In this document: positions 1 to 64,000 of the stretch, piece by piece
Layout of the letters: each line of letters starts with the position of its first letter
Position numbering within the stretch: position 1 is the stretch's first letter
Assembly (NCBI GenBank): GCA_965202585.1
Contig: OZ241827.1
Coordinates: forward strand, 26,784,001-26,848,000
Reading direction: 5' to 3'
Source of the DNA: Thalia democratica
Lineage: Eukaryota
Length of the DNA: 64,000 nt
The notes under the pieces: generated by a model
What the model was told of the DNA's origin: nothing
Databases searched by the model: none
What the model saw: the letters and a program-made list of their open reading frames with translations, nothing else
Translations under genes and position numbers: made by a program

Positions 1-1
1 C

Positions 2-598
2 CACTGCAATGATTTTGGGATAATGAGTGTTTGTGGAGAAAAACAAGCTCAAAAACTAACAGATATGTTACAAAATGGAATAGGTTACAATAGTTTATAT
101 AATACATTGTTTTGTGTTTCAGATGATAAACAGTGCCAGCAATACATAAATACTTGTTATTTTAAAAATTTATATGAGAAAGTAGTAGAAAAAGTAATGA
201 AAAGCAAACAGGGCCCTTCTAAAAATGTTTTTATTCAAAGTTTGAATTGTCAATTAATTTTAAAAGCTCAACCCAACCACAATTCTGATCATGAGACTGC
301 TGAGTGGATAACTCTGTACGACAAAACACATATGGAATATGCTTTTAGAAAAATGATGTTTTTTTCTGACAGAGAAAGAGGTCAAACACCTTGGAATAAG
401 ATATTTATTTGCCCAAAGTTTTTAGTGGGTTATGTAGTAAAAAGATTAATGCAAGTTAATGTTAACATTAGTCATGTTGGAAATTTTGACGTTGGAGATG
501 CCTCTGTAACTGAAATTCGTGTGTCTTCTAATAACAAGCCTTTTGTAAACTTAATTGGAGCTAGAGCCTATTTGAATTATGATGGCATGCATAATTAG
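2..598 (+). CDS. PGAM5-like: PGAM5-like histidine-phosphatase-fold protein, catalytically degenerate (5' end outside window)
   Basis: The frame is open from the window edge (HCNDFGI precedes the ATG at 23). CGEKQAQKLT resembles PGAM5 LGREQAELT, HMEYAFRKM resembles RIEAAFRNY, and KIFICPKFLVGYVVKRLMQ resembles EIFICHANVIRYIVCRALQ. The C-terminal ~60 aa are roughly half identical by eye to the neighbouring ORF. No intron in the visible part. Confidence 0.75.
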   Translation, partial: HCNDFGIMSVCGEKQAQKLTDMLQNGIGYNSLYNTLFCVSDDKQCQQYINTCYFKNLYEKVVEKVMKSKQGPSKNVFIQSLNCQLILKAQPNHNSDHETAEWITLYDKTHMEYAFRKMMFFSDRERGQTPWNKIFICPKFLVGYVVKRLMQVNVNISHVGNFDVGDASVTEIRVSSNNKPFVNLIGARAYLNYDGMHN

Positions 599-1122
599 CC
601 TTAGTTTTATAAAGCAATTTTTAGTTGTTTAAAAGTGTAAAAAGTTGCTAAAGGTAATGATTAAAGCTATATTTTATGGTTTCATATATACAACAAAAGC
701 TAAATTGATATTCAATAGTTTGAATTTATTAAGTTTTGTTTAAAAAACTTTTTATCAAACTAAACAATGACCTGGGTAAAAAATATGACTTTTTTTTATA
801 GCTTAGTCACAGTTAGCTAAAAATTTTTGTTCTTTACTAAATAAAGTTTTTTTTTGTTTCTGATTTATGATAATGAAGTTTAATTAAACATCTTTATTAT
901 CAAAATAGATGAAAAAGTATTATTTTTTGAAATAGTTAAACTACATATTTTGAGTATTATACATAATTTTTAGCTTATTAGTTTCTTTAAGAATATATTA
1001 CATGTAGAGTATTAATATAACACTAATTTCAGACAGTTTTTCTTAAACAAAATAAGTTTTTAAAGTTTTGCAGTATAGTGTTCATTTGTAGTGAGTAGTT
1101 TGGACAGTTAATAGGTTCAATT

Positions 1123-2037
1123 ATGTTTAGAGCAGCACTAGTAAGTGGGCTACTTGCTAACAGTAAAAAGTTTTTAAAGCCAGCTCATTGTTCAGATGGA
1201 ACAGGTGATGCACCTCCAGCTCAATTATTTGAGTTAGTTAGAGATAACTACGAAGTTGTTGGTAGTCTGTTTCAACGCAATAAAAGTCAATGGGATGAAA
1301 ACTGGAACTTATCTAAGATGGAGCATGGATACTGTCGTTATTACTTTATTACTCCACCTGAAACAGATCCATACAGTAGTTTTACATACCGTGGTAAACA
1401 ACAAACTACTAAGTTGCTTAACTATATAATTGATAATATTATTGACAATCATATTGAATCTCACAATTTTAAGTTTTCCATATCTGACGACCATAAATGT
1501 CAAAAATTTAAAAACACTGATTTGTTTAAAAAGTTTTATGAAAGGTTGACAAATTTCTTGATTGGAATTAAACAACCAGGGCCACATGGGCATACAGGGG
1601 CACCTCATCTTTTTCAAGGAGCCATGAGACGCTTACCACCTAGAATGTTTAGACAAAATTTGGAGAACATGTTCACACCTAACTTAATGCCAGTTTCTAC
1701 AGTTAAACCTGGGACTGTTGTAGAAGACCAAGATTATGGTCTGGATAAAATGGAGTTTGGCTTCGGAGAAGTATTTTACTTAGATAATCAACGTGAAAAA
1801 GAAGGAGATAAGAACCATTGGTGTGAGATTTATATTTGTCCTAAAAACTTTGTCAAATTTGTTGTAACAAGATTGATGCAGATGAACATAGACCATAACT
1901 ATGGAAGATTTGATATTGGTGATGCCACTGTTACTGAAGTTCGAGTGAATAAAAGTAATGATGTTTTTCTTCAGAGTGTAGGAGAGAAAACTTTTCTTGC
2001 ACCATATCAGGAGGAAAGTCCAAGTTATAGACAATAA
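1123..2037 (+). CDS. PGAM5-like: PGAM5-like pseudophosphatase, 304 aa, intronless, probable mitochondrial presequence
   Basis: WDENWN matches the PGAM5 WDxNWD motif. CRYYFITPP aligns to TRHIFLIRHS, GKQQTTKL to GREQAELT, LFQGA to LREGA, EIYICPKNFVKFVVTRLMQM to EIFICHANVIRYIVCRALQF, and VFLQSVGEKTFLAP to VALRTLGDTGFMPP. The N-terminal 24 aa are basic with no acidic residues. Alignments are from memory of human PGAM5. Confidence 0.8.
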   Translation: MFRAALVSGLLANSKKFLKPAHCSDGTGDAPPAQLFELVRDNYEVVGSLFQRNKSQWDENWNLSKMEHGYCRYYFITPPETDPYSSFTYRGKQQTTKLLNYIIDNIIDNHIESHNFKFSISDDHKCQKFKNTDLFKKFYERLTNFLIGIKQPGPHGHTGAPHLFQGAMRRLPPRMFRQNLENMFTPNLMPVSTVKPGTVVEDQDYGLDKMEFGFGEVFYLDNQREKEGDKNHWCEIYICPKNFVKFVVTRLMQMNIDHNYGRFDIGDATVTEVRVNKSNDVFLQSVGEKTFLAPYQEESPSYRQ

Positions 2038-5000
2038 ATATGAGAACATTATATTTGCTTAGTCTTTGTTAAGAAAACTTGTAAGTATTTTTTTGAATAT
2101 AAAGTTATTATCACTTTATTTTAAGTACTTTGTTGCCTAATGTTATGCTTCTAGTTTTGAACACAACACTTTTTATGACAAATGCTAGATTTTTGTATTA
2201 ACAAAGTATTCTTAATGGTACCTTAGTCTAATAAATGTTCAAAACTTAATGTTTTTTTTATTACTAAAATAATATTTTTTTAAATAAATTAGTTGTTAAA
2301 AAAGTAAATGATTTAGAAGCCTTAATGCTTAAAGCTGAGTTCTTTATACTGAGGTTTAGCATTTATGTTGTTAACTTGAAAAATAAACTATACAATAATT
2401 AGTTTTATATTTTTTAGTTTTGTTCATGAAAAAGTGTAGCTTTATTTAAAAGTGTCTAATACATAAAGAAAGTTTCTAATTTTTTTCCAGATCAGTAGTC
2501 TAAAGTAGATACTTTTTTAGAAGTTAGTTACTTGAAATTTATTTATATACTTATTTGATTTACAATACTGTTTGTAATTAGTTTGATATCAATAAATTAG
2601 AATTTTATTTTTAAGTATATAATAATTATTAACATAACACAAACATAACAAAAGCAAACTTGCTTCAAGTAGTAATTAAAATATAAGCATATAGGAAAAT
2701 ACATTTGAAAGTTAGTTGTCTGTATAGCTGTGGCAAAGTGTGATAGTGTCATAAGGGATGCAGGGCAACATTAACTACCTTAAATGGCTTAAATACATTG
2801 ATACTTATTTATAGTTATTTACATAAATGTTTAAATCTGTTATAAATTCCAGATCTAGCACAACTGCATATTTAGAAACAAAACCCAAAAACATTTCAAG
2901 TAGTTTAAAATACTGCGGGTATATTTTTATCACAATATAATAATTAATTGTTCATACAAAAATAAAAAGTAAAGTACTACAAAGTACTACAAAATAATAT
3001 TTTACAATCATTTTAGTAGACTTTTCTGATCAGTTTCAAAACCTTTTTAAAACAAAATCCTTTAAATTAAGCATCTAAAACTAAAAAGCATTATTTAGGG
3101 TTGTCACACTTTCAGGCTATTTAAAAAAAAAATAATGTCAACCTAGGTAAGATAAAACAGTTTTGTTCATTTTTAAAACTATTTAAATGTTTTTCATAAA
3201 CTTAGGCTAGCTTAAGTTAAGATTTCAAAATATTGAGTAGACTTTATTTTTTAATTAAATTCAGTTCTAGCATCTAGTTTTTGTCTGGTTTATAGTAATG
3301 GGTTCAATTATTTGTTAGAAGCCTATTTTGATATAGCATTTTAAGTTTTATTTAAATATTGAAATAACTGTTTATGAACATAATTTAAACAGATAAGATT
3401 TAAAACAAAGTGTAATTTTACAACATTAAATAAAATCTGTTGTTTTTAATGCTTTTAAAAGCTATGCACAGTAAATTATCATAAAGCAAATTGTGTACAA
3501 AGTTGACTGTAAAAAATATAGATTATAATTATTTAAGTTTTATTTGTAAGTTGATGAAAATGATTGATATTTTATTAATATACTTTTCTTTTTATTATTT
3601 AAAATTAAATTGAACATGAGGTATCAGTAGTTTGGGCCAGTGGCAATGTAATTTTTAAAGATAAACTAAAATTCAAGATAGTTTAAGGTCACTCAGTTTA
3701 GTTTTTTTGACTCAAAGAGTGGCAATCCTGTAATAAATGTGTATTTTGTATTTAGTTACATGATAGCGTTTAGTAAAAGTTTATTGAATAAATATGGAAT
3801 GCATTAAAGTAATGTTAATTCTTGTAAAGATAACTGTCCCCTCTGAATTACTTATATATTAACATAAATACAAATAATATTTGTTTTCACTAGATAAGAA
3901 CTGAACCTATAATACGTTTCCAAAGACTAAGATTTATAGTAAAACTTACTAGTCTAATAGTTGGGCTGTATTAAGTTTAATAGAGCAAAATTTCATAAAA
4001 CTTGAAACTAAATAAAATTTTTCTTAAGCTCACCTTTAGAATGTATATAAAAATGACAAGTATAATTGTGATTTCTTTAATTTAGTAATGCACTTTGTTA
4101 ATGCATATATGTTTCTAAAAGATGCGTGAATGTTGTAAAGAATGTTTTATTGCTTATATATTTTTATAAATTGTAAACAAATCATGTTTAAGATCTAGAC
4201 CAAGATGTCTTGTGTTATTTAATACCCAGACCTGTGTAGAATGTACCACTTCTAAAACTTACATTGTTTTTTGTTTTTTCTACAAAATATAGTTCTAATG
4301 TACTGTGTTTTAAAATAAAATTTTGATTCATATTCGGTTAATATTTATTTGTATGAAGTTTAAATATTGTTAAACTTGAACTAATAATTATAAATTTCAC
4401 TAGAGTAGAAACACGAATCTTTTGTATGCTTTTTTGGACAAAAAGCAAACTAACATTAATATTTAGCTCTTTTATACTAGCTATTTTAATTTATACTTTA
4501 CAATTTTAAAAGTTACTATGTTCGCAAAGACTTATAGTTTTTGAATAAAGTTGACCTTTTCAAATAGTTTTACTATTTGAAAATAGATAAAGTGTATATG
4601 CAATACGTGTTTTACTATTGTTTTAATATAACAAAAATCAAAGCACTAAAAAATTTTAGACATTTATTTCTAAAGTCAATGTTGTTCAACTAGTTTTGTT
4701 ATTGTTATAATATTAGTGGCTGTAGAAAATGAGAAAATAAACTATCAAACATTTAGTGCTAGTTTTAGAACTTAAAATATTAGTAAATCTTTCTATATTT
4801 ACTTAGTCTTTTATAAAGTTAAAGCTATTAAAAATTTTAAATGTTTTTTATTCGAATGTTTATTTGGAGCAATTTTTTTACAATTAATAGTTTTAAAGTT
4901 TCGTTATAGTTGATAAATTACTATTTATTATAATAAAAATAAATAAATTAATTATATAGCACTAATGCTTGATTATATTAAAAGTATTTTATTGTATTTG

Positions 5001-7932
5001 TTTTAATTATTTAAAATTGTTTCTTTTTTACCAATGCCAGTTCTTAATTTAACCTTAATATTTCTGTTTAAAGTTACTTTATAAAACTTTTAATAAAATT
5101 TGTCTTTTAAGTTAACGTATTTTTAGCTGTTAATTAAAAGGTTAAGAATTGTTTAAAAAAGATACAAAAGTTTGTAAAATAAATGACGTGTCGGGTCTGT
5201 GCTTAATAAACGTATTTTTTGTTGAAAATTGTACATTTTATTCTAATATATTTTATCACAAGTTGTTGTAAAAGTATAGTTTAGTAACAAAAATGTATTC
5301 TTTCATCTTTAAAATTTTAGTCGTATCAATTTATAATATTAATTTGCAAGAATCTTACTTCTTACAAGTAAAGTCTTAATAAACTGTTTTAATTTTAAAT
5401 CAACACAAAGTTAACTAGTTTTTTTTTTAAGTCTAGTAACCAGCACTTTAAAAACGTAGTTAACGAATTCGGTTAGAACTCTTAACATTTTTTAGTTAGC
5501 CTTAAAAAGCTTAGAATTTATTATATAATCATTATTTTAAATTTTTTACTATATGAATTATAATAGATGTTTTAATTGTCTGTTTTAGAATATTGTAAAA
5601 GGCCAAACATAAAGTTCAGAAGTGTTATTAAGTTTGATAAAAAATCATAAGAAATAAAAATTTCTGGAAAAATTGTAAAACGTATACAAAGTCATGAAAT
5701 ATTGTGGAATTTAAACGTCTTTTTTAACCTTCGAAAGTGATTAAACTTTTATAAAAAAGTTAATGTATACCTGATTTTCTTTTGTTCGCCTTGATTTATA
5801 TACATACACATAAACAGTCGCAAAGTTGTTAGGTTCTTACTTTATTCTATTTCGTTTCATTTATTGATTTAAAATGTAAAGTTTTTTAAAAACTTAACTA
5901 AACTTTGGTAATGAAAGCTTTTTACATAGAAAGTTTAATAGAATTTAGTATTCTATGTTACTATACATTGTTATTTTTTGTTCTTTAAACTCTTTTGAAA
6001 TTTACAGAAAGCTTTGATGATTCAAGGTCTTTTTTAAGTGTTTTAAGTCTTTATGTATTATAAATTGAAAAACTTAGAAGCAAAATATATTTGTACAGTA
6101 TTTTGTTGAATACTTGAAAAGTGTTTTTACCCAAACAAACTAAAATGATCTAAATTAATGTCTCCATATTTTTGAACAGTCTATTTTTGCAAAGATCACC
6201 ATTTGAAAAAAATAGTTGAGTTTTTAAGTGTACTGTTGTAGATTTTTTTCAATGCTTTTTTAAACTAGTTCAAAATTAAGTAAACATTGCTAGTTCCAGT
6301 TGGCTTATAATAAATATTATTAGTGCTTAAATGGAAGTGGGAAATAATGATGTAGGCAAACATCTCAAGAACTTTGAAATTTACAACACCATTGCATTTG
6401 GACCTGACTGTATTATATCAAGTTCAAATGAACCTAATCTGGATGTTTTGTTAGTTTTTGTTCTGTCTAGTTTAAAGTTGTCAGAGGTCATGGCAGGATT
6501 ATAAATCTTAAAGATCTAGACAAGAAATGCCTTTTTGAATCTTGAAATAACCGTTTTAGAGTGTAATTTATTTTGCTTAATTGTGTTTTCCTTCTATTTT
6601 AATAAAAGAAAATAGAGTTTTATGAAGTTTATACTGTAAATATTAATTAAAATATTTACATTTTATTGCACAGTTTATTTCTAATAAACAAATAAGTTGT
6701 TAGTTGACTTGCTTAAATTTAGATATAATTAAAAAGAAAAGTAAAATATTAAATAAAAAGTTACGAAGCTATATAAAATCTATATCATTTTTACGTTCAA
6801 AGTTTTTTATAACTTTATATAAAACTGCTGTAATTTAAACAAATAAAATGGTTTAAGCTTTTATAGTTAAATACAATCATTTTTATTCAAATTCATATTT
6901 TTAAACTTTTCAAAAACTTGTTTTTCAAGTTTTATTTTGTTAAGTATATTGTCATATAGTGTTATAAAAAACAGAAACAAAGTGGACTATTACTGGTTTG
7001 TGTCACAAAGCAATGGATGTGTTGAGTGTATAGTGAATAAAACCGGACAAAAACGTAGTTTGATTTATGTCTACTTTTTAAATATTGTTTATTAATAATG
7101 ACATATTTCAAGTGTTAGAAAGCTACTACAATAATCACATTGTATAAACAACTTTGTTAAGCTAATCTTACTGAATCTTTAGCAGTAATGATTATATTTG
7201 TTAATTGTTACTAACTTATTAAGATCCTTGCATTTTTTACAAAAGTTACAGTTGGTTACATAAGCTACAAAAGCTTTTATAATAAGTATTAAATTACAAA
7301 GTATAATACATAGTTAAAACAACATCCAAACTAAATTAAATTTTTTATGGTCAGTTTAGTAAAATAATTCTACTAAGATGTATAAAAGGCAAGTTTTCAT
7401 TATCGACTTTTTCAGAGTTTTAAAAGCTCATTAAAAGTCTACATTTTGAAAACTTTATGTTATTAGATAAAAAATTTGAAATAAAAAAGCTATAAAAGCC
7501 TTACGTATTGATTAAAAAAGATCCTAACAATAATAAATTTTACACTTAAATAAAGATTTTGTATAACACATGTAAATATATTTTATAAATTAATTAGAGT
7601 ACTGATAGATTAAAGTTAAACATTTCTCAAACTGTTTTTTATTACTTACTGTTAGTTTAAAATTTTAAGTTCTAAACTTCAAAAACGAACTGGACAATAA
7701 GCATGTACATTACTTTAAAGTGTTGACTTCTTATAACTTTATCAAAAAAAAAAAATTGTGGTTTAAATTTTTGTTTTTTTAAATGAATCAAATAAATTGT
7801 GGCGCTAAGAAAAAAGTTACAAATATTTAAAATTCATACCACAAAGTTCTAAAATTTTATATTTATAAATCGCATCAAGTTTCACGCTAGAATTTTGCCT
7901 TAAAAACTTATGACAATTGAGCTTGCTTGCAG

Positions 7933-10900
7933 CGAAAACAACGAATCCGAACTGCGTGATCACGAGGAAGCACCGCAGGATTGAAGCTTACTGCTGCATG
8001 GTGTGCAAGTCTTCCTTCATCACCGTCACCCAAGCGCTCATACACTTCAAAACCATGCACAGGTTGCAGTTTGTAGAGAAGCGTTTGAATAACTTTAAGT
8101 TTTTTTTTATGTTACGTCTGTTTTGCTGCGCTAGAATTTTGGAAGAGTTGAATATAGGGTAGAAAGAAGAATCTAAAAATTGAATCAAAATGTATAATTT
8201 TTGATTCAATTGTAAGATTCTTAATGAATTCCTTATATATAAATAACTTATATTTTAAAGATTATTTTTTCAAAAGTAAAGATAACCTCTTAAAACGTTT
8301 AAACTATTTTACTTAGGTGTTCTTAAGATTTATTAATTATGTTTTTCTGCTATCAACAAGTTTATAAAAATCTTGAAAAAGGGATCATTAAAATAAAAGA
8401 TAAGTATTTAAAATTTAAAGTTAATAGTTTGATAATAAAGATCCTAGCGAAACAAGTTCACTGGAATATATAATAATAAAAAAATCAAATAGTTTTCTTT
8501 CTTTATTACACTAACACATGTTTCTGTGTGTTAACAAGTTCAACACATTTCAACGGAGCTCTGTAAAAAAATAGAAGCTAGAGTACGTATATATATATAT
8601 ATATATAAAATAAGGTTAATATTCAAACTTGAACACCTTCTACTGAGCCCACCTAAAGGGCTTTTAAATAATTTATTTATATGACGATTTTTAAAATACC
8701 GGAACATATGTTTCATAAAGACAAAAAAGATTGTCTTTATCTTCAGCCAGTTCAAATTTAAAATAAAAAGCACTTTGGTAAACAAAGATGCAAAAGTTTA
8801 CAAAAAAACAAAAACAATATGACGTAAGAATTGAACATTGTACATTACAAATATTCAGTACAAAAATCGATCTACCATCTAACTAATCAAACAATTAAAA
8901 TTAACAAAAACAACAGTTAAGTGACCATAAAATACTTCAAAATTTGTTGTATTTTAAGTGGAGCTTTTTCATATGTCGACAAGACGATATGAATTCACTC
9001 CTCTTATTTAAACAACCTTCCTTTTTTAACGCATACATAACGGCTGTTGATTCTTTTAAGCACAGCCTAAAAACATGGTTGTTTCCATCTGCTATTGGAT
9101 TTATATATATATATGTTTATTAAAATTAAGAACATATACTCTAGATTATTGTACATTAATGGTTGATAATAGATAAAATATATAATTTTAATCTGATTGT
9201 TATAAAAATATTTAATGTTTGTAATATTGAGTCTAAATTGTAATATAGTGAAATAAAATATAGAATAAAATAACCAATCATAATATAAAGCGCTCACATA
9301 AAAGTTTAAGAACTGCTGGTTCATAAGATTAAACCGTCGTTAAACATTCAAAATAATATTTAATAATTACGTCACGATATTACGCTCTAATACATTAAAA
9401 AAAAAGTCATATACCTTGCACTGCAAACTAGATAATTCATTCTTTATGTTTGGAAAAAACAGTAAGGCACTTTAATTAAATTTTTTTTTTTACAATTATT
9501 TTAAATTAATAACAAGTAATCTATTGTAAATAAAAAGAAGTGAAACGACAAGCATTAGTTACTCAATTAATAAATTAATTGTTACTTTTAGGTAATTAAA
9601 CAGGTAACACACAGAAACATGTGTTAGAGTAATAAAGAAGGAGTACTGTTTAAATTTGCTATTTCAATATTTCAATTTTAAATACTTCAAATGCTTATTA
9701 CTATTGTGTTGCAGGCCGAACAAGAAAATTTTCATACAAAACCAAGATATGCAGCAGGAGGTTCAGACCTCGCCGATCATCATGGGCAAGTCTTCCCTGC
9801 AGCTGAGGAAGACGCATTCGGCGTCCGTGCTGAGAAGCTGCAACAACGTACACACCACTGAGGTTTCACGATCAATTGCAGTTTTTATTGAAGCACTAAA
9901 TGTTTTTATCTAGTTTGAATGTAAAATTTAAAAACGAATATTGAGTATGGTTTTTATAGAAATTCATTTTGGAAGTTAAAATTACCTTTTGTTTTAGTTA
10001 AGATTTCTAAAGCAATTATCGTTGTATTGGTAGAAGTTTTGTTTGAATAAATCTGGAAACATTATACGTTAAGTTTTAAAGAAAATGTTACCTCATATTT
10101 ACAAAATTATGTATTGTTTTTCTAGTCTTTTAAATTAAAATCTGTTTGATATTAAAACTTAACAGTTTATTAAATATAACTTACCAAGACTATCAGCTTA
10201 TTTTATGAAAACTTTAATTTTGCTTACATTTAGAATATTAGAGACACATAAAGCATTCCAATGTAATTTTTAATAACACATTACGTTTATATTAAACTTT
10301 TGTGAATATAAAAAATAAGCAAATGCATACGCAAGAAGTTTAAGATAGCTGAGTAAGTTAATACTTACCAGATTTACTTAATCTTTAGTTTTAACTTTAA
10401 CCTCAAAGCCAAGTTCACTTTTAACATTTTCTATTTTCAAAACAATTAAGCAAATTATCAAAGTCTAACTTTGCTAAAGCTATAGCTTTTATCGTAAAAA
10501 ATAATTACTTTCTCAATAAATTTAAGTGAGTGCATTTTTTTTTAAGTATTTTAAATATAAATTCTGAACGTTTTACCATAAAAACGGTTCTTTGTCTTAT
10601 TTTTGAAATTACACTTGAAAACATTATATACAAATTTTACTTATAGTTGTAATAGTAGCTGTTGAAATTATTATTAAATGAATTACTATAAAAACGTTAA
10701 TCATATGCTAATGACAGTCGCAATATTTTCACCTTGACTTTGATGAAAACGCTGTCGATATTGTTATTTGCAAATAATATATGTCATACTAAATAAACTA
10801 TTAACATTTATTTTTCAAAACACTACTGTGGTTTTTTTTAAATTCTCTCCACTATACTTTTTCTACAATAGTTTTACTTTACTAGAAACTTTTTAAATAT

Positions 10901-13900
10901 TATGCCATGGTAATACTGTAAACTTTAAATTTATTCAACTTCTTATGATAAACATATTAAAACCTAATACATATTTAAAATAAATGTAATTTAACTATAT
11001 TAGTTATAGATAATACGAAATTTAAATACGTTCTGTATTTTTGTTGTTATAAGCAAATTTTATTTCTAACAAACTTGAATTTTTTTTCAAAGATAGGCGT
11101 CATATACTATTTTTTGTTATTTTTTCATATTTAAATCTCTTTGAAAAGTACTTTAAAAATGACTAGCTAACTGTTCAGTAACCTTTCAGTATTTATACAA
11201 TTATCCAGCAAATTTACAAATATTTTACCACAAGTAATTCCTTACAGCCTGAACCTTCAACAAACATTTCTCCGGAATTAAATCTGAATGCAGCCAAAGT
11301 CAAGGTGGAAACCGAAATTTCCGTAGAAACCGAAGAAAAAAAATCATCCCGAGTCAATTCTCGTGAGTAATTATGTGACGTTAAAGTTGCCTTAATCTGA
11401 GTTTAATTTGCTGTTTACCTTTGGAGGCCTTGCCGAAATGTTTTATTTATTTTGAGAAAGGCTCACCTGTAAACAATGCATGCATTGTAATGACTTTCGG
11501 CTAAGTTTTCATGGTTAAGTGTATTTTGCCAATAAAAGCGTTGGTGTACGTTTGTTGAAAATTTAACCAGTTTACTTACAGCTTAGTATCAAAAGAAATT
11601 TAGTGCAAAATAAGATATTGTTATACATAAAAACTACATTTTGATATTTTTTTAAGAGTAAGTAATTTTTTAATACAGTAAACTGTGTTGTTTTAATATG
11701 CTTAATTTTTTTGTTAATGTTTTGTAACAAATAATTTTAAGGGTTAATCATTAAATATATAAGAGTTCTCTGTATTTTAAAAAGTATACAAACTAAAATT
11801 TTCCATGTAAACTATAAAGTCAACAATTAAAAATTCTTTAAATGAAACCTTTTAAGTTAAAAGTTAATTAACAAAGCAGTTTGGTTAAATGCCTAAGATT
11901 GTATTTAATCTATAAGAACTGTGTTTAATCTTTAAAAAACTCTATATTAATAGTCTAAATAAAATGCTACCACTAATTAAATTAAACTTGTGGTGGTCAA
12001 GTTTAACATGTGATTATCCAATTAGTTTCAGTACGACTTGTATATGCTGACCAATGGAAAACTGAGATTTTGAATGTAATTTAACGACTTGTAATTAACT
12101 TGTTTGAACTTGATGCTAGCTCAAAGCAATGAAAATTTCTCATGACTAAAACTTAAGCCCATTAAAAGCAGTGAATTTAACATTGGTTATATAATAAATA
12201 ATTTTTTCACGCATTTTGCTTATATATCAATTGTTGTCTATGTATTTAAAATATCTATTAAATTAACGTTAATATAAAAACTTTTATATGTTCTAAATAT
12301 TACTTTTCCTAGAGTTTTTACTTATTTAGTTTGACATTTTTAATCATACTTAAAGTAAGTTATTATATTTCATGCCTTTCCTAAAAGGCCATGAACTAAT
12401 TGTTTACAAAAAATTAAAAAAAAGTAAAGCTAAAAACTATATATATACTCTTCCGTAACTTACTTTAATATATTGTTTATTCAACGTAATGCATGTAAAT
12501 TCTTATACTATGAAAATAAATAAGTACTAGTTTCGAAAGCAGTTCTGTCGTCTCTAGTTTACGAGATAATAACATTTAAAATCTTAATTTCTTAATAGTA
12601 TGATAATATATATTTATCAAAATGTTGTTAGTATTTAAAAGTTTGTTAAATACACTAAGTTTATGTTTAAAAACAAGTTAAAGCTAATAAGATCCTTGAT
12701 CTTTAAATAACTCTCATATAGTCTACCACTTTTGTTGCTGTATAATAGTTTAAAACAATTGTAAATTTACAATTTTAAGCCTTTTTTGAGAAAAATTATA
12801 TAAGCTTGTTGTTTTATTTTAAAAGTTATCAATTTTATCTTTTTATAACTATAGTAACTTTTTTTAAACTTATTAGAAATGTTTTCGCTTTTAAACTACA
12901 TCAAATTATAAAAAAATAAGTTGATTTATTTTACAATAATTATATACAATTTTATTAATTTAACGTAATTACTTGAAAAATATTTTAAACACGTTGAATA
13001 GTTAGTTTATTAACGTATTTAGGGTTTAAATTCTTTATAAAGTACTTTTATTTCAATACAACTTTTTGTTATTACATATTTCAAATTTTTACCAAGACAT
13101 ATGCTAAAAATATACACTTTAAAATGTTTAAAAAGACTTATTCAATGATTTAAAATGTTTTTCAATAAAGTTATTACATTTAACAATTTTGAAGTATAGT
13201 TATGTTTATCTTGAAGAGATCTTTTTTAATCATCTTAGGCTAGAACAACAACGTAGGTGTAAGTATTTGTAATACACTTGTTGTTAAACATTGAGAGTAT
13301 TGTTTTAGCTGCTACTCAAGCTTATAAGCTCATAACGTAAAGTTCAGTTTTAAAGTACGTCTACAAAAATATTATTTTTTTATGAATCATAAGTCCTTCA
13401 AACTATTTTTTTTCAAAAGCTCAACGTGCAGTTGACTGCAGCGAACTGCCAATTGAAACCTCACAAGCGTGCCTTGCCATATCAGACGCGTTCAACGCCA
13501 AACAGCATCTCGTGTCTGCCTTGAAATTTTCCGGCGACAACTCAACTGTGACCGCATTGCAAATCGACCAATCGAGTGTCACCGCCCTGTCGCCTCAAAC
13601 TAAATGCTCCAACCACCGTGCCTCATTCGAGCATCAAGGTTAGCAGAAACTGAAGCGTTTGTAGTTTACGTAGACGTTTTTATGCACATCGTTTATTTAA
13701 ACTATGGTCAAGTAAACATTAGGGTAAAATATGCAAATTGTTATTTTTGCCAAAACACATGAGTATTACTTTGAAATGAAGCTGTAGTATAGTTGTTGAA
13801 GTTTTTAGGGTTAGGATTCCGTTCTAACTTGAATAAGTAAACTAATACTACTTTTTCATCTGTCAGAATTTTTAAGTTGAGGCTTACTAAATTAAGTTGA

Positions 13901-16900
13901 TTTATCTTGTGAAATAGAAAGCTGATAAGCAGTAAGTTATTAAAAATGTTTCTTATCAGACCATTTTCAACAAAACTTCATCAAACTTGTTCAAAATTCT
14001 TGTTCTATAAATACCTCGTAATATTTTATTCCATTAATAATACACATTCTTTAGTAGGAGTTTATTGTTTGAAATTAATGCGTATATCTAATGTGAAACT
14101 TTCTTTTTCCATTTTATTAAGACTAAAATTTCTCAAAATTTTTAACAATTACCTAATAACGTTATCTATATTATAAGCCTATACTAAAATATCTTAGAAC
14201 TAAAAATGTAAAAGTGTTAAGTATTTAAAAACTATTTGAAACTATATTAACCTAATTCAATTATTTTAAGCACAGCTGAGTTTTGTTATACAGTAAAATA
14301 TTTTCTAGTTACATTATTTATTAAACCTTAAGTGTTTGTTTTTTAGTTTGTATAGTTTGTGTAAATTGGTATAATTCTGTTTATACATTTCCTAAATTGT
14401 AATATTTTAATTTGCCTTCAAAATAATAAAAACTTTGTATTTAAATAATGTATTGTTTAATATTCATTTTAGCAACATTAATGTTTTTTTCCTGTTTAAT
14501 TTAAAAACATTAAATCCTATTATGGTTTATAAGTTTTATATTTAAATTAATCTCTGTCAAAAACTTTAAAAGTCTGTTTAGTTTTTATTAAAAATATACA
14601 ATATGTACTTATGATTGTTATTAGGTAATATAGTTAAAAAAAGACAATCTTATTAGTTTGATCACTTTTTTTGGGTACTCAGTTTAATTTAAAGTAATGA
14701 TAAATTACAATAATTAAATTTTCTAAGTTCTTGTTTTAGATATATTCCAGTGTAACAATATTAGCTTAGCTTTTAAGCTAAGTTCAATTAAGTATTTTAA
14801 AAATCAGACTTTTAAAAAAGAAATACTGTTGTTTAAGCTATTTTGTACATCTAAACTTATCTCATGCTGATTTTTTTATTAAATTTCTTTCTTAAATAAA
14901 TATTCTAAATTAAATAATTTCGTCTAAATCAATTAAAATAGTAAGTTTTGGAATATTTCGATTAATCATCATATTTGTTTGTTAAGAAACTGTCTTTATC
15001 TTATTAATCCATCTTTATTTCTATACTTTTTAATATACAACAACTTAATTAGGTTTTCAAAACTTTGTTCTTACTACGTCACGACTAGCAAATGCCTTGT
15101 GTTATGACGTCATAACAATCACACGAGGCCACGTTGCGCTAAGCTGCGGTTTCTGATAAAAGGCCACTGCTACAAGACTACTGCTGTCTAACTAATTGTT
15201 TTGTTTATTACGAATTGATAAGTTGATTGTGCTCAAAAGTAGTCTTAAAAAGCCACATTATTCAGTGTAGTTGTCTATAATACTTTAAATTTGATCTGGA
15301 TTAAAGAGTATTACGACGTCTCGACATAAATCATATATTTATATAGTTTCTTAGTCAGTGGGATATCTCAAAAATTTGTTTTGATTATTGATTTTGTGTA
15401 CTATATACTTCTGAGCAATTTAATTTAAATGTTTTATTTTAGTAGTATTTTAGTAATTTTGTTTTTAGTTACACATAATTCTTTACAGATTTATATATTT
15501 TTCTAACTTGGTATAAATTTATTCTCAAGGAATCATAATTGTGTATATTTAAATTAACTTACATAACAGTGTCTAAAAAGTATGTCATATCAGTGTTTAA
15601 AAAGTAAGCTAATAACCTTCAAACAAGATTTTTAATCTAACTACAATTCTAATAAAACTAATAAAATCACTTTGATGTTCATACAACTTATGCATAAATA
15701 TTCAACACGTTTGCATTGATATTTTTTGTTGTTGATCTTTCAAAATATGCTTTCTACAGACGCTCAAACTTTAAACTTCGATTTGATCAAGTTAGAATGC
15801 AGTGATGAAAGGAGGAAAGATGATGTAGAGTACAAGCTGATCTCAAATGATGCCCAGCTAGCTTGCAACTTGATGATTTCTTTGGCTGGTAAAACCGTAT
15901 CTGTCAGTGGTAAGTATGTTAAATTGAAATTTATTATAATTAACAAAAAACTAATTAATCCAAACACATATTTTAATTGTTATTTGAATTCTACTAAGTG
16001 AGTTATGTTTTTCTGAGTAATAAGCGTTTGTAAAATACATATACACTAAATTTAATAGATTTATATGAGCTAGAAATAAATTTTATACTGATATTTTATG
16101 ACTTAAAAACACCAAAGTCCTCTTTAAATAAGTATAAATAAAAAATTAAAATTTAGCATGTATAAAGTTGACTTTCGTTGTTGTATAAAAGTGTGGTGTC
16201 AATGATGTTATGTAATTTTTATTGATATGTTGGCAAGCAGTACAAAAAAAAGTTATATCTTTCTTATCACTGATTTGTGCTGTAACTACTGGCGTTGTTG
16301 CTTTATCTGAGGTTTGGTATTTTTCAATATATAGTTATGTATATGAAATTTTGTTATAATGACTTGTCTTTTTTTTAACGCCTAATTATTAAAAAATAAC
16401 GGTTTCAAATGTTTTACTTAAATAGTTTACTACTTTTTGGGTTCAAACAATTTTTTATAATAACTAAAATAACTTCTAACTATTAGGGTGACTAAATTTT
16501 AAGTGCACCGAATAAATTGTGTAAAATATTATTATCTTGTTTGCACACCAGAGGCGTGTTTTGACTGGTTTCCTGTTTCCTGTGAACCCCATGAAAAAAA
16601 AAAGAAAAGGAAAAGGAAAAAAAAGATTCCTAGAATATCACTAAACACGTTGTTTGTTGACTTTGTTTTGGTTATTTGATAAACTTTGAAAAATGAATGT
16701 TGAATTTATGACACTGAAAGATAAAAAAGTTTCCTTAACAAAATATGCTCCTTTTTGCCCAGCTGAAATAGATTTCAAATAAAATTTTAATTGTAACGTC
16801 ATAATAGGTAAAAGTTTTAAAGTAGCATTTTTTTTCTAGGAAACTTTTTACTAAGATGCTTTTAGTTCCCACTATAACTTGTTACTTAGTATAACTAACT

Positions 16901-19900
16901 TTTGATACAGTATTGTTTTTGAACTAGTAAGTACAATTTTACTTAAAAAATGTTCAATATAATCACTAAAGTTTTATTTTACCAAGTTGGTTGTATATAA
17001 TAATGTTGTGTAAAGCTTTTGTACTTTAAAATTTATATTTTTATATTTAAGTTGTTTTATTTTTGTATATCTGTTGGCCACAAAGTTGGTTCTTGATTTA
17101 TTGAAATTTTTAACTCAGAGAGACTACAAAATCATTATTAGAATTCCTGCACCATCAGGCAAACATTTAATTATATTTTAAAGATATTTTAATTTAGTTG
17201 TAATAGTCTAAACATTTTTTGGTAATTATTTGGAATGATGTCGCACCAATATCAAGCTGAAATTATGTTGTGTTTAATATCTTTTTGAACCATAATTTTA
17301 GGCTTAAATTCAATATTTTAAGCCTTATATGATTGATCTAAAATTGTTCTTCGTATTAAGCATGCTATATAAATACATAGTTAGAATTAAATTCATTTGT
17401 TTTAAACTAAAATAGTTAATTGATTTTGTTTTACAGTATAGGAATGTTTATAAGTTATTGTATCATTTGCTTTATTTTAAAAATAAAAGAAATTAAATAT
17501 ACAAGTTTTATTGGTTTATGATAAATAACTTTTATTTATGTATTTATAAAACATATTTTTTAAGCCTATAATTATGGTAGGGTAACAACATTGAGTTTAA
17601 TATAATTTCAGCTTAATATTGGTGCGACATCATTCTAGGTATTACCCATTTTTTTAGTGAAACCTCAATTATTATAGATTAAAGTACTTGAAAAAATGTT
17701 TTTATTATAAATAAATATTTTTCCGGCTTTTTAATTTTAATTTATCTAAATTTAATACAGTATAATAAATAAAAATATATAATATTTTTCCATTACTACT
17801 TTACCATTTCCATTACTATGTTTTTTTTTTTTTTAAGCTAAAAAAAAAATTTAAACACAGAGTTTTTCCGCTAAAAATTGCGCATTTAACTGGTAGTGCA
17901 TACCTAAGAAATACGTACTAAAGCGGGAAATAAAGAACAAAAAAAATTGTGAACCCCTTTTGAAAAAAGTCTAGACACGCCCCTGATGCACACTACTAGT
18001 AAACTACAAGTTTAGCTTTTACTTTAGTAAATATTTGTTTGTAACATATATTTTAATTAATACTTAAGACTTAGATTTAAAGTAGTTATCTAAATTGCGT
18101 TTTAAACTTAGGTATGCTGATAAACTAATAATTTCTATAAAGTTTTTTTTAATGAATTACAGTTTTAATAATTTAAAAAAGATCCGTTAGGTGTAGTACT
18201 TACCACATATTACAAATTTTATAAAAACTTTGATATTTTTGATTAAACATTATCAATCTATAAAGAAACTTTACTTTGCAAAAAATACTTAAGAAAAAAA
18301 AAAACATTTTGCAAGTTTATCACAAATTAAGTAAACACTTTTTTTTACTTTGCACGAAAACTTTTGCAAGTTATGAAAATGTTTACAAAGTAAATCTATA
18401 TTAAATCGTATATGTAAAACCTTTATTTTTTAACAATATCAAATTAGTTTTGTAATAATTTTAATAATAAAATAACTAAATTGTATTAAGAATAGAATCT
18501 AAGCATTTAACATACTTAATTATCTTGTTTTTCGTTATATTTTCTGCAGTATTCTATGCACAGGTTGTAAATTTGACATCTACAGTAGTATAAGGTTAAG
18601 CATTTATTCACTTGATTGAAAACTAATTGATATAAAGTTAAACTGTCTTAAATACTAAAATAAATTAAGATAGAATATTTCTTTTTTTTAAATTGAATAT
18701 GTGTAAAAGTTATTTAAGAACCAGATTTATACCATAGTTAATGATATATTTATTACTCATTCGATTTTATAATGAACAATTTAAAAATAATGCTTTCAAC
18801 TAAAGTGTGCAGTTCTTTCTTAAGCTTAAGAAAAAGATATAATGCAAAACAGTTACTAAAAATAAGTGCTTATTTTGTTCATTTAAGCAATGAAAACTTT
18901 TTACAGTGTTTAAACTAAAAAAGTTTGTGTCAATAATCGCATCTTTTTCTCAAATTACAAATTACTTCATATATAGAAATATAGGAATTATAGATTTTTT
19001 TGCTAGTTTTCAATGTTAGTATATTTACCTAGAATTATTGTTAAACTGTAATGTGTAACCTGCATACAATACAATATTGTTTATTACAACGGAAATTGAT
19101 AAAAAACTTTGATAAGCATGCTTTAATTATATGTTGTATATGTATTGTGGTTTGTAAGCACATGGTGTTTGCATGAATAGTTCAAAAACTTAACGCTTAG
19201 TTTGATTTATTTGAAATTTTAATCTTTTAGTCTAAATAATTTAAGTCTTAAAAACGTTAAAGACGTTAAAGCTATAAAAAAGTTTTATGTTATTAAATTA
19301 AATAGTTTTTCTTAGTTTTCCCAAAATTCTACCGTTAGGTTTTGCTAGTGAGCTTAGATGAAAATTGTAAATACACAAATGAAATTTCAATTTGTTACGT
19401 ACCAGCATAAGTGGAAAGTTCAATCCATGTCATTTATTGTGAAAAAAAAACATTTTTCATGCAGCTTTCAGTTTGTGACAACTGAAAACAAATTTTGTTG
19501 TTTGTCAGACTGATGTTTTTGCTAACAATTTTGGAAGGTCTTAGATTTTGTGAAACACGTCGATAATTTGTGTTTATATGTACGCACACGCTAAAAGCAT
19601 TTTTGTACAGAACTTTTCTTTGGAATGGTGCTCCAAATGAAGTCTAAATGTTTTGCTTTGAATTTTGTATTTGTAAAGTGTATTAATTGATAAATAAAAA
19701 TCTCTGTAGTTTAAAAAAAATACTTTAAATTATCAAAATAAAACTGTTGCAACAAACAGTAAATAACAACAATCAGATAATGTTAATGACACAAATTAAT
19801 CTTTTTTGCAGCCAGTTTTTTGTAAGTTTTTGTTTTTAAACTGTTTCTCAAGGTAAAGCAACAACTTAAATTTGATAAACGAAACTAAAATAGCAAAGGT

Positions 19901-22900
19901 ATCATTGCGAAAACAAAAAACGATACAGCAGCAATTTGAATTCAGAAACAAACAACCACCCAAAAAATAAAACTTCTATATTATATTTCATCTGCTTGCT
20001 TACGTGTGTGTTTGCTCTTGTTTGTTTACATTCCCACGTTGCACCAAAGGCCATTATGACGTCATACAAAACTTGAACGCTCATCTGAGGAAAGGCGACC
20101 GACTCTAAGCTGCTTAGCGAAAAGGGCTTGGCCGGCCTGTGCATGTTTTCGAGTTGTGTTTATCTTTTTTGTTCTTGTAGAACATCAATATACCTGGCTG
20201 TGTTTTTGTTGATCGCGTTTGCGCGGAAGGCAGACAAAACAAACAAATTTTAAGCTGACGCACCCACTATAATTGCAATAACCATTTTTTAGTTTTCATC
20301 ACCATTATTGATAATATAATATGCCAAAAAATGAGTGAAGTAAAAAACAAGGATCTTAAAAAAAACTGGTGTTTATAATAAAAGGTGCCGAAATTTAGTT
20401 ACGAAACTACATAGCTTGCCATAGAAGCATTTTTGAATAATTGCATACTTAGTTAGATCGTCATATATATCATTATATTATAAAAGTACTGTGTCTTTTC
20501 GTCTAGATTTCACTCACTTCAATTTAACACAACTATTAAATATACTTATTTCGAACGCACAAATAAAAAACCAAACATATATATTTTTTATATTAATGAC
20601 GCAACCACCGAAAAGTAGACAAATTTAAATACTTAAAAATGTTTTAGACTCTAGAGAAAGGTCTTGCGTGGAAAAAGCGTCGAAAATTTCGACAAACCCT
20701 CAAAGTAAAGCTCAGGAAAAATCAGCTAATTTTATCCTCGGAAGCTCGGATTCGAGCGACGAAGAGTCGAGTTTTCGCCCTCCGAACACTTTTAACTACC
20801 CTCCGCCGAGGAAAAAGAAGTGTCTCCACCCGTCCTACTCCACGCCAAGTACGTTAAAAAAAGTCGAATGGTTTGTCGTGTTTTAGATCGAATCAGCTAG
20901 TTTTGCATCAGTTGTGCACAAATCATTAATTCTCTTGTTTCAATTTACAAAATGATTTATGTTGCATCGTTGTAGGCATAATTCATCGTTTTGAAATCAA
21001 AAACAATTAGATTTTTTTGTGTAATCTTTAGAATCAACATCATCGTAATTCATGTGTGTTGAAAAAAGTTGTTTGCTTGCCTGCAGATTTTCAGCTCATC
21101 AGCAGCTTATCGTGTGCAATTATTTTGTCGTTGCTGCTCCGCACACAAATGTTTGTTTTGTAGTACGTGATTGACCTGACGAGCTGTCTCATGATCACCG
21201 CTTGTTTATTCAAAACCAAGTTTCAACAAAAAATCTCCTGCAATTTCCACTCACAGAAAAAAAAACGCAAAGCGCAAATTCCAAACTTTTGGCGAGCGAA
21301 CGAGAGCGTAACGAAAGTTTAACGGAAAATCAGCCAAACAGCTTGTTTGTCAACCCCCCCCCCCCCCCCCCCCCCCCACACCACTGCCAAGCAAATACAC
21401 TGCCATTGTTTGATGACGTGCGCTCTTTCCAACGCGTGACGTAACGGAAAATTTCCACACAACAATCGGACCAATTGTTTTGCGAGCACACAAGCTGGAT
21501 GAGTTTCCCTTTTATTCGACGTTTTTTTTCAGCTCAGTTTTAACAAAAAACAACTTCGCGCGTGTGAGCGATGATGAATTCCAAGGCAATTTCGCGCTGC
21601 TGTTCAAATGTTTCGTTTTTTTGTTTCAGCCTCCTTCTGCGGCTTTCTGGCCCCTTTTCACTGGTTTTAGCCCGTGACATGCTTTTTTGACTTAGCGGTG
21701 TGGAAACGGGGGCTTTAGAATTTTCCAGTTAAAATAATCTGAGTTGAAATTTTGAATTTTTGCGGCTATCACGTGAGCTTGCAGTTGAATGTTGAATTTC
21801 GAAAGAAATAATTTATCATTTTAAAACTATTGTAAATTTTTTAATGTTAGTTCACTGTTTTTGCGCTTTATCTTATTAATTTAAAGTAATAAAATATTTA
21901 AAAATATATATATAACATTGATTGTTGCACTGCTGAAATTAATCAACTTGAATCGAGTGTTGAAGTATAAACAAAATATTAATGCACTTATAACGTTTAA
22001 CAAGGGTTTTATTGTGTTTACAATAAAAACAATAACAAAGATTAAGTCTCAAGACTGAAATGCTTTTAAAGTTAAAAGTGCTGTAAAAGTTTGTCGTTAA
22101 ATTAAAGCTTGAAGTTATTTTAGCCCTCAACGTACTAATAGTTCATGTTTGTATGCATATAATATCAAAAAAGCCTGCATATTTCAGCGTTGATAAAGTT
22201 TTGTGGTCGCTTGAAAAGCAAAAAGCCTTAGACACGAAAACCACAGCTTACATCATTAAAAATCCCACATCGCTGCGAGTCCCTTTGCAGAATTAGATAT
22301 TAGCTTTCAGCATCGCGCCAGAGGATGGAATGAATATCTGATGCCCTTTGTGTTGTGGAATGTGTTTGGAAGGCGTCATTAACGCGCTGTTTGTTTTACA
22401 TGCAGTTTTTTCATGCATTTTTATCGCGGTCGCTCGTTGCTGCTGCAACTGAAATTTTTTCACATCACGTCACATCGCGTTGTGCCTTTCCTGCGGTTTG
22501 TAATTGCCTCCTTTCATACGTCACAATCAAACATGTCGTGTTTTTCTTGCTCTCCACTGCGCTGTTGCAATACACACAGGCTTTTTGTGTTTTTGGTGGT
22601 TTGCAAAATTTCTGTGTTGAGTTTTGTACAACCGAGCTTGCAAGCTCTTTCCCTTTTGGTTTGTTCTTTATTAGAGTTGGAGGCGCCTACCTCAAGGCTC
22701 AGGCAATAAACGCAGCATGAAGTGGCGACACGACCGCAACAACTTTCTGTTTCAACTTGAAATTCGCTCTCAATTTTCATTTTGCGAACTTCGCATTTGA
22801 ACTGCTTAATTTGGTAAACTTCGTTGCGAGGTTTTAACTTTTGCACATTAATGCGACGCTACTCCCACACTTTAAACAGACGAACCGAAGTAAATTTGTT

Positions 22901-25900
22901 ATCATTTTTTTTCGGTACTTGATATTAAGACTCTTTGTAGTCTTTTTTCTTCGCAAGGCGCAATTAAATTAAAAGCTGCGATTTTATCGTGAATATTAAT
23001 AATGCCAGAGAAATGACATTTTACAAGCGCAAATGTTTACGGTGTAACTATCGTGCAAATTAAACACAAACAAACTTGTAATTACTGTAGTCTAACAAAC
23101 ACGAGATAAAATTAAACTTCAAAGGTTTTATTTGAGAAAGTTCTTTAATACCGGTGACCCTTTTATAACCTTCCATCATTTTTTGCTTTCGCTTAAAGTT
23201 TATTTTTACTACTTGTTACCTCAATTTTAATTAGGCACGGTGGCTTAAGTACAAGATAGTATATACGCTTTTCTTGATGTATTTACATATACCATTTTGT
23301 TTTCCTCGAAAATAGTCTTTCTTGAACTTTACATGTGTTATACTATATCAATTTATAAAACATGTTAAAATTTATATATAGTTTGTCCTCTTTTCTTGTT
23401 TTAACAAGTAGTGTTTTACTTTTGTAAAAAAAATCAAAGACACACACCATATATCATGCTATAAAATTTTACTTAAATTATAACTTGTATAAAACAATAT
23501 ATTTTATAAACTCTCCTACACTATTCAAATAAGTTGAAAGTTTCATGACTCATTTGTTCAAATTTTCATTATGACCTCATATTCGAACATACTTATGCAG
23601 CCATCGCTGATCTGAGGCGCAATGATGACCGTCATGCCTTCTTACGTCACAAACGCTTTTCGATCAACACAACACTGAGCTCTACGTAAAGAGGCGGCGG
23701 GATTGTGATGTCATAATCAGAACAAAGTCGTGACAGCTCTCGAGGCGCAGGTGTTCCTGAAAAGCTGACAAAGGAGCTTTAAGGTCACCTGCGCCGAGAA
23801 AATCGATGAGCCTGTGTCTGTCGTCGCGTTTCGAAAAGCTTTTAGCTTAAAATCTTCTTTTTTTTTCTATCAAGAGCTTCCTTCCATGCATCAGATTAGG
23901 CGGAGATTTCGCACGACCCGAAAGCGCACCTGTACGTGCAACGGTATCTCTCAGCTGCGATAAGCAACGCGCTCAATTACCAGCATTACCCGGCTATGTG
24001 TCGCGTTTTTGTGTGTATTCTTGTGTGCGACAGATGCTTGCGGGATTGATAGCGGACTTATCGAGGTCCAATTAGACTCGGCTGGCTGTCTTGCCGGTTG
24101 CAAAGTTGAACCCGCGCCGTTTCGATATTAAAAATTGCTGTAAGACTGATGGATGCTCGAAATAAAACTGAAAATAATATTCACAGCTGAAGCAGATTAA
24201 CGGCTTAATCGAAACTTAGTGTTTTTATTTTATTTTTTACCCCTTTATCTTAAAATGTAAATATTAGTTTTAAAGATTACATGCACAATGCCGTTAACTT
24301 ATAAAGTTTATTATTTATTTAGATTTGTGCTTAAATTTTATGATAGTTTTAGTTGAATTAGAGTGCAATTTAATTTCTTCGTTTTATTACAGTAATTAGC
24401 CTTAAAATGGATATTGCTCAATTAGTTAGGTTCTTAGAAATTAATTTTTAACGGCTGCTTTTGTAATGTTGAAGTTATTTAGCAAAATCATACTTACGTT
24501 TTACGAATACACAAACAAATAGTTTCAAATGTTTAATATGTTTTAAAATCATTAAAGTATATTGTTGTATTATCAGTTATCCCATAGCTTTAAGTACCTA
24601 TAATAAGTATTTATTATTACAACTCAAACCCTTACATTCAATTAATCGGATAAAATTATCTCTTTGCTTTCAAAGCGGTGTTTCATTATTTTATCTAAAA
24701 ATTATTAAATGAATTAATCCATCAAACAAATTAGCTTATATCATTACAAATAATATAAGTTCATTCTCAATCAAAAAAGTAAAATAGTTTGTTAAGTAAA
24801 TTTTGAATTTACTTTACAGTATGTTTAGTACGAAAATTCTTAAGTAACCTTACTTTTAGTGTGTAAACTTAGATAAGCCTGCTTTAAACTTAATTGCATT
24901 AGTAACATTTTGATTGCTGCAAAATCAATTTGCAAAAAATTTAACAATTAATTACGAGTTACGTCGTAACTCGTGATATCTACTATATAAAGCACTGCAT
25001 GAAATCGACGTATATTAAACTTGAACATGACCATATCCTTGTTACGTCATAAGCCATTTACCTCATAGATTGAGAAATACGAAAAACACGCTATTAACAA
25101 AAAATTAATCGTGACGAAACACTTTCAATGCTGCCTAAAAACTCTTGCTTTTTATGCTTTCACGATTTTGCTTCTCTGTATGACGTTGCTTAACGTTTCT
25201 AAATTACGTAATAAGTAGAATTCAACTGCGATATATATATTTCAGAAGTTTTTGAGTTTAAGTTTTTTTAAATGTTAGTAATTTATTTTTAACTGACTTT
25301 TACAAAAAAACCTGAATTATATATACGATTTGACAACTAAATACCAAAACTGCACAAAACACCTTTGCTTTATAAAATTTTCTTTTTTGAATATCTACCA
25401 TAATATTTTTTTTCTGAACCGTCTTATAAATTGATTTTTGTTATAGATTTACAGATTTAAATTAAAGTTTAATAATTTTGTTAGATTCCTTTTCTTTTTT
25501 TAATGTTGTTCTTGTATATCTCCTAATATTATTTTTTTGGTTCATAATCAAAATTGAATTATCCTATGTATATATATTTTACAGGTTTAAATTGATATTA
25601 AATAATTATTTTAGATTTAAAAAGTCGAATTGAAATAACGGAGCTTGCAAGCGAAGATTCAGAATCAGTCACTAAAAAAGGTAAGTTTTCTGAATCATTT
25701 ACTTAAATGACGTTATAAGATATTTAAAAATAGAAGTCACAAGGCAAATAAGTTATCTTTTATTCGGTTTAATTTTAAGTCGGACAACTCTAAAAATTTT
25801 AGAAACTATTTATAAAATTAGTCTGCAAGATCTGTTTGACATTTAGTTCTAATATTACTAGAATTATTTTCATTAAAATCTAAATTTTTAAGTTTCACGT

Positions 25901-28900
25901 GCTTCTGGAAAAATTTAAAAACAATAAATTTAGCTTTTTGATAAATCTAAACTAAAAACAGATTAGCATCGTATTGACTTTTTGTATCTCGGACTGCTAA
26001 CTTTAGCAAAAAATATAAAATTTTGTTCTGTTTACACCAGTGGCGTAGCGTGGTACTTTGGTCAGGGGGTGCGCAAATTTTTTTCTCAAAAAACCTCTAA
26101 ATTAAAACTTTTGTAACTAGCTATAAAAAAACTTTTTATAAGTAATATGATTGAAATAAATTTATTAAGTAAAACAAGTTCGTTAACTGTTTTAAAAAAT
26201 ATTTATATATTACAAAATTAAACAATTAAATAAAAGTATAAATTTCATTAGAATTACTTATACTTGCAAAAATGTAAACTTACTAAATAAAAATTGTTTT
26301 TATAATTAATAGTAAACTTTATATCTTTAAAAATTAATATATTCAATAAAACGAAAGTATCTGTTTTATTTACGAAAAAATATCAATCTCTTTAATATAC
26401 AATACGACAGTGATAACAACACCTCATTGCATATAATTTTAATAAAGTTACACAGAAGTTAAAATAGACCAACTTTATAACTGTTATTACAGTTTATTAC
26501 AACTTTGTAAAATAGTTAAAAGTATACTTTTTAAATTTAATTCACTTGATTGTATTTGTTTAAAATAAAAATCACAAACAAAGTTTATTTCTCATAGGCC
26601 GACACGCTTATCTTGTATGTTTACAAAAATAAAATTTGGAAAACTAGCAGTAGTCTTAACAATGTAGCATAAAAAAAAAGTTGTAAAATTGTTTAATTTT
26701 TCTTTAAGCGTGACGTATTTTTGTAAACTTTTTTGTAGAAAAATAATCTGCCATAAGGTTATACTACAGCGGTGCGCTATATTAATTGCGTACTGTTTGA
26801 GTCTAAATTCTTATGAAGTTAATGAACTTATAAAATTTTTCCTTATGGAGTTTTTCATCAACATCGGTGCGCATTTGCAATTACGCACCGAATCAGTATA
26901 TTAAGTAATAACATGTACTTTCCTAACTTGTCACTAATTGGTATTCAAAATTTCGTTTAACTTTTTGAATACTAGATAAACATAGTTGAAAAAAGGCAAA
27001 TTAAGCAGAAAAAATAAACTATAAAGGATAAAGATATTACATTCTTTTTTTTACATTTTTCTTTTTTTGGGTGGCACGCATGCGCCAGTGTCCCTCCCCA
27101 CGCAACGCCCCTGGTTTACACTACTAGCAGCTGTCAATAGAACTCGATTTTACGCGAATTATAACCGGAAGTTTACATTTTCCCGAATAAAGGAGTGCAA
27201 AAACAACCAGAAAATTAAACAATTTACTTTGGCGTTTACAGTTAATACCCACTGATTAAGCTAAATTGTTGCCAAGAAAGCGAAGAAAATAATCACCTCT
27301 CATGAATAAAACAGTCAGCAAGTGTTGAGCTGTCAGCACAAAAACCGGATGAGTTACTCAACCTCTCTTCACTGTTTTTTTTTTGTTCTGGCATGCATAT
27401 GACGTGTCAGGTAATTGATAATAGCCTTCATAGAGTTCGGTTTATTCGTTCAAATTGTTTCGAATTGCAACGCCTATTTATCGCCTCATCCCCGCTCAAA
27501 TCAATCATCGCACCGCCGATTTTTTCCTTTTCCATGTGATGGGAGCTTCAATGCTTCTTTTGTGCTCGCGCCTTTCAAGGGATAATCGCCAAAAAGCCCG
27601 CCTTTTTTAGAAAGAACATATTTCCCTGTTAGGAATAATATTTATATTAAAGGTGATGTCATTAAAAGCGCAATAGCTTCCGACACCTAAAAAATGTTAT
27701 CCATCATTATTGGGTTTGTCTAATAATTGAACTTCCATTAAAAAGCTCTTAACGTTATTGAAGTCTGGCAGCAAAAATGTTTGTTTAAACAAATAGTTGT
27801 TTTCAATGTTATTAAATTCTGAAAATTTCCTACCACAATGCAGTCTCTAGATTTGCCAGAGCATTAGCCAAGATTTTCCACGCGCCACTGATTTCTTTTA
27901 TGACGTCACAAAGGCGCCCCCTGGTTGCCCTTTTGACGCCGCAGAGCAGCGCCCCTTTGTCTTTTATGTTTTCGTCAAATATTTGAGTTAGCTTTTGCTT
28001 GAGCGAGTTTGGTGCATCGTCATCGTTCAAGAAAAGCTTTGCGGCTGACATGCGAGTTTTTCACCCGTGCACTTTTTCTCAGGCTCCGCTCTGAAAGCAG
28101 ATCTTCAAGGCCACACTCGTTACTCTTTTTACGGGTTAAGGCCGGCTGATTGATGGACTTCGTTATTGAGAGCCACGGAGGCAGCGGTGCGTGCAAGCAA
28201 GGTTGGGATGGCTTTCGCCTGAGCGCATTATCCGCGTAGTTGCGTAAACAAACATTTTGTGCATGAAAGCAGGCTCGTTTTGACAGGCCGTTGCTAAATT
28301 TAGTTGACCGAACGTCTGCTTTAAAAAGGCTATTCATTTTGGTTATTGCCGGCCCCCATCATAAAACGGGCTCGGTAATTTCTTAATGAGCTTAACAAGT
28401 CAACACACAACAAAACGCAAGATGAGTTAACTGTCTTCCGCAGACTTTGTTTGTGCAAAATCCCACCGTTCGGGTTGTTCTTCAGCGTTAAGCGTTTTCT
28501 TCTTGGTTTAATGAGCTTAAGTTTTTTGTGCTCGGCTACTGCGCTTTAAATATTTTAACTACCTTTAGATAGACACTGTAAATCGCTTAATGTCGTCGCA
28601 ATTTGTGCCCAGACACAAATCAGTTAAACTTTCTGTTTTCAAAATAAACTTTTGCGGACTTTGTTTAAACATAAACAAAAAATAATATTTTCTGACGGCT
28701 TTTAATTTTTATAAGTTGTCGAGCGAGGTTAAGATAAGGTTCAATTTCGAAGCTTCATCTTAATTATTTGTAATCGATCATCGCAGTATAAAATTTTAAA
28801 ATTTTCTTCTTTATTTTTAACTTTAACTTAATAGTCGTGTGAAATTGCCGCATCCAAATAAAAACTTGGTGTTTTTTCGTGTTATTTTAACCCGTATGTC

Positions 28901-31900
28901 GTCATAATACGAAATTTAACCCCGGCGTTGTGTTCATTTGTTTTAATTAGTCCGGTGTTGAATTGTTTTCGCAGCAATTTGCCAGCGTCCGGTGGTAACT
29001 TGATGTGATGGCAATTTGGGAGCGTGTCGTGTTTCTAATTGTTTCTTTTTGTTTTCAGATTCCCCGCCGACTGTTGAAAGCGCTGCAAAGTCTTTATCGG
29101 AAGAGTTAGTTTTTGTTTGTTTTTACACAGCTATTGTGTTACATCGTTTTTTTAAGTATTTGTTCAACTATCTATGGTGTATTTACAAATTTTGAATTAT
29201 AGTAACTTTGGTTATGTTTTTAGTTTTACTAGTGAACAATTTTTAGATTTAAGTGCATTATAGTTGAAATATATTTTGAAGTAGTTCTATTGAACAATTA
29301 CCGGATTTTAATGTAAGGCACAAGTTAAATACTTAAAAATATTTAAATACTTTTTTTGGTTTAAGCTTTTAATTAAATATATCGTAAAAAGCACAGCGGT
29401 TTTTGATTGATTTGGTTTTACGTAGGTTGCATTTTAATTGGAGAGCAATTTTTAGATCAAATTAAAACATTGTAAGCATCTGAGGTTATTATGAGTGTAA
29501 TCGCTTAAATATTTCCGTATTCGTATGAAAACGAGATTTAATTTATACTTTGGTTTAGTTTTGAAAACTTCGAAAATTACGAAGTATTTATTTAGTCATG
29601 TGAACCTTTTTGTCTGGTGTTGAAAATACTTTTTTTCTTACTAACTGTAAGATATAAATTTAATAAGCAAAAATGGACTTAAATTTTTTTTTAAATTTAT
29701 TTCAATACTTAAGTATAAAGTATAAGTGTAAAACAAAAAAATGTTAACGCAGTTTTCCTGTGATGGTTTAAATTTGATTAATATTTTTTTATAATGGACG
29801 CTCTGTTTTCAAAATTCAGTTAAAATGTTCCAAAACTAATATTTAAATTCTACATTAAAAGATACATTTTTTTCGAAAGCTTAACAACATCTGAGATTCA
29901 CTTATTACCGTTATGCATGTCTATAATGTAAATCCCTTCTAAATTTATGTACATATTTATATTTTAATTACCTAGATATTTAAAACGGTTTCTAAAAAAT
30001 GTTAAGTTTGTAATTTTAAACTTTGTCTATACTTGAAAAAATTAAAAGGAGGAAGTTTAGTAGAAAGCGTAAATATATTTTTTGTTTCAGTTTGTAAACA
30101 TTAACTTAATTGTAAAGTGAATATTTAAATAACTTTGTGAAAATTCAGTAAGCTTACATTTTAAAAGCTAATTTGTATTTAGTTTTTATAGTTCATAGAA
30201 AATTGTATTTTTTAATAACAAGTATGTGCTCCATCATAGCCAGCAAAAAAAGCACGTGACGAAGAAAACACCTTCAGCAAGCAACAGTGACGTTACAATA
30301 CCCGATAAATGCGAACATAGTGACGTCACAAAGGCTCCGTTGTTGAGTTCCGTGTCGTTCCCGCTCTTGCAATCATCTTCTCCCGCCACCAGTTCCAGCA
30401 AGCCGAGTTCCGAACCGAGCCAGCAGCTGTACCGTGTTCAAGTAAGGCGTGATGCTTTTTATTTTTCATGCTCAAGTTAATTGACATTTTAAAGTATACA
30501 AGTTGTATAACAAAAATAATTTAAATAACTAACATTGACATGTTGTATTTTTGTGAGAGAAGCTGCTGTTAAAAGAAATAAGTCAGAAAAACAACAAAAA
30601 TTGTCGTTCGTATACACGTTTAACAATAAAAGCTATACGACTTATAAAATTCTTACTAAAATTAAAGTTCATGAAAGTTGTCTTTTTTTTTATTGCACAT
30701 ACTTTAATTTTAGTTTTACGTGTGAAGTACTGTGTTTTAAGAACAAAAAAAACTTTTAATTACTACGCAAGTGTTTTTACATCAGCGTATAACATACCTT
30801 GTTTATTTAATGACATCAAATGCATATGAACCTTTCGTTAAACTATGTAAACTGAGCTGATAAGTTTTTTTTTGCTGATTAAGACCATTTAAAGTTTTAC
30901 GATCTTGCAATTTTGCTTTCTTTTTTGTTATCGTACAAAATTGTTTTGCTCGTCTAATTTTAAAATTATCATGTCTAAGCATGTTAGCCATTACACGAAA
31001 AACGCTGATCGGAACTAGTGTAATTTAAAACAAAACTTTCTCCATCAAAACTAAACTTTAATGTTTATGCGGTTAACACTCGAAGGAATTTGATAATCTT
31101 TAAAATAAAAAGCAATAGTATATATAAGCTGCTAAAAAAAGGTGAAAATTTTGTCTTGTTAATGTTAATAAATTCGCTGCGAAATCGGCTTTAATATTCA
31201 CTTTGCCGCCAATGACCCAGTTCGAAGGGGAGGTTGAAAATAAATCCACGCATTATCCCAATAACTAGCACAATGCTTGAAAAGACGTAACCTATTTATT
31301 ATTGAAGCTGAAATTCACGAAGTTTACAGAACTTTATCGAAAAAGTGCTAACAAAGTTGTGAATACTTTTGAACTAAATTTCGAATAACTTTGTTTTATA
31401 TATTTTTTTTATTATATTACATAAGTTTTAGTACCTCAAGTGTTTTGTCGAAAGTTTAAATGTTGCCAATGAGCCACACCTGTTAATTTACTATTGGTAT
31501 TTTAACAGTTTTAAGAACTTAAGTTTTTATCTCTTAAAAGCGCTGGTTTGAGTTTGACAAAGATATCTAAGTTTGTATGAAACCATTAAAATTATGCTTT
31601 TTATTTTTATACCCTTTTATAGTGTTTAGTATTTTCTAATATTCCATAAACCTAAATTTTAATCAAAATTTTGAATGAGTTGAGTAAATATATTGTATGA
31701 AAGTTATTACAGTTTACTATGTTTTTTCTTTCAACTTATTTTTTACATACGCACACAGCTCCTTTGTATAGTTTATATAAACATCGATAACTATTTTTCG
31801 ACATACTTATATAAACTTTTATTTAAGCTTTATTTCACCTGTTTTTAATCAGTCTTTTTTATATTAGTTTTCATCTCTTAGCTTATGATACTATGTTAAA

Positions 31901-32665
31901 GTTATCAACTTTTAAAAATGAATTATAAGATAATTCGAATTAAATGTAAATCATTACATTTTTCTGAAATTTTACAACTAAATAACAGCTAAAGTGGCAA
32001 AGTTTAAAATGTTAAACACTTGATTTTGTGGTAACTTTATAATTAACATAATTCGGCAAACAAATTTTAATATTTATTTGATTAGCTTATTGAGGTTTTG
32101 TAATTAATAATTAAACCGCGCCGTGTCAATTAAAACTCCATCACTTTGTTGTAAATTTATCATACTATTGGTTAAACGCTACAAGGTTGCATCAGAACTG
32201 TTTGCTTTTAAACTGCAAAACACTTCAAACAAAGTTGTTTGTTCAAAGTACCTCTATAAATGTTCACCATGTGAGCAAAATTTTCTTCATCAAAAAATAA
32301 GTATTTATGTTTGAAATTACAATAACTTCTTGATCAAAACATAAGACACAAATTCTCTTTGTTCGTCAAAAAATCTCATGCTTGTATTTTTAGTAAAGCA
32401 AGTGTCGCAGAGCCAAATCATCAAAACAAGTATTTATAGTTATACACTATGAGGTAGTGTTTAAATTTGGTATTTAAAAGTACGATTGTTTATATATAAA
32501 ACAGAGGAAATAAAAAATAATTTTTACACATGTTTCAGGTTTAATGTTTCTGCAAACAAATAAATAAATAAATATATATGTATATATATACATATATATA
32601 TGTATTCACTGTACAGCTGTGACAAACAATTTGTTTTTTGTGTGTTGCAGCCACCCACAGTTTAG
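7933..32665 (+). CDS. Gene A: multi-exon nuclear protein with a single N-terminal C2H2 zinc finger (start exon not identified)
   Basis: Phase-consistent exon chain: 7933-8062, 9715-9862, 11209-11362, 13420-13638, 15760-15909, 20648-20848, 25615-25680, 29059-29104, 30240-30441, 32651-32665, all with AG/GT borders. Exon 1 encodes YCCMVCKSSFITVTQALIHFKTMH (C-x2-C-x12-H-x4-H). SUMO-type motifs VKVE and IKLE and an NLS-like PPRKKK are present. The last two exon boundaries are least certain. Confidence 0.7.
8587..8606. repeat. (TA)n microsatellite
   Basis: A run of TA dinucleotides read directly; boundaries approximate. Confidence 0.8.
15100..15117. promoter_or_regulatory. 18-bp perfect palindrome containing a CRE/ATF site, in an intronic CpG-rich island
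   Basis: TGTTATGACGTCATAACA is self-complementary. A half-site (TACGTCAC, ~15074) lies nearby within a GC-richer island at ~15060-15330. Confidence 0.6.
16238..16311 (+). other. Candidate cassette exon of gene A encoding a hydrophobic stretch
   Basis: AG acceptor (16237 or 16240) and GAG|GTTTGG donor. It is in frame with the preceding exon and reads AVQKKVISFLSLICAVTTGVVALSE. It changes phase, so it needs a partner exon. Confidence 0.35.
16549..17985. mobile_element. Non-autonomous hAT element (1437 bp)
   Basis: Left end CAGAGGCGTGTTTTGACT; right end (reverse complement) CAGGGGCGTGTCTAGACT. The 8-bp flanks are TTGCACAC (16541-16548) and ATGCACAC (17986-17993), a 7/8 match. GTGAACCCC occurs subterminally at both ends. 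No transposase ORF. Confidence 0.85.
17221..17646. mobile_element. MITE-like inverted-repeat element inside the hAT element
   Basis: GAATGATGTCGCACCAATATCAAGCTGAAATTAT (~17233-17266) is inverted at ~17602-17635 with one mismatch. The arms extend to GGTAAT (17221) and ATTACC (17646). No clear TSD. Confidence 0.65.
19860..24200. promoter_or_regulatory. Cluster of CpG-rich intronic islands (putative enhancers) around exon 20648-20848
   Basis: GC/CpG-rich patches lacking consistent splice or coding structure. They contain TATGACGTCATA (20055-20066), a Su(H)/RBPJ-type TTCCCACG (20031-20038), many CRE half-sites and several CAGGTG/CACCTG E-boxes at 23740-23935. Confidence 0.5.
21354..21377. repeat. 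Poly-C (C24) homopolymer; G24 on the minus strand
   Basis: 24 consecutive C residues read directly from the sequence. Confidence 0.95.
26038..27113. mobile_element. Non-autonomous hAT element (1076 bp)
   Basis: TIRs CAGTGGCGTAGCGTGG and (reverse complement) CAGGGGCGTTGCGTGG. Perfect 8-bp TSD GTTTACAC at 26030-26037 and 27114-27121. Internal GGTGCGC subterminal motifs; no ORF. Confidence 0.9.
27125..29000. promoter_or_regulatory. CpG-rich intronic island (putative enhancer)
   Basis: Perfect ETS consensus ACCGGAAGT (27164-27172), CRE TGACGTCA (27901-27908) and visibly elevated CpG relative to the flanking intron. Confidence 0.45.
32572..32602. repeat. Interrupted (TA)n microsatellite
   Basis: ATATATATGTATATATATACATATATATATG, just upstream of the 32651 acceptor. 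Confidence 0.75.
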
Positions 32666-32934
32666 TCGCAATTAAGTCCCCTCTTCAATTATTCATGTGC
32701 AAGTCTTCGTCGTCGTGCGAAATAAAGCGAGTATTTTTACCTGCAAGCTGACATTTTCGTTTATTTTTGGAATTTCGTTGCTTTCTGAGATAGCGATGAC
32801 GTCATTTAGCTTCTGTTTACATTGATATATATAAAGAGCGAGTCTTGCTGCTTGCTTTAGTTCCGCTATTCTTTTATTGTGCACACATCGAACAATAACT
32901 ACGTGTTTTTTTCGACTTATTTTGTATCAATACG

Positions 32935-32940
32935 AATAAA
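32935..32940 (+). terminator. Candidate polyadenylation signal of gene A
   Basis: AATAAA ~270 bp after the predicted stop at 32665, followed by T-rich sequence. The hexamer is common in such AT-rich DNA. Confidence 0.3.
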
Positions 32941-33229
32941 AGGCTAACTATTAAAACGACTAGTTTTAGTATTATTTTACGTTTTAATAGTTAAGTAAAC
33001 TAATTAGCAGTAAGTGAAGTGTTTTCATTTTCTACATTAGCAGAAAGTTTGCATTGAAAATGTATATTTAAGTAAATGTGTAAATTAGATAAGTTACTGT
33101 TTAAAATCATAACTTACATTATTTTTTAGTTAGTTTTAGTTTCTTTTTGGTTTTGACTTTTTGCAAACAAATAGTTTCTTTTCAATAGTCAAGTACTTAA
33201 ATTAAATCTGCAGTTTTTGTTCAACCATA

Positions 33230-36200
33230 AAACCTGGCTGTCATAGACAAGTCAACTCACTCCACCCCACGAGTCTCGCTCTAGCAAAAAAAAAAAAAGC
33301 GACGAACCTTGTTATGACATCATAACCCGACTTCCTCTGCGCAAAAATTCACACCTGGCTGGTCATCACCTTGTCACGGTCGACCGACCCGAACAAAACT
33401 CATCGCCGCTCGGCTTTAATCCCCCCAATCCGCACATAATATGACAGCGCGTCTCTCTGCAAACTGTTTTCTGTTGCGCCGGCCAACACCGGACTCCTTG
33501 CCACGGTGTCGCCCCGGCAAGTGAGATTATTTCAACTTTCGCCCCCAACGTTTGTTGTTTGCTCTCTGACAGCTTTAAGCAGGTGAGTTTTATCTGCGTT
33601 GAGCGCAAGCGTAAACAAAACGGGCGAGATAACGAAGGTTTTATTGGCCGGCCGCGCGATTAGTTTTTCTCACCAGTGAAACCCGATTAGATAAAAAGCG
33701 ATGAACTTTTAGCAGCAGACAAGTCTGTTTTAATTTTTTTCCGTTGAACTAACAGCCACAACACTTCGAGAAATTTGCCTTTCGTGAAATTTATGATATT
33801 CAAAGGTCTTACAAACCGCGCTCGCAGAAAAAAAAAATTAAATCCGGCTACTGCGGTAAAACAGTAAAAATAAAATCTCGCAGCGAATTTCGCTAAGCAA
33901 AAAAAAAAAAACATCGCTGCAGTTAAAAGCGTCTCGCAAAAATAATATAATTATGACGTAGAATTTTCAACATATTTTCAGCCGCCTTTTTTTTCAATGC
34001 AAAATCGATAAAAGGCTGAGTGCTTCGTTTTTGTGACGTAAACCACTTTTTGCCTGCCGTGTGCTCGAAAAAATGATGTCACAAGAAGTTGGAAAAATGT
34101 TGAGTAACGTCATAATTGGCATAACATATGCACGAACTTTCGCTTGCTATTTAAAAACCGACCGTGTTTTTTTATTTACATTTTACTGCCATTAGCTGTT
34201 TACGAGCATTTTGTTTCCTTTGAAATAGTTCGTTGCTGACGCGTAGTCGTTGAATTGTTGCGTCACAGACCGGGAGTCGGTTTTTTTTTGCAGTTGCTGA
34301 CAGTCGATTTTATTGCGGTTTTAAAAAGCTGACGGCCTGTTTTATTCGTTTTAAAGTTTATTATTTTGTTTCTTTCGTTGAGAAACTCATGGCGGTTTAT
34401 TTTGCATTTTTATACATTTTATGACTTTCTTGGCACTGGATAAGTCTTTTTTGTTTTCTCCACACAAAGAACTATTATTTTTAGCGCGAATAAACTTTTG
34501 ACTCAATCGTTGCAAGCGTTTTTGTTGCGATCTCTTTGTTTAGGCTTTGTTCAAAAATGCTTTGTTTTAAAGCACGGCCGTAAGTAATGAAATCAAAGTT
34601 CATTTGACTATTTTTGCTGCCGATCTGTTAAATGCTGCGTTTTTGGCACGGTTTAAATACCTAAACAAGAATTAAGCCCGGATTTCAGTTCTTTTGTTAC
34701 GAGAGGAAATTTCTGTTTTTTGTCGGTTTTAACGCTAAGCTGTTAAAACTTGGAGCGCAAAAATTAAAACTTCAAAGGTTTGAGAGCAGAAAGTTACTAG
34801 AGCGTGAAATGACGTCACAAATGAGCAAAGCATGCGTCACAAAACCGTTAAGACAACGAAGATAATGAAGAGTGTTCGACCCGCTTCGTTACGACCGTGA
34901 AAACAAACTTGTGTTTACTTTAAGGCTTAGCCATCTCGTTGTCTTTTGGCTCGTTTGTTTGCGAAGCACAACGTCACAATAGGCTGAGCGCGAAAAAAAC
35001 TGCTGGTGGATCCTCGTGACGTCAATACGGTTTTGTCAAGTTGACTTGCGGCCAAGTGTGTTGGAGTTTGTTGTAACGTTATTAGTGCTTAACGCAAACT
35101 TGTTTTCGCGCGTAAGTAGCTGAAAGTTCAGCAACTTTTATTTATGTGTTTGAGTAGATATTTTCTTTAAGTTTTAACTTTTATGAAGATAAATTTGCAT
35201 ATAAAGCTAAATGAATATTCGAACTTGTTAGATTTTTTGTTTAGTAACATAAAAGTATGTGTGGTTTTTTTGTTTATGTTGTCAGTTTTTAGATGCTAGG
35301 ATGTGAAACATATCACCGTCAAAACAAATAAAAGTTCAAAGCGATTGTGACGCAGCCACCTCCAGACTTTTCAAAATAAAAACACGTCAAAATTTTGATG
35401 CCACGTCACAATATAAGCTTCCTCGTGGGAAGCTGACGTGTTTCCTGTTTGCAACATTTTCGATTCCTTCGATCGTCGGCGCTTGCAACTTTCCGTGCTT
35501 CGTCTGAACAACAAAAAAAACGAGAGAAGCGCACGAGAGAGGCGAGTGTGACGTCATTTTGAACTTCGACCAATGGCAAGTGCGCTGTAGCTCGCGGAAA
35601 GGTGCGCGAGGGCCGAATGACGTGGCCGCTCCTATTCTTTCTCTGCTCACAGCGCTCGCAACAAGCGCGCAGCAGAAAAAAAACGAGAGAAATTCCGCTT
35701 TTTTTCTTCTATGACGTAGCTAGGCGCTCAAGCGAGAGAGAGAGCAATGCCATCATCAGCAATCGTCACTCATTCATTCATTGTGCGGCTACTAGAGTGC
35801 CAGCAGCAGGCGAGGTGCAGTTTTTGTTTCAAACAAATTTTTCTGCTGTTTTTCGGCCGAAGCTTCGGCGGCTGACTGCATAGTTTTGAGTTTAGTTTTG
35901 GCGAATTGCGTATGTTGAGTGCCACTTGAACCTACGTCATAAAGTTGTTTTATTTGCTGAGAGGGCTTTTAATTTGCAGTCTGTCGACTTTTCGATGTTA
36001 GTTGTCACCTAGATCGTGATGTAACAGTCAGATAAGTTTTGTGAAAAGCACTTTGAGATATTTTTTTGAGGAGTTTTTTCTGTTGGATAATTTTTTTAAT
36101 TTATTGTTATGTCAGAACACTTCAAAAAAAAGTTATTTCAATAAAAGTTCAATTAGCTCTAACAAGCTTTCGACATTAAAAAGGTTTATGTGTTTATAAC

Positions 36201-37330
36201 TCCAGCTCTAACACTCGATTCATTTCAACAATAAACTTTAATTAAATTACGCTAATGACATTATTTTTGTGGTCGGTAACCAACCGCAGTGTTAACTTTC
36301 GCTCGGTGCTGTGTAAGCGAGCACATTACGAAACCAGAGACAAGATTTTTCATTACAGGCAATCGAACAATAAAAAGTTACGTCACTGTGATGACGCATT
36401 CGTGTCACGTTGCAAGAATTCTTTTCACTTTTGTTTGTCTTTGGCCGACCTCGTTTTAGAAAATTTTCACGCGCAACCGATAAGAGGTGGCTGTCAGAAA
36501 GAGCTCACAGTTTTTTTTTTTGTTCCAAAGCTGTCATTTCTTTTTGATTTTCAATTTAAATATTTAATTGGAGAAAACTATGCATGCAGGTTGAGATTTG
36601 TTTTGGCAAGAAAGAAGCATTGAGCCAGGTCAAGCAGTTAATTTAAATCAGCATTTTGTTTATTTTGCAGTTTAAATTTCTAATTGTCAATTATAAGCTA
36701 AACTGCATTGCAGATTAAACAATTAAGCATTTTTAAAGTTTGTAAAAATTAAATTAATGTTTTTCAAACTTTCTTATATCTAAAAATATATCTCTTTTTA
36801 ATCAATCATACGTAGCTTACAAACTACCTCGGGCCTGCGCTGAAAATAATCTCGCGTAAATTTAACATTATACTTTAAGCCGCAGCGAAAGATTAAAACG
36901 CAGTCAGCAAATATATGTTTCTGACTCGAGATGTTGTGATTGCAAATATTGCAAAAAAAAAAGTATAAATGAACTTTGTATAAAGGATGTTTTAGTAGCT
37001 ACCATTATTAATAAGGCGTCGCCGCGAGCCTTTTTCGCGAAAACTTATGTGTTTTGGGTTGTAACAGTCGGTGTCCCTTCTCTGCGCGCTTAACTCGACA
37101 TTCGAATTTAAAAGTCATCATTTCAGATTTTATCTTATAATTGTTACTACTTTTGTGCTCACTCTGTGCTAAACTCAACACAAAACGTCAAACGAAATGC
37201 CAGCGATGAAAACTCACTCGGGGAAGAGAGAAAACACGGTAATTGTTGTTTAGGTTTTTGTGTCATTTAGCAGCGCGCAATCGGTTTAAGCTTTTGAGCT
37301 GATTATTGCCAATTTACACACAAAGTTGCT
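33230..37330. promoter_or_regulatory. Large CpG-rich upstream/promoter region of gene B
   Basis: Perfect CREs at 34810, 35017 and 35549 with many half-sites, a T-box-type TCACACCT (33349-33356), a Su(H)-type CGTGGGAA (35424-35431), GA-repeat tracts near 35520-35750 and a strong donor AG|GTGAGT at 33582/33583. Confidence 0.6.
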
Positions 37331-40300
37331 CAAAGCTCACTTTTGTTTTAGTTAATCAGTTTAAAATTTCAGCGCTGCTAAAAGCTTGATAACAGTAAAA
37401 ACTTGATTGGTTTTAATTAACTTAAGTGTAGGTTTTAGCTTTATGAAAATTATTTTATGTTTGAGATTATACTTTGTATTATAATTTTTTTAATGTAAAT
37501 TCACCTATTATAAATTATAAGATTTTAATTGCTTCATTTATTGGTTTAAAATTAAATACTTAGCATAAAGTTGTTAATAATTAATTATCAAATATTTATC
37601 GCTTTTTTGTATAAAACTTCAATTGTCTCCTATACATTTTCAAGTTAACTTGATACTGTATTTAAAATAAGTGAAAATTTTGAACATATCTTTTATTAAT
37701 ATTTATTATATACTGCGAAAAGTTTTTTTTAGGTAACGCATTTTTCTTTTCAAAGTAACAGAAATAAAGTTTCAATTTTGTAGCAAAGTAAGTAGTAAAG
37801 TTTCGATTTCTTTAAATTTATTCAAATACAGTTATTGTATAATCACTCACTAAACCGCGGGTATTTGGATTTTAACGACGGTGTTTTATAACAATTATCA
37901 CTGAAACGTTTGCTGCTGTTTGAACTCGTTTGGTTCTTAGAATTATTTTACAATTTTCTTAGACATATTAACGAAAAGTTCTCAAAAACATGAAACCAAA
38001 ATAACAAAGCATAAGAATTTTATTTTCTCAGTAAAGCTATTAGATAGGTAATATCAAACGATTATTTTGTATCTGTTTGAACTTTAATTTGAAAAACTTT
38101 TATATAGATTTTATTACATCAATTACTTTTTTTCGAATATTTCAAACATTTTAGTAAACAAAATACTAGAAAAAAATTGTATAACTCATAATTTGACTAG
38201 TTTATTCTAATATACAACCGTTAGAATTTTTCAAACTAACCGTAGAATAAATAACTATTTTGAAGTTTCTGAAAGTATAACAAAAAAAAAAAAACAGTTA
38301 AACAAAAAAAAAACATCATGAAAATAAATAACAAGTTAATTATCAACAGTCGTGGGGCAGTGGAAATTTCGCGTCCGCCTCGCCGTCTGCCATGGTTCGT
38401 CCGTACACCGCCCGCGCCTTCACCTACGCCGAGAAGATCGAGATGATGAAGCAGCAGAACGACTACGACACCGAGTTCGTTGCCAAGCACCTGCACGGAT
38501 CACTATCGTCCAATCAGCATCAAGCTGCCAGCGTCATCAGCAACGATCACGACAGCTCGACCGCGAGTCCTGGTTGGTTTATTGGTTGGTAACAAAAATA
38601 CTTGAGTTTTTAAAATTATCAAGCAGTTTTCAAAGCTGACATACTTTGTTTATATTTGTTTATACTGTTTTTTGACAAGCAGTTGTTCAGCTAAAATAAG
38701 TTTCTATTAAAAAATCCACTGTTTTAGTCATAAACTAGCAACTACAAAAATTAGCAGGCAACGCAGGACCCGCCACGTCATCGGAAATGACATCACAATA
38801 CCAGCAGATAACGGCCAATCAGAGCAAGATGATACTTCAGCAGGCCATGGCCAACATGGTCCAACGCAAATCGCCCAATCAGCAAGTCGCAAGTCCGAAC
38901 AGCAACGCTTCGTCATTTGAAAAAGGTTATTTAAGTTTTATTTTTTAATATAAAGTGTTACTTATTATAAACGCTATTAAATAAAAAGCATCGAAAAAAG
39001 TTTAAATCTTTAAAATGTTTAATTTTTTGTTTTTGACGCATTAATTTAAGAAGAATTTGTTAACCTTAACTGCGTTGTAAAAATAATTGATGATTTGTTC
39101 TATTCTATTTCTGTTTTAAGTTTTTCTATAAAAGTAAGCTTTCTTTGTTAACCAAGGAAGTTGAATTTTTTTAAATGCCTTAATGCGTCATTAATTACAG
39201 TAAAAATTTGTGTTACTTCTTTACTTGTTATTGATAAAGTAAATATAGCAGGAAATAGATGAAAAATTACTAACATAATTAATTTAGCTCAAAAAATGTC
39301 AGAGTATATTATTATTTAGTTCTGTAAATGAAGTAGATATTGCGAAACCCGATGAAACACACTCAACTCTAGCTAAATCATTTGTTGAATCTGATTAACT
39401 GTTGGTCTTAGACATTAAACCCTTATTACACGCCGTTTTTGCGTACTAGCGTAAAATCAGTTTTGATAGTTTAAACGGCATTAAGTCCACTTAAAGTGCG
39501 TTTAAATTAAATCGAAATAGATTTCAGCTGGGAAACGGCGTATTTTTTGCTTGGCGATAAGGCGCGATAAGCGGGCCGAAAGACCTAAGCGCATTAACGA
39601 TGGACTTTCAAGATCGCGACGGGGCCTTATATACATGTAAATAGCCACCCTCCCAAGCGCACATATATATTGTTATGTATTTATAACGCAGAGATCTGAT
39701 ATCTCTCAGCCGAGAGAAAGTTTCAATCTGTTTTGTATTGTAAACACGCCCCGCCAATACAGTCGGCGCAATTTTCAAATCTCCTTCAAATTGCCGGTGC
39801 TTTTTTTCGAGTTGTCTGCGCAGTCGGTGTGTGGTGCCGGCCTACCGTGAAATTGCACCTCTCATGTGCCCGTGACTTTCATGCACACATTAACGTTTGG
39901 TAATTTGCAGAATCGGCTCAAGTTTCCAACCAGGCTCAAGCGTACAGCGCCGGAAGTCGCCAGAAAAAGAAGAAAGACAGCAGAACAAGTCAGTTTTGTG
40001 TTGTGTAAATTGCGTGTCAAACCTTTTTTTACAAGTTTCTTGAGAAAAATTTAGCGTAAAATCGATTTGTACACTGTTTTGTTATGATTTTTTTCATTGT
40101 GTCGGACGTTATATTTGCTTTAATTTTGAGTTGTATAATTTTAAACTGGAAATTGCTTTTTCCCAAAACAAAACAAAATGCGTTTTATCTTTAAAGCTTC
40201 AGTAAAACACAAAATTTATCTGGTCATCGTTTAAACATTAAAATATTATTCAAAGGTTCGGGAGAAATTGCCAGCTTAAACGGTTCCCTAAGCGCCCAAA

Positions 40301-43300
40301 CACCAGCGGTCAAGCAGGAAAAGAACCACTCGGAAACAGCCAGCAGAAAGTCTTCACCCCAAAACAACCACAGTCACATGGTAAGAGGCATTTATCAAGC
40401 GTAACCTGATACGTTGTTTGCGATTAGATAGTTTATTCAAACCTTTAATTTTCGCCAAAAGCAATTTAAAACTTCCTATTCAAGTGTCGAGCGGTAATAG
40501 TTGTGAAGCTCAAATTAAACGATAAAAGTTTCCAATTTCAACTTGACAAGTTTAGATTGCTTTTTTATCTTAGATTTAAAGTTTTCACAATGCGAGTGTT
40601 TTATCGTATCATAAAAAAAAATAGTGTTACTGTTTGTATAATTAAGAAAATACGTTATTTTTAAAAAGTTTCAAAATCTACCTTTAAAATTTTTCGTTTA
40701 GTTTCCGACATGAAATTGATTTTTTTTACAGATTTAGCAACAATTTAAACTGCCAATTTTCAATTTTTTTTTTAAATTAATTTCTTTTGCAGAACGGAAA
40801 CGCAACACCTGCTGTTTCAACGACACTGCAGGCGCCCCAGCTGCTCAACCAATCAAATGCCAGCATGTTCCCGTCCACGTCGGACTACTACGGGCAGGGC
40901 GAGTGGGCCAGCACCGCCATGGCCACGCTGCTGCAGCAGGTTCACCAGCAGAAACAGAAGACTCCTCCCATCAGCATGGTATGTCATTGTTACAGCGATG
41001 TCATGTTAGCTTTGAAAGTGTTTTGATAATAAAAAGCCGATGAAATGAATTAGAATTAAGGTATTGTTGTATATTTTAATTTGCTCTGATTTTGGCAAGC
41101 CGTTCTGTTTGAGAAATGAAACGGTGATGGTTTTGTTGACAACAACTTCAAATAAAAACTTGAAAGGTTAACGCGTCTATTGTTTTTAAATGAGATGGTT
41201 GGCATAGAACCATTAAGTGTAACAAGCAGATGTTTAAGAGAACGCTAACAAGTAATGTATGAAAGTGTAAAATATGTTAGCGGTTAAAATTGCTATTAAT
41301 TGTTATGCATGATCATATTATGTATACATTGTAATTGTGTTTTATTTTCAGTTTTAAGTGATGAACATTAAAATCATTTGCAATTGTCAAAACACTGATG
41401 TATTTAGATATTACTTTACTAAGTTTTTACAGTTTTTTGTAATTAAATTTGCATTAATTTTAACGCCCTATGTATAAAATGTCTATATAAAGAAATTAGA
41501 TGTCATGTTTAACATATGTGTAACGCGTTAGTTTATTTTTACATCAACTTAAACGGATAATAAAACCCAGCCTTGAACAATTCCCACTGTTTAGGTGTTT
41601 TTTAGAACTATAAAGTGTAATAAATTACTACCTGTCACAGTTATTTTGAATTCAGTTTTTATTCGATTCAATTAATATTTAATTGAACAAACATCCATAT
41701 ATCGTCAAATATTAATCATGCAGTTTATATTTATCTCGGTTTTGATCAGTTGATGATAAACGCAAATATTTGCGTATTTAGCATGACGTTGTTTGCAAGT
41801 AATTAATATTAGAAACTTGGTCGATCAGCAAATTTGCTTCTAGCCGATAAAACTTGTTGCGTTTGCAGATTAAAAACTAGTTAGTTTGTAATCTGCGCTT
41901 CCAAACTTCAACATTGTTTTTTTTTTGTTACTTCGTTAAATTTTTAGTATATTTTACACAGAATATATTTAATGAAAAATATTAAATATGTTTTATACAC
42001 CATTTTTTTGGATACAACTTTCTTTAACCCTTAACATTTAATCAGCTTGCAAGAGATAATTAGTTTTTGTATCACAACATCATTTAATTTGATACAGCTA
42101 CCTTTTGCCGGGTTTCCGTTGCTAGCAGCAGGCACGCCCCGAATAACGACACCAAGCGACACGACCCAGCAGCAGATGATTTACGAGGCGCTGAACAACA
42201 TGCAGATGCTGAACAGGCACCAGCAGAACCACATTCAGATGGAATCAGCCAATCAGCATGCCGCGTTGCTGCAAGCCGCTCTGCACAGCAACGCGCACAA
42301 CAAAAAAGACGAACAACGTTGGTTTTGTTGAAAAACAGCTTAAATTTATTTAAATGGTTTAATAAAAATACATTAATACAAATAAAGACTTAGGCATTTT
42401 AGAATAGAATATGTTTTTTTAGTTTTATTTCAAACATTTTATATTATAATACTCGTTGATACTTTATAGGACAATAACAGTAATAAATAATATAAATTTA
42501 CACAGACTTCGCCAAAATCAAGCAGAATGGTTCGAACCGCTCGTCCAAGCTGAAAAGGTCGCGGTCCACCAAAAGCGACATGCATCACCAGAGGAACGGC
42601 AGCGCCGAATCGTCGGACGCCAAGCGGCACAAGACCTCGCCCCACAACTTCTACCCCTCCAAAAATTCCCTGACCCCTCCGTTGCCGGTCAACTCCAACC
42701 ATCAGCACAAGTTGCAGCAGCAACTGAGCTTGGACCAGCAAAAGGAGAAAGCGGCTGCGAGGTTGGCGGAAAACAGGGCCTTCCCCGCGCCAGTTGCCAA
42801 CGGCGACGACCCTTCTGCCAAGAAAATATCTTCCAACCCAGCTGCAAACTCCAAGTATGTTGATTTATTTTTTTTACTTGAACTTGAGTTTTTAAAGAAG
42901 TAACTGTTTGTGTTTGTTTTTTGAAATCTTGCCCAGTAAACTTTGCTTGATAATTTAATTACACTGAATACAAGGAGATAACATCTGAACACGGTTTCCA
43001 ATTTCCCAGTCCGAACATTAGCATGCAAGTTTTTTCAGAAGCAGCAAATTGATTTTTTTCACGTGAGACAAAAAAAAAATCCAAACTTCCAAGCAGCTCG
43101 CATATACGAAAACGCTAAACCGCAATTTTTTGCTAGCTGTGGTGGTGCAGTTCCCATGCAGCTCGCATGTTGCCATCGCAACACTCTCACCAGGTCTCCT
43201 GGTAATTCTCGCCAGCGTTTGCTGTGTTGTATGACGTAACATCGATTGATTTTGCAGCGAAATTGATTTAAGGAGCTGCTCGGAGTCGCGAGCGCTTGGA

Positions 43301-45424
43301 ACGCGAGAAAAGAAAAGATAAGAATATGACATTACGTTTTTTTTTTTGCAGGAAAGTTGCTGTTGCCAAAAACGGCGGGGTTGCTGCAAGCAGGGCCCCT
43401 GAAGTAGTTGATAAAAGAGGGAGTTTGGTTCTTTCCAAAGGGGACCAGTTGGTTGTTGTCGGTGACGTAAACAAGGCGTCGTTGCTTAGCAACAGCGAGG
43501 TTTCGTTCACCCTCAATGAAGATTTCAGTAGCTTTCACGTTAAAAATGATCAACAGAATAAAAATTCAGAAAAAGACTTGTCTGACAAAACTGAGGTAAG
43601 TCGTAAAGTTCTATTTTGAATAAAAGTAATTTCTAACTTTTTTCAGTTAAAAGAATACTTAATTTATCTTTTTTATATACTATAATACCGTATAGAAAAA
43701 ATTTATTTTCTTTCACATACACAAGATTCGGTTTGATAAAATTTCACTTGTTTTTATGAGCCAAACCATATTTACGTCACAATACTTTAAAACTCTACAT
43801 TCCATCATAGTCAAACAAGCGCAACAAACGAGTCGCCCAGATTTACAAAACGGAAGAAAAGGGGGTTAAAGCGATATTTGTGCTTGGAAACATCAAAAGG
43901 AGGCTGTCACGAAACGGAAGGCACTTGAAGGGGCACCAAGTTTGAAGTGTTTTGATTGCTCGCTTCAGTGCGAGTCAGCCAGCTAATCTCGTGCAGGATT
44001 AACCGAATTCAATGCGAGCCATCTGTTGCATGCACAACTTTTCCTTTTTATCCGAAAAGTCGCCCATGTATTCGCGACAAAGCGTATTTTCGCATGGAAT
44101 TAAGAAGCGAGTAATCTCACTTCCCCTATTTTAGATATTTCAGATATGGCGGCCGTTCTTTTTTTTCTATTTATGAGGTCAAACTTTTCATTCCAGCGGA
44201 CGAACTTGAGAAAGTGCGTTCTGAATATTCGCGCTAATTTGTGTAACGAGCATTTTTCTGTGCGCGGAATTCTTTTGGTCGCCGCTTTTTTCTTCTGGAC
44301 AGTTAAATTAAGCTCGGTTCTCGGGAATTTCGAAATGACTTCCACTATTACGTCATAACAGCAATGTTGCGGGAAGAAAAATCGAAAGCGAGTGTCTATT
44401 AGAATATCCGAAAGCCTGAGGCCTTATGGAAATATTTCCATCAAGGTATGTGTGCATTTGCGCAGCGCGAATTAGTAGGAAAACTGTACGAATTTGGTCG
44501 CGACTAAACATCTTTGTAATTTAGTGCTTTTCTTACAGCAGCTACACGCTTTTGAGATGAAAAGCTTGTATTTGTTTTTGGGCAGTATAAATATTTCACA
44601 AGTTGTAAATCTTCTTTTACGACCAAATTGCGTAGTTGTCTGCTTTCTTACGTAAACTTGATTTACGGCTTGTTTTTGAATTAAATTTTCATTTGAACAT
44701 GTTTATGACGTTTTAAAACTTTTAAGTGCTATAGCTTGGTATATTTAAATTTTGATTTTTTTTAAACACAAAAAAGTATTTTATAAAAAAAGTATACTTC
44801 TCGAATGAAAAGCTTTAAAGTTTGTAAGATTTTTTTTTACGTTCAAATAACTGTTTATTATAGTTCACTTAACATACGAATCACGTAATTAATGCTAAAG
44901 TGTTTTTATTCCAAATGAACTTTTCAACCTAATACAACGCCAATATGTCAAATCCTAATTCTTTACAACTGTACTATCGAGCTTTATATAACTAAATTTA
45001 AAATAGTTTAACAATACTTAATTTTATTAAAGACAAAAATTCAACTTTTGGAAAAAATAAACTCATAAACTTTGTCTTTTTCTTGCAAATGTGTTTTAAA
45101 AATTTAAGTCAAAGCTGCACTCAAAGTGAAAATAGCTTCTTATAAACAAACTTCGCTTAATGTCTCAAGTAATTTTAGAAAACAAATTTATTCAATTCGC
45201 AGATGGACAAGTTGTTCAGCAAGTTCGTACAAACAACGGTCACGTGCAAGGTGGTGGAAAAAACCCGGATGTGCCGAGTTTGCGGGCACAAGGTCACCGT
45301 CGCCTCCTCCCAAATTCCCCAAGGTCAGCCGGAACTCCACTACCAGGATTCCGACCTGGACCGGGAGTTTATGAATCACGTGATGGCACATTCGCTAAGT
45401 GACGTCATGAAAGCCGGGTTGTAA
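37197..45424 (+). CDS. Gene B: putative transcription factor with an N-terminal HTH-like motif, Q/S/N-rich middle and atypical C-terminal CxxC-(31)-HxxxH zinc finger (~565-592 aa)
   Basis: Phase-consistent exons: (37197-37238 tentative), 38350-38572 (Kozak gccATGG at 38392), 38758-38925, 40256-40380, 40793-40978, 42098-42317, 42506-42854, 43352-43595, 45203-45424 (stop). Exons are GC-rich with C/G-ending codons. Motifs: RAFTYAEKIEMMK, VKQE, basic KRSR and KRHK, and CRVC...FMNHVMAH. Confidence 0.8.
39400..40070. promoter_or_regulatory. Intronic GATA+ETS island in gene B (putative enhancer)
   Basis: Tandem GCGATAAG at 39554-39561 and 39564-39571, GATATC near 39699 and CCGGAAGT at 39950-39957, in a CpG-rich patch. 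Confidence 0.45.
43700..44480. promoter_or_regulatory. CpG-rich island in the last intron of gene B
   Basis: GC-richer non-coding patch with TTACGTCA half-sites (~43773, ~44348) and CGGAAG ETS-like cores. No ORF compatible with the exon chain. Confidence 0.4.
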
Positions 45425-48057
45425 TGACGTCACCTCGCATTAGAAAGTTGTAAATTTTGTAAAACTCTGGGGACGTGTACAGATTTGGTTTCTGGATTAA
45501 TTTCTCTTTTGATATTTAAATAATTTTTTTAACTTATTTGAGAAGTATTCTACTTTTATTTTTATTGTGAACTACTCTTTTTTAGTTCTGTAAGTACTGA
45601 ATAAAACCTAATGTGGCCAAAAATTACTAACTTTTTTGTATGATATTTTCAAAAGTTTAGAATTAACTATTTATTTAACTATTTTAGCCCTTTTAACAGC
45701 CAATAAAGTTTTACGAGTTAAGACCGATAATGCTTACAAAAACCATTTTGAAAAAAAACCCAAGTGTTTCTTAGTTATAAATTATCATATACTTAACTGA
45801 TTTTTGTTTAGATTTTTTTTAATAAATAAAAATAAATATGTTTTTTAAACTGCTATTTGATTGAGGGTGCCAACAGTATTTATAACTTATTTACTACAAA
45901 CATTTGATAGGCTTTTTGGTCGTTAGCTAAACAGTAGTTTTTGTAAATATATTATTTCCTTATTTTTGATTGAGTTCGTTTTCGTAATATTATGTTATTT
46001 TTGCCATTTTACTCTGTTTTAAAACCTAAAAAAAATAACGAATGTAAAAGTTTCTTTTCAACATGTACTTGTGAAGTTTTCAAACCGACAAGCACATACT
46101 GACTTGGTGCAGAAAGAATATATGCTCGATTAGGTTTTCAGTTGATTGTTTATTACTGCATACATTCTTATATCATAATATATTTCGGTGCTCTTGTAAA
46201 CAGTGGATTTTTTGGACTGCCCTCGATTTCGTTTGTATCCTCACCCGGGCGACTCGGATTCCACTTTTTCTTTTTTCGTTTCGTTTTAATTTCTGTTCGC
46301 CACTAAAATAAACTGTAAATTTTTATACGTTTTGTTTTTTTTTGATTTTTTTTGTTATAGTATGTCGTGTTGGTCTTGGTGATTATTTTAACTAGTACTT
46401 TTAAGTGCGTTAGTTTAAGAAAATAAGATATTTAGTTATTTTTTAGAGTGCTTTTAAATGGTACTAACGAGCATTTTAAAATGTAAATGATTTTTTTAAG
46501 TATCAACTCGTTTTATTGTAAACAATTAAAAGTAAGACAAAAACATTAAGTAATTAAAAAAGTTTAAAATAGTAAGTACAATCAGATAAATTTCACTAAT
46601 AAAATCCCAAGAAATATTATGGATTTTTTATTTCTCAACAAAGTATTGTTTTAAAATAGGTAGCAGGTTTAAAAACAACTATTAAAGTTTGCAGTCCACT
46701 TTTTTTTTAATATTTTTAAATACCAAATAAATAAAATATCATTTGAGTGCATTTAAAGTGCTCATAATGTTTTGTATTAATTACAGAGCTTGCAAAATCT
46801 CTCTTACGTAATAAAATACTATAATTACGCTGACAAAGCACACATTAAGGTAAAATTTGCCTTAATGTTTTAAATAGGAAATGAATGAAGTTTTACCTTT
46901 AATATTACATTATGGCCTTTAAAAGAGTTTTTATTAATTAAAATTATTGTTTTAATTATTTTTCTATCATTAAAAAAGTATTTGAGTCAACTAAAAAATT
47001 TACTTGAACAATAATAAAACCTCTTGAATATGAAAAGACATTTTATTTTTCACTTTTATCTAAGTGATTTTTTAATCTAAAGCTATTGATAAGTTGGTTA
47101 AAATCTTGTTTGGAAACTAAACTTTCTAAAAGTTGTTATATCAGATATACTGCGATAAGGCGTTAAATACTTAAGTTTCAAGCAAAATGCGTCGGAAAAC
47201 CTATATGTTGTTTCTAGTTTATTTAGATAACATTTTCACTTTAGACAACTTGTCTTATATAAAGTTTCATATCTTGTTTGATTTTATAAAAGTATATATT
47301 TAAAGTAGAATGTCTAATAATGATGTACACATTTGTAAGCTTTTTATCCAATAAACCTTCACTAACTTGTAGAGTAACTTGTAGAGCTGTTCATACTTTA
47401 AAGGCAGTGAAACGTTATCAGTCTGAAAACTATCTACCTACAAAAACAGTTATTTGTAAAAGTCGTTTATTCTTACACACTCAACTGTAGAATTAACAAA
47501 CTGCTACCTTTTTCAAAAAGTATTAACTTTAATTAAGCTAACACATTAAAAAACCTACTTATAACAGACAAATATTTCATTCTACTTATTATCGAGCTAA
47601 AAGTCATGAAATATATTTAGTTACCGATATGATATCACGTAAGTTTTAATATCTACAAAGCTGCACTATTGAGTTTTTTAATTAGTAGTTATAGCAAACA
47701 AAGCAAATTTTGAAAATTATATACTTTTTGTTTGAGGCGTACAAAAATTTAACAAGTTAATTTTAAACCAGATGAACACATAAAAAAAACTTTATTACAT
47801 GATGACTTGTCTTCAACTAAGTTGTGGTAAATATAATTGTGTTTTTTTAGGCGTTTTTATTTTTAAAAGAAACTTTTTTTTTTCAAAACTTTTAAAATCT
47901 ATGTACTTAAATTTATAATCTATAAAAGTAAGTGAATAACAAGTTTAAATGTTGCTGTTAAAATAGTGTTTTTATTCTTTTCCTGATTATTTTCACCTTT
48001 GATTTAATGCAACTACAGGATTTTTTTTAAATTTATCTTATATAAAATTCTAAAAAA

Positions 48058-48225
48058 TTCTTAGATACTGCATTAAAGATGCATTTAAAAAAGTCTTAAT
48101 AATTTAGGTAATAAAATCTAAAATAAATAGGAAAAAATACTTTGGACTTAGAAGTTTTGAAAAAACAAAGCTTCCAAAAACATACTCTCAAAATCTAAAT
48201 GTATCTTTAATGCAGTATCTAAGAA
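48058..48225. mobile_element. Small MITE-like element with 30-bp inverted repeats
   Basis: TTCTTAGATACTGCATTAAAGATGCATTTA (48058-48087) and its reverse complement at 48196-48225 (one mismatch) flank a 108-bp AT-rich spacer. No TSD recognised. Confidence 0.65.
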
Positions 48226-49699
48226 AATTTATTGTTTCTTAAGTAGGCAAACTATGAAAATATGAACTTAATAAAATAAATTCAAAAGTTACAGAATACA
48301 TCTAGCTAATGCATTCAGTTAAACATTGTATATTTTTAAGTAAATGATAATAACGTTACAAAAAATGCAAATATTAAGTATTAATATCTGATACTAATCG
48401 AAAAATTCTGTTTTTAAAATGTAAAAAGCACAACCAATTTAGACTAACAAAGTTGATAAATGTTTTAGGCTATGAAAGGTAGTAGATATTTATTTAATAT
48501 TTAAATACTAACTATTATCCATAAATTACGTTTTATGTTTTACTTCTATATTCTTGGTTATTTTTCACATTTTTTTAAAACTTAAACTTTAAAGATAGAA
48601 ATAATAATGTAGTGCTATTTTGTTTATCAGAAACGTTTTAGTTAAAATAATAAATTTACTATAACAATATACTAATACCATTCAAGTAGAATAATCAGTG
48701 AAAACATTTTTTTTCACAGGCTATTAATAGTTAAGATAGTTTTATTTACTTTTTATAACTATAGTTTTGCTAATTGGTAATTATAAACGAATAAACAGTT
48801 GTTTACTATAATTCAAGAATTTTTTTGTCTAAACTCAATACAGTGTATGTGATTTGTTCTTAAAAACTCAAAAACAGCTTATATATGACTTAATGAAGTT
48901 ATAAGAATAAACCCTTTTGTATATAAAGACATATAAACAACGTAAAGCATTTATGTTCATCGAATTTATATGTCAAGTTAACAAAAGAAAACCTAATTTT
49001 CTTGTATTTTCTTAACATCTTAGCTATATAAATACACTGTTTTTTTTTTCATGTTTCTATAGTATATAACTACGCCTCATAAGAAAAGTCTTTATTGTAT
49101 TTTACTATATAGTTTAATTTTTACTTACTTTCTGCACATTTTACATATTAAACGTATTATAAGTTTGATAGTCATCAACAAAAATGTTTTGATTTTTTTG
49201 ATTCTAAATAAATGCTTTTTTTATGTAAAAAGAAAGTTTTTTAGATTTTTTTTAATTTATATACTTATAATTTTAATATCATGCATATGCTTCACAGTTT
49301 GATTTATTTAAAATCATGTAGCACATAGTTTTTACACTTGAAAGTCTATTTTTTTTAGTTCAAAAAAAAACCATGTATAACTTTTTAAATAAATTAGAAC
49401 TATATATATACAAAATAAAATATTTCAAAGCAACATTTAATTAATTTATGTTTTTTACCTGTAAACTGTATGTTTTCTGCCCCAAAAAAACTTTTATTTT
49501 TTTTTAATATTTTTTTTGCTGTAGCTTTTTTACTTTATTCTAACTTACTTTCATTATTTACATTAATATAATATTCAGCGAAAAATTACAACTGAAAAAA
49601 AATTAAACTAAAGTTTTTTTTCTGGTCCAAAATTGGCAATACTTATTTCTGAAAATAAGTAATTTATCTAAAAATTAATCGATTGCAAAAATGAAATGA

Positions 49700-52600
49700 A
49701 TTTCGAAATCTTAATTGCGCAGCAAAAGGCCATTTTTAAGTCACAAAACGAGCATGGGGTGGGGTGAAAACCGCTATTATTGACGTCATAATGTATTCGT
49801 CGTCACAAACGAAATGTTTGTTTAATTTGTTTTTTCGCTTCTCAGTTTGGTAAATGACCAGAAAGTTGTTTGAATAAAGCTTGCTTACTAAAGTATTCTA
49901 CTAAAAAAACTTGAAAAACTATTCAAATTTTTTATGTATTTTTATAAATAAAACTTCTTCAGTTTATAATTACCTAAAATTAGTTTCCAAAAAGTCTTTT
50001 TAATTTTATTTTTCCTCACAAATATTCAGTTTTTATCACGTAAAACTTATTTTAATTAATATGCCATTGGCTAAAAGCATTAAACATGTAATTGTGAAAA
50101 TAGCAAACAAAATACTTTCAGAAAAATGTTTCGTGTCTGAAACAGCATCAGACCGGAAATGAAAACAAATCTGCGTGTCAGCGGCTGCCTATGACGTCAT
50201 AAACACAACCATGTGTTCCTTAGAAACATAAAAACGTCTTTTTCAAAAGCGCTGTCGGCCAAAATTTTTAATAAGTAAGGCGCTTGCTAAAGTTTATATA
50301 AAATAAACATTTATCGATAAGGGTTGCATTAGCCCAGTTGGTCTGTTATGACAGCTCACGCTAAATATAGTCGTGTTTACACTCGACCTAAGCAATTTAT
50401 CTGCTTTCACCATCTAACTTTAATTTCGTTGCGGTTGCGGGGCGCTAAAACAAAACTGCTATCTAGCTTTTATCAACAATTTTACTGCCTCGAAGCGGCG
50501 AAGTTTACACTATTACCGTTGTTTTCTAACTAATCAAAATCAATTTAAGGGCCAATTAAGAAAAACAAGGCGCCTACAAACACGACCTTGTAGAAAGATC
50601 TGACAACCGCGAAAGTTTATTTTGATAACCAGGTGCCTCTCTTTATTCAATTTGTAAAGCCTTCTATTGTTCTTTATTTCTAAATCAATTTGCCGGTCAA
50701 TTGATGATCGCTTCAAAACCTGACACGCGGAAGATTACCGTTTCTGGCTTATGGTGCACGAAGCGGTGCCAAAAAAAAAGTAAGAACGATAAAATGCCGA
50801 TGAAACAAAAAAGCACCGCAATCAACGCGATCCAAAGCTAACAAGTAACTTTGATAGCGAAATCATCACCTTTCTAACATTGGCAATTTAGAGGTCGTTC
50901 AGTAACAAGTAAAACTTTTTTTTGGATAACAATGTTTTGAATGACATCATTTTTAGGTTTTGAAAAGTCATCCGTCTTCCGTTGAAACGGGATCTGCTCG
51001 CCTATTGAAGCGTGATGCGATCAGGGTCCGAAACTCTTCTGAGATCGACCGAGAGCTTGGGTTTCGTCGCTCGATAAATTTTCTCATGAAAAAAACGCAG
51101 GTCGAGGCATTTCATTGTTACGTCATATTGAGAGAAGCATAAGCCGACTGAGCGAACGATGGGAGATATTTTCTAAACATAGCTATGGTAACGTTTAACA
51201 AGATTAGATTACCAGAAAAAGAAAACTTTAATTAACCTTCCCTTTTTACTTTTAATTTTTGGCGTCATTTAAAAAAATGTTTTAGATTTATTTACTTAAA
51301 TTTAAAAGTCTCTGATCAAACTTGTTAGTGTTTATTTCTAATATTAAGACACTTTTGACTTATTCTTATAAGACAAAATGTATACTATACACTTACGTAG
51401 TTATAACAGTTAAAATTTTCTTTAAAATATTAAGCTTTTAAATAACTCATATATATAAATTAATTTAACATCACCATTACCGTTATTAAAATTCCTAATT
51501 GTTGAAATTCGTAACCAGAACAAAATTTACAAATCGATTCAATAAAAACTAATTTGCTGATGGTTTTTTAATCTAAAACAGGAAGGAATAACCAAATGAC
51601 TAGGATATAGACTGTAATATAAAAATTTAAACAGAGTTTTTACACAAATTTTAATTTAGCAAGTACATAAATCTCTTAAAACAACTTTATTACATTTTTT
51701 TTAATAAATAAAAACTCAAAGAAAAAAAAGAACTTAAACTTAAAAAGTTATATGTATTTCTAATTCTACGAAAGCAAAAGCATATTTGTTTTCATTCTAA
51801 TCAGTTTGTTTCAAAACGGAAAATGCATTATTTTGAAATACCTTTAAATTTGTCTTGCAAACGACTTAAGTAGCAATTCGAAGATGACAGCAGTGCGTCA
51901 TGCAGTCTGACGTCAATGCCTCGCAGGCACTTCACTTTAAGGTTTCGTTTTAGGCGATTTCACGGCTCAAAAAAACAATACAAGAATATAAATTCCAACT
52001 TTATGTTTTTTTTTAACATTCGAAATTTAAATGGTACTCGATCATTTTTTGACTTAAAAAAAGATTTTGTTGGAGATATTAAGAAAAAAGTGTTGCCAGC
52101 TTGCCTTTATCTAATCGTCATTATCTTACAAATGCCTCCCTGCCTGAAAGGGTATCAATTACGTCATTTCAGTTTATGAGGTCGCTTAGTAACGGGCAAG
52201 TTTAGTTATTTTCTTAAACAGTCATTACTGAGTCACAAACTACGTTACGCTTTGTAAATAGTAAGATTTTGCCAATTTATTTTTAAACAAATTTTAATTT
52301 TCTTTTTTAAATCTTTTAGTAGTACTAAACTGTTTTAAATGTAAATATCTAAGTTGATGCTAATTTAACTTTGTTTTTTATAATTGAATTTTTTTTTATT
52401 AAAATAAAAATAACCTTTACAAATTTTTAAATTTTAGAAAAATCTAAATGGTTTTTCAACAATTTGCAAAATTTTGTTTTAATAAGATTATTGTTGAGTA
52501 TTAGGTTTTGTAAAGTTAAAAGTCCAAACTTTTTTTTTCTTGAATAAATTTCTCTTTGAAGTTTTTATGGTTATAAACCTTTCTCAAAGACAAAGTTTAT

Positions 52601-53150
52601 ACTCTTACAATTTTCCATAGTCCATATCTTAGAAATTTTTTTGTAACAGTCTTGAAAACTTTGAGCCCGTAAGCTAGTTACCATAAAAAAACGTTTCGCA
52701 GGAAGCTAAAAATACTTAAAATTTTAGACACTAACTTAACATTTTTAACAACAATGTTCGTATTTTTATTTATTAAGCTAGCGTTTTTGTCGTCTTTAAA
52801 TTTTCAGTTCTATAAGTTCAAATTAACAAATTTTGTTTAAAGATATACTTTTTAAGGTTTAAATTTTTTTAATGTAATCCCAACACGTGTAAATTTTCTA
52901 AATATAATAATTAAAAATCATAAGCAGGTTTTGGTGCTAAAAAGCAGCAAAATTCCTTTCATTTTATTTAACACTACGAAAAAAGCTTTTAACATAATCC
53001 AACAAACAAAGGATTTAGAAAATCAAAAGCTCCACGTCATAATTTCCTTTCTTGGTTGCTTTTTATGACGCATCTCAACAATTACGTCATAAACTTTTTT
53101 TTGCACCTGCCCCTCTCTGCTAAACTCAAAGGTTTTTGTGCTCTTATCTT
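49700..53150. promoter_or_regulatory. Intergenic series of CRE-containing CpG islands (putative downstream enhancers)
   Basis: TGACGTCA at 49781, 50192 and 51908, with TTACGTCA-type sites at ~51118, 52160 and 53083. Short GC-richer patches alternate with AT-rich spacers; no credible coding exon. Confidence 0.5.
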
Positions 53151-56100
53151 TCTTTACACTTTAACTCTCAGCTCTAATTCCACTATTTTCTCATATTTTT
53201 GTCATATCAATAAAACCTTTTAAAGATTTCGTGAAACTGTTTAAATTCTGTTTATTTCTTAAACTTTGACTAGTGACGGATTTAACTTTTTAGTTTAAAA
53301 TTTTCTACGGCTTCAATTTTTCAAGATTATAATTCACCGTTAAAAAAAGTTTTCTATAATTGAAGACTGTTAATTACAAATACATGAGAAAGTTTTACAT
53401 TTAAACTAAAGTCAGATTTTGTTGACTGCTGGACACTTTTTTAATGATATTTAAAATGTAAATTTGAATCTTATACAAATTACTAAAAAGTTGATGTATT
53501 TTAAAGAGAACCTTTAAAATAACGTTCATTGTGTTTAAAAATTAAAGTTCACCATAAATAGTAAAAAAAGACATTAGTATTGTGGCTCAAATTTTATTTT
53601 CAAAGTATTTTTAACAATCTAGTAAGCTTTTTAAAGTCGGCCTTACAAATTCTAAAATTATTAATCAATGGTCGTTTATTTGTAAAAACCAATATTATTA
53701 AATTACTAAATTATATAAGTTACAAAAAATAAATAAACGATGGTTTAAAAATCTACCAGTTTATTGCAACATTTTGTTCAAATTAATTTCGGACAACAGT
53801 CCTTCATCAGTCTAAGTTATATAAGCAAATATACATCTTAATTAAACATTCTTAAAAAGTTTCAAAGCACTAAATGGCTGTTCATTTTTTTTTAGTTCGG
53901 TCATTTAATTCTATTTATTATGAATACGTTTTATAAATTGAGTTTTATTCAAACTAGTGTAATTTTTAATTGCTACGAAATTCAATCTTACATTTATGGA
54001 AATATAAACAACTAGTATTATTTTTTGCTTAAAACTAAAAAGTTTTTTAGTTATTGTTTTATAACGTAAAAGTTTATAAATTTTAAAAAATTGCAAGCTT
54101 TTCACTAAAAAATATATGTTTTTAAAAATAGAATTCATATAAATTTATTTTATAGAATATTTAAAGCAACATGATCAAAGTAAACTCATGAGATTATTTT
54201 GAGCTAAAACTTTCATTAGATATTCTTTCTTAGTACGTTTTTTATAAAAACATTTACAAGTAAATGTCTTGGACAAGACGTTAAAAGGTATCTATGGTGT
54301 GCGACTCGATAAGCGAAAGGTTTTTTTGTACACCAGGTCCTAGGATCAAATACTTTGAGCATACTTTTGTCTTTCAATAAAACTTAAATTTTGGCTTGCT
54401 GTGTACATATTATGTGGTTTAAGTAATACATTTTTTTTTCCTAATCAAATTTTTCTAAAGTACTTCAGAGAACTACTTAGCGGAAAAAAAAATCGTTAAA
54501 CTTACCGACCACACCAATATGAACTTTGTGCTAATAAAAAATTGATAGATCATTTATCTTTAATTAGCAAGCAATGAAGTTTAACTTGTCTTTATCTTAA
54601 TTACAAGGAAGTATTATTTTTTTGACAATGTACAACATTTTGTATAAACTATTGTATATATATTAACTATGGTAAAAAAAAAGACCAAAAACCGAAAATA
54701 ACTTAAGTTTCTTTACAATCTGTAATGAAGATTGTTTAAAGCTAAACTTTTTTGTTTAAAGTTGTAGTGTTTGAAATAACTTAGATAAAAAATAGTACTA
54801 AATGTAAAAAATTACAAAGAAAGCCGGGTTTTAACTTTCAAAATAATAATGGTGACCATCAAAAGGTTTTAATTTTCAATAGATTTTTATAACAATTATG
54901 ATAAATTTTTGCTTGGAATCTGTAGTTTGATTAAAATATATGCTAGTGTAAAAACTTAAATATTTTTTTATAGTTAGTTTTTAATTTAGTTACTCTTTGT
55001 TTAATCATAAATTTTGTACTACAAAATGGATATTTGTAAGGAGAAATTAGTACTTGTTAAAGATGTACTCAAATCTTTAAAATATACTTAAGTAGAACTT
55101 TGGCTAAGTGAAATAAATCTAAAAATCACAAGTTTAATTTTTACGTGTAAGATAAAAGTAAAATCTAAATAAAATAAAGAAGTTTAATTTTCTTTTTTGC
55201 ACATTTCATAAGCTTTTTTAAAGCTTTACTGCTACCTTTTTTATTCGAGCTTTTATCATTAATTTAAAAACGAAAAAGTTTTGTATTACTGACCTCTATT
55301 TTAAAATATTTAGATATTTTTTTAAGCATTTATATCTAAGTATCTAACAAATAAAAATTATTCGTTACATCAAACACAGATCTTGAAGGTTTGATAGAAC
55401 TAGATCTTAAATTTTAGTTTTGTTTTAATCTATAATACAGTTGCAGAACTTACGTTTCTAAAATATTAACTTTAGAACATAAAAGTAACATAAGTTATTT
55501 ATTATTAGGATATTTTTATAATATCTTTAACTTTTTTAAATCTTTTTCATAAAAAAAAAATATAGTATTAAAAGCTATGCTTAAACTTTTAAAAATATAA
55601 TTCTAAGGCGATATAGTACTTAAAAAAAGCTTTTTTTTTATATAGTTTAATTACTAATTTAGTGAATTGAATATTTAGAAGTGAATAAACAGGGAGGTAG
55701 TTTTGTACAATGATGTAAAGTGTTGTGTTTTTTAGCCTTAGCTTAGATTCAAGACAGTATAATTCTCTAACTGGAAAAATACTTATAGTGATACAAACAC
55801 AAACTTTAAACAGTAATACTAACAATACAGATGTTTAGTTACGTATATTTGGTACAAATGATTTTTACTGCTTAGCAGATCTTCAGGTACAAATATGGTT
55901 TATTGTTAATAAGCCTAGACTTTTAAAACCTTAACAGTATTATTAGATTTTGCCAATAAATTTGCTGAGTTTAAATTATATTTAGCGAAACTGAAATTAC
56001 CTTTTTTTATTTAACTTTAGAAAACTACTTCAAACAGCTAATATGGAAATTTTTAAAACAACTGGTAAATTGTAATTTAACTCTACTATGTCTACTTGAT

Positions 56101-56782
56101 TTAAAAAGCCAGGGTCTTTCAAAATGATACATGAGGTAAACTGAATAAAATGCTAGTCAGTTTCGCTTTAAATTTTGATGCAAAAAAAAAAAAGCAAATT
56201 CTCAGTATGAAGTGCATACAATAAAAAAAAATTATGCTAATTTTATAGAAAACAAATAATGAATAGTTTTTTATTTTTTTATTTAAGAAAATTATTTTTG
56301 GTTAAAATAAAGCTAACTGTTTGATTTTTTTTCTGTATGTTTAAAAATTAAAACCTTCGACGATAAAGTATCTAAAATAACTAGCAATTAAATATTTCTT
56401 TCGAACAATAATTACAAACAAAATACAAAAGAAACGTCAAGAAACTGTAAATCAAAAATAATACCAAACACAGTGAAAATTTACAACATATTTAATAGGT
56501 AACTTAAAAAACAAAATACAAAACCATTATTTTAGAATATTTATTATAATTCTTTATATTATATTATTTATAATATTTATTATTATAATGTTTCTTATCA
56601 AACAAGCAACCTTTAAATATTTTCTCAACTACAACATTTACTTACAGTTTAACAGTAATATAATCTTACTAAAAATAAACAAACTTGTTTGATAAGCAAA
56701 CAAACAAAAAGCCATTTACCCTACAAAATCAGAGACAAACTTTAAGCCACTGTTTTGTGAGTAACAAAATTTTGTCAAGCAT

Positions 56783-59700
56783 TCAAACAGAAGAAGATCT
56801 GTTTCTGCTCCCCATCTTTTTCATCTTTTTCCTGACGATGAAGCTTCCGCTCGACACCCGCTTCTCCGCAATCAGCTCCTCCACCGCCAGTTTCTCCTTG
56901 ATAATTTCGTTCGCTTCCGTCTGAGACTGCAGCTTCAGCTTCCTGAACTTCCTCGACAAGTTCTTCCTCCTCAGGAACCAGTGCTCCTTCACGTGCCTGC
57001 CGAACCTGTCAAAAAACAAGCCTACTGACAATTGACAAGACCTATAACAATTAATTTTTTGCTTACTTATAATATTTAAATATGTGGTGAAAAGAGATTT
57101 AACAAAGGAATCAATTAAAATCGAAGACCCTTATATTGAAAACGTTTATCACAAGTTAAGCAGTATTTTTCAATTATGACAAACCTTTTCAGACGTATCT
57201 TCAGCGCCTCCTCCATGGTGTCCGGGGCGAACGGGCCTTCCTTGTAGTGAACGTCGTGGTAGGCGGCGGAAAGCCACTCAAGCATGAGCACTATCGTGCC
57301 GACGAGCATGCCGGCCGCCATCAAGTAGAAAATTCCCGCCAAATCGCTGACCGTTAGCTGGCGCACGTGATCCGCGTCGGCGTCGCAGAGGTTCTGCCAC
57401 GTGATCTCGTACTTGTGGCTCAGAGCTCGCACGTATCCCCGCTGCACCAGCTTGTCAAAGTAGGAAGAGAACTCTTGCAGGTGGGGAAAGTTTTTACTGA
57501 CGGCAAAAGCGTACTCCATTCCGGGAAAATTCGAGCTGGACACCGACCTGAGCTTGCACCCGCTCTGCCTCTCCGAGTGCTCCAAAGACACAGAGTCCCA
57601 AAAGAAGGCAAACTTTTCAGTCATGGATTTTTCAATGCCTTCGTCCAGGGAGCGCAGCACGACGTCCTCTTTTTCAACGTCGTAACCGAGATCGACTTCT
57701 CGCATCAGGGCGGACACCGAGGAATCGGCCACCGTGCCATAATCGTAATCCGTCCTGGACATAAGGTCGGCCACGCTGTCCATCCAAGTAGTCTTGGGGC
57801 GGTCGTGCCGCGACAACGCGGACACCATGTTGGCGGTGTAGTGGGCCACCAGTACCACCGAGCACAGGTACCAGGCCACCGTCAGCACCCGCTGGGACAT
57901 GGACCTGGGCACGGTGTCGGGCGACTGCCAGAAGAGCGCGGCCCAGGTGAAGTAGAGCGCGTTGCTCATGCACATGCCCCTTTCCGCTTCTTGCCTGGCC
58001 GACGCCAGCCTCTTCTTGTTCCAGTTGGAGGTCTTATGGAAGAAGTGGCCCCTGTTACCGTACGGACTGATTTTGGATAGGAAGTTCAAGAGGCTGGCCA
58101 CTAAAACGACTGATATCACGATTGCGAGGTACAGGTCGAGTGTGAAGGGGCTCATGAAGGCAAAAGGGTTGTACTCGAAGTCGGGCTGGTTCTCTCTGCG
58201 GTAGACAAACTTTATTTCGATGTTCATGAAAGCTGGTAAGAAACTGACTGCCGTTTTGCGCTGGGCGGTCACCGTCAACGGAGCGACGATCAAATCAACC
58301 TCGTCCCTCACGAGGCTGCCGACCATTCCGCTCCACGCGTTGGTCTCCTCGTCAAAATCTCCGAAAAATCCGTCACCAACCAGGGTCACGTTGTAATCGA
58401 AATCGCCGATTGCGGCAAACGCTTGCAAAAGCTCGATGCAGAAGCCGTTAAACTCGGAATTGTTCGCATCGTATGTGACAAAAGGCGCTTCTACAATTGT
58501 CACGACCCGCAAAAACATTTTCCCATCTTTAAACTCTTGGCTGCTGTGTCCTAAATTCAAAGAGGTGACGTCAAAAACAATTGGTTTCTCGGCGTTTTGG
58601 AGAAGCTGCACAAACTTGTAGTGGTGGTTTACAAACCAAGAAATACGGATCGGAGTGATTCTGTTACCAGTTGCGTCGAATTGAATTTTTTCAAGGCCGT
58701 ATATTGTTTGGTTTATCAAAGACTTCTTTACAAGGTCTATATCAATCTGTTACCGAAAACTTTAATCATAACAAACTTGTACATAACTTATAAAAAGCAA
58801 ATCTTACCTTAGCTTTTGATGTTTTAAAATTATTCAAACTAATTGCAGCAAGAACTATAGCGTCGGTAAAGGCAAATATTTTATCCATGTTGGCAAACTT
58901 GTAAGCTGGCAAAAACCGGCTCGATTCACTAACCAAAGATTTAGCTTCAGTTTCCTTGCTCACATACTCCGTAGTAAGAACGCCTGAAGTTACAGTTTTA
59001 TAAATAACTAAAACACTGTTTTCATATTCTCTAAACTAAATATCAATAATTGTTAATAATTACTCTAAACCAGGGTTTCCCAAAGTGGTCCATTTAGTCC
59101 TTTGGGGCGATAAGCTGGAAAGGGAGTAATGGGGGCGCACTAGTAAAAGGGCCATATAAAAAATTAGATACATTAGATACAAAGGGCCATATAAAAATTT
59201 TAAAATTACACTAGATAAACTGTGGTGTTTAATGAGCGGAGGCAATCATTTATTAACTTCTGAAAAGGGGCATTTTTGAATTCGAGTTTTGGAAACCCTG
59301 CTCTAAATTTCTCAAACGTACTAACAGTGTACAGTTTGTAAAAATTATTTAAACTATTTTTAATTAGCTTATTTATAAATATTTTTTCTTTATATTGCAG
59401 TTTTTTTTAAACCGAAAAGTTTTATCTATTATCTAATCATTAAAATTACGTAATCAAAGTTTTATAATTCAAGTTTTATGAGAGCTTAACTAAAACAGGC
59501 ACCAACTAAAACTTAAAATACAAATTAGAATATTATCTTATGCTTATTTTGTTTAAACTATACATTAAAATTAATAGAAAATCTAATACTTTTTAAAATA
59601 TTTTTTTAATTAGTTGATAGAAAATTCTATATAAATCAATTTTTAGTGTTAAAAATTTCAAAACTTTAAGTATCTTTTTTTAGTAGTTTTATTATACAGT

Positions 59701-61308
59701 TAGTTCTTAATTTTTTTACATACTATCATACTGTTAAAACTTTTGATTGTATATGGCTATGTTTTGTATACAAAACTTTAAAACTAATTGTTGATAGGTA
59801 AATAGAAAAGAAAATATTGCGAATAAAACTATCTAAAAACATATTGTTTTTTATATTTCAAACTTGAAACAAGACAAACTAAGAAAAAAAGCAAATACTA
59901 AATCGTTTCAAATTAGTAAATTAAAGTTTAAGATACGCTAAACTAGCTGTTGAATAACAAAAACTTTCACTTTATTGTTACAAAAATAACTTAATCTTTA
60001 AAACACAGAGAAAAATTACCAAACCTGAAAGTTCCAACTTTGTTAATTCTAGTTCTTCATTGTTTTGAGTAGCGAAAATCCAACCATTTGCACAAGTTAT
60101 ACCTAAATTATACGCTTTTGATAAAAACTCAATTAGGCACGGTCTATTTAAAACTACCATATGAGGGTTATATTTTCTTAACTTTCTGAGACTTTTTGAT
60201 ATTTCTACTCGGTCACAAACCTCCTGAAAATATTAATAAAGTAAATTATGGAAATGATTTCAGATAATTCGATAATATAATTATCTTTAACTTAATTTTA
60301 TTATACTTTTGTGACTGATAGCTAAAACTTTGTTTTTTATCAAATATAATTAGTTGTACTTTTGTTTAATTTCTTAAGTTTCATTTTTACAGTAAATAAA
60401 AATAAACACACTTTAAAGTTTTGAATAACTTCTTCATGCTTACTTTGTTAAGTTTTACAGTTATCATAAACTCATCAAAATGCACTTGCTTTTTTCAAAC
60501 TTAGTACAGATGCATCTAATGTTCATTTAAAATTTTATCCATGGTATACTATTTATTTTATACTGGATAATTCTTAACATAAAATAAAAAAATTTAGTAA
60601 TTGATATAATCACAGAGTTACTTATTGCGCGAAAGTACAAAAAAACACCAGTGCTATTAATTTTGTAGAACCTTGAAAATTGATTAAACCTTGTAATATA
60701 TTATATCATGCACTTCTACACTGTTGTTTTCGTTTTTCAACATTCCTATGCTAATCTGAATCGTTCTAGCAAAGTTCATTCCTTTTTCACTGTCAACTGT
60801 CAAAATGGATAACTTATCAATTCCAATAAAATGTGCGATTTTTGGAAATATCTACAAAACAGTTGAGTATTAGTCTCGATCACAATTGTAATGTTAAAGT
60901 AAATAATAACATAGCTTTTAAAAATGATAAGAAAACTAAATTATATATTAATAGTTAAAGATAAAATCTTTATAATACTTACATTTAAAAAATTATAAAT
61001 TTTAATTTTTAAAGGCTTGTACAAAAATAATTTATGAAATTATACGAATAAAATAGTCTCAGTCAATAACTTATTTATACAAACGTATAACTTTCAATGC
61101 AAGATATGTTTTGGTATGATTTTTTGTGTTTAAATACACTTTAAATGATGATTGTATTTAATTGTATTTTTAAACAAAAGCATACTTTTAGTTCATTATA
61201 AATTGAAGATTTTAAATAAACTACATTCCTTTCAACTTTTGGATAACATAAATCACTGGCATTTGGTTCAACTACTGAAACATTGTAATATTCTGCTAAA
61301 ACTTCATT
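56783..61308 (-). CDS. Divergent ionotropic glutamate receptor subunit (non-NMDA architecture; delta/GluN1-like ligand residues); 5' end incomplete
   Basis: Phase-consistent minus-strand exons: 61308-61186, 60851-60690, 60223-60025, 58983-58808, 58746-57185, 57005-56783. S1 has VVTIVEAPF, WSGMVGSL and APLTVTAQR. M1-M3 include PRSMSQR and HYTANMVSA. S2 has YGTVADSSV and FAFFWDS. M4 has LAGIFYLMAAG. The C-terminus is -SSSV. Upstream small exons encode an ATD-like region (FLSKAYNLGITCANGWIF). Confidence 0.92.
59071..59300. mobile_element. hAT (Charlie/Buster-type) MITE, 230 bp, in an iGluR intron
   Basis: TIRs CAGGGTTTCCCAAA and (reverse complement) CAGGGTTTCCAAAA. The 8-bp flanks are CTCTAAAC (59063-59070) and CTCTAAAT (59301-59308). 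Confidence 0.88.
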
Positions 61309-62256
61309 CTATAAAAAACAATACAATTGTATATGAAGCACCAATTTCGTGCTAAAATATTTTTATGCATTTATTAAAAAAAATTTCTTAGTTTTTTTTT
61401 TATGTTTTGTTTGAGTTTAATAATTTCGAATAGCTCTGTGAAAGTTTACAATACAAAAAACATTCAAGTTTTACTACTTATTTGTTAACAGTTAGTTAAG
61501 AAGTATGTAAATAATAAAATCTACAATTATTATAACTTTGTTCTATCATGATAAGTAGCTATTAAATTACTTTTGTTTAAATGCTGTGTTTTTCTGCTTT
61601 AGAATAATAAAACAGTTTTACAGGATGTAATATTAATGTTCTTCAAATTATACATTTCACTAAGAAAATTATCTATAAATATAAATGAACCTTAGAGTTT
61701 ATGAAAGTTAATTAACAACAAGGCTAAAACAGAATGAGCAAATATTTTTATTTGTTTAAGAAGATAAATATATTCTATAAGAACTTTATTAGTTTTTAGT
61801 TTCAAAACTATACAGGTGCAAAATATAAAACTATAAAAAGGTAACACAATCTTAATTCAACAAATTTTACAAAACATTTTTCAATTGTATTACTTTTGTT
61901 TTAAGCTAAAACGTTATTTACGTTTGTTGACAAACTTTTCTTAAGTTAATTTAAATAAGTAGATTGTATTTTAATATTTCAAAGTTAGGTAATTCTATAT
62001 ACTTTAGTACTAAAATAGATAGCTTTTGTTTTACATTAAGAATTTCATATTGGTCTATCTATATTTTACAAATGATACTAGCAAGTTTTTCATTGACAGA
62101 ATACATTTAGAATGTTACTTAAACAAAATACCATGTATAAAACTTTAAAATAATTTTATTTAAATCATGCTGCACTTTTAGATGTTGAAATCAATTAACG
62201 TAAATAAAATGACAAAACAACTAATTTTGTACTCAAATACTTTATTGACTGAAAAC

Positions 62257-63202
62257 GTTTCGCTGATCTATTTTGAAAATTTTGTCTCTGTTAAGCTGTT
62301 CAACTAGTGAAACGTTGTTGGTCAATAAAGTATTTGAGTATAAAAACAGTTGTTTTGATTTTTCGAAGGGCCCTGCTTGTAGTGATTTTGAAGATTTAAA
62401 GCCTTATTATATTATAATTCATTACAAGATACTAAGAGTACTTATTTAACTTTAATATAATTACACTAAACTCTTTTAATACTTAAAATCTAAAAAACTA
62501 ACTTTCATACCACTATCAACCAGATTTGACAAAACTAGTATAGTAGTATTTTCACTATTTTCTTTTTCAAGTTCTTCATATAACTCATCATTTATTCTAA
62601 CACTTCTGCATTTTTTTTTTTAATTTGCAACATAATTAGTTTACTTAAGAATAACTATTCATATCTTAAAAGGAAATTTTAATACGTTTTTAAATTTAAT
62701 GTAAAGTTGAGTTGTTCTATAAAGCACTTACTGTACACTGTTTTTATAATATGTCATTTAAGTTTTAGATATGTTTTACTGATAACAATCTCAAACAACT
62801 AACAAATAAGTGTGTATACTTTAAGAGGTCAAAAGATTCTTTTAAGCTAAATGGTTATATTGTTGGTAATATATCAAAACTAAAAGTACTTTTCAAAGTA
62901 GACATGAGCTATATACCATGAGCCTTTGCTAATTAAGTATTTTCACTAAACTCAAGTGTACAACATACAGTAAAATTTAAAGACACTTTATTTGAGATTA
63001 AGGTTTTGGACTATAATAAAACCTTTGTATAAGTTTTTTGAATAGCAGAGACTTTTTGAATACTAGCTTTTCTTTAAAGTTTTAATACAACTTTATTCAA
63101 ACGATTCAGTGATTTGAAGTTCATTTCAAAACTAGAGTTTTGCAGTGGTATTACTACCAGTGCTATTAAGACAGGTTAAGCTTGCAAAATCACTACAAAT
63201 GA
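62257..63202 (-). CDS. Tentative further 5' exons of the iGluR (63202-63158 and 62402-62257)
   Basis: AG/GT borders and phases that join in frame to the 61308 exon (ICSDFASLTCLNSTG / FKSSKSLQAGPFEKS...KIDQRN). There is no recognisable homology and the donors are weak. Confidence 0.35.
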
Positions 63203-63465
63203 CTATATTTATAATGAAAATTAAAATACTAATTATTGTGTTAGTTGTTTTTAAGTAAAGTTAAATAGTTTGCTTTTGGTTAAGTAGGTAAAAGTAAAAG
63301 AAATTAGTAGATTACGTAAACAAAACTTCATGGTAAAAAATTTGTGTATAAAAAATTTACTGGAAAATACTTTATAATATAACAAAAAAAGATTTTTTTA
63401 CAAAAACATAAAAACAAGTAAAACAGACATTACAAATTATATAGAGCACTTTGCTTATGTTTTTT

Positions 63466-64000
63466 CTAGTTTTTAAGTAGGTATTTTGCTCGATGTCTAC
63501 AGGTGTTCATGAGTTTGTTTCTTATGTTGATACAGTTCCTTTTCTCCTTCAAAATTGTTAGGGCCTTTGTTATACATAGTTTGCATGTGTTTTTTCCTTG
63601 TCTGGTTTTTTGGATTTGCTTGCTTATTCTTCTAAGGATCTCATATTCTTGTTTTTTTATTTCTTTTAATTAAAGGATTACTTTAGACAGTTCGGTTGAG
63701 TTCTTATATTTTAGATGGTTCTTCTGATCTAGGTGAATCTTAAATGTTGTTTTATGCACTGTGATTCTTTTTTAAATTTTGTTTTCTGTTAGTCCTATAT
63801 ATATTTTGTTGCTGTTAGACTCTATTTTAGCTTAATATATGTTATTTTATTTTTTACATTCATTATTTTTTAATGGACATTTGTGTTTTTTCTGCAGTTT
63901 CACTCTTTTAAAATACTTTTATCTTTGTTGGATTTGAAGATCTTGTAGTTATGACATTTGACAATGTTTTCAATAGTAATCATGCAGGAGTAGCTAATTT
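63466..64000 (-). mobile_element. Decayed Penelope-like retroelement: GIY-YIG endonuclease region, continuing past the window edge
   Basis: Manual translation across stops and one frameshift gives ISYSCM...IVKCHN...NCR...CPL...C...NIY*AKIESNSNKIYIGLTE...R...H...STELSK...CKLCITK...N.RNKLMNTCRHRAKYLLKN*. This matches the characteristic Penelope/Poseidon linker, GIY-YIG and C-terminal CxLC...CRH pattern. Confidence 0.85.

Follow-up and report, generated by a model that had tools for sequence, protein, structure and literature searches.

Two neighboring genes, here called ORF-A and ORF-B, encode proteins that appear to combine the fold of the phosphatase PGAM5 with a lost active site. In the leading reading, still tentative at a probability of roughly 0.45, both are dead PGAM5-fold structural subunits of mitochondria, most likely those of sperm, in a pelagic tunicate. 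The genes lie on the same (plus) strand at the left end of the window, i.e., the whole stretch of DNA analyzed (64,000 nucleotides, C2:26784001-26848000), which is part of the 802-Mb genome of Thalia democratica. The features are as follows.

1..598, plus strand: ORF-A, open at its 5' end at the window edge; last two thirds of a single-exon gene (302 aa) for a putative PGAM5-like pseudophosphatase
413..415, plus strand: Pro242 of ORF-A, replacing catalytic His230 of human PGAM5
599..1122, plus strand: spacer of 524 bp between ORF-A and ORF-B; ORF-A 3' UTR RNA extends to at least 901, ORF-B RNA starts from about 1050
1123..2037, plus strand: ORF-B, 304-aa single-exon gene for a putative PGAM5-fold pseudophosphatase
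1123..1194, plus strand: N-terminal 24 residues of ORF-B, basic, with no acidic residue and a short hydrophobic stretch; probably mitochondrial-targeting-like
1291..1308, plus strand: WDENWN, ORF-B residues 57-62, degenerate WDxxWD multimerization motif with the last Asp replaced by Asn
1348..1359, plus strand: ITPP of ORF-B (I76-T77-P78-P79), replacing catalytic IRHG
1495..1497, plus strand: Lys125 of ORF-B, replacing phosphate-binding Arg152
1564..1677, plus strand: variable insertion of about 35 residues in ORF-B (residues about 148-185), around the active-site capping loop; modeled with low confidence
1840..1842, plus strand: Pro240 of ORF-B, replacing catalytic His230
1870..1884, plus strand: RLMQM, ORF-B residues 250-254, counterpart of human RALQF; Met254 corresponds to Phe244 of the F dimer interface

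The preliminary description of this DNA named two adjacent same-strand open reading frames and estimated about 50% identity between their C-terminal ends. Both statements hold: the frames lie at 2-598 (5' open) and 1123-2037, 29 of the 60 C-terminal residues are identical, and the identity over 244 aa is 31%. When the left flank is included, ORF-A is complete (302 aa, C2:26783690-26784598), with its ATG located 311 bp left of the window; the 5' part outside the window carries WDKSWN and ITPP. A leftward continuation of the array had also been proposed, but a family profile search found no third member in the window and 39 kb upstream, and a search with ORF-A found nothing in the genome closer to it than ORF-B. 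ORF-A and ORF-B are a pair rather than an array. Genome-wide, about 60 PGAM5-like genes are found, mostly single-exon and in tandem clusters.

Descent from PGAM5, as first proposed, is supported by several lines of evidence. A Pfam scan of ORF-A and ORF-B matched no family. ORF-B alone matched human PGAM5 when searched against the PDB (E 0.0035), and a profile of seven subfamily sequences matched human PGAM5 with E 5e-11 and no other matches under 0.1. A profile comparison with a single Ciona sequence gave a weak match (probability 34, E 4e-4), and the best ESM Atlas matches (0.81-0.84), in His_Phos_1 clusters, are a lead only. The AlphaFold model of ORF-B, built on a 122-sequence alignment, has a pLDDT of 71.9 and a pTM of 0.72. 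With this model Foldseek matched PGAM5 (E 3.5e-11), and VIA-align superposed it on PGAM5 with Z 17.2 and an rmsd of 3.2 over 195 residues, the next family reaching Z 12.9; the structural alignment to 5muf begins at model residue 55 and chain residue 56. An earlier, weaker model already had PGAM5 at the top among 48,161 representatives (Z 14.4); evidence from this model and from the sequence searches is more independent, because the alignment behind the better model includes PGAM5-like sequences. On the modeled structure, ORF-B is a protein of the histidine phosphatase branch 1 fold, nearest to PGAM5, and ORF-A is PGAM5-like as judged by its sequence. ORF-A and ORF-B resemble PGAM5 (PDB 5muf, 6cnl, 3mxo) in this predicted fold, in a basic, targeting-like N-terminus, in a Trp motif ahead of the domain and in an F244-type dimer face. 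They differ from PGAM5 in the loss of all catalytic residues, in WDxxWN as the form of the motif, in unconserved alpha-3 ring contacts, in the insertion of about 35 residues, in the lack of a Pfam match and in the presence of about 60 paralogs instead of one gene.

In the alignment to Ciona PGAM5, the catalytic RHG is TPP in both ORFs and the second His (H230) is Pro in both (P240 in ORF-B, Pro242 in ORF-A), as had been read from the letters (RH to TP and the second His to P in ORF-B, ICP in ORF-A). The second catalytic Arg (R152) is K125 in ORF-B and Q in ORF-A, a loss that was absent from the preliminary description. In the column of the catalytic Glu, which we take to be numbered E177, no alignment gives Glu in ORF-B, and two of them put N187 or the QPG stretch near 151-153 there. 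The loss of the REGA Glu was therefore recognized correctly, but the residue then named as its substitute, Q165, lies in the variable insertion; six of nine full-length near-identical cluster members have H at this position, and the 55% relatives lack an equivalent residue. All nine A/B-subfamily sequences, down to 30% identity, share ITPP and CPK without change. In human PGAM5 the phosphate is coordinated by H105, R152 and H230 (PMC6355839, cited here and below from partial text). From these substitutions we infer that ORF-A and ORF-B are phosphatase-dead.

The assembly surfaces are kept in part. WDENWN of ORF-B, described before, and WDKSWN of ORF-A retain W, D and W, but the final D is N in both, and ORF-B lacks basic residues at the positions of R64/R65, so the motif is not fully kept. 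The inactivating A4 mutant of PGAM5 is changed at W58, D59, W62 and D63; F244 centers the core dimer, R65 and Y198 form the ring contact, and activity relies on both the F dimer and ring assembly (PMC6355839). At the ring-contact positions of ORF-A and ORF-B, D63 is replaced by N, and R64/R65 and Y198 are without a clear counterpart in the alignment; the alpha-3 interface (R64/R65, Y198, E199) is unconserved by alignment. As the ring-forming contacts are not kept, rings or filaments are unsupported for these two proteins. The core dimer face is a different matter, with Met254 of ORF-B aligned to human F244. A two-copy prediction for ORF-B residues 40-300 scored 0.32 (0.00 for the best of three controls), with a contact agreement of at least 84% and a pLDDT of at least 54. 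The predicted interface comprises residues 251-255, 262-266 and 280-291 and includes an M254-M254 contact. The score lies exactly on the mark, a level attained by 21 of 30 homodimers of solved structure and by 0 of 23 monomers (17 of 29 and 0 of 30, respectively, for eukaryotes). With a score no higher than the mark and a human dimer already solved, the prediction shows likeness rather than binding, and the pass may stem from the predictor's memory of a solved like complex. Dimerization of ORF-B through an F244-type face is, at this level, predicted.

The first 25 residues of ORF-B carry a charge of +4/-1, and their hydrophobicity is low (0.95, compared to 1.39 for Ciona intestinalis). At most one acidic residue was found at the N-terminus in all 36 non-redundant family genes, but in only 41 of 252 internal windows, and the mean net charge of these 36 N-termini is +3. 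The acid-poor composition thus fits the presequence-like N-terminus of the preliminary description, and mitochondrial import of ORF-A and ORF-B is predicted. The absence of the ESGE motif, noted at the same time, is real but uninformative, as the PGAM5 proteins of Ciona and Phallusia are also without ESGE.

The family, first supposed to be lineage-specific, is far larger than the window showed. Genome searches, with flanks, yielded 45 PGAM5-like genes that consist of a single ORF and were read from end to end. Additional members are six PGAM5-like loci with introns, two broken pieces and nine genes seen only as matches, in three of the seven units of an 18-kb repeat on C5; the resulting family size of about 60 genes is a lower bound. 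The C5 tandem unit contains three genes in 18 kb and is repeated seven times. Most genes of the family stand in same-strand clusters of two to five, with spacers mostly of 340-1200 bp. Broken copies are located at C5:38125108 and C1:40618033, and an apparent frameshift at C1:93703. Only six of the 45 fully read genes jointly keep RH, R, E and H; the remaining 39 are scored as dead. Among the non-redundant dead genes (n=30), the Trp motif is present in 22 in its loose form (12 in the strict form) and the dimer motif in 23, while H105 is found in three and H230 in nine.

The most canonical-like, catalytically intact PGAM5 gene, C2:44514219, has Phallusia and Ciona PGAM5 as its nearest named relatives. 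It is itself a single ORF, hence the intronless state may be inherited; together with the differing intron places among the six intron-bearing relatives, this leaves the retroposition suggested earlier not established. Three Ciona-type queries, with the best candidates scored, found no slow-evolving canonical PGAM5, which in very short exons could escape such a search; the best full-length genome match to these queries was 44-45%. In the trees, which have long branches, omit the near-identical array repeats and give nothing firm on family monophyly or the order of events, ORF-A and ORF-B fall together (aLRT 99), with the C5/C1 'PK' genes as their sister or a close neighbor (99), and the group of the intact C2:44514219 joins a Phallusia protein, apart from the Ciona canonical PGAM5 (98). 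The PK dipeptide is common to the A/B subfamily and the C5 array. When 28 sequences of dead or divergent members were combined into a profile, it retrieved three proteins and no named tunicate ortholog among the candidates scored. Pfam misses all three dead copies that were scanned in full (ORF-A, ORF-B and one C5 copy), so that standard annotation would overlook the expansion.

Both genes are transcribed. The ORF-B stretch is present in seven RNA runs from three marine-sample studies (14 runs listed). Contigs were compared from eight runs, six of them RNA runs from bulk marine samples; X8, X9 and X13 (small shares) as well as X6, X11 and X14 were left out of this comparison. RNA contigs cover ORF-A in X1, X2 and X4, and contigs in X3, X4, X5 and X7 cover ORF-B, in both cases with no splice joints; unspliced ORF-B contigs of 929 nt and 1108 nt were obtained from the oligo-dT run X5 and from X4, respectively. 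Runs X1 and X2 contain 81-86% of the ORF-B words; that none of their contigs falls on ORF-B has no meaning, given a filter which discards records. The RNA runs leave the middle of the spacer and the stretch upstream of ORF-A bare, and much of both is covered by run X10 (library type off record). About 150 nt are uncovered between the two RNAs, and no contig among the runs compared bridges ORF-A and ORF-B.

A contig from X1 (78 nt, depth 6.4, 5 other letters) has extra 5' letters at an AG located 16 nt before the ATG of ORF-A. These letters plus that AG equal the major spliced leader of Ciona (PMC1488885, Table 1, seen in part), and the leader plus GT has 358 exact copies in the genome, compared to 0 for the control. 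No match was found to the copepod leader given in the available part of PMC4664967. A copepod source of the DNA is thereby rejected, and the Ciona-type leader, together with the relatives of the intact paralog, marks the source as a tunicate. The leader was seen on the upstream gene, ORF-A, only. Ciona operons are without intercistronic DNA (PMC1488885, partial text).

Differences listed between contigs and genome, which cover all but 7 and 10 rows and mix populations or species, number 12 synonymous and 12 non-synonymous in ORF-B (pN/pS 0.24, p 0.0008) and 8 synonymous and 21 non-synonymous in ORF-A (pN/pS 0.61, p 0.17). ORF-B is under purifying selection, and ORF-A shows weak constraint. Relatives of ORF-B at 85%, 56% and 54% identity retain full frames, and so do the relatives of ORF-A. 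Synonymous sites between ORF-A and ORF-B are close to saturation (pS 0.73), and close paralog pairs elsewhere in the family mostly show dN/dS of 0.4-0.7. DNA for relatives, sought in metagenomes for dN/dS and synteny, gave 209 and 47 pattern matches, of which 0 were confirmed. The earlier view that these genes are still maintained is in line with RNA for both ORFs and with the selection on ORF-B.

Among full-length PGAM5-like matches, 29 of 117 are without RH[GSA]; about 11 of these 29 are closely similar to genes of this genome, and two are incomplete or near-intact. Proteins with a substituted RHG, as here, are found in the mirid bugs Apolygus lucorum and Lygus hesperus and in the annelid Owenia fusiformis, where they are annotated merely as PGAM5 or as uncharacterized. 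Dead PGAM5 copies therefore arose elsewhere too, and what stands out here is the scale of the expansion. In the accessible parts of the literature outside subscription journals (PGAM5 pseudophosphatases, Ciona PGAM5, testis Pgam5-2, tunicates) the family is unreported. Neither PGAM nor phosphoglycerate occurs in the available main text on the Salpa thompsoni genome, and the available parts of PMC12994792, PMC4664967 and PMC5526904 contain nothing on this family.

A structural role fits the pattern in which assembly surfaces were kept while the chemistry was lost in many independent ways. The role also fits the reported ability of phosphatase-dead human PGAM5 H105A to assemble into rings and to cluster mitochondria, an effect that depends on F244 (PMC6355839). 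H105A is thus dead yet oligomerizing, like the picture proposed for ORF-A and ORF-B, where a dimer is predicted for ORF-B; it differs in retaining the full ring interfaces and the other active-site residues, whereas ORF-A and ORF-B are natural and far more eroded. A second parallel are the eight testis-specific S-Laps of Drosophila, two of which were shown to be inactive, and which build the paracrystal of the sperm mitochondrion (PMC6388916, partial text). In S-Lap1-8, too, a family of mitochondrial enzymes that oligomerize has expanded; its members have lost catalytic residues to different degrees and carry targeting signals at the N-terminus (PMC6388916). The S-Laps have an unrelated fold and comprise eight genes as opposed to about 60, and testis expression and a structural role were shown for them, while here both are drawn by analogy. 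Duplicated mitochondrial genes that have no introns and evolve fast are often biased toward the testis. Tubule-like structures in the salp sperm mitochondrion are background that carries no weight in this reading. In salp sperm the mitochondrion is wound round a spiral nucleus (PMC4285288, partial text, citing Holland 1988).

In the leading reading, ORF-A and ORF-B would be imported into mitochondria via the basic N-terminus and would dimerize by the F244-type face, both steps being predicted, and by analogy they may then shape or fill mitochondrial membranes as structural subunits. The site of action, by analogy to the S-Laps and to salp sperm, may be the sperm mitochondrion. A more far-reaching version is possible, if doubtful: the approximately 60 mostly dead paralogs might co-assemble into an ordered scaffold within the sperm mitochondrion that winds about the spiral nucleus. 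This would be a chordate counterpart of the S-Lap paracrystal, built on the activity-independent membrane shaping of PGAM5, with the slow-evolving PGAM5 lost.

Dead subunits might instead hetero-oligomerize with the few active PGAM5 paralogs and tune their activity or substrate choice, which would agree with PGAM5 needing both its F dimer and its rings for activity (PMC6355839) and with the several tandem clusters in which intact genes stand beside dead ones (e.g., C5:20286596-20291540 and C8:48709203-48712491). This is unlikely for ORF-A and ORF-B, which have no active neighbor and are only about 20% identical to the catalytically intact genes; moreover, dead genes outnumber intact ones by 39 to 6, and no slow-evolving canonical gene was found with the Ciona-type queries. 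The modulators of canonical PGAM5 envisaged in the preliminary description are weakened on the same grounds.

An improbable alternative places the proteins outside the germline, where they would have diversified under conflict as adaptors or scaffolds for immunity, cell death, mitophagy or the response to mitochondrial stress. PGAM5 acts in such pathways (PMC6355839), and fast divergence, tandem amplification and dN/dS of 0.4-0.7 fit conflict-driven families, but the genes have no Keap1-type motif and nothing tested ties them to stress. Substrate trapping is also unlikely, since the basic residues of the phosphate pocket are lost and Pro occupies both His positions. The gain of a new catalytic or ligand-binding activity by the PGAM5 fold through other residues (ITPP, SDD, C126, CPK) has a low probability: within the A/B subfamily the replacement residues do not vary and PK is shared with the C5 array, but neither site has a nucleophilic His or an equivalent, and the substitutions differ by subfamily, which fits relaxed rather than new shared chemistry. 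Least probable is that the two are decaying duplicates without current function, which the non-significant departure of the ORF-A pN/pS from 1 and the broken copies elsewhere would allow, but against which stand frames that stayed open at 31% identity between ORF-A and ORF-B, with a pS of 0.73 between the two, and at 54-85% identity between ORF-B and its relatives, the trans-spliced RNA of ORF-A and the pN/pS of ORF-B.

PGAM5 has been studied as a single-gene phosphatase, in which catalytic and structural roles are hard to part. Dozens of paralogs with all grades of active-site loss, in which the Trp motif and the dimer face are mostly kept, are a natural test of which surfaces serve structure only. 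If they are expressed in the testis, these proteins would be candidates for parts of the unusual mitochondrion of salp sperm. Sperm mitochondria would then have been built from dead oligomeric enzymes in two independent cases.

The nearest kin of ORF-A and ORF-B, the catalytically dead PGAM5-like pair of the window, are the PGAM5-like genes of an array on contig C5 of the host assembly, G000. The genes of the repeated unit are themselves dead and have acidic tails. The sevenfold repeat is adjoined by four further PGAM5-like copies, two of them on the opposite strand.

C5:68865906-68984261, 7× repeat of an 18-kb unit, three dead PGAM5-like genes per unit

Two single-ORF genes of other families were also noted, the first about 6.4 kb to the left of ORF-A.

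L004:1398-2297, (-) strand, DAO-family oxidoreductase, FAD-dependent (PF01266, E 9e-29)
window 57115-58749, (-) strand, ionotropic glutamate receptor-like gene, 544 aa (Lig_chan-Glu_bd, Lig_chan)

Other paralogues carry inserted repeats or introns.

L061:2551-3426 (C5:20289551), paralogue with a Cys-Pro repeat insertion
L065:3393-4430 (C8:65047390), dead paralogue interrupted by a long repeat
L085:4251-5319 (C1:93702251-93703319), intron-bearing paralogue
C1491 (L088-L093), 18-kb contig with a second version of the intron-bearing gene at C5:18487608

The Cys-Pro repeat, which sits ahead of the Trp motif (WDxxWD-type), is of a kind that may be reminiscent of sperm-tail proteins. The C8 insertion lies within the domain and is built of 5-residue units of Lys, Asp, Ser and Gly. 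The C1 paralogue has RHG and CHAN intact and an apparent one-base frameshift within a C run, either an assembly error or the mark of a pseudogene. The version on contig C1491 is 80-96% identical to the C5:18487608 gene, and the contig is probably an unplaced haplotype.

The Ciona-type spliced leader followed by GT occurs in 358 exact copies in a whole-genome search, many of them single and scattered, on every large contig listed. An Rfam search of two stretches with dispersed copies (L026, L027) gave no match. A leader exon with its GT donor also lies inside an rRNA repeat.

C26 (L108/L109), rRNA/snRNA/spliced-leader repeat unit, 15,085 bp, with 18S, 5.8S and 28S rRNA, U2, U5 and two 5S genes

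Coding GC among the PGAM5-like paralogues ranges from 0.28 to 0.61, a spread seen even inside one cluster, in an AT-rich genome. In the tree, the Phallusia protein P0177 clusters with the intact paralogues of G000, separate from canonical Ciona PGAM5, and this grouping hints at a duplication that predates the host lineage.

Follow-up and report, generated by a model that had tools for sequence, protein, structure and literature searches.

The iGluR gene contained in the window, by which the whole analysed stretch of 64,000 nucleotides is meant, is probably the pelagic-tunicate orthologue of Ciona XP_009858118, which matches the Epsilon receptor GluE1_Cin; it is spliced and would encode a glycine-type channel with a tryptophan pore. 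The gene is real, alive, and expressed, and it is under purifying selection. The combined signature of a Trp pore and an altered M3 gate is conserved in a tunicate family and was previously undescribed; the receptor class itself is known.

The interval 57185..58746 on the reverse strand, which an earlier note on this DNA had delimited as the receptor, proved to coincide with a single exon (1562 nt) of a spliced iGluR gene. Both limits are true exon boundaries: 58746 is preceded by an acceptor AG, 57185 is followed by a donor GT, and RNA contigs contain each junction. This core exon covers the receptor from the final part of the amino-terminal domain through S1, M1, the M2 pore loop, M3, and S2 to M4, and all motifs quoted in the earlier note (APLTVTAQR, GTVADSSV, FAFFWDS, ALFWQSPD, and HYTANMVSA) were recovered from the translation of the open reading frame at 57115-58719 on the same strand. 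The amino-terminal domain is very divergent; its exons, all on the reverse strand, were missed when distant full-length iGluRs were searched against the window by tblastn and when the genome was scanned with PF01094, and were located from RNA joints. The last of them, 58808..58983, is flanked by the joints 58983|60025 and 58746|58808 and has the donor GTAAGA at 58807. Exon 60025..60223, which contains …AYNLGITCANGWIFAT…, has RNA joints and a tblastn match to amino-terminal-domain residues 165-219 of the Clavelina orthologue (E=5e-5). Exon 60690..60851 has RNA joints on both flanks and matches residues 176-192 of Ciona GluE1 weakly by tblastn, and exon 61186..61308 (GC3 7%) has an open frame and the joint 60851|61186 with GT..AG ends. 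The RNA contigs have a loose end at 61308 that matches 62503-62532 with one mismatch, which locates an upstream amino-terminal-domain exon, 62503..62619, in continuous frame with the next; its 3' end is fixed at 62503, and the open frame allows a 5' end at 62619 at most. At least one further 5' exon, for the signal peptide, was not found, which leaves the gene incomplete at its 5' end. The C-terminal exon (56783..57005, reverse strand) is connected by an RNA joint across the intron 57006-57184, has its homologues in the tails of P0003 and P0005, which are uninterrupted, and ends in …RSSSV with its stop codon at 56783-56785. The -SSSV terminus may bind PDZ scaffolds.

Five introns are spliced out in marine metatranscriptome contigs of 90-99+% identity; this RNA comes from environmental samples, mostly from a relative that is 90-95% identical, and only four contigs reach at least 99%. 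The 814-codon frame is unbroken across the seven exons, comparison with a Tara Oceans metagenome copy gave a dN/dS of 0.23, and the relative's copy differs by in-frame indels only. A decaying or unexpressed copy, whose odd motifs would stem from relaxed constraint, had been named in the earlier note as an outcome that would speak against its reading, and two features could be cited in favour of decay: five of the nine gate residues differ from SYTANLAAF, and composition is odd (GC3 72%, in an AT-rich genome). This reading was refuted by the spliced transcripts, the intact frame, the dN/dS value, and the retention of the same odd residues in relatives that are 32-52% identical, three ascidian species included, and its probability is considered negligible.

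Pfam families PF10613, PF00060, and PF00497 were matched (Lig_chan-Glu_bd at 2e-28 and Lig_chan at 2e-21), and the top PDB matches by HMMER were GluA2 and GluK2, both at 1e-46; the match is far beyond chance. The iGluR architecture is present, with an S1-S2 clamshell split by M1, the M2 pore loop, and M3, and with M4 following S2. The HMMER alignment to GluA2 ran without gaps from the M2 helix through the PRS motif; it placed W at Q586 (the Q/R site), S at G588, D at D590, S-S-V at G653-S654-T655, and W-D at L704-E705, with R485 kept, and a MAFFT alignment of 151 sequences gave the same columns. The hallmarks of iGluRs are in place: the alpha-carboxylate Arg (R485), an acidic residue (D) at 705, the S2 disulphide, and the YTAN gate core. 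In alignment A2, R163, C397, C454, and Y303-T304-A305 are invariant and N306 nearly so. The AlphaFold model (pLDDT 86.5) has a pore helix at 260-271, with W273 next at the loop tip. Its top Foldseek matches in the PDB were GluA/GluK LBD-TMD chains (E=1e-30 to the GluA2 LBD-TMD), a comparison that confirms the fold and cannot separate iGluR classes; similarly, an ESM Atlas look-up returned generic iGluR and IR clusters that carry no class information. A word search with the alignment A1 profile, using words drawn from the divergent amino-terminal domain, led to two proteins, and a search of the genome for a 'YTANMV' coding pattern gave six matches versus two in the control, which carries no information.

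An exhaustive HMMER search set apart a discrete family scoring at least 272 bits, below which scores dropped to about 200 bits, and the named members of the family were from Ciona, Clavelina, and Styela only. The Ciona intestinalis orthologue, XP_009858118 (P0011/P0156), is 44% identical over the LBD-TMD. The 927-aa isoform of this protein agrees with GluE1_Cin in length, in the signal-peptide cut at 20-21, and in domain lengths, and XP_009858118 is matched to GluE1_Cin on length, signal-peptide site, and domain sizes rather than by an accession cross-reference; for the comparison of XP accessions with GluE names, the published supplements gave lengths and domain sizes only. GluE1_Cin was placed in Epsilon by a published tree (Ramos-Vicente 2018). 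Using IQ-TREE with LG+C20, a tunicate clade with the Ciona, Clavelina, and Styela proteins was recovered with 100/98 support, and this family was joined to the Ciona paralogue P0073 with 100/99. The family and P0073 fell outside the AKDF clade (95/98), beside amphioxus, hemichordate, and crinoid sequences with GluE1-like features. The link to the deuterostome Epsilon-like clades had 63/93 support, and ctenophore sequences were left unresolved. The best tree places the family in Epsilon, a provisional deep placement from a set that lacked GluN2, GluN3, Phi, and Lambda sequences as well as Epsilon references with independent labels from placozoans, cnidarians, or amphioxus. The earlier note had proposed a phylogeny in which a position within AMPA or kainate receptors would count against its reading; the AMPA and kainate clades, both at 100/99, exclude the family. 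The features of those receptors are also absent, since the protein has SSV in place of G-S-T, WD in place of (L/M)-E, and Trp in place of Gln or Arg.

Assignment to a delta-related or orphan class, as put forward in the earlier note, did not survive these comparisons, given the tunicate clade, the GluE1_Cin match, and a separate Ciona delta. A GluD-type subunit that shares ancestry with GluD as well as its SxV/WD pocket would be suggested by the S2 segment, whose top PDB match when searched by itself was the GluD2 LBD (30.8 bits), and by the resemblance of SSV/WD to the SAV/WD of GluD2 and the SSL/WD of a GABA-gated starfish GluD. However, all S2-only scores were weak, with GluD2, the ctenophore Epsilon ML032222a, and GluK2 nearly tied, and the Delta clade (99/96, inside AKDF) holds the Ciona delta-1-like protein P0039 and excludes the family. 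Union of the family with Delta was rejected by the AU test (p=0.023). The pocket motif is no marker of ancestry, because the same type is found in GluN1 and Epsilon receptors, and shared delta descent is regarded as exceedingly improbable.

An origin as a highly divergent offshoot of the NMDA lineage, namely a GluN1-like glycine-binding subunit with a remodelled pore, was also weighed. It would account for the near identity of the ligand pocket to that of GluN1 described below, for the M2-helix Trp (FTW) common to NMDA1 sequences, for the DRP motif after M3, and for the presence of GluN1s among the best non-tunicate matches (Lingula, 189 bits; bird, 33% identity). The AU tests rejected neither family+NMDA1 (p=0.34) nor family+AKDF (p=0.15), and a separate GluN1 locus was not detected in the genome by an exon-by-exon search, which can miss small-exon genes. 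Against this origin, the best tree joins the family to the Epsilon-like deuterostome clades and not to NMDA1, and the Ciona orthologue is in Epsilon in the published tree. Moreover, the N-site Asn, the extra residue of the SGIGEG loop, and the canonical SYTANLAAF are kept in every NMDA1 row and are absent from the family; the protein described here has Trp in place of that Asn, lacks one residue of the loop, and reads HYTANMVSA instead of SYTANLAAFLV. Descent from the NMDA lineage is judged unlikely.

Three motifs of the ligand pocket were located on the reverse strand. The S1 motif APLTVTAQR (58258..58284) keeps the equivalents of P478, T480, and R485, and its R is invariant in the 151 sequences. 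In the alpha-F motif D-S-S-V (57715..57726) the GluA2 residues G653-S654-T655 are replaced by S-S-V, and in the beta10/alpha-I motif FFWDS (57592..57606) L704-E705 are replaced by W-D. At eight of the nine positions that contact the ligand, the residues are those of GluN1 (F, P, T, R, S-S-V, and W-D); the hinge alone differs (Tyr versus Phe). The corresponding GluN1 glycine-site residues are F484, P516, T518, R523, S687-S688-V689, and W731-D732. Vertebrate GluN1 shares this pocket and the M2-helix Trp with the present protein; it differs in its N-site Asn, a pore loop with one more residue, a canonical gate, the hinge Phe, and membership of another clade in the best tree. The alignment bore out the earlier statement that the S2 signature, SSV with WD, is of the type common to GluN1 and GluD2; GluD2, whose SAV/WD pocket is of the same type, binds D-serine and glycine and belongs to another subfamily (AU test as above).

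The meaning of the ligand motifs was taken from PMC13648236 and PMC6307864, and the alpha-F motif from PMC13648236. The SSV and WD signature is typical of glycine-selective iGluRs (Wang et al. 2026), the GABA-gated GluD of the starfish Acanthaster has SSL and WD, and the authors themselves warn that motifs are an unreliable guide to the ligand of Epsilon and AKDF receptors. The Branchiostoma lanceolatum GluE1, which likewise has Ser at 653, Trp at 704, and an acidic residue at 705, is activated by glycine and not by glutamate. Amphioxus sequences of the GluE1 type were the nearest non-tunicate neighbours in the tree, although they differ in having S-Q-P in alpha-F, Gln in the Q/R/N column, and a canonical YTANLAAF. 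Because eight of nine pocket positions are those of the GluN1 glycine site, the predicted ligand is glycine, D-serine, or alanine, with a likelihood somewhat above even; GABA is an unlikely candidate, and glutamate would be quite improbable. The subunit would assemble into tetramers that conduct cations and open on binding a small neutral amino acid.

The pore-loop tip LFWQSPD (57916..57936, reverse strand) has a Trp codon, TGG at 57928-57930, at the Q/R/N site and an Asp at +4. Trp occupies this site in 12 of 14 family members and in 2 of the 137 other sequences in the alignment of 151; the pore tip and M3 gate are non-canonical, as first reported, and conserved as well. A second paralogue in the same genome, at 57.457-57.468 Mb on C5, has the pore tip MWQSPE, with an A-E pocket in place of W-D. 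An engineered kainate receptor mutant, GluK2 (GluR6) Q590W, likewise has Trp at the Q/R site and an acidic +4 residue, and an aromatic cage was modelled there; it conducts, with a spermine Kd(0) of 190 pM, 6.6x10^3-fold tighter than wild type (PMC2217257). It differs in being a laboratory point mutant that keeps Gly at +2; the tunicate Trp occurs naturally, is conserved among tunicates, and precedes Q-S-P.

In the tunicate protein, a Trp ring at the Q/R/N site together with the Asp at +4 would make an aromatic cage, and such a pore would conduct and would bind intracellular polyamines orders of magnitude tighter, giving extreme inward rectification. Because GluK2 Q590W conducts and binds spermine about 6,600-fold tighter, extreme polyamine block would seem a better prediction than a dead pore. 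A subunit that is non-conducting alone, acting as an obligate heteromer partner (for example, with the Trp-pore paralogue on C5) or as a non-ionotropic synaptic organiser in the manner of vertebrate GluD, would be in keeping with the bulky Trp at the pore tip, the loss of Gly588, the existence of the MWQSPE paralogue with its A-E pocket, and the divergence of the amino-terminal domain. This is thought unlikely, as Q590W homomers are functional and as the acidic +4 site, the M2 helix, and YTAN are strongly conserved, which is expected of a working pore.

The M3 gate HYTANMVSA (57817..57843, reverse strand) differs from canonical SYTANLAAF by, among others, L6M, A7V, A8S (the Lurcher position), and F9A. 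Gate position 7 is Val in all 14 family members and Ala in 119 of the 137 others, and position 8 in the family is Ser (five), Ala (five), Thr (three), or Gly (one). The Lurcher change of GluD2 (A654T) lies at position 8, which is Ser in this protein and Thr in three members of the family; in the tunicate family, unlike in Lurcher, position-8 changes are always accompanied by A7V and L6M. The clade-wide A7V and the Ser of this species at the Lurcher position probably shift the closed-open equilibrium in one direction or the other. Ciona GluE1 (GluE1_Cin, ENSCING00000019514) shares LFWQ(S/T)P(D/E), YTANMV, S(S/A)V, WDS, and a lengthened M1-M2 linker, and differs in having Ala at the Lurcher position, a WQTPE pore tip (Thr/Glu), and no -SSSV tail. 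A literature search found no paper on the pore of Ciona GluE1, which is catalogued only.

A chemosensory receptor convergent with protostome IRs, also raised in the earlier note, could be argued from divergence from the synaptic classes only, and the sensing of dissolved amino acids would be plausible in a planktonic filter feeder. The proposal was left unsupported and is held to be very improbable: the amino-terminal domain, whose exons are spliced in, and the Arg/Thr/Asp triad are retained, most IRs having lost both, and the tail resembles a PDZ ligand.

Three iGluR loci only were detected in the genome of this pelagic species by the exon-by-exon search. Tunicates are the closest living relatives of vertebrates, and in them the Epsilon class persists as a conserved, expressed clade of two paralogues; no vertebrate member was found. 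It is conceivable, if doubtful, that both paralogues are natural aromatic-cage channels with near-irreversible polyamine block in which Lurcher-type gate residues are tolerated, and that a heteromer of GluE1 (GluN1-like glycine pocket) and GluE2 (A-E pocket) could serve as a two-ligand, voltage-dependent coincidence detector that replaces NMDA receptors, with polyamine block standing in for Mg2+ block. Database names such as "glutamate receptor 2-like" and "kainate 2-like" mislead on both ligand and class. In these receptors a GluN1-like glycine pocket is joined to a pore and gate unlike those of the 137 iGluRs from outside the family in the comparison; their natural Q/R/N-site Trp is a physiological counterpart of the classic GluK2 Q590W mutant, and the natural Ser or Thr at the Lurcher position provides a test case for the compensation of gate stability.

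The gene lies on the minus strand, where positions 57115-58719 hold an open frame of 534 codons. Pfam profiles for Lig_chan-Glu_bd (2e-28), Lig_chan (2e-21), and SBP_bac_3 were recognised in this frame, and the full-length GluA2 and GluK2 structures were aligned to its residues 70-483 at approximately 1e-46. An acceptor AG is present directly before 58746 and a donor (AG/GTTTGT) after 57185; therefore, 57185-58746 constitutes one exon, which codes for the last part of the amino-terminal domain, followed by S1, M1, the M2 pore loop, M3, S2, and M4. Each of the five peptide strings quoted in the earlier note was present in the translation.

The gene is real, spliced, and under constraint. Public sequencing runs containing its stretch included four marine metatranscriptomes, and metatranscriptome contigs were mapped onto 56400-62300. 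At 90-99+% identity, these contigs omitted five introns with GT..AG ends (57006-57184, 58747-58807, 58984-60024, 60224-60689, and 60852-61185). They left the genomic match at 61308 with a loose end that matched 62503-62532, and one further exon was therefore located there; the first exon or exons of the gene were not found. When joined, the six defined exons gave an 814-codon frame without interruption, ending in RSSSV and a stop codon, and one amino-terminal-domain exon matched the amino-terminal domain of the Clavelina orthologue (E=5e-5). Against a copy on contig L007 from a Tara Oceans metagenome, whose protein P0001 is 96% identical, the dN/dS ratio was 0.23. A decaying or silent gene was excluded on the basis of the spliced contigs, the uninterrupted frame, and this ratio. 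An environmental relative carried an in-frame 6-nt insertion (GTTGCG) at 57381, in the loop before M4, and the related protein P0002 also had extra residues in that loop, which looks like a tolerated indel site.

Family membership was determined using an exhaustive HMMER scan over 1.84 billion representatives. Roughly a dozen clusters stood apart as a discrete family (272-904 bits), after which scores fell to ~200 bits and reached a plateau at ~150 bits. The named members, all ascidian, were Ciona intestinalis XP_009858118, Clavelina lepadiformis XP_076820266, and Styela clava XP_039256569; a search with M2-M3 only returned these three and marine or eukaryotic assemblies, and nothing else. These ascidian relatives and the matches in marine metagenomes and metatranscriptomes identify the source as a pelagic tunicate. 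Two Ciona Epsilon receptors were catalogued by Ramos-Vicente et al. 2018; in their list GluE1_Cin has 927 aa, of which 375 form the amino-terminal domain and 164 an unusually long transmembrane domain, and its signal peptide is cut at 20-21. The XP_009858118 cluster includes a 927-aa isoform with a signal peptide to residue 20, S1 from ~393, and a lengthened M1-M2 linker, and was taken to be the same gene on length, signal-peptide site, and domain features.

A tree of 63 rows x 437 columns was computed using IQ-TREE (LG+C20 PMSF). The tunicate family was recovered with support of 100/98, was joined by the second Ciona protein, XP_026694371, at 100/99, and lay outside both the GluN1 clade (100/100) and the AKDF clade of AMPA, kainate, and Delta receptors, including Ciona delta-1-like (95/98); the phylogenetic check proposed in the earlier note thus spoke against AMPA/kainate membership. 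That note had also favoured a delta-related or orphan class, which was wrong: grouping with Delta was rejected by the AU test (p 0.023), so the gene is not delta, and the tunicate Epsilon orthogroup was already known and catalogued. A weak link (63/93) united the family with two amphioxus/hemichordate/crinoid clades carrying S653, W704, Q586, and acidic 590, which are published features of the glycine-gated amphioxus GluE1. Epsilon is the best-supported label, drawn partly from the literature, with grouping with NMDA1 (p 0.34) or AKDF (p 0.15) not rejected by the AU test.

Residues were assigned by HMMER alignment to GluA2, which was gapless from the M2 helix to the PRS motif, and identical columns were obtained from a MAFFT alignment of 151 iGluRs. 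In the ligand pocket, P478, T480, R485, and the hinge residue Y732 of GluA2 are kept, Y450 is F, G653-S654-T655 is S-S-V, and L704-E705 is W-D. The pocket of bird GluN1 (P0082) is equal at every position but the hinge, which is F in GluN1. All 14 family members have S at 653, V or I at 655, and D at 705, and 12 of the 14 have W at 704. According to Wang et al. 2026 (PMC13648236), Gly is absent from the first alpha-F position of every glycine-selective receptor in their set, both SSV and SAV count as 'typical glycine-selective motifs', WD is frequent among glycine receptors, and GST>SSV in GluA2 moves preference to alanine and glycine; the same study reported a GABA-gated starfish GluD with SSL+WD and found that motif-based ligand prediction often fails. 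Taken with these motif results, the GluN1-like, family-conserved pocket predicts a small neutral amino acid as agonist, most likely glycine, D-serine, or alanine; GABA is possible and glutamate unlikely. The ligand class proposed in the earlier note was a reasonable reading.

In the pore, Trp aligns with Q586 (the Q/R site), Ser with G588, and Asp with D590. In an AlphaFold2 model (pLDDT 86.5; input of 54 aligned sequences), the pore helix stops at residue 271, placing W273 at the loop tip; Foldseek with this model retrieved GluA and GluK LBD-TMD chains at ~1e-30. Across the 151 iGluRs, the Q/R/N column is Trp in 12 of the 14 family members and in only 2 of the 137 others, namely P0056, of the GluE2-like tunicate branch, and the long-branch sequence P0130. 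The +4 residue is acidic in 14/14. Ser, Ala, Leu, and Gly occur at this site in Epsilon receptors, and Phe has been claimed for amphioxus; no report of Trp there was found in the literature. GluK2 Q590W is functional and binds spermine 6.6x10^3-fold more tightly than the wild type does, with a Kd(0) of 190 pM; its site was modelled as an aromatic cage (PMC2217257). By analogy, the pore of this gene is more likely to conduct with extreme rectification than to be dead.

The family M3 reads YTANMV. Along SYTANLAAF, position 7 is Val in 14/14, versus Ala in 119/137 others, and position 8 is Ser in five members (including this gene), Ala in five, Thr in three, and Gly in one. The Lurcher site of GluD2 is A654, which corresponds to gate position 8. 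Judged from the alignment, the gate is altered across the whole clade, and against this background the Lurcher-type residue varies at the level of species; the non-canonical pore and gate noticed earlier were thus borne out.

When the 802-Mb assembly (G000) was scanned with Pfam profiles and with proteins, three iGluR loci only were detected, this gene being the first, and no separate GluN1-like locus; both results are lower bounds, as the scans work exon by exon, and the repertoire may be very small. The second locus (C2:41125209-41131775, at C2:41.13 Mb; L003/L004) has a canonical SYTANLAAF and a GST motif of the glutamate type, is 50% identical to Ciona delta-1-like across M2-M3, and holds the sole uninterrupted YTANLAAF-coding site in the genome. 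The third, an Epsilon-type paralogue on the minus strand (C5:57457720-57468499; L005:2729-9185), has the pore …AGLMWQSPESVPRAP…, the gate TSYTANLVAIV, and A-E at the beta10/alpha-I ligand site, and most closely resembles P0056 and Ciona XP_026694371. Its pore reads MWQSPE, again with Trp at the Q/R/N site, so the Trp pore appears to predate the GluE1/GluE2 split. What is new is the recognition of this Trp and of a remodelled, Lurcher-tolerant gate as common to tunicate Epsilon receptors, for which picomolar-type polyamine block is a concrete, testable prediction.

The C-terminal -RSSSV (56783-56800) resembles a class I PDZ ligand; it is also found in the relative P0003 and is absent from the ascidian orthologues. 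A metatranscriptome contig from run X1 (3.1 kb, ~575x) touches intronic 59593-59613 and 61605-61622, ~2 kb apart, and probably represents either a short repeat or some abundant but unrelated transcript with ~20 nt in common. GC3 steps sharply within 56783-61308: it is 7-36% in the four amino-terminal-domain exons, climbs from 45% to 89% along the large one, and stands at 79% in the final exon, with flanks and introns at ~20-25% GC. The step is repeated in L007, and GC3 reaches 88% in the P0003 contig, but not at the P0005 locus (37%). The step may stem from localised GC-biased gene conversion or from a past tied to intron loss.
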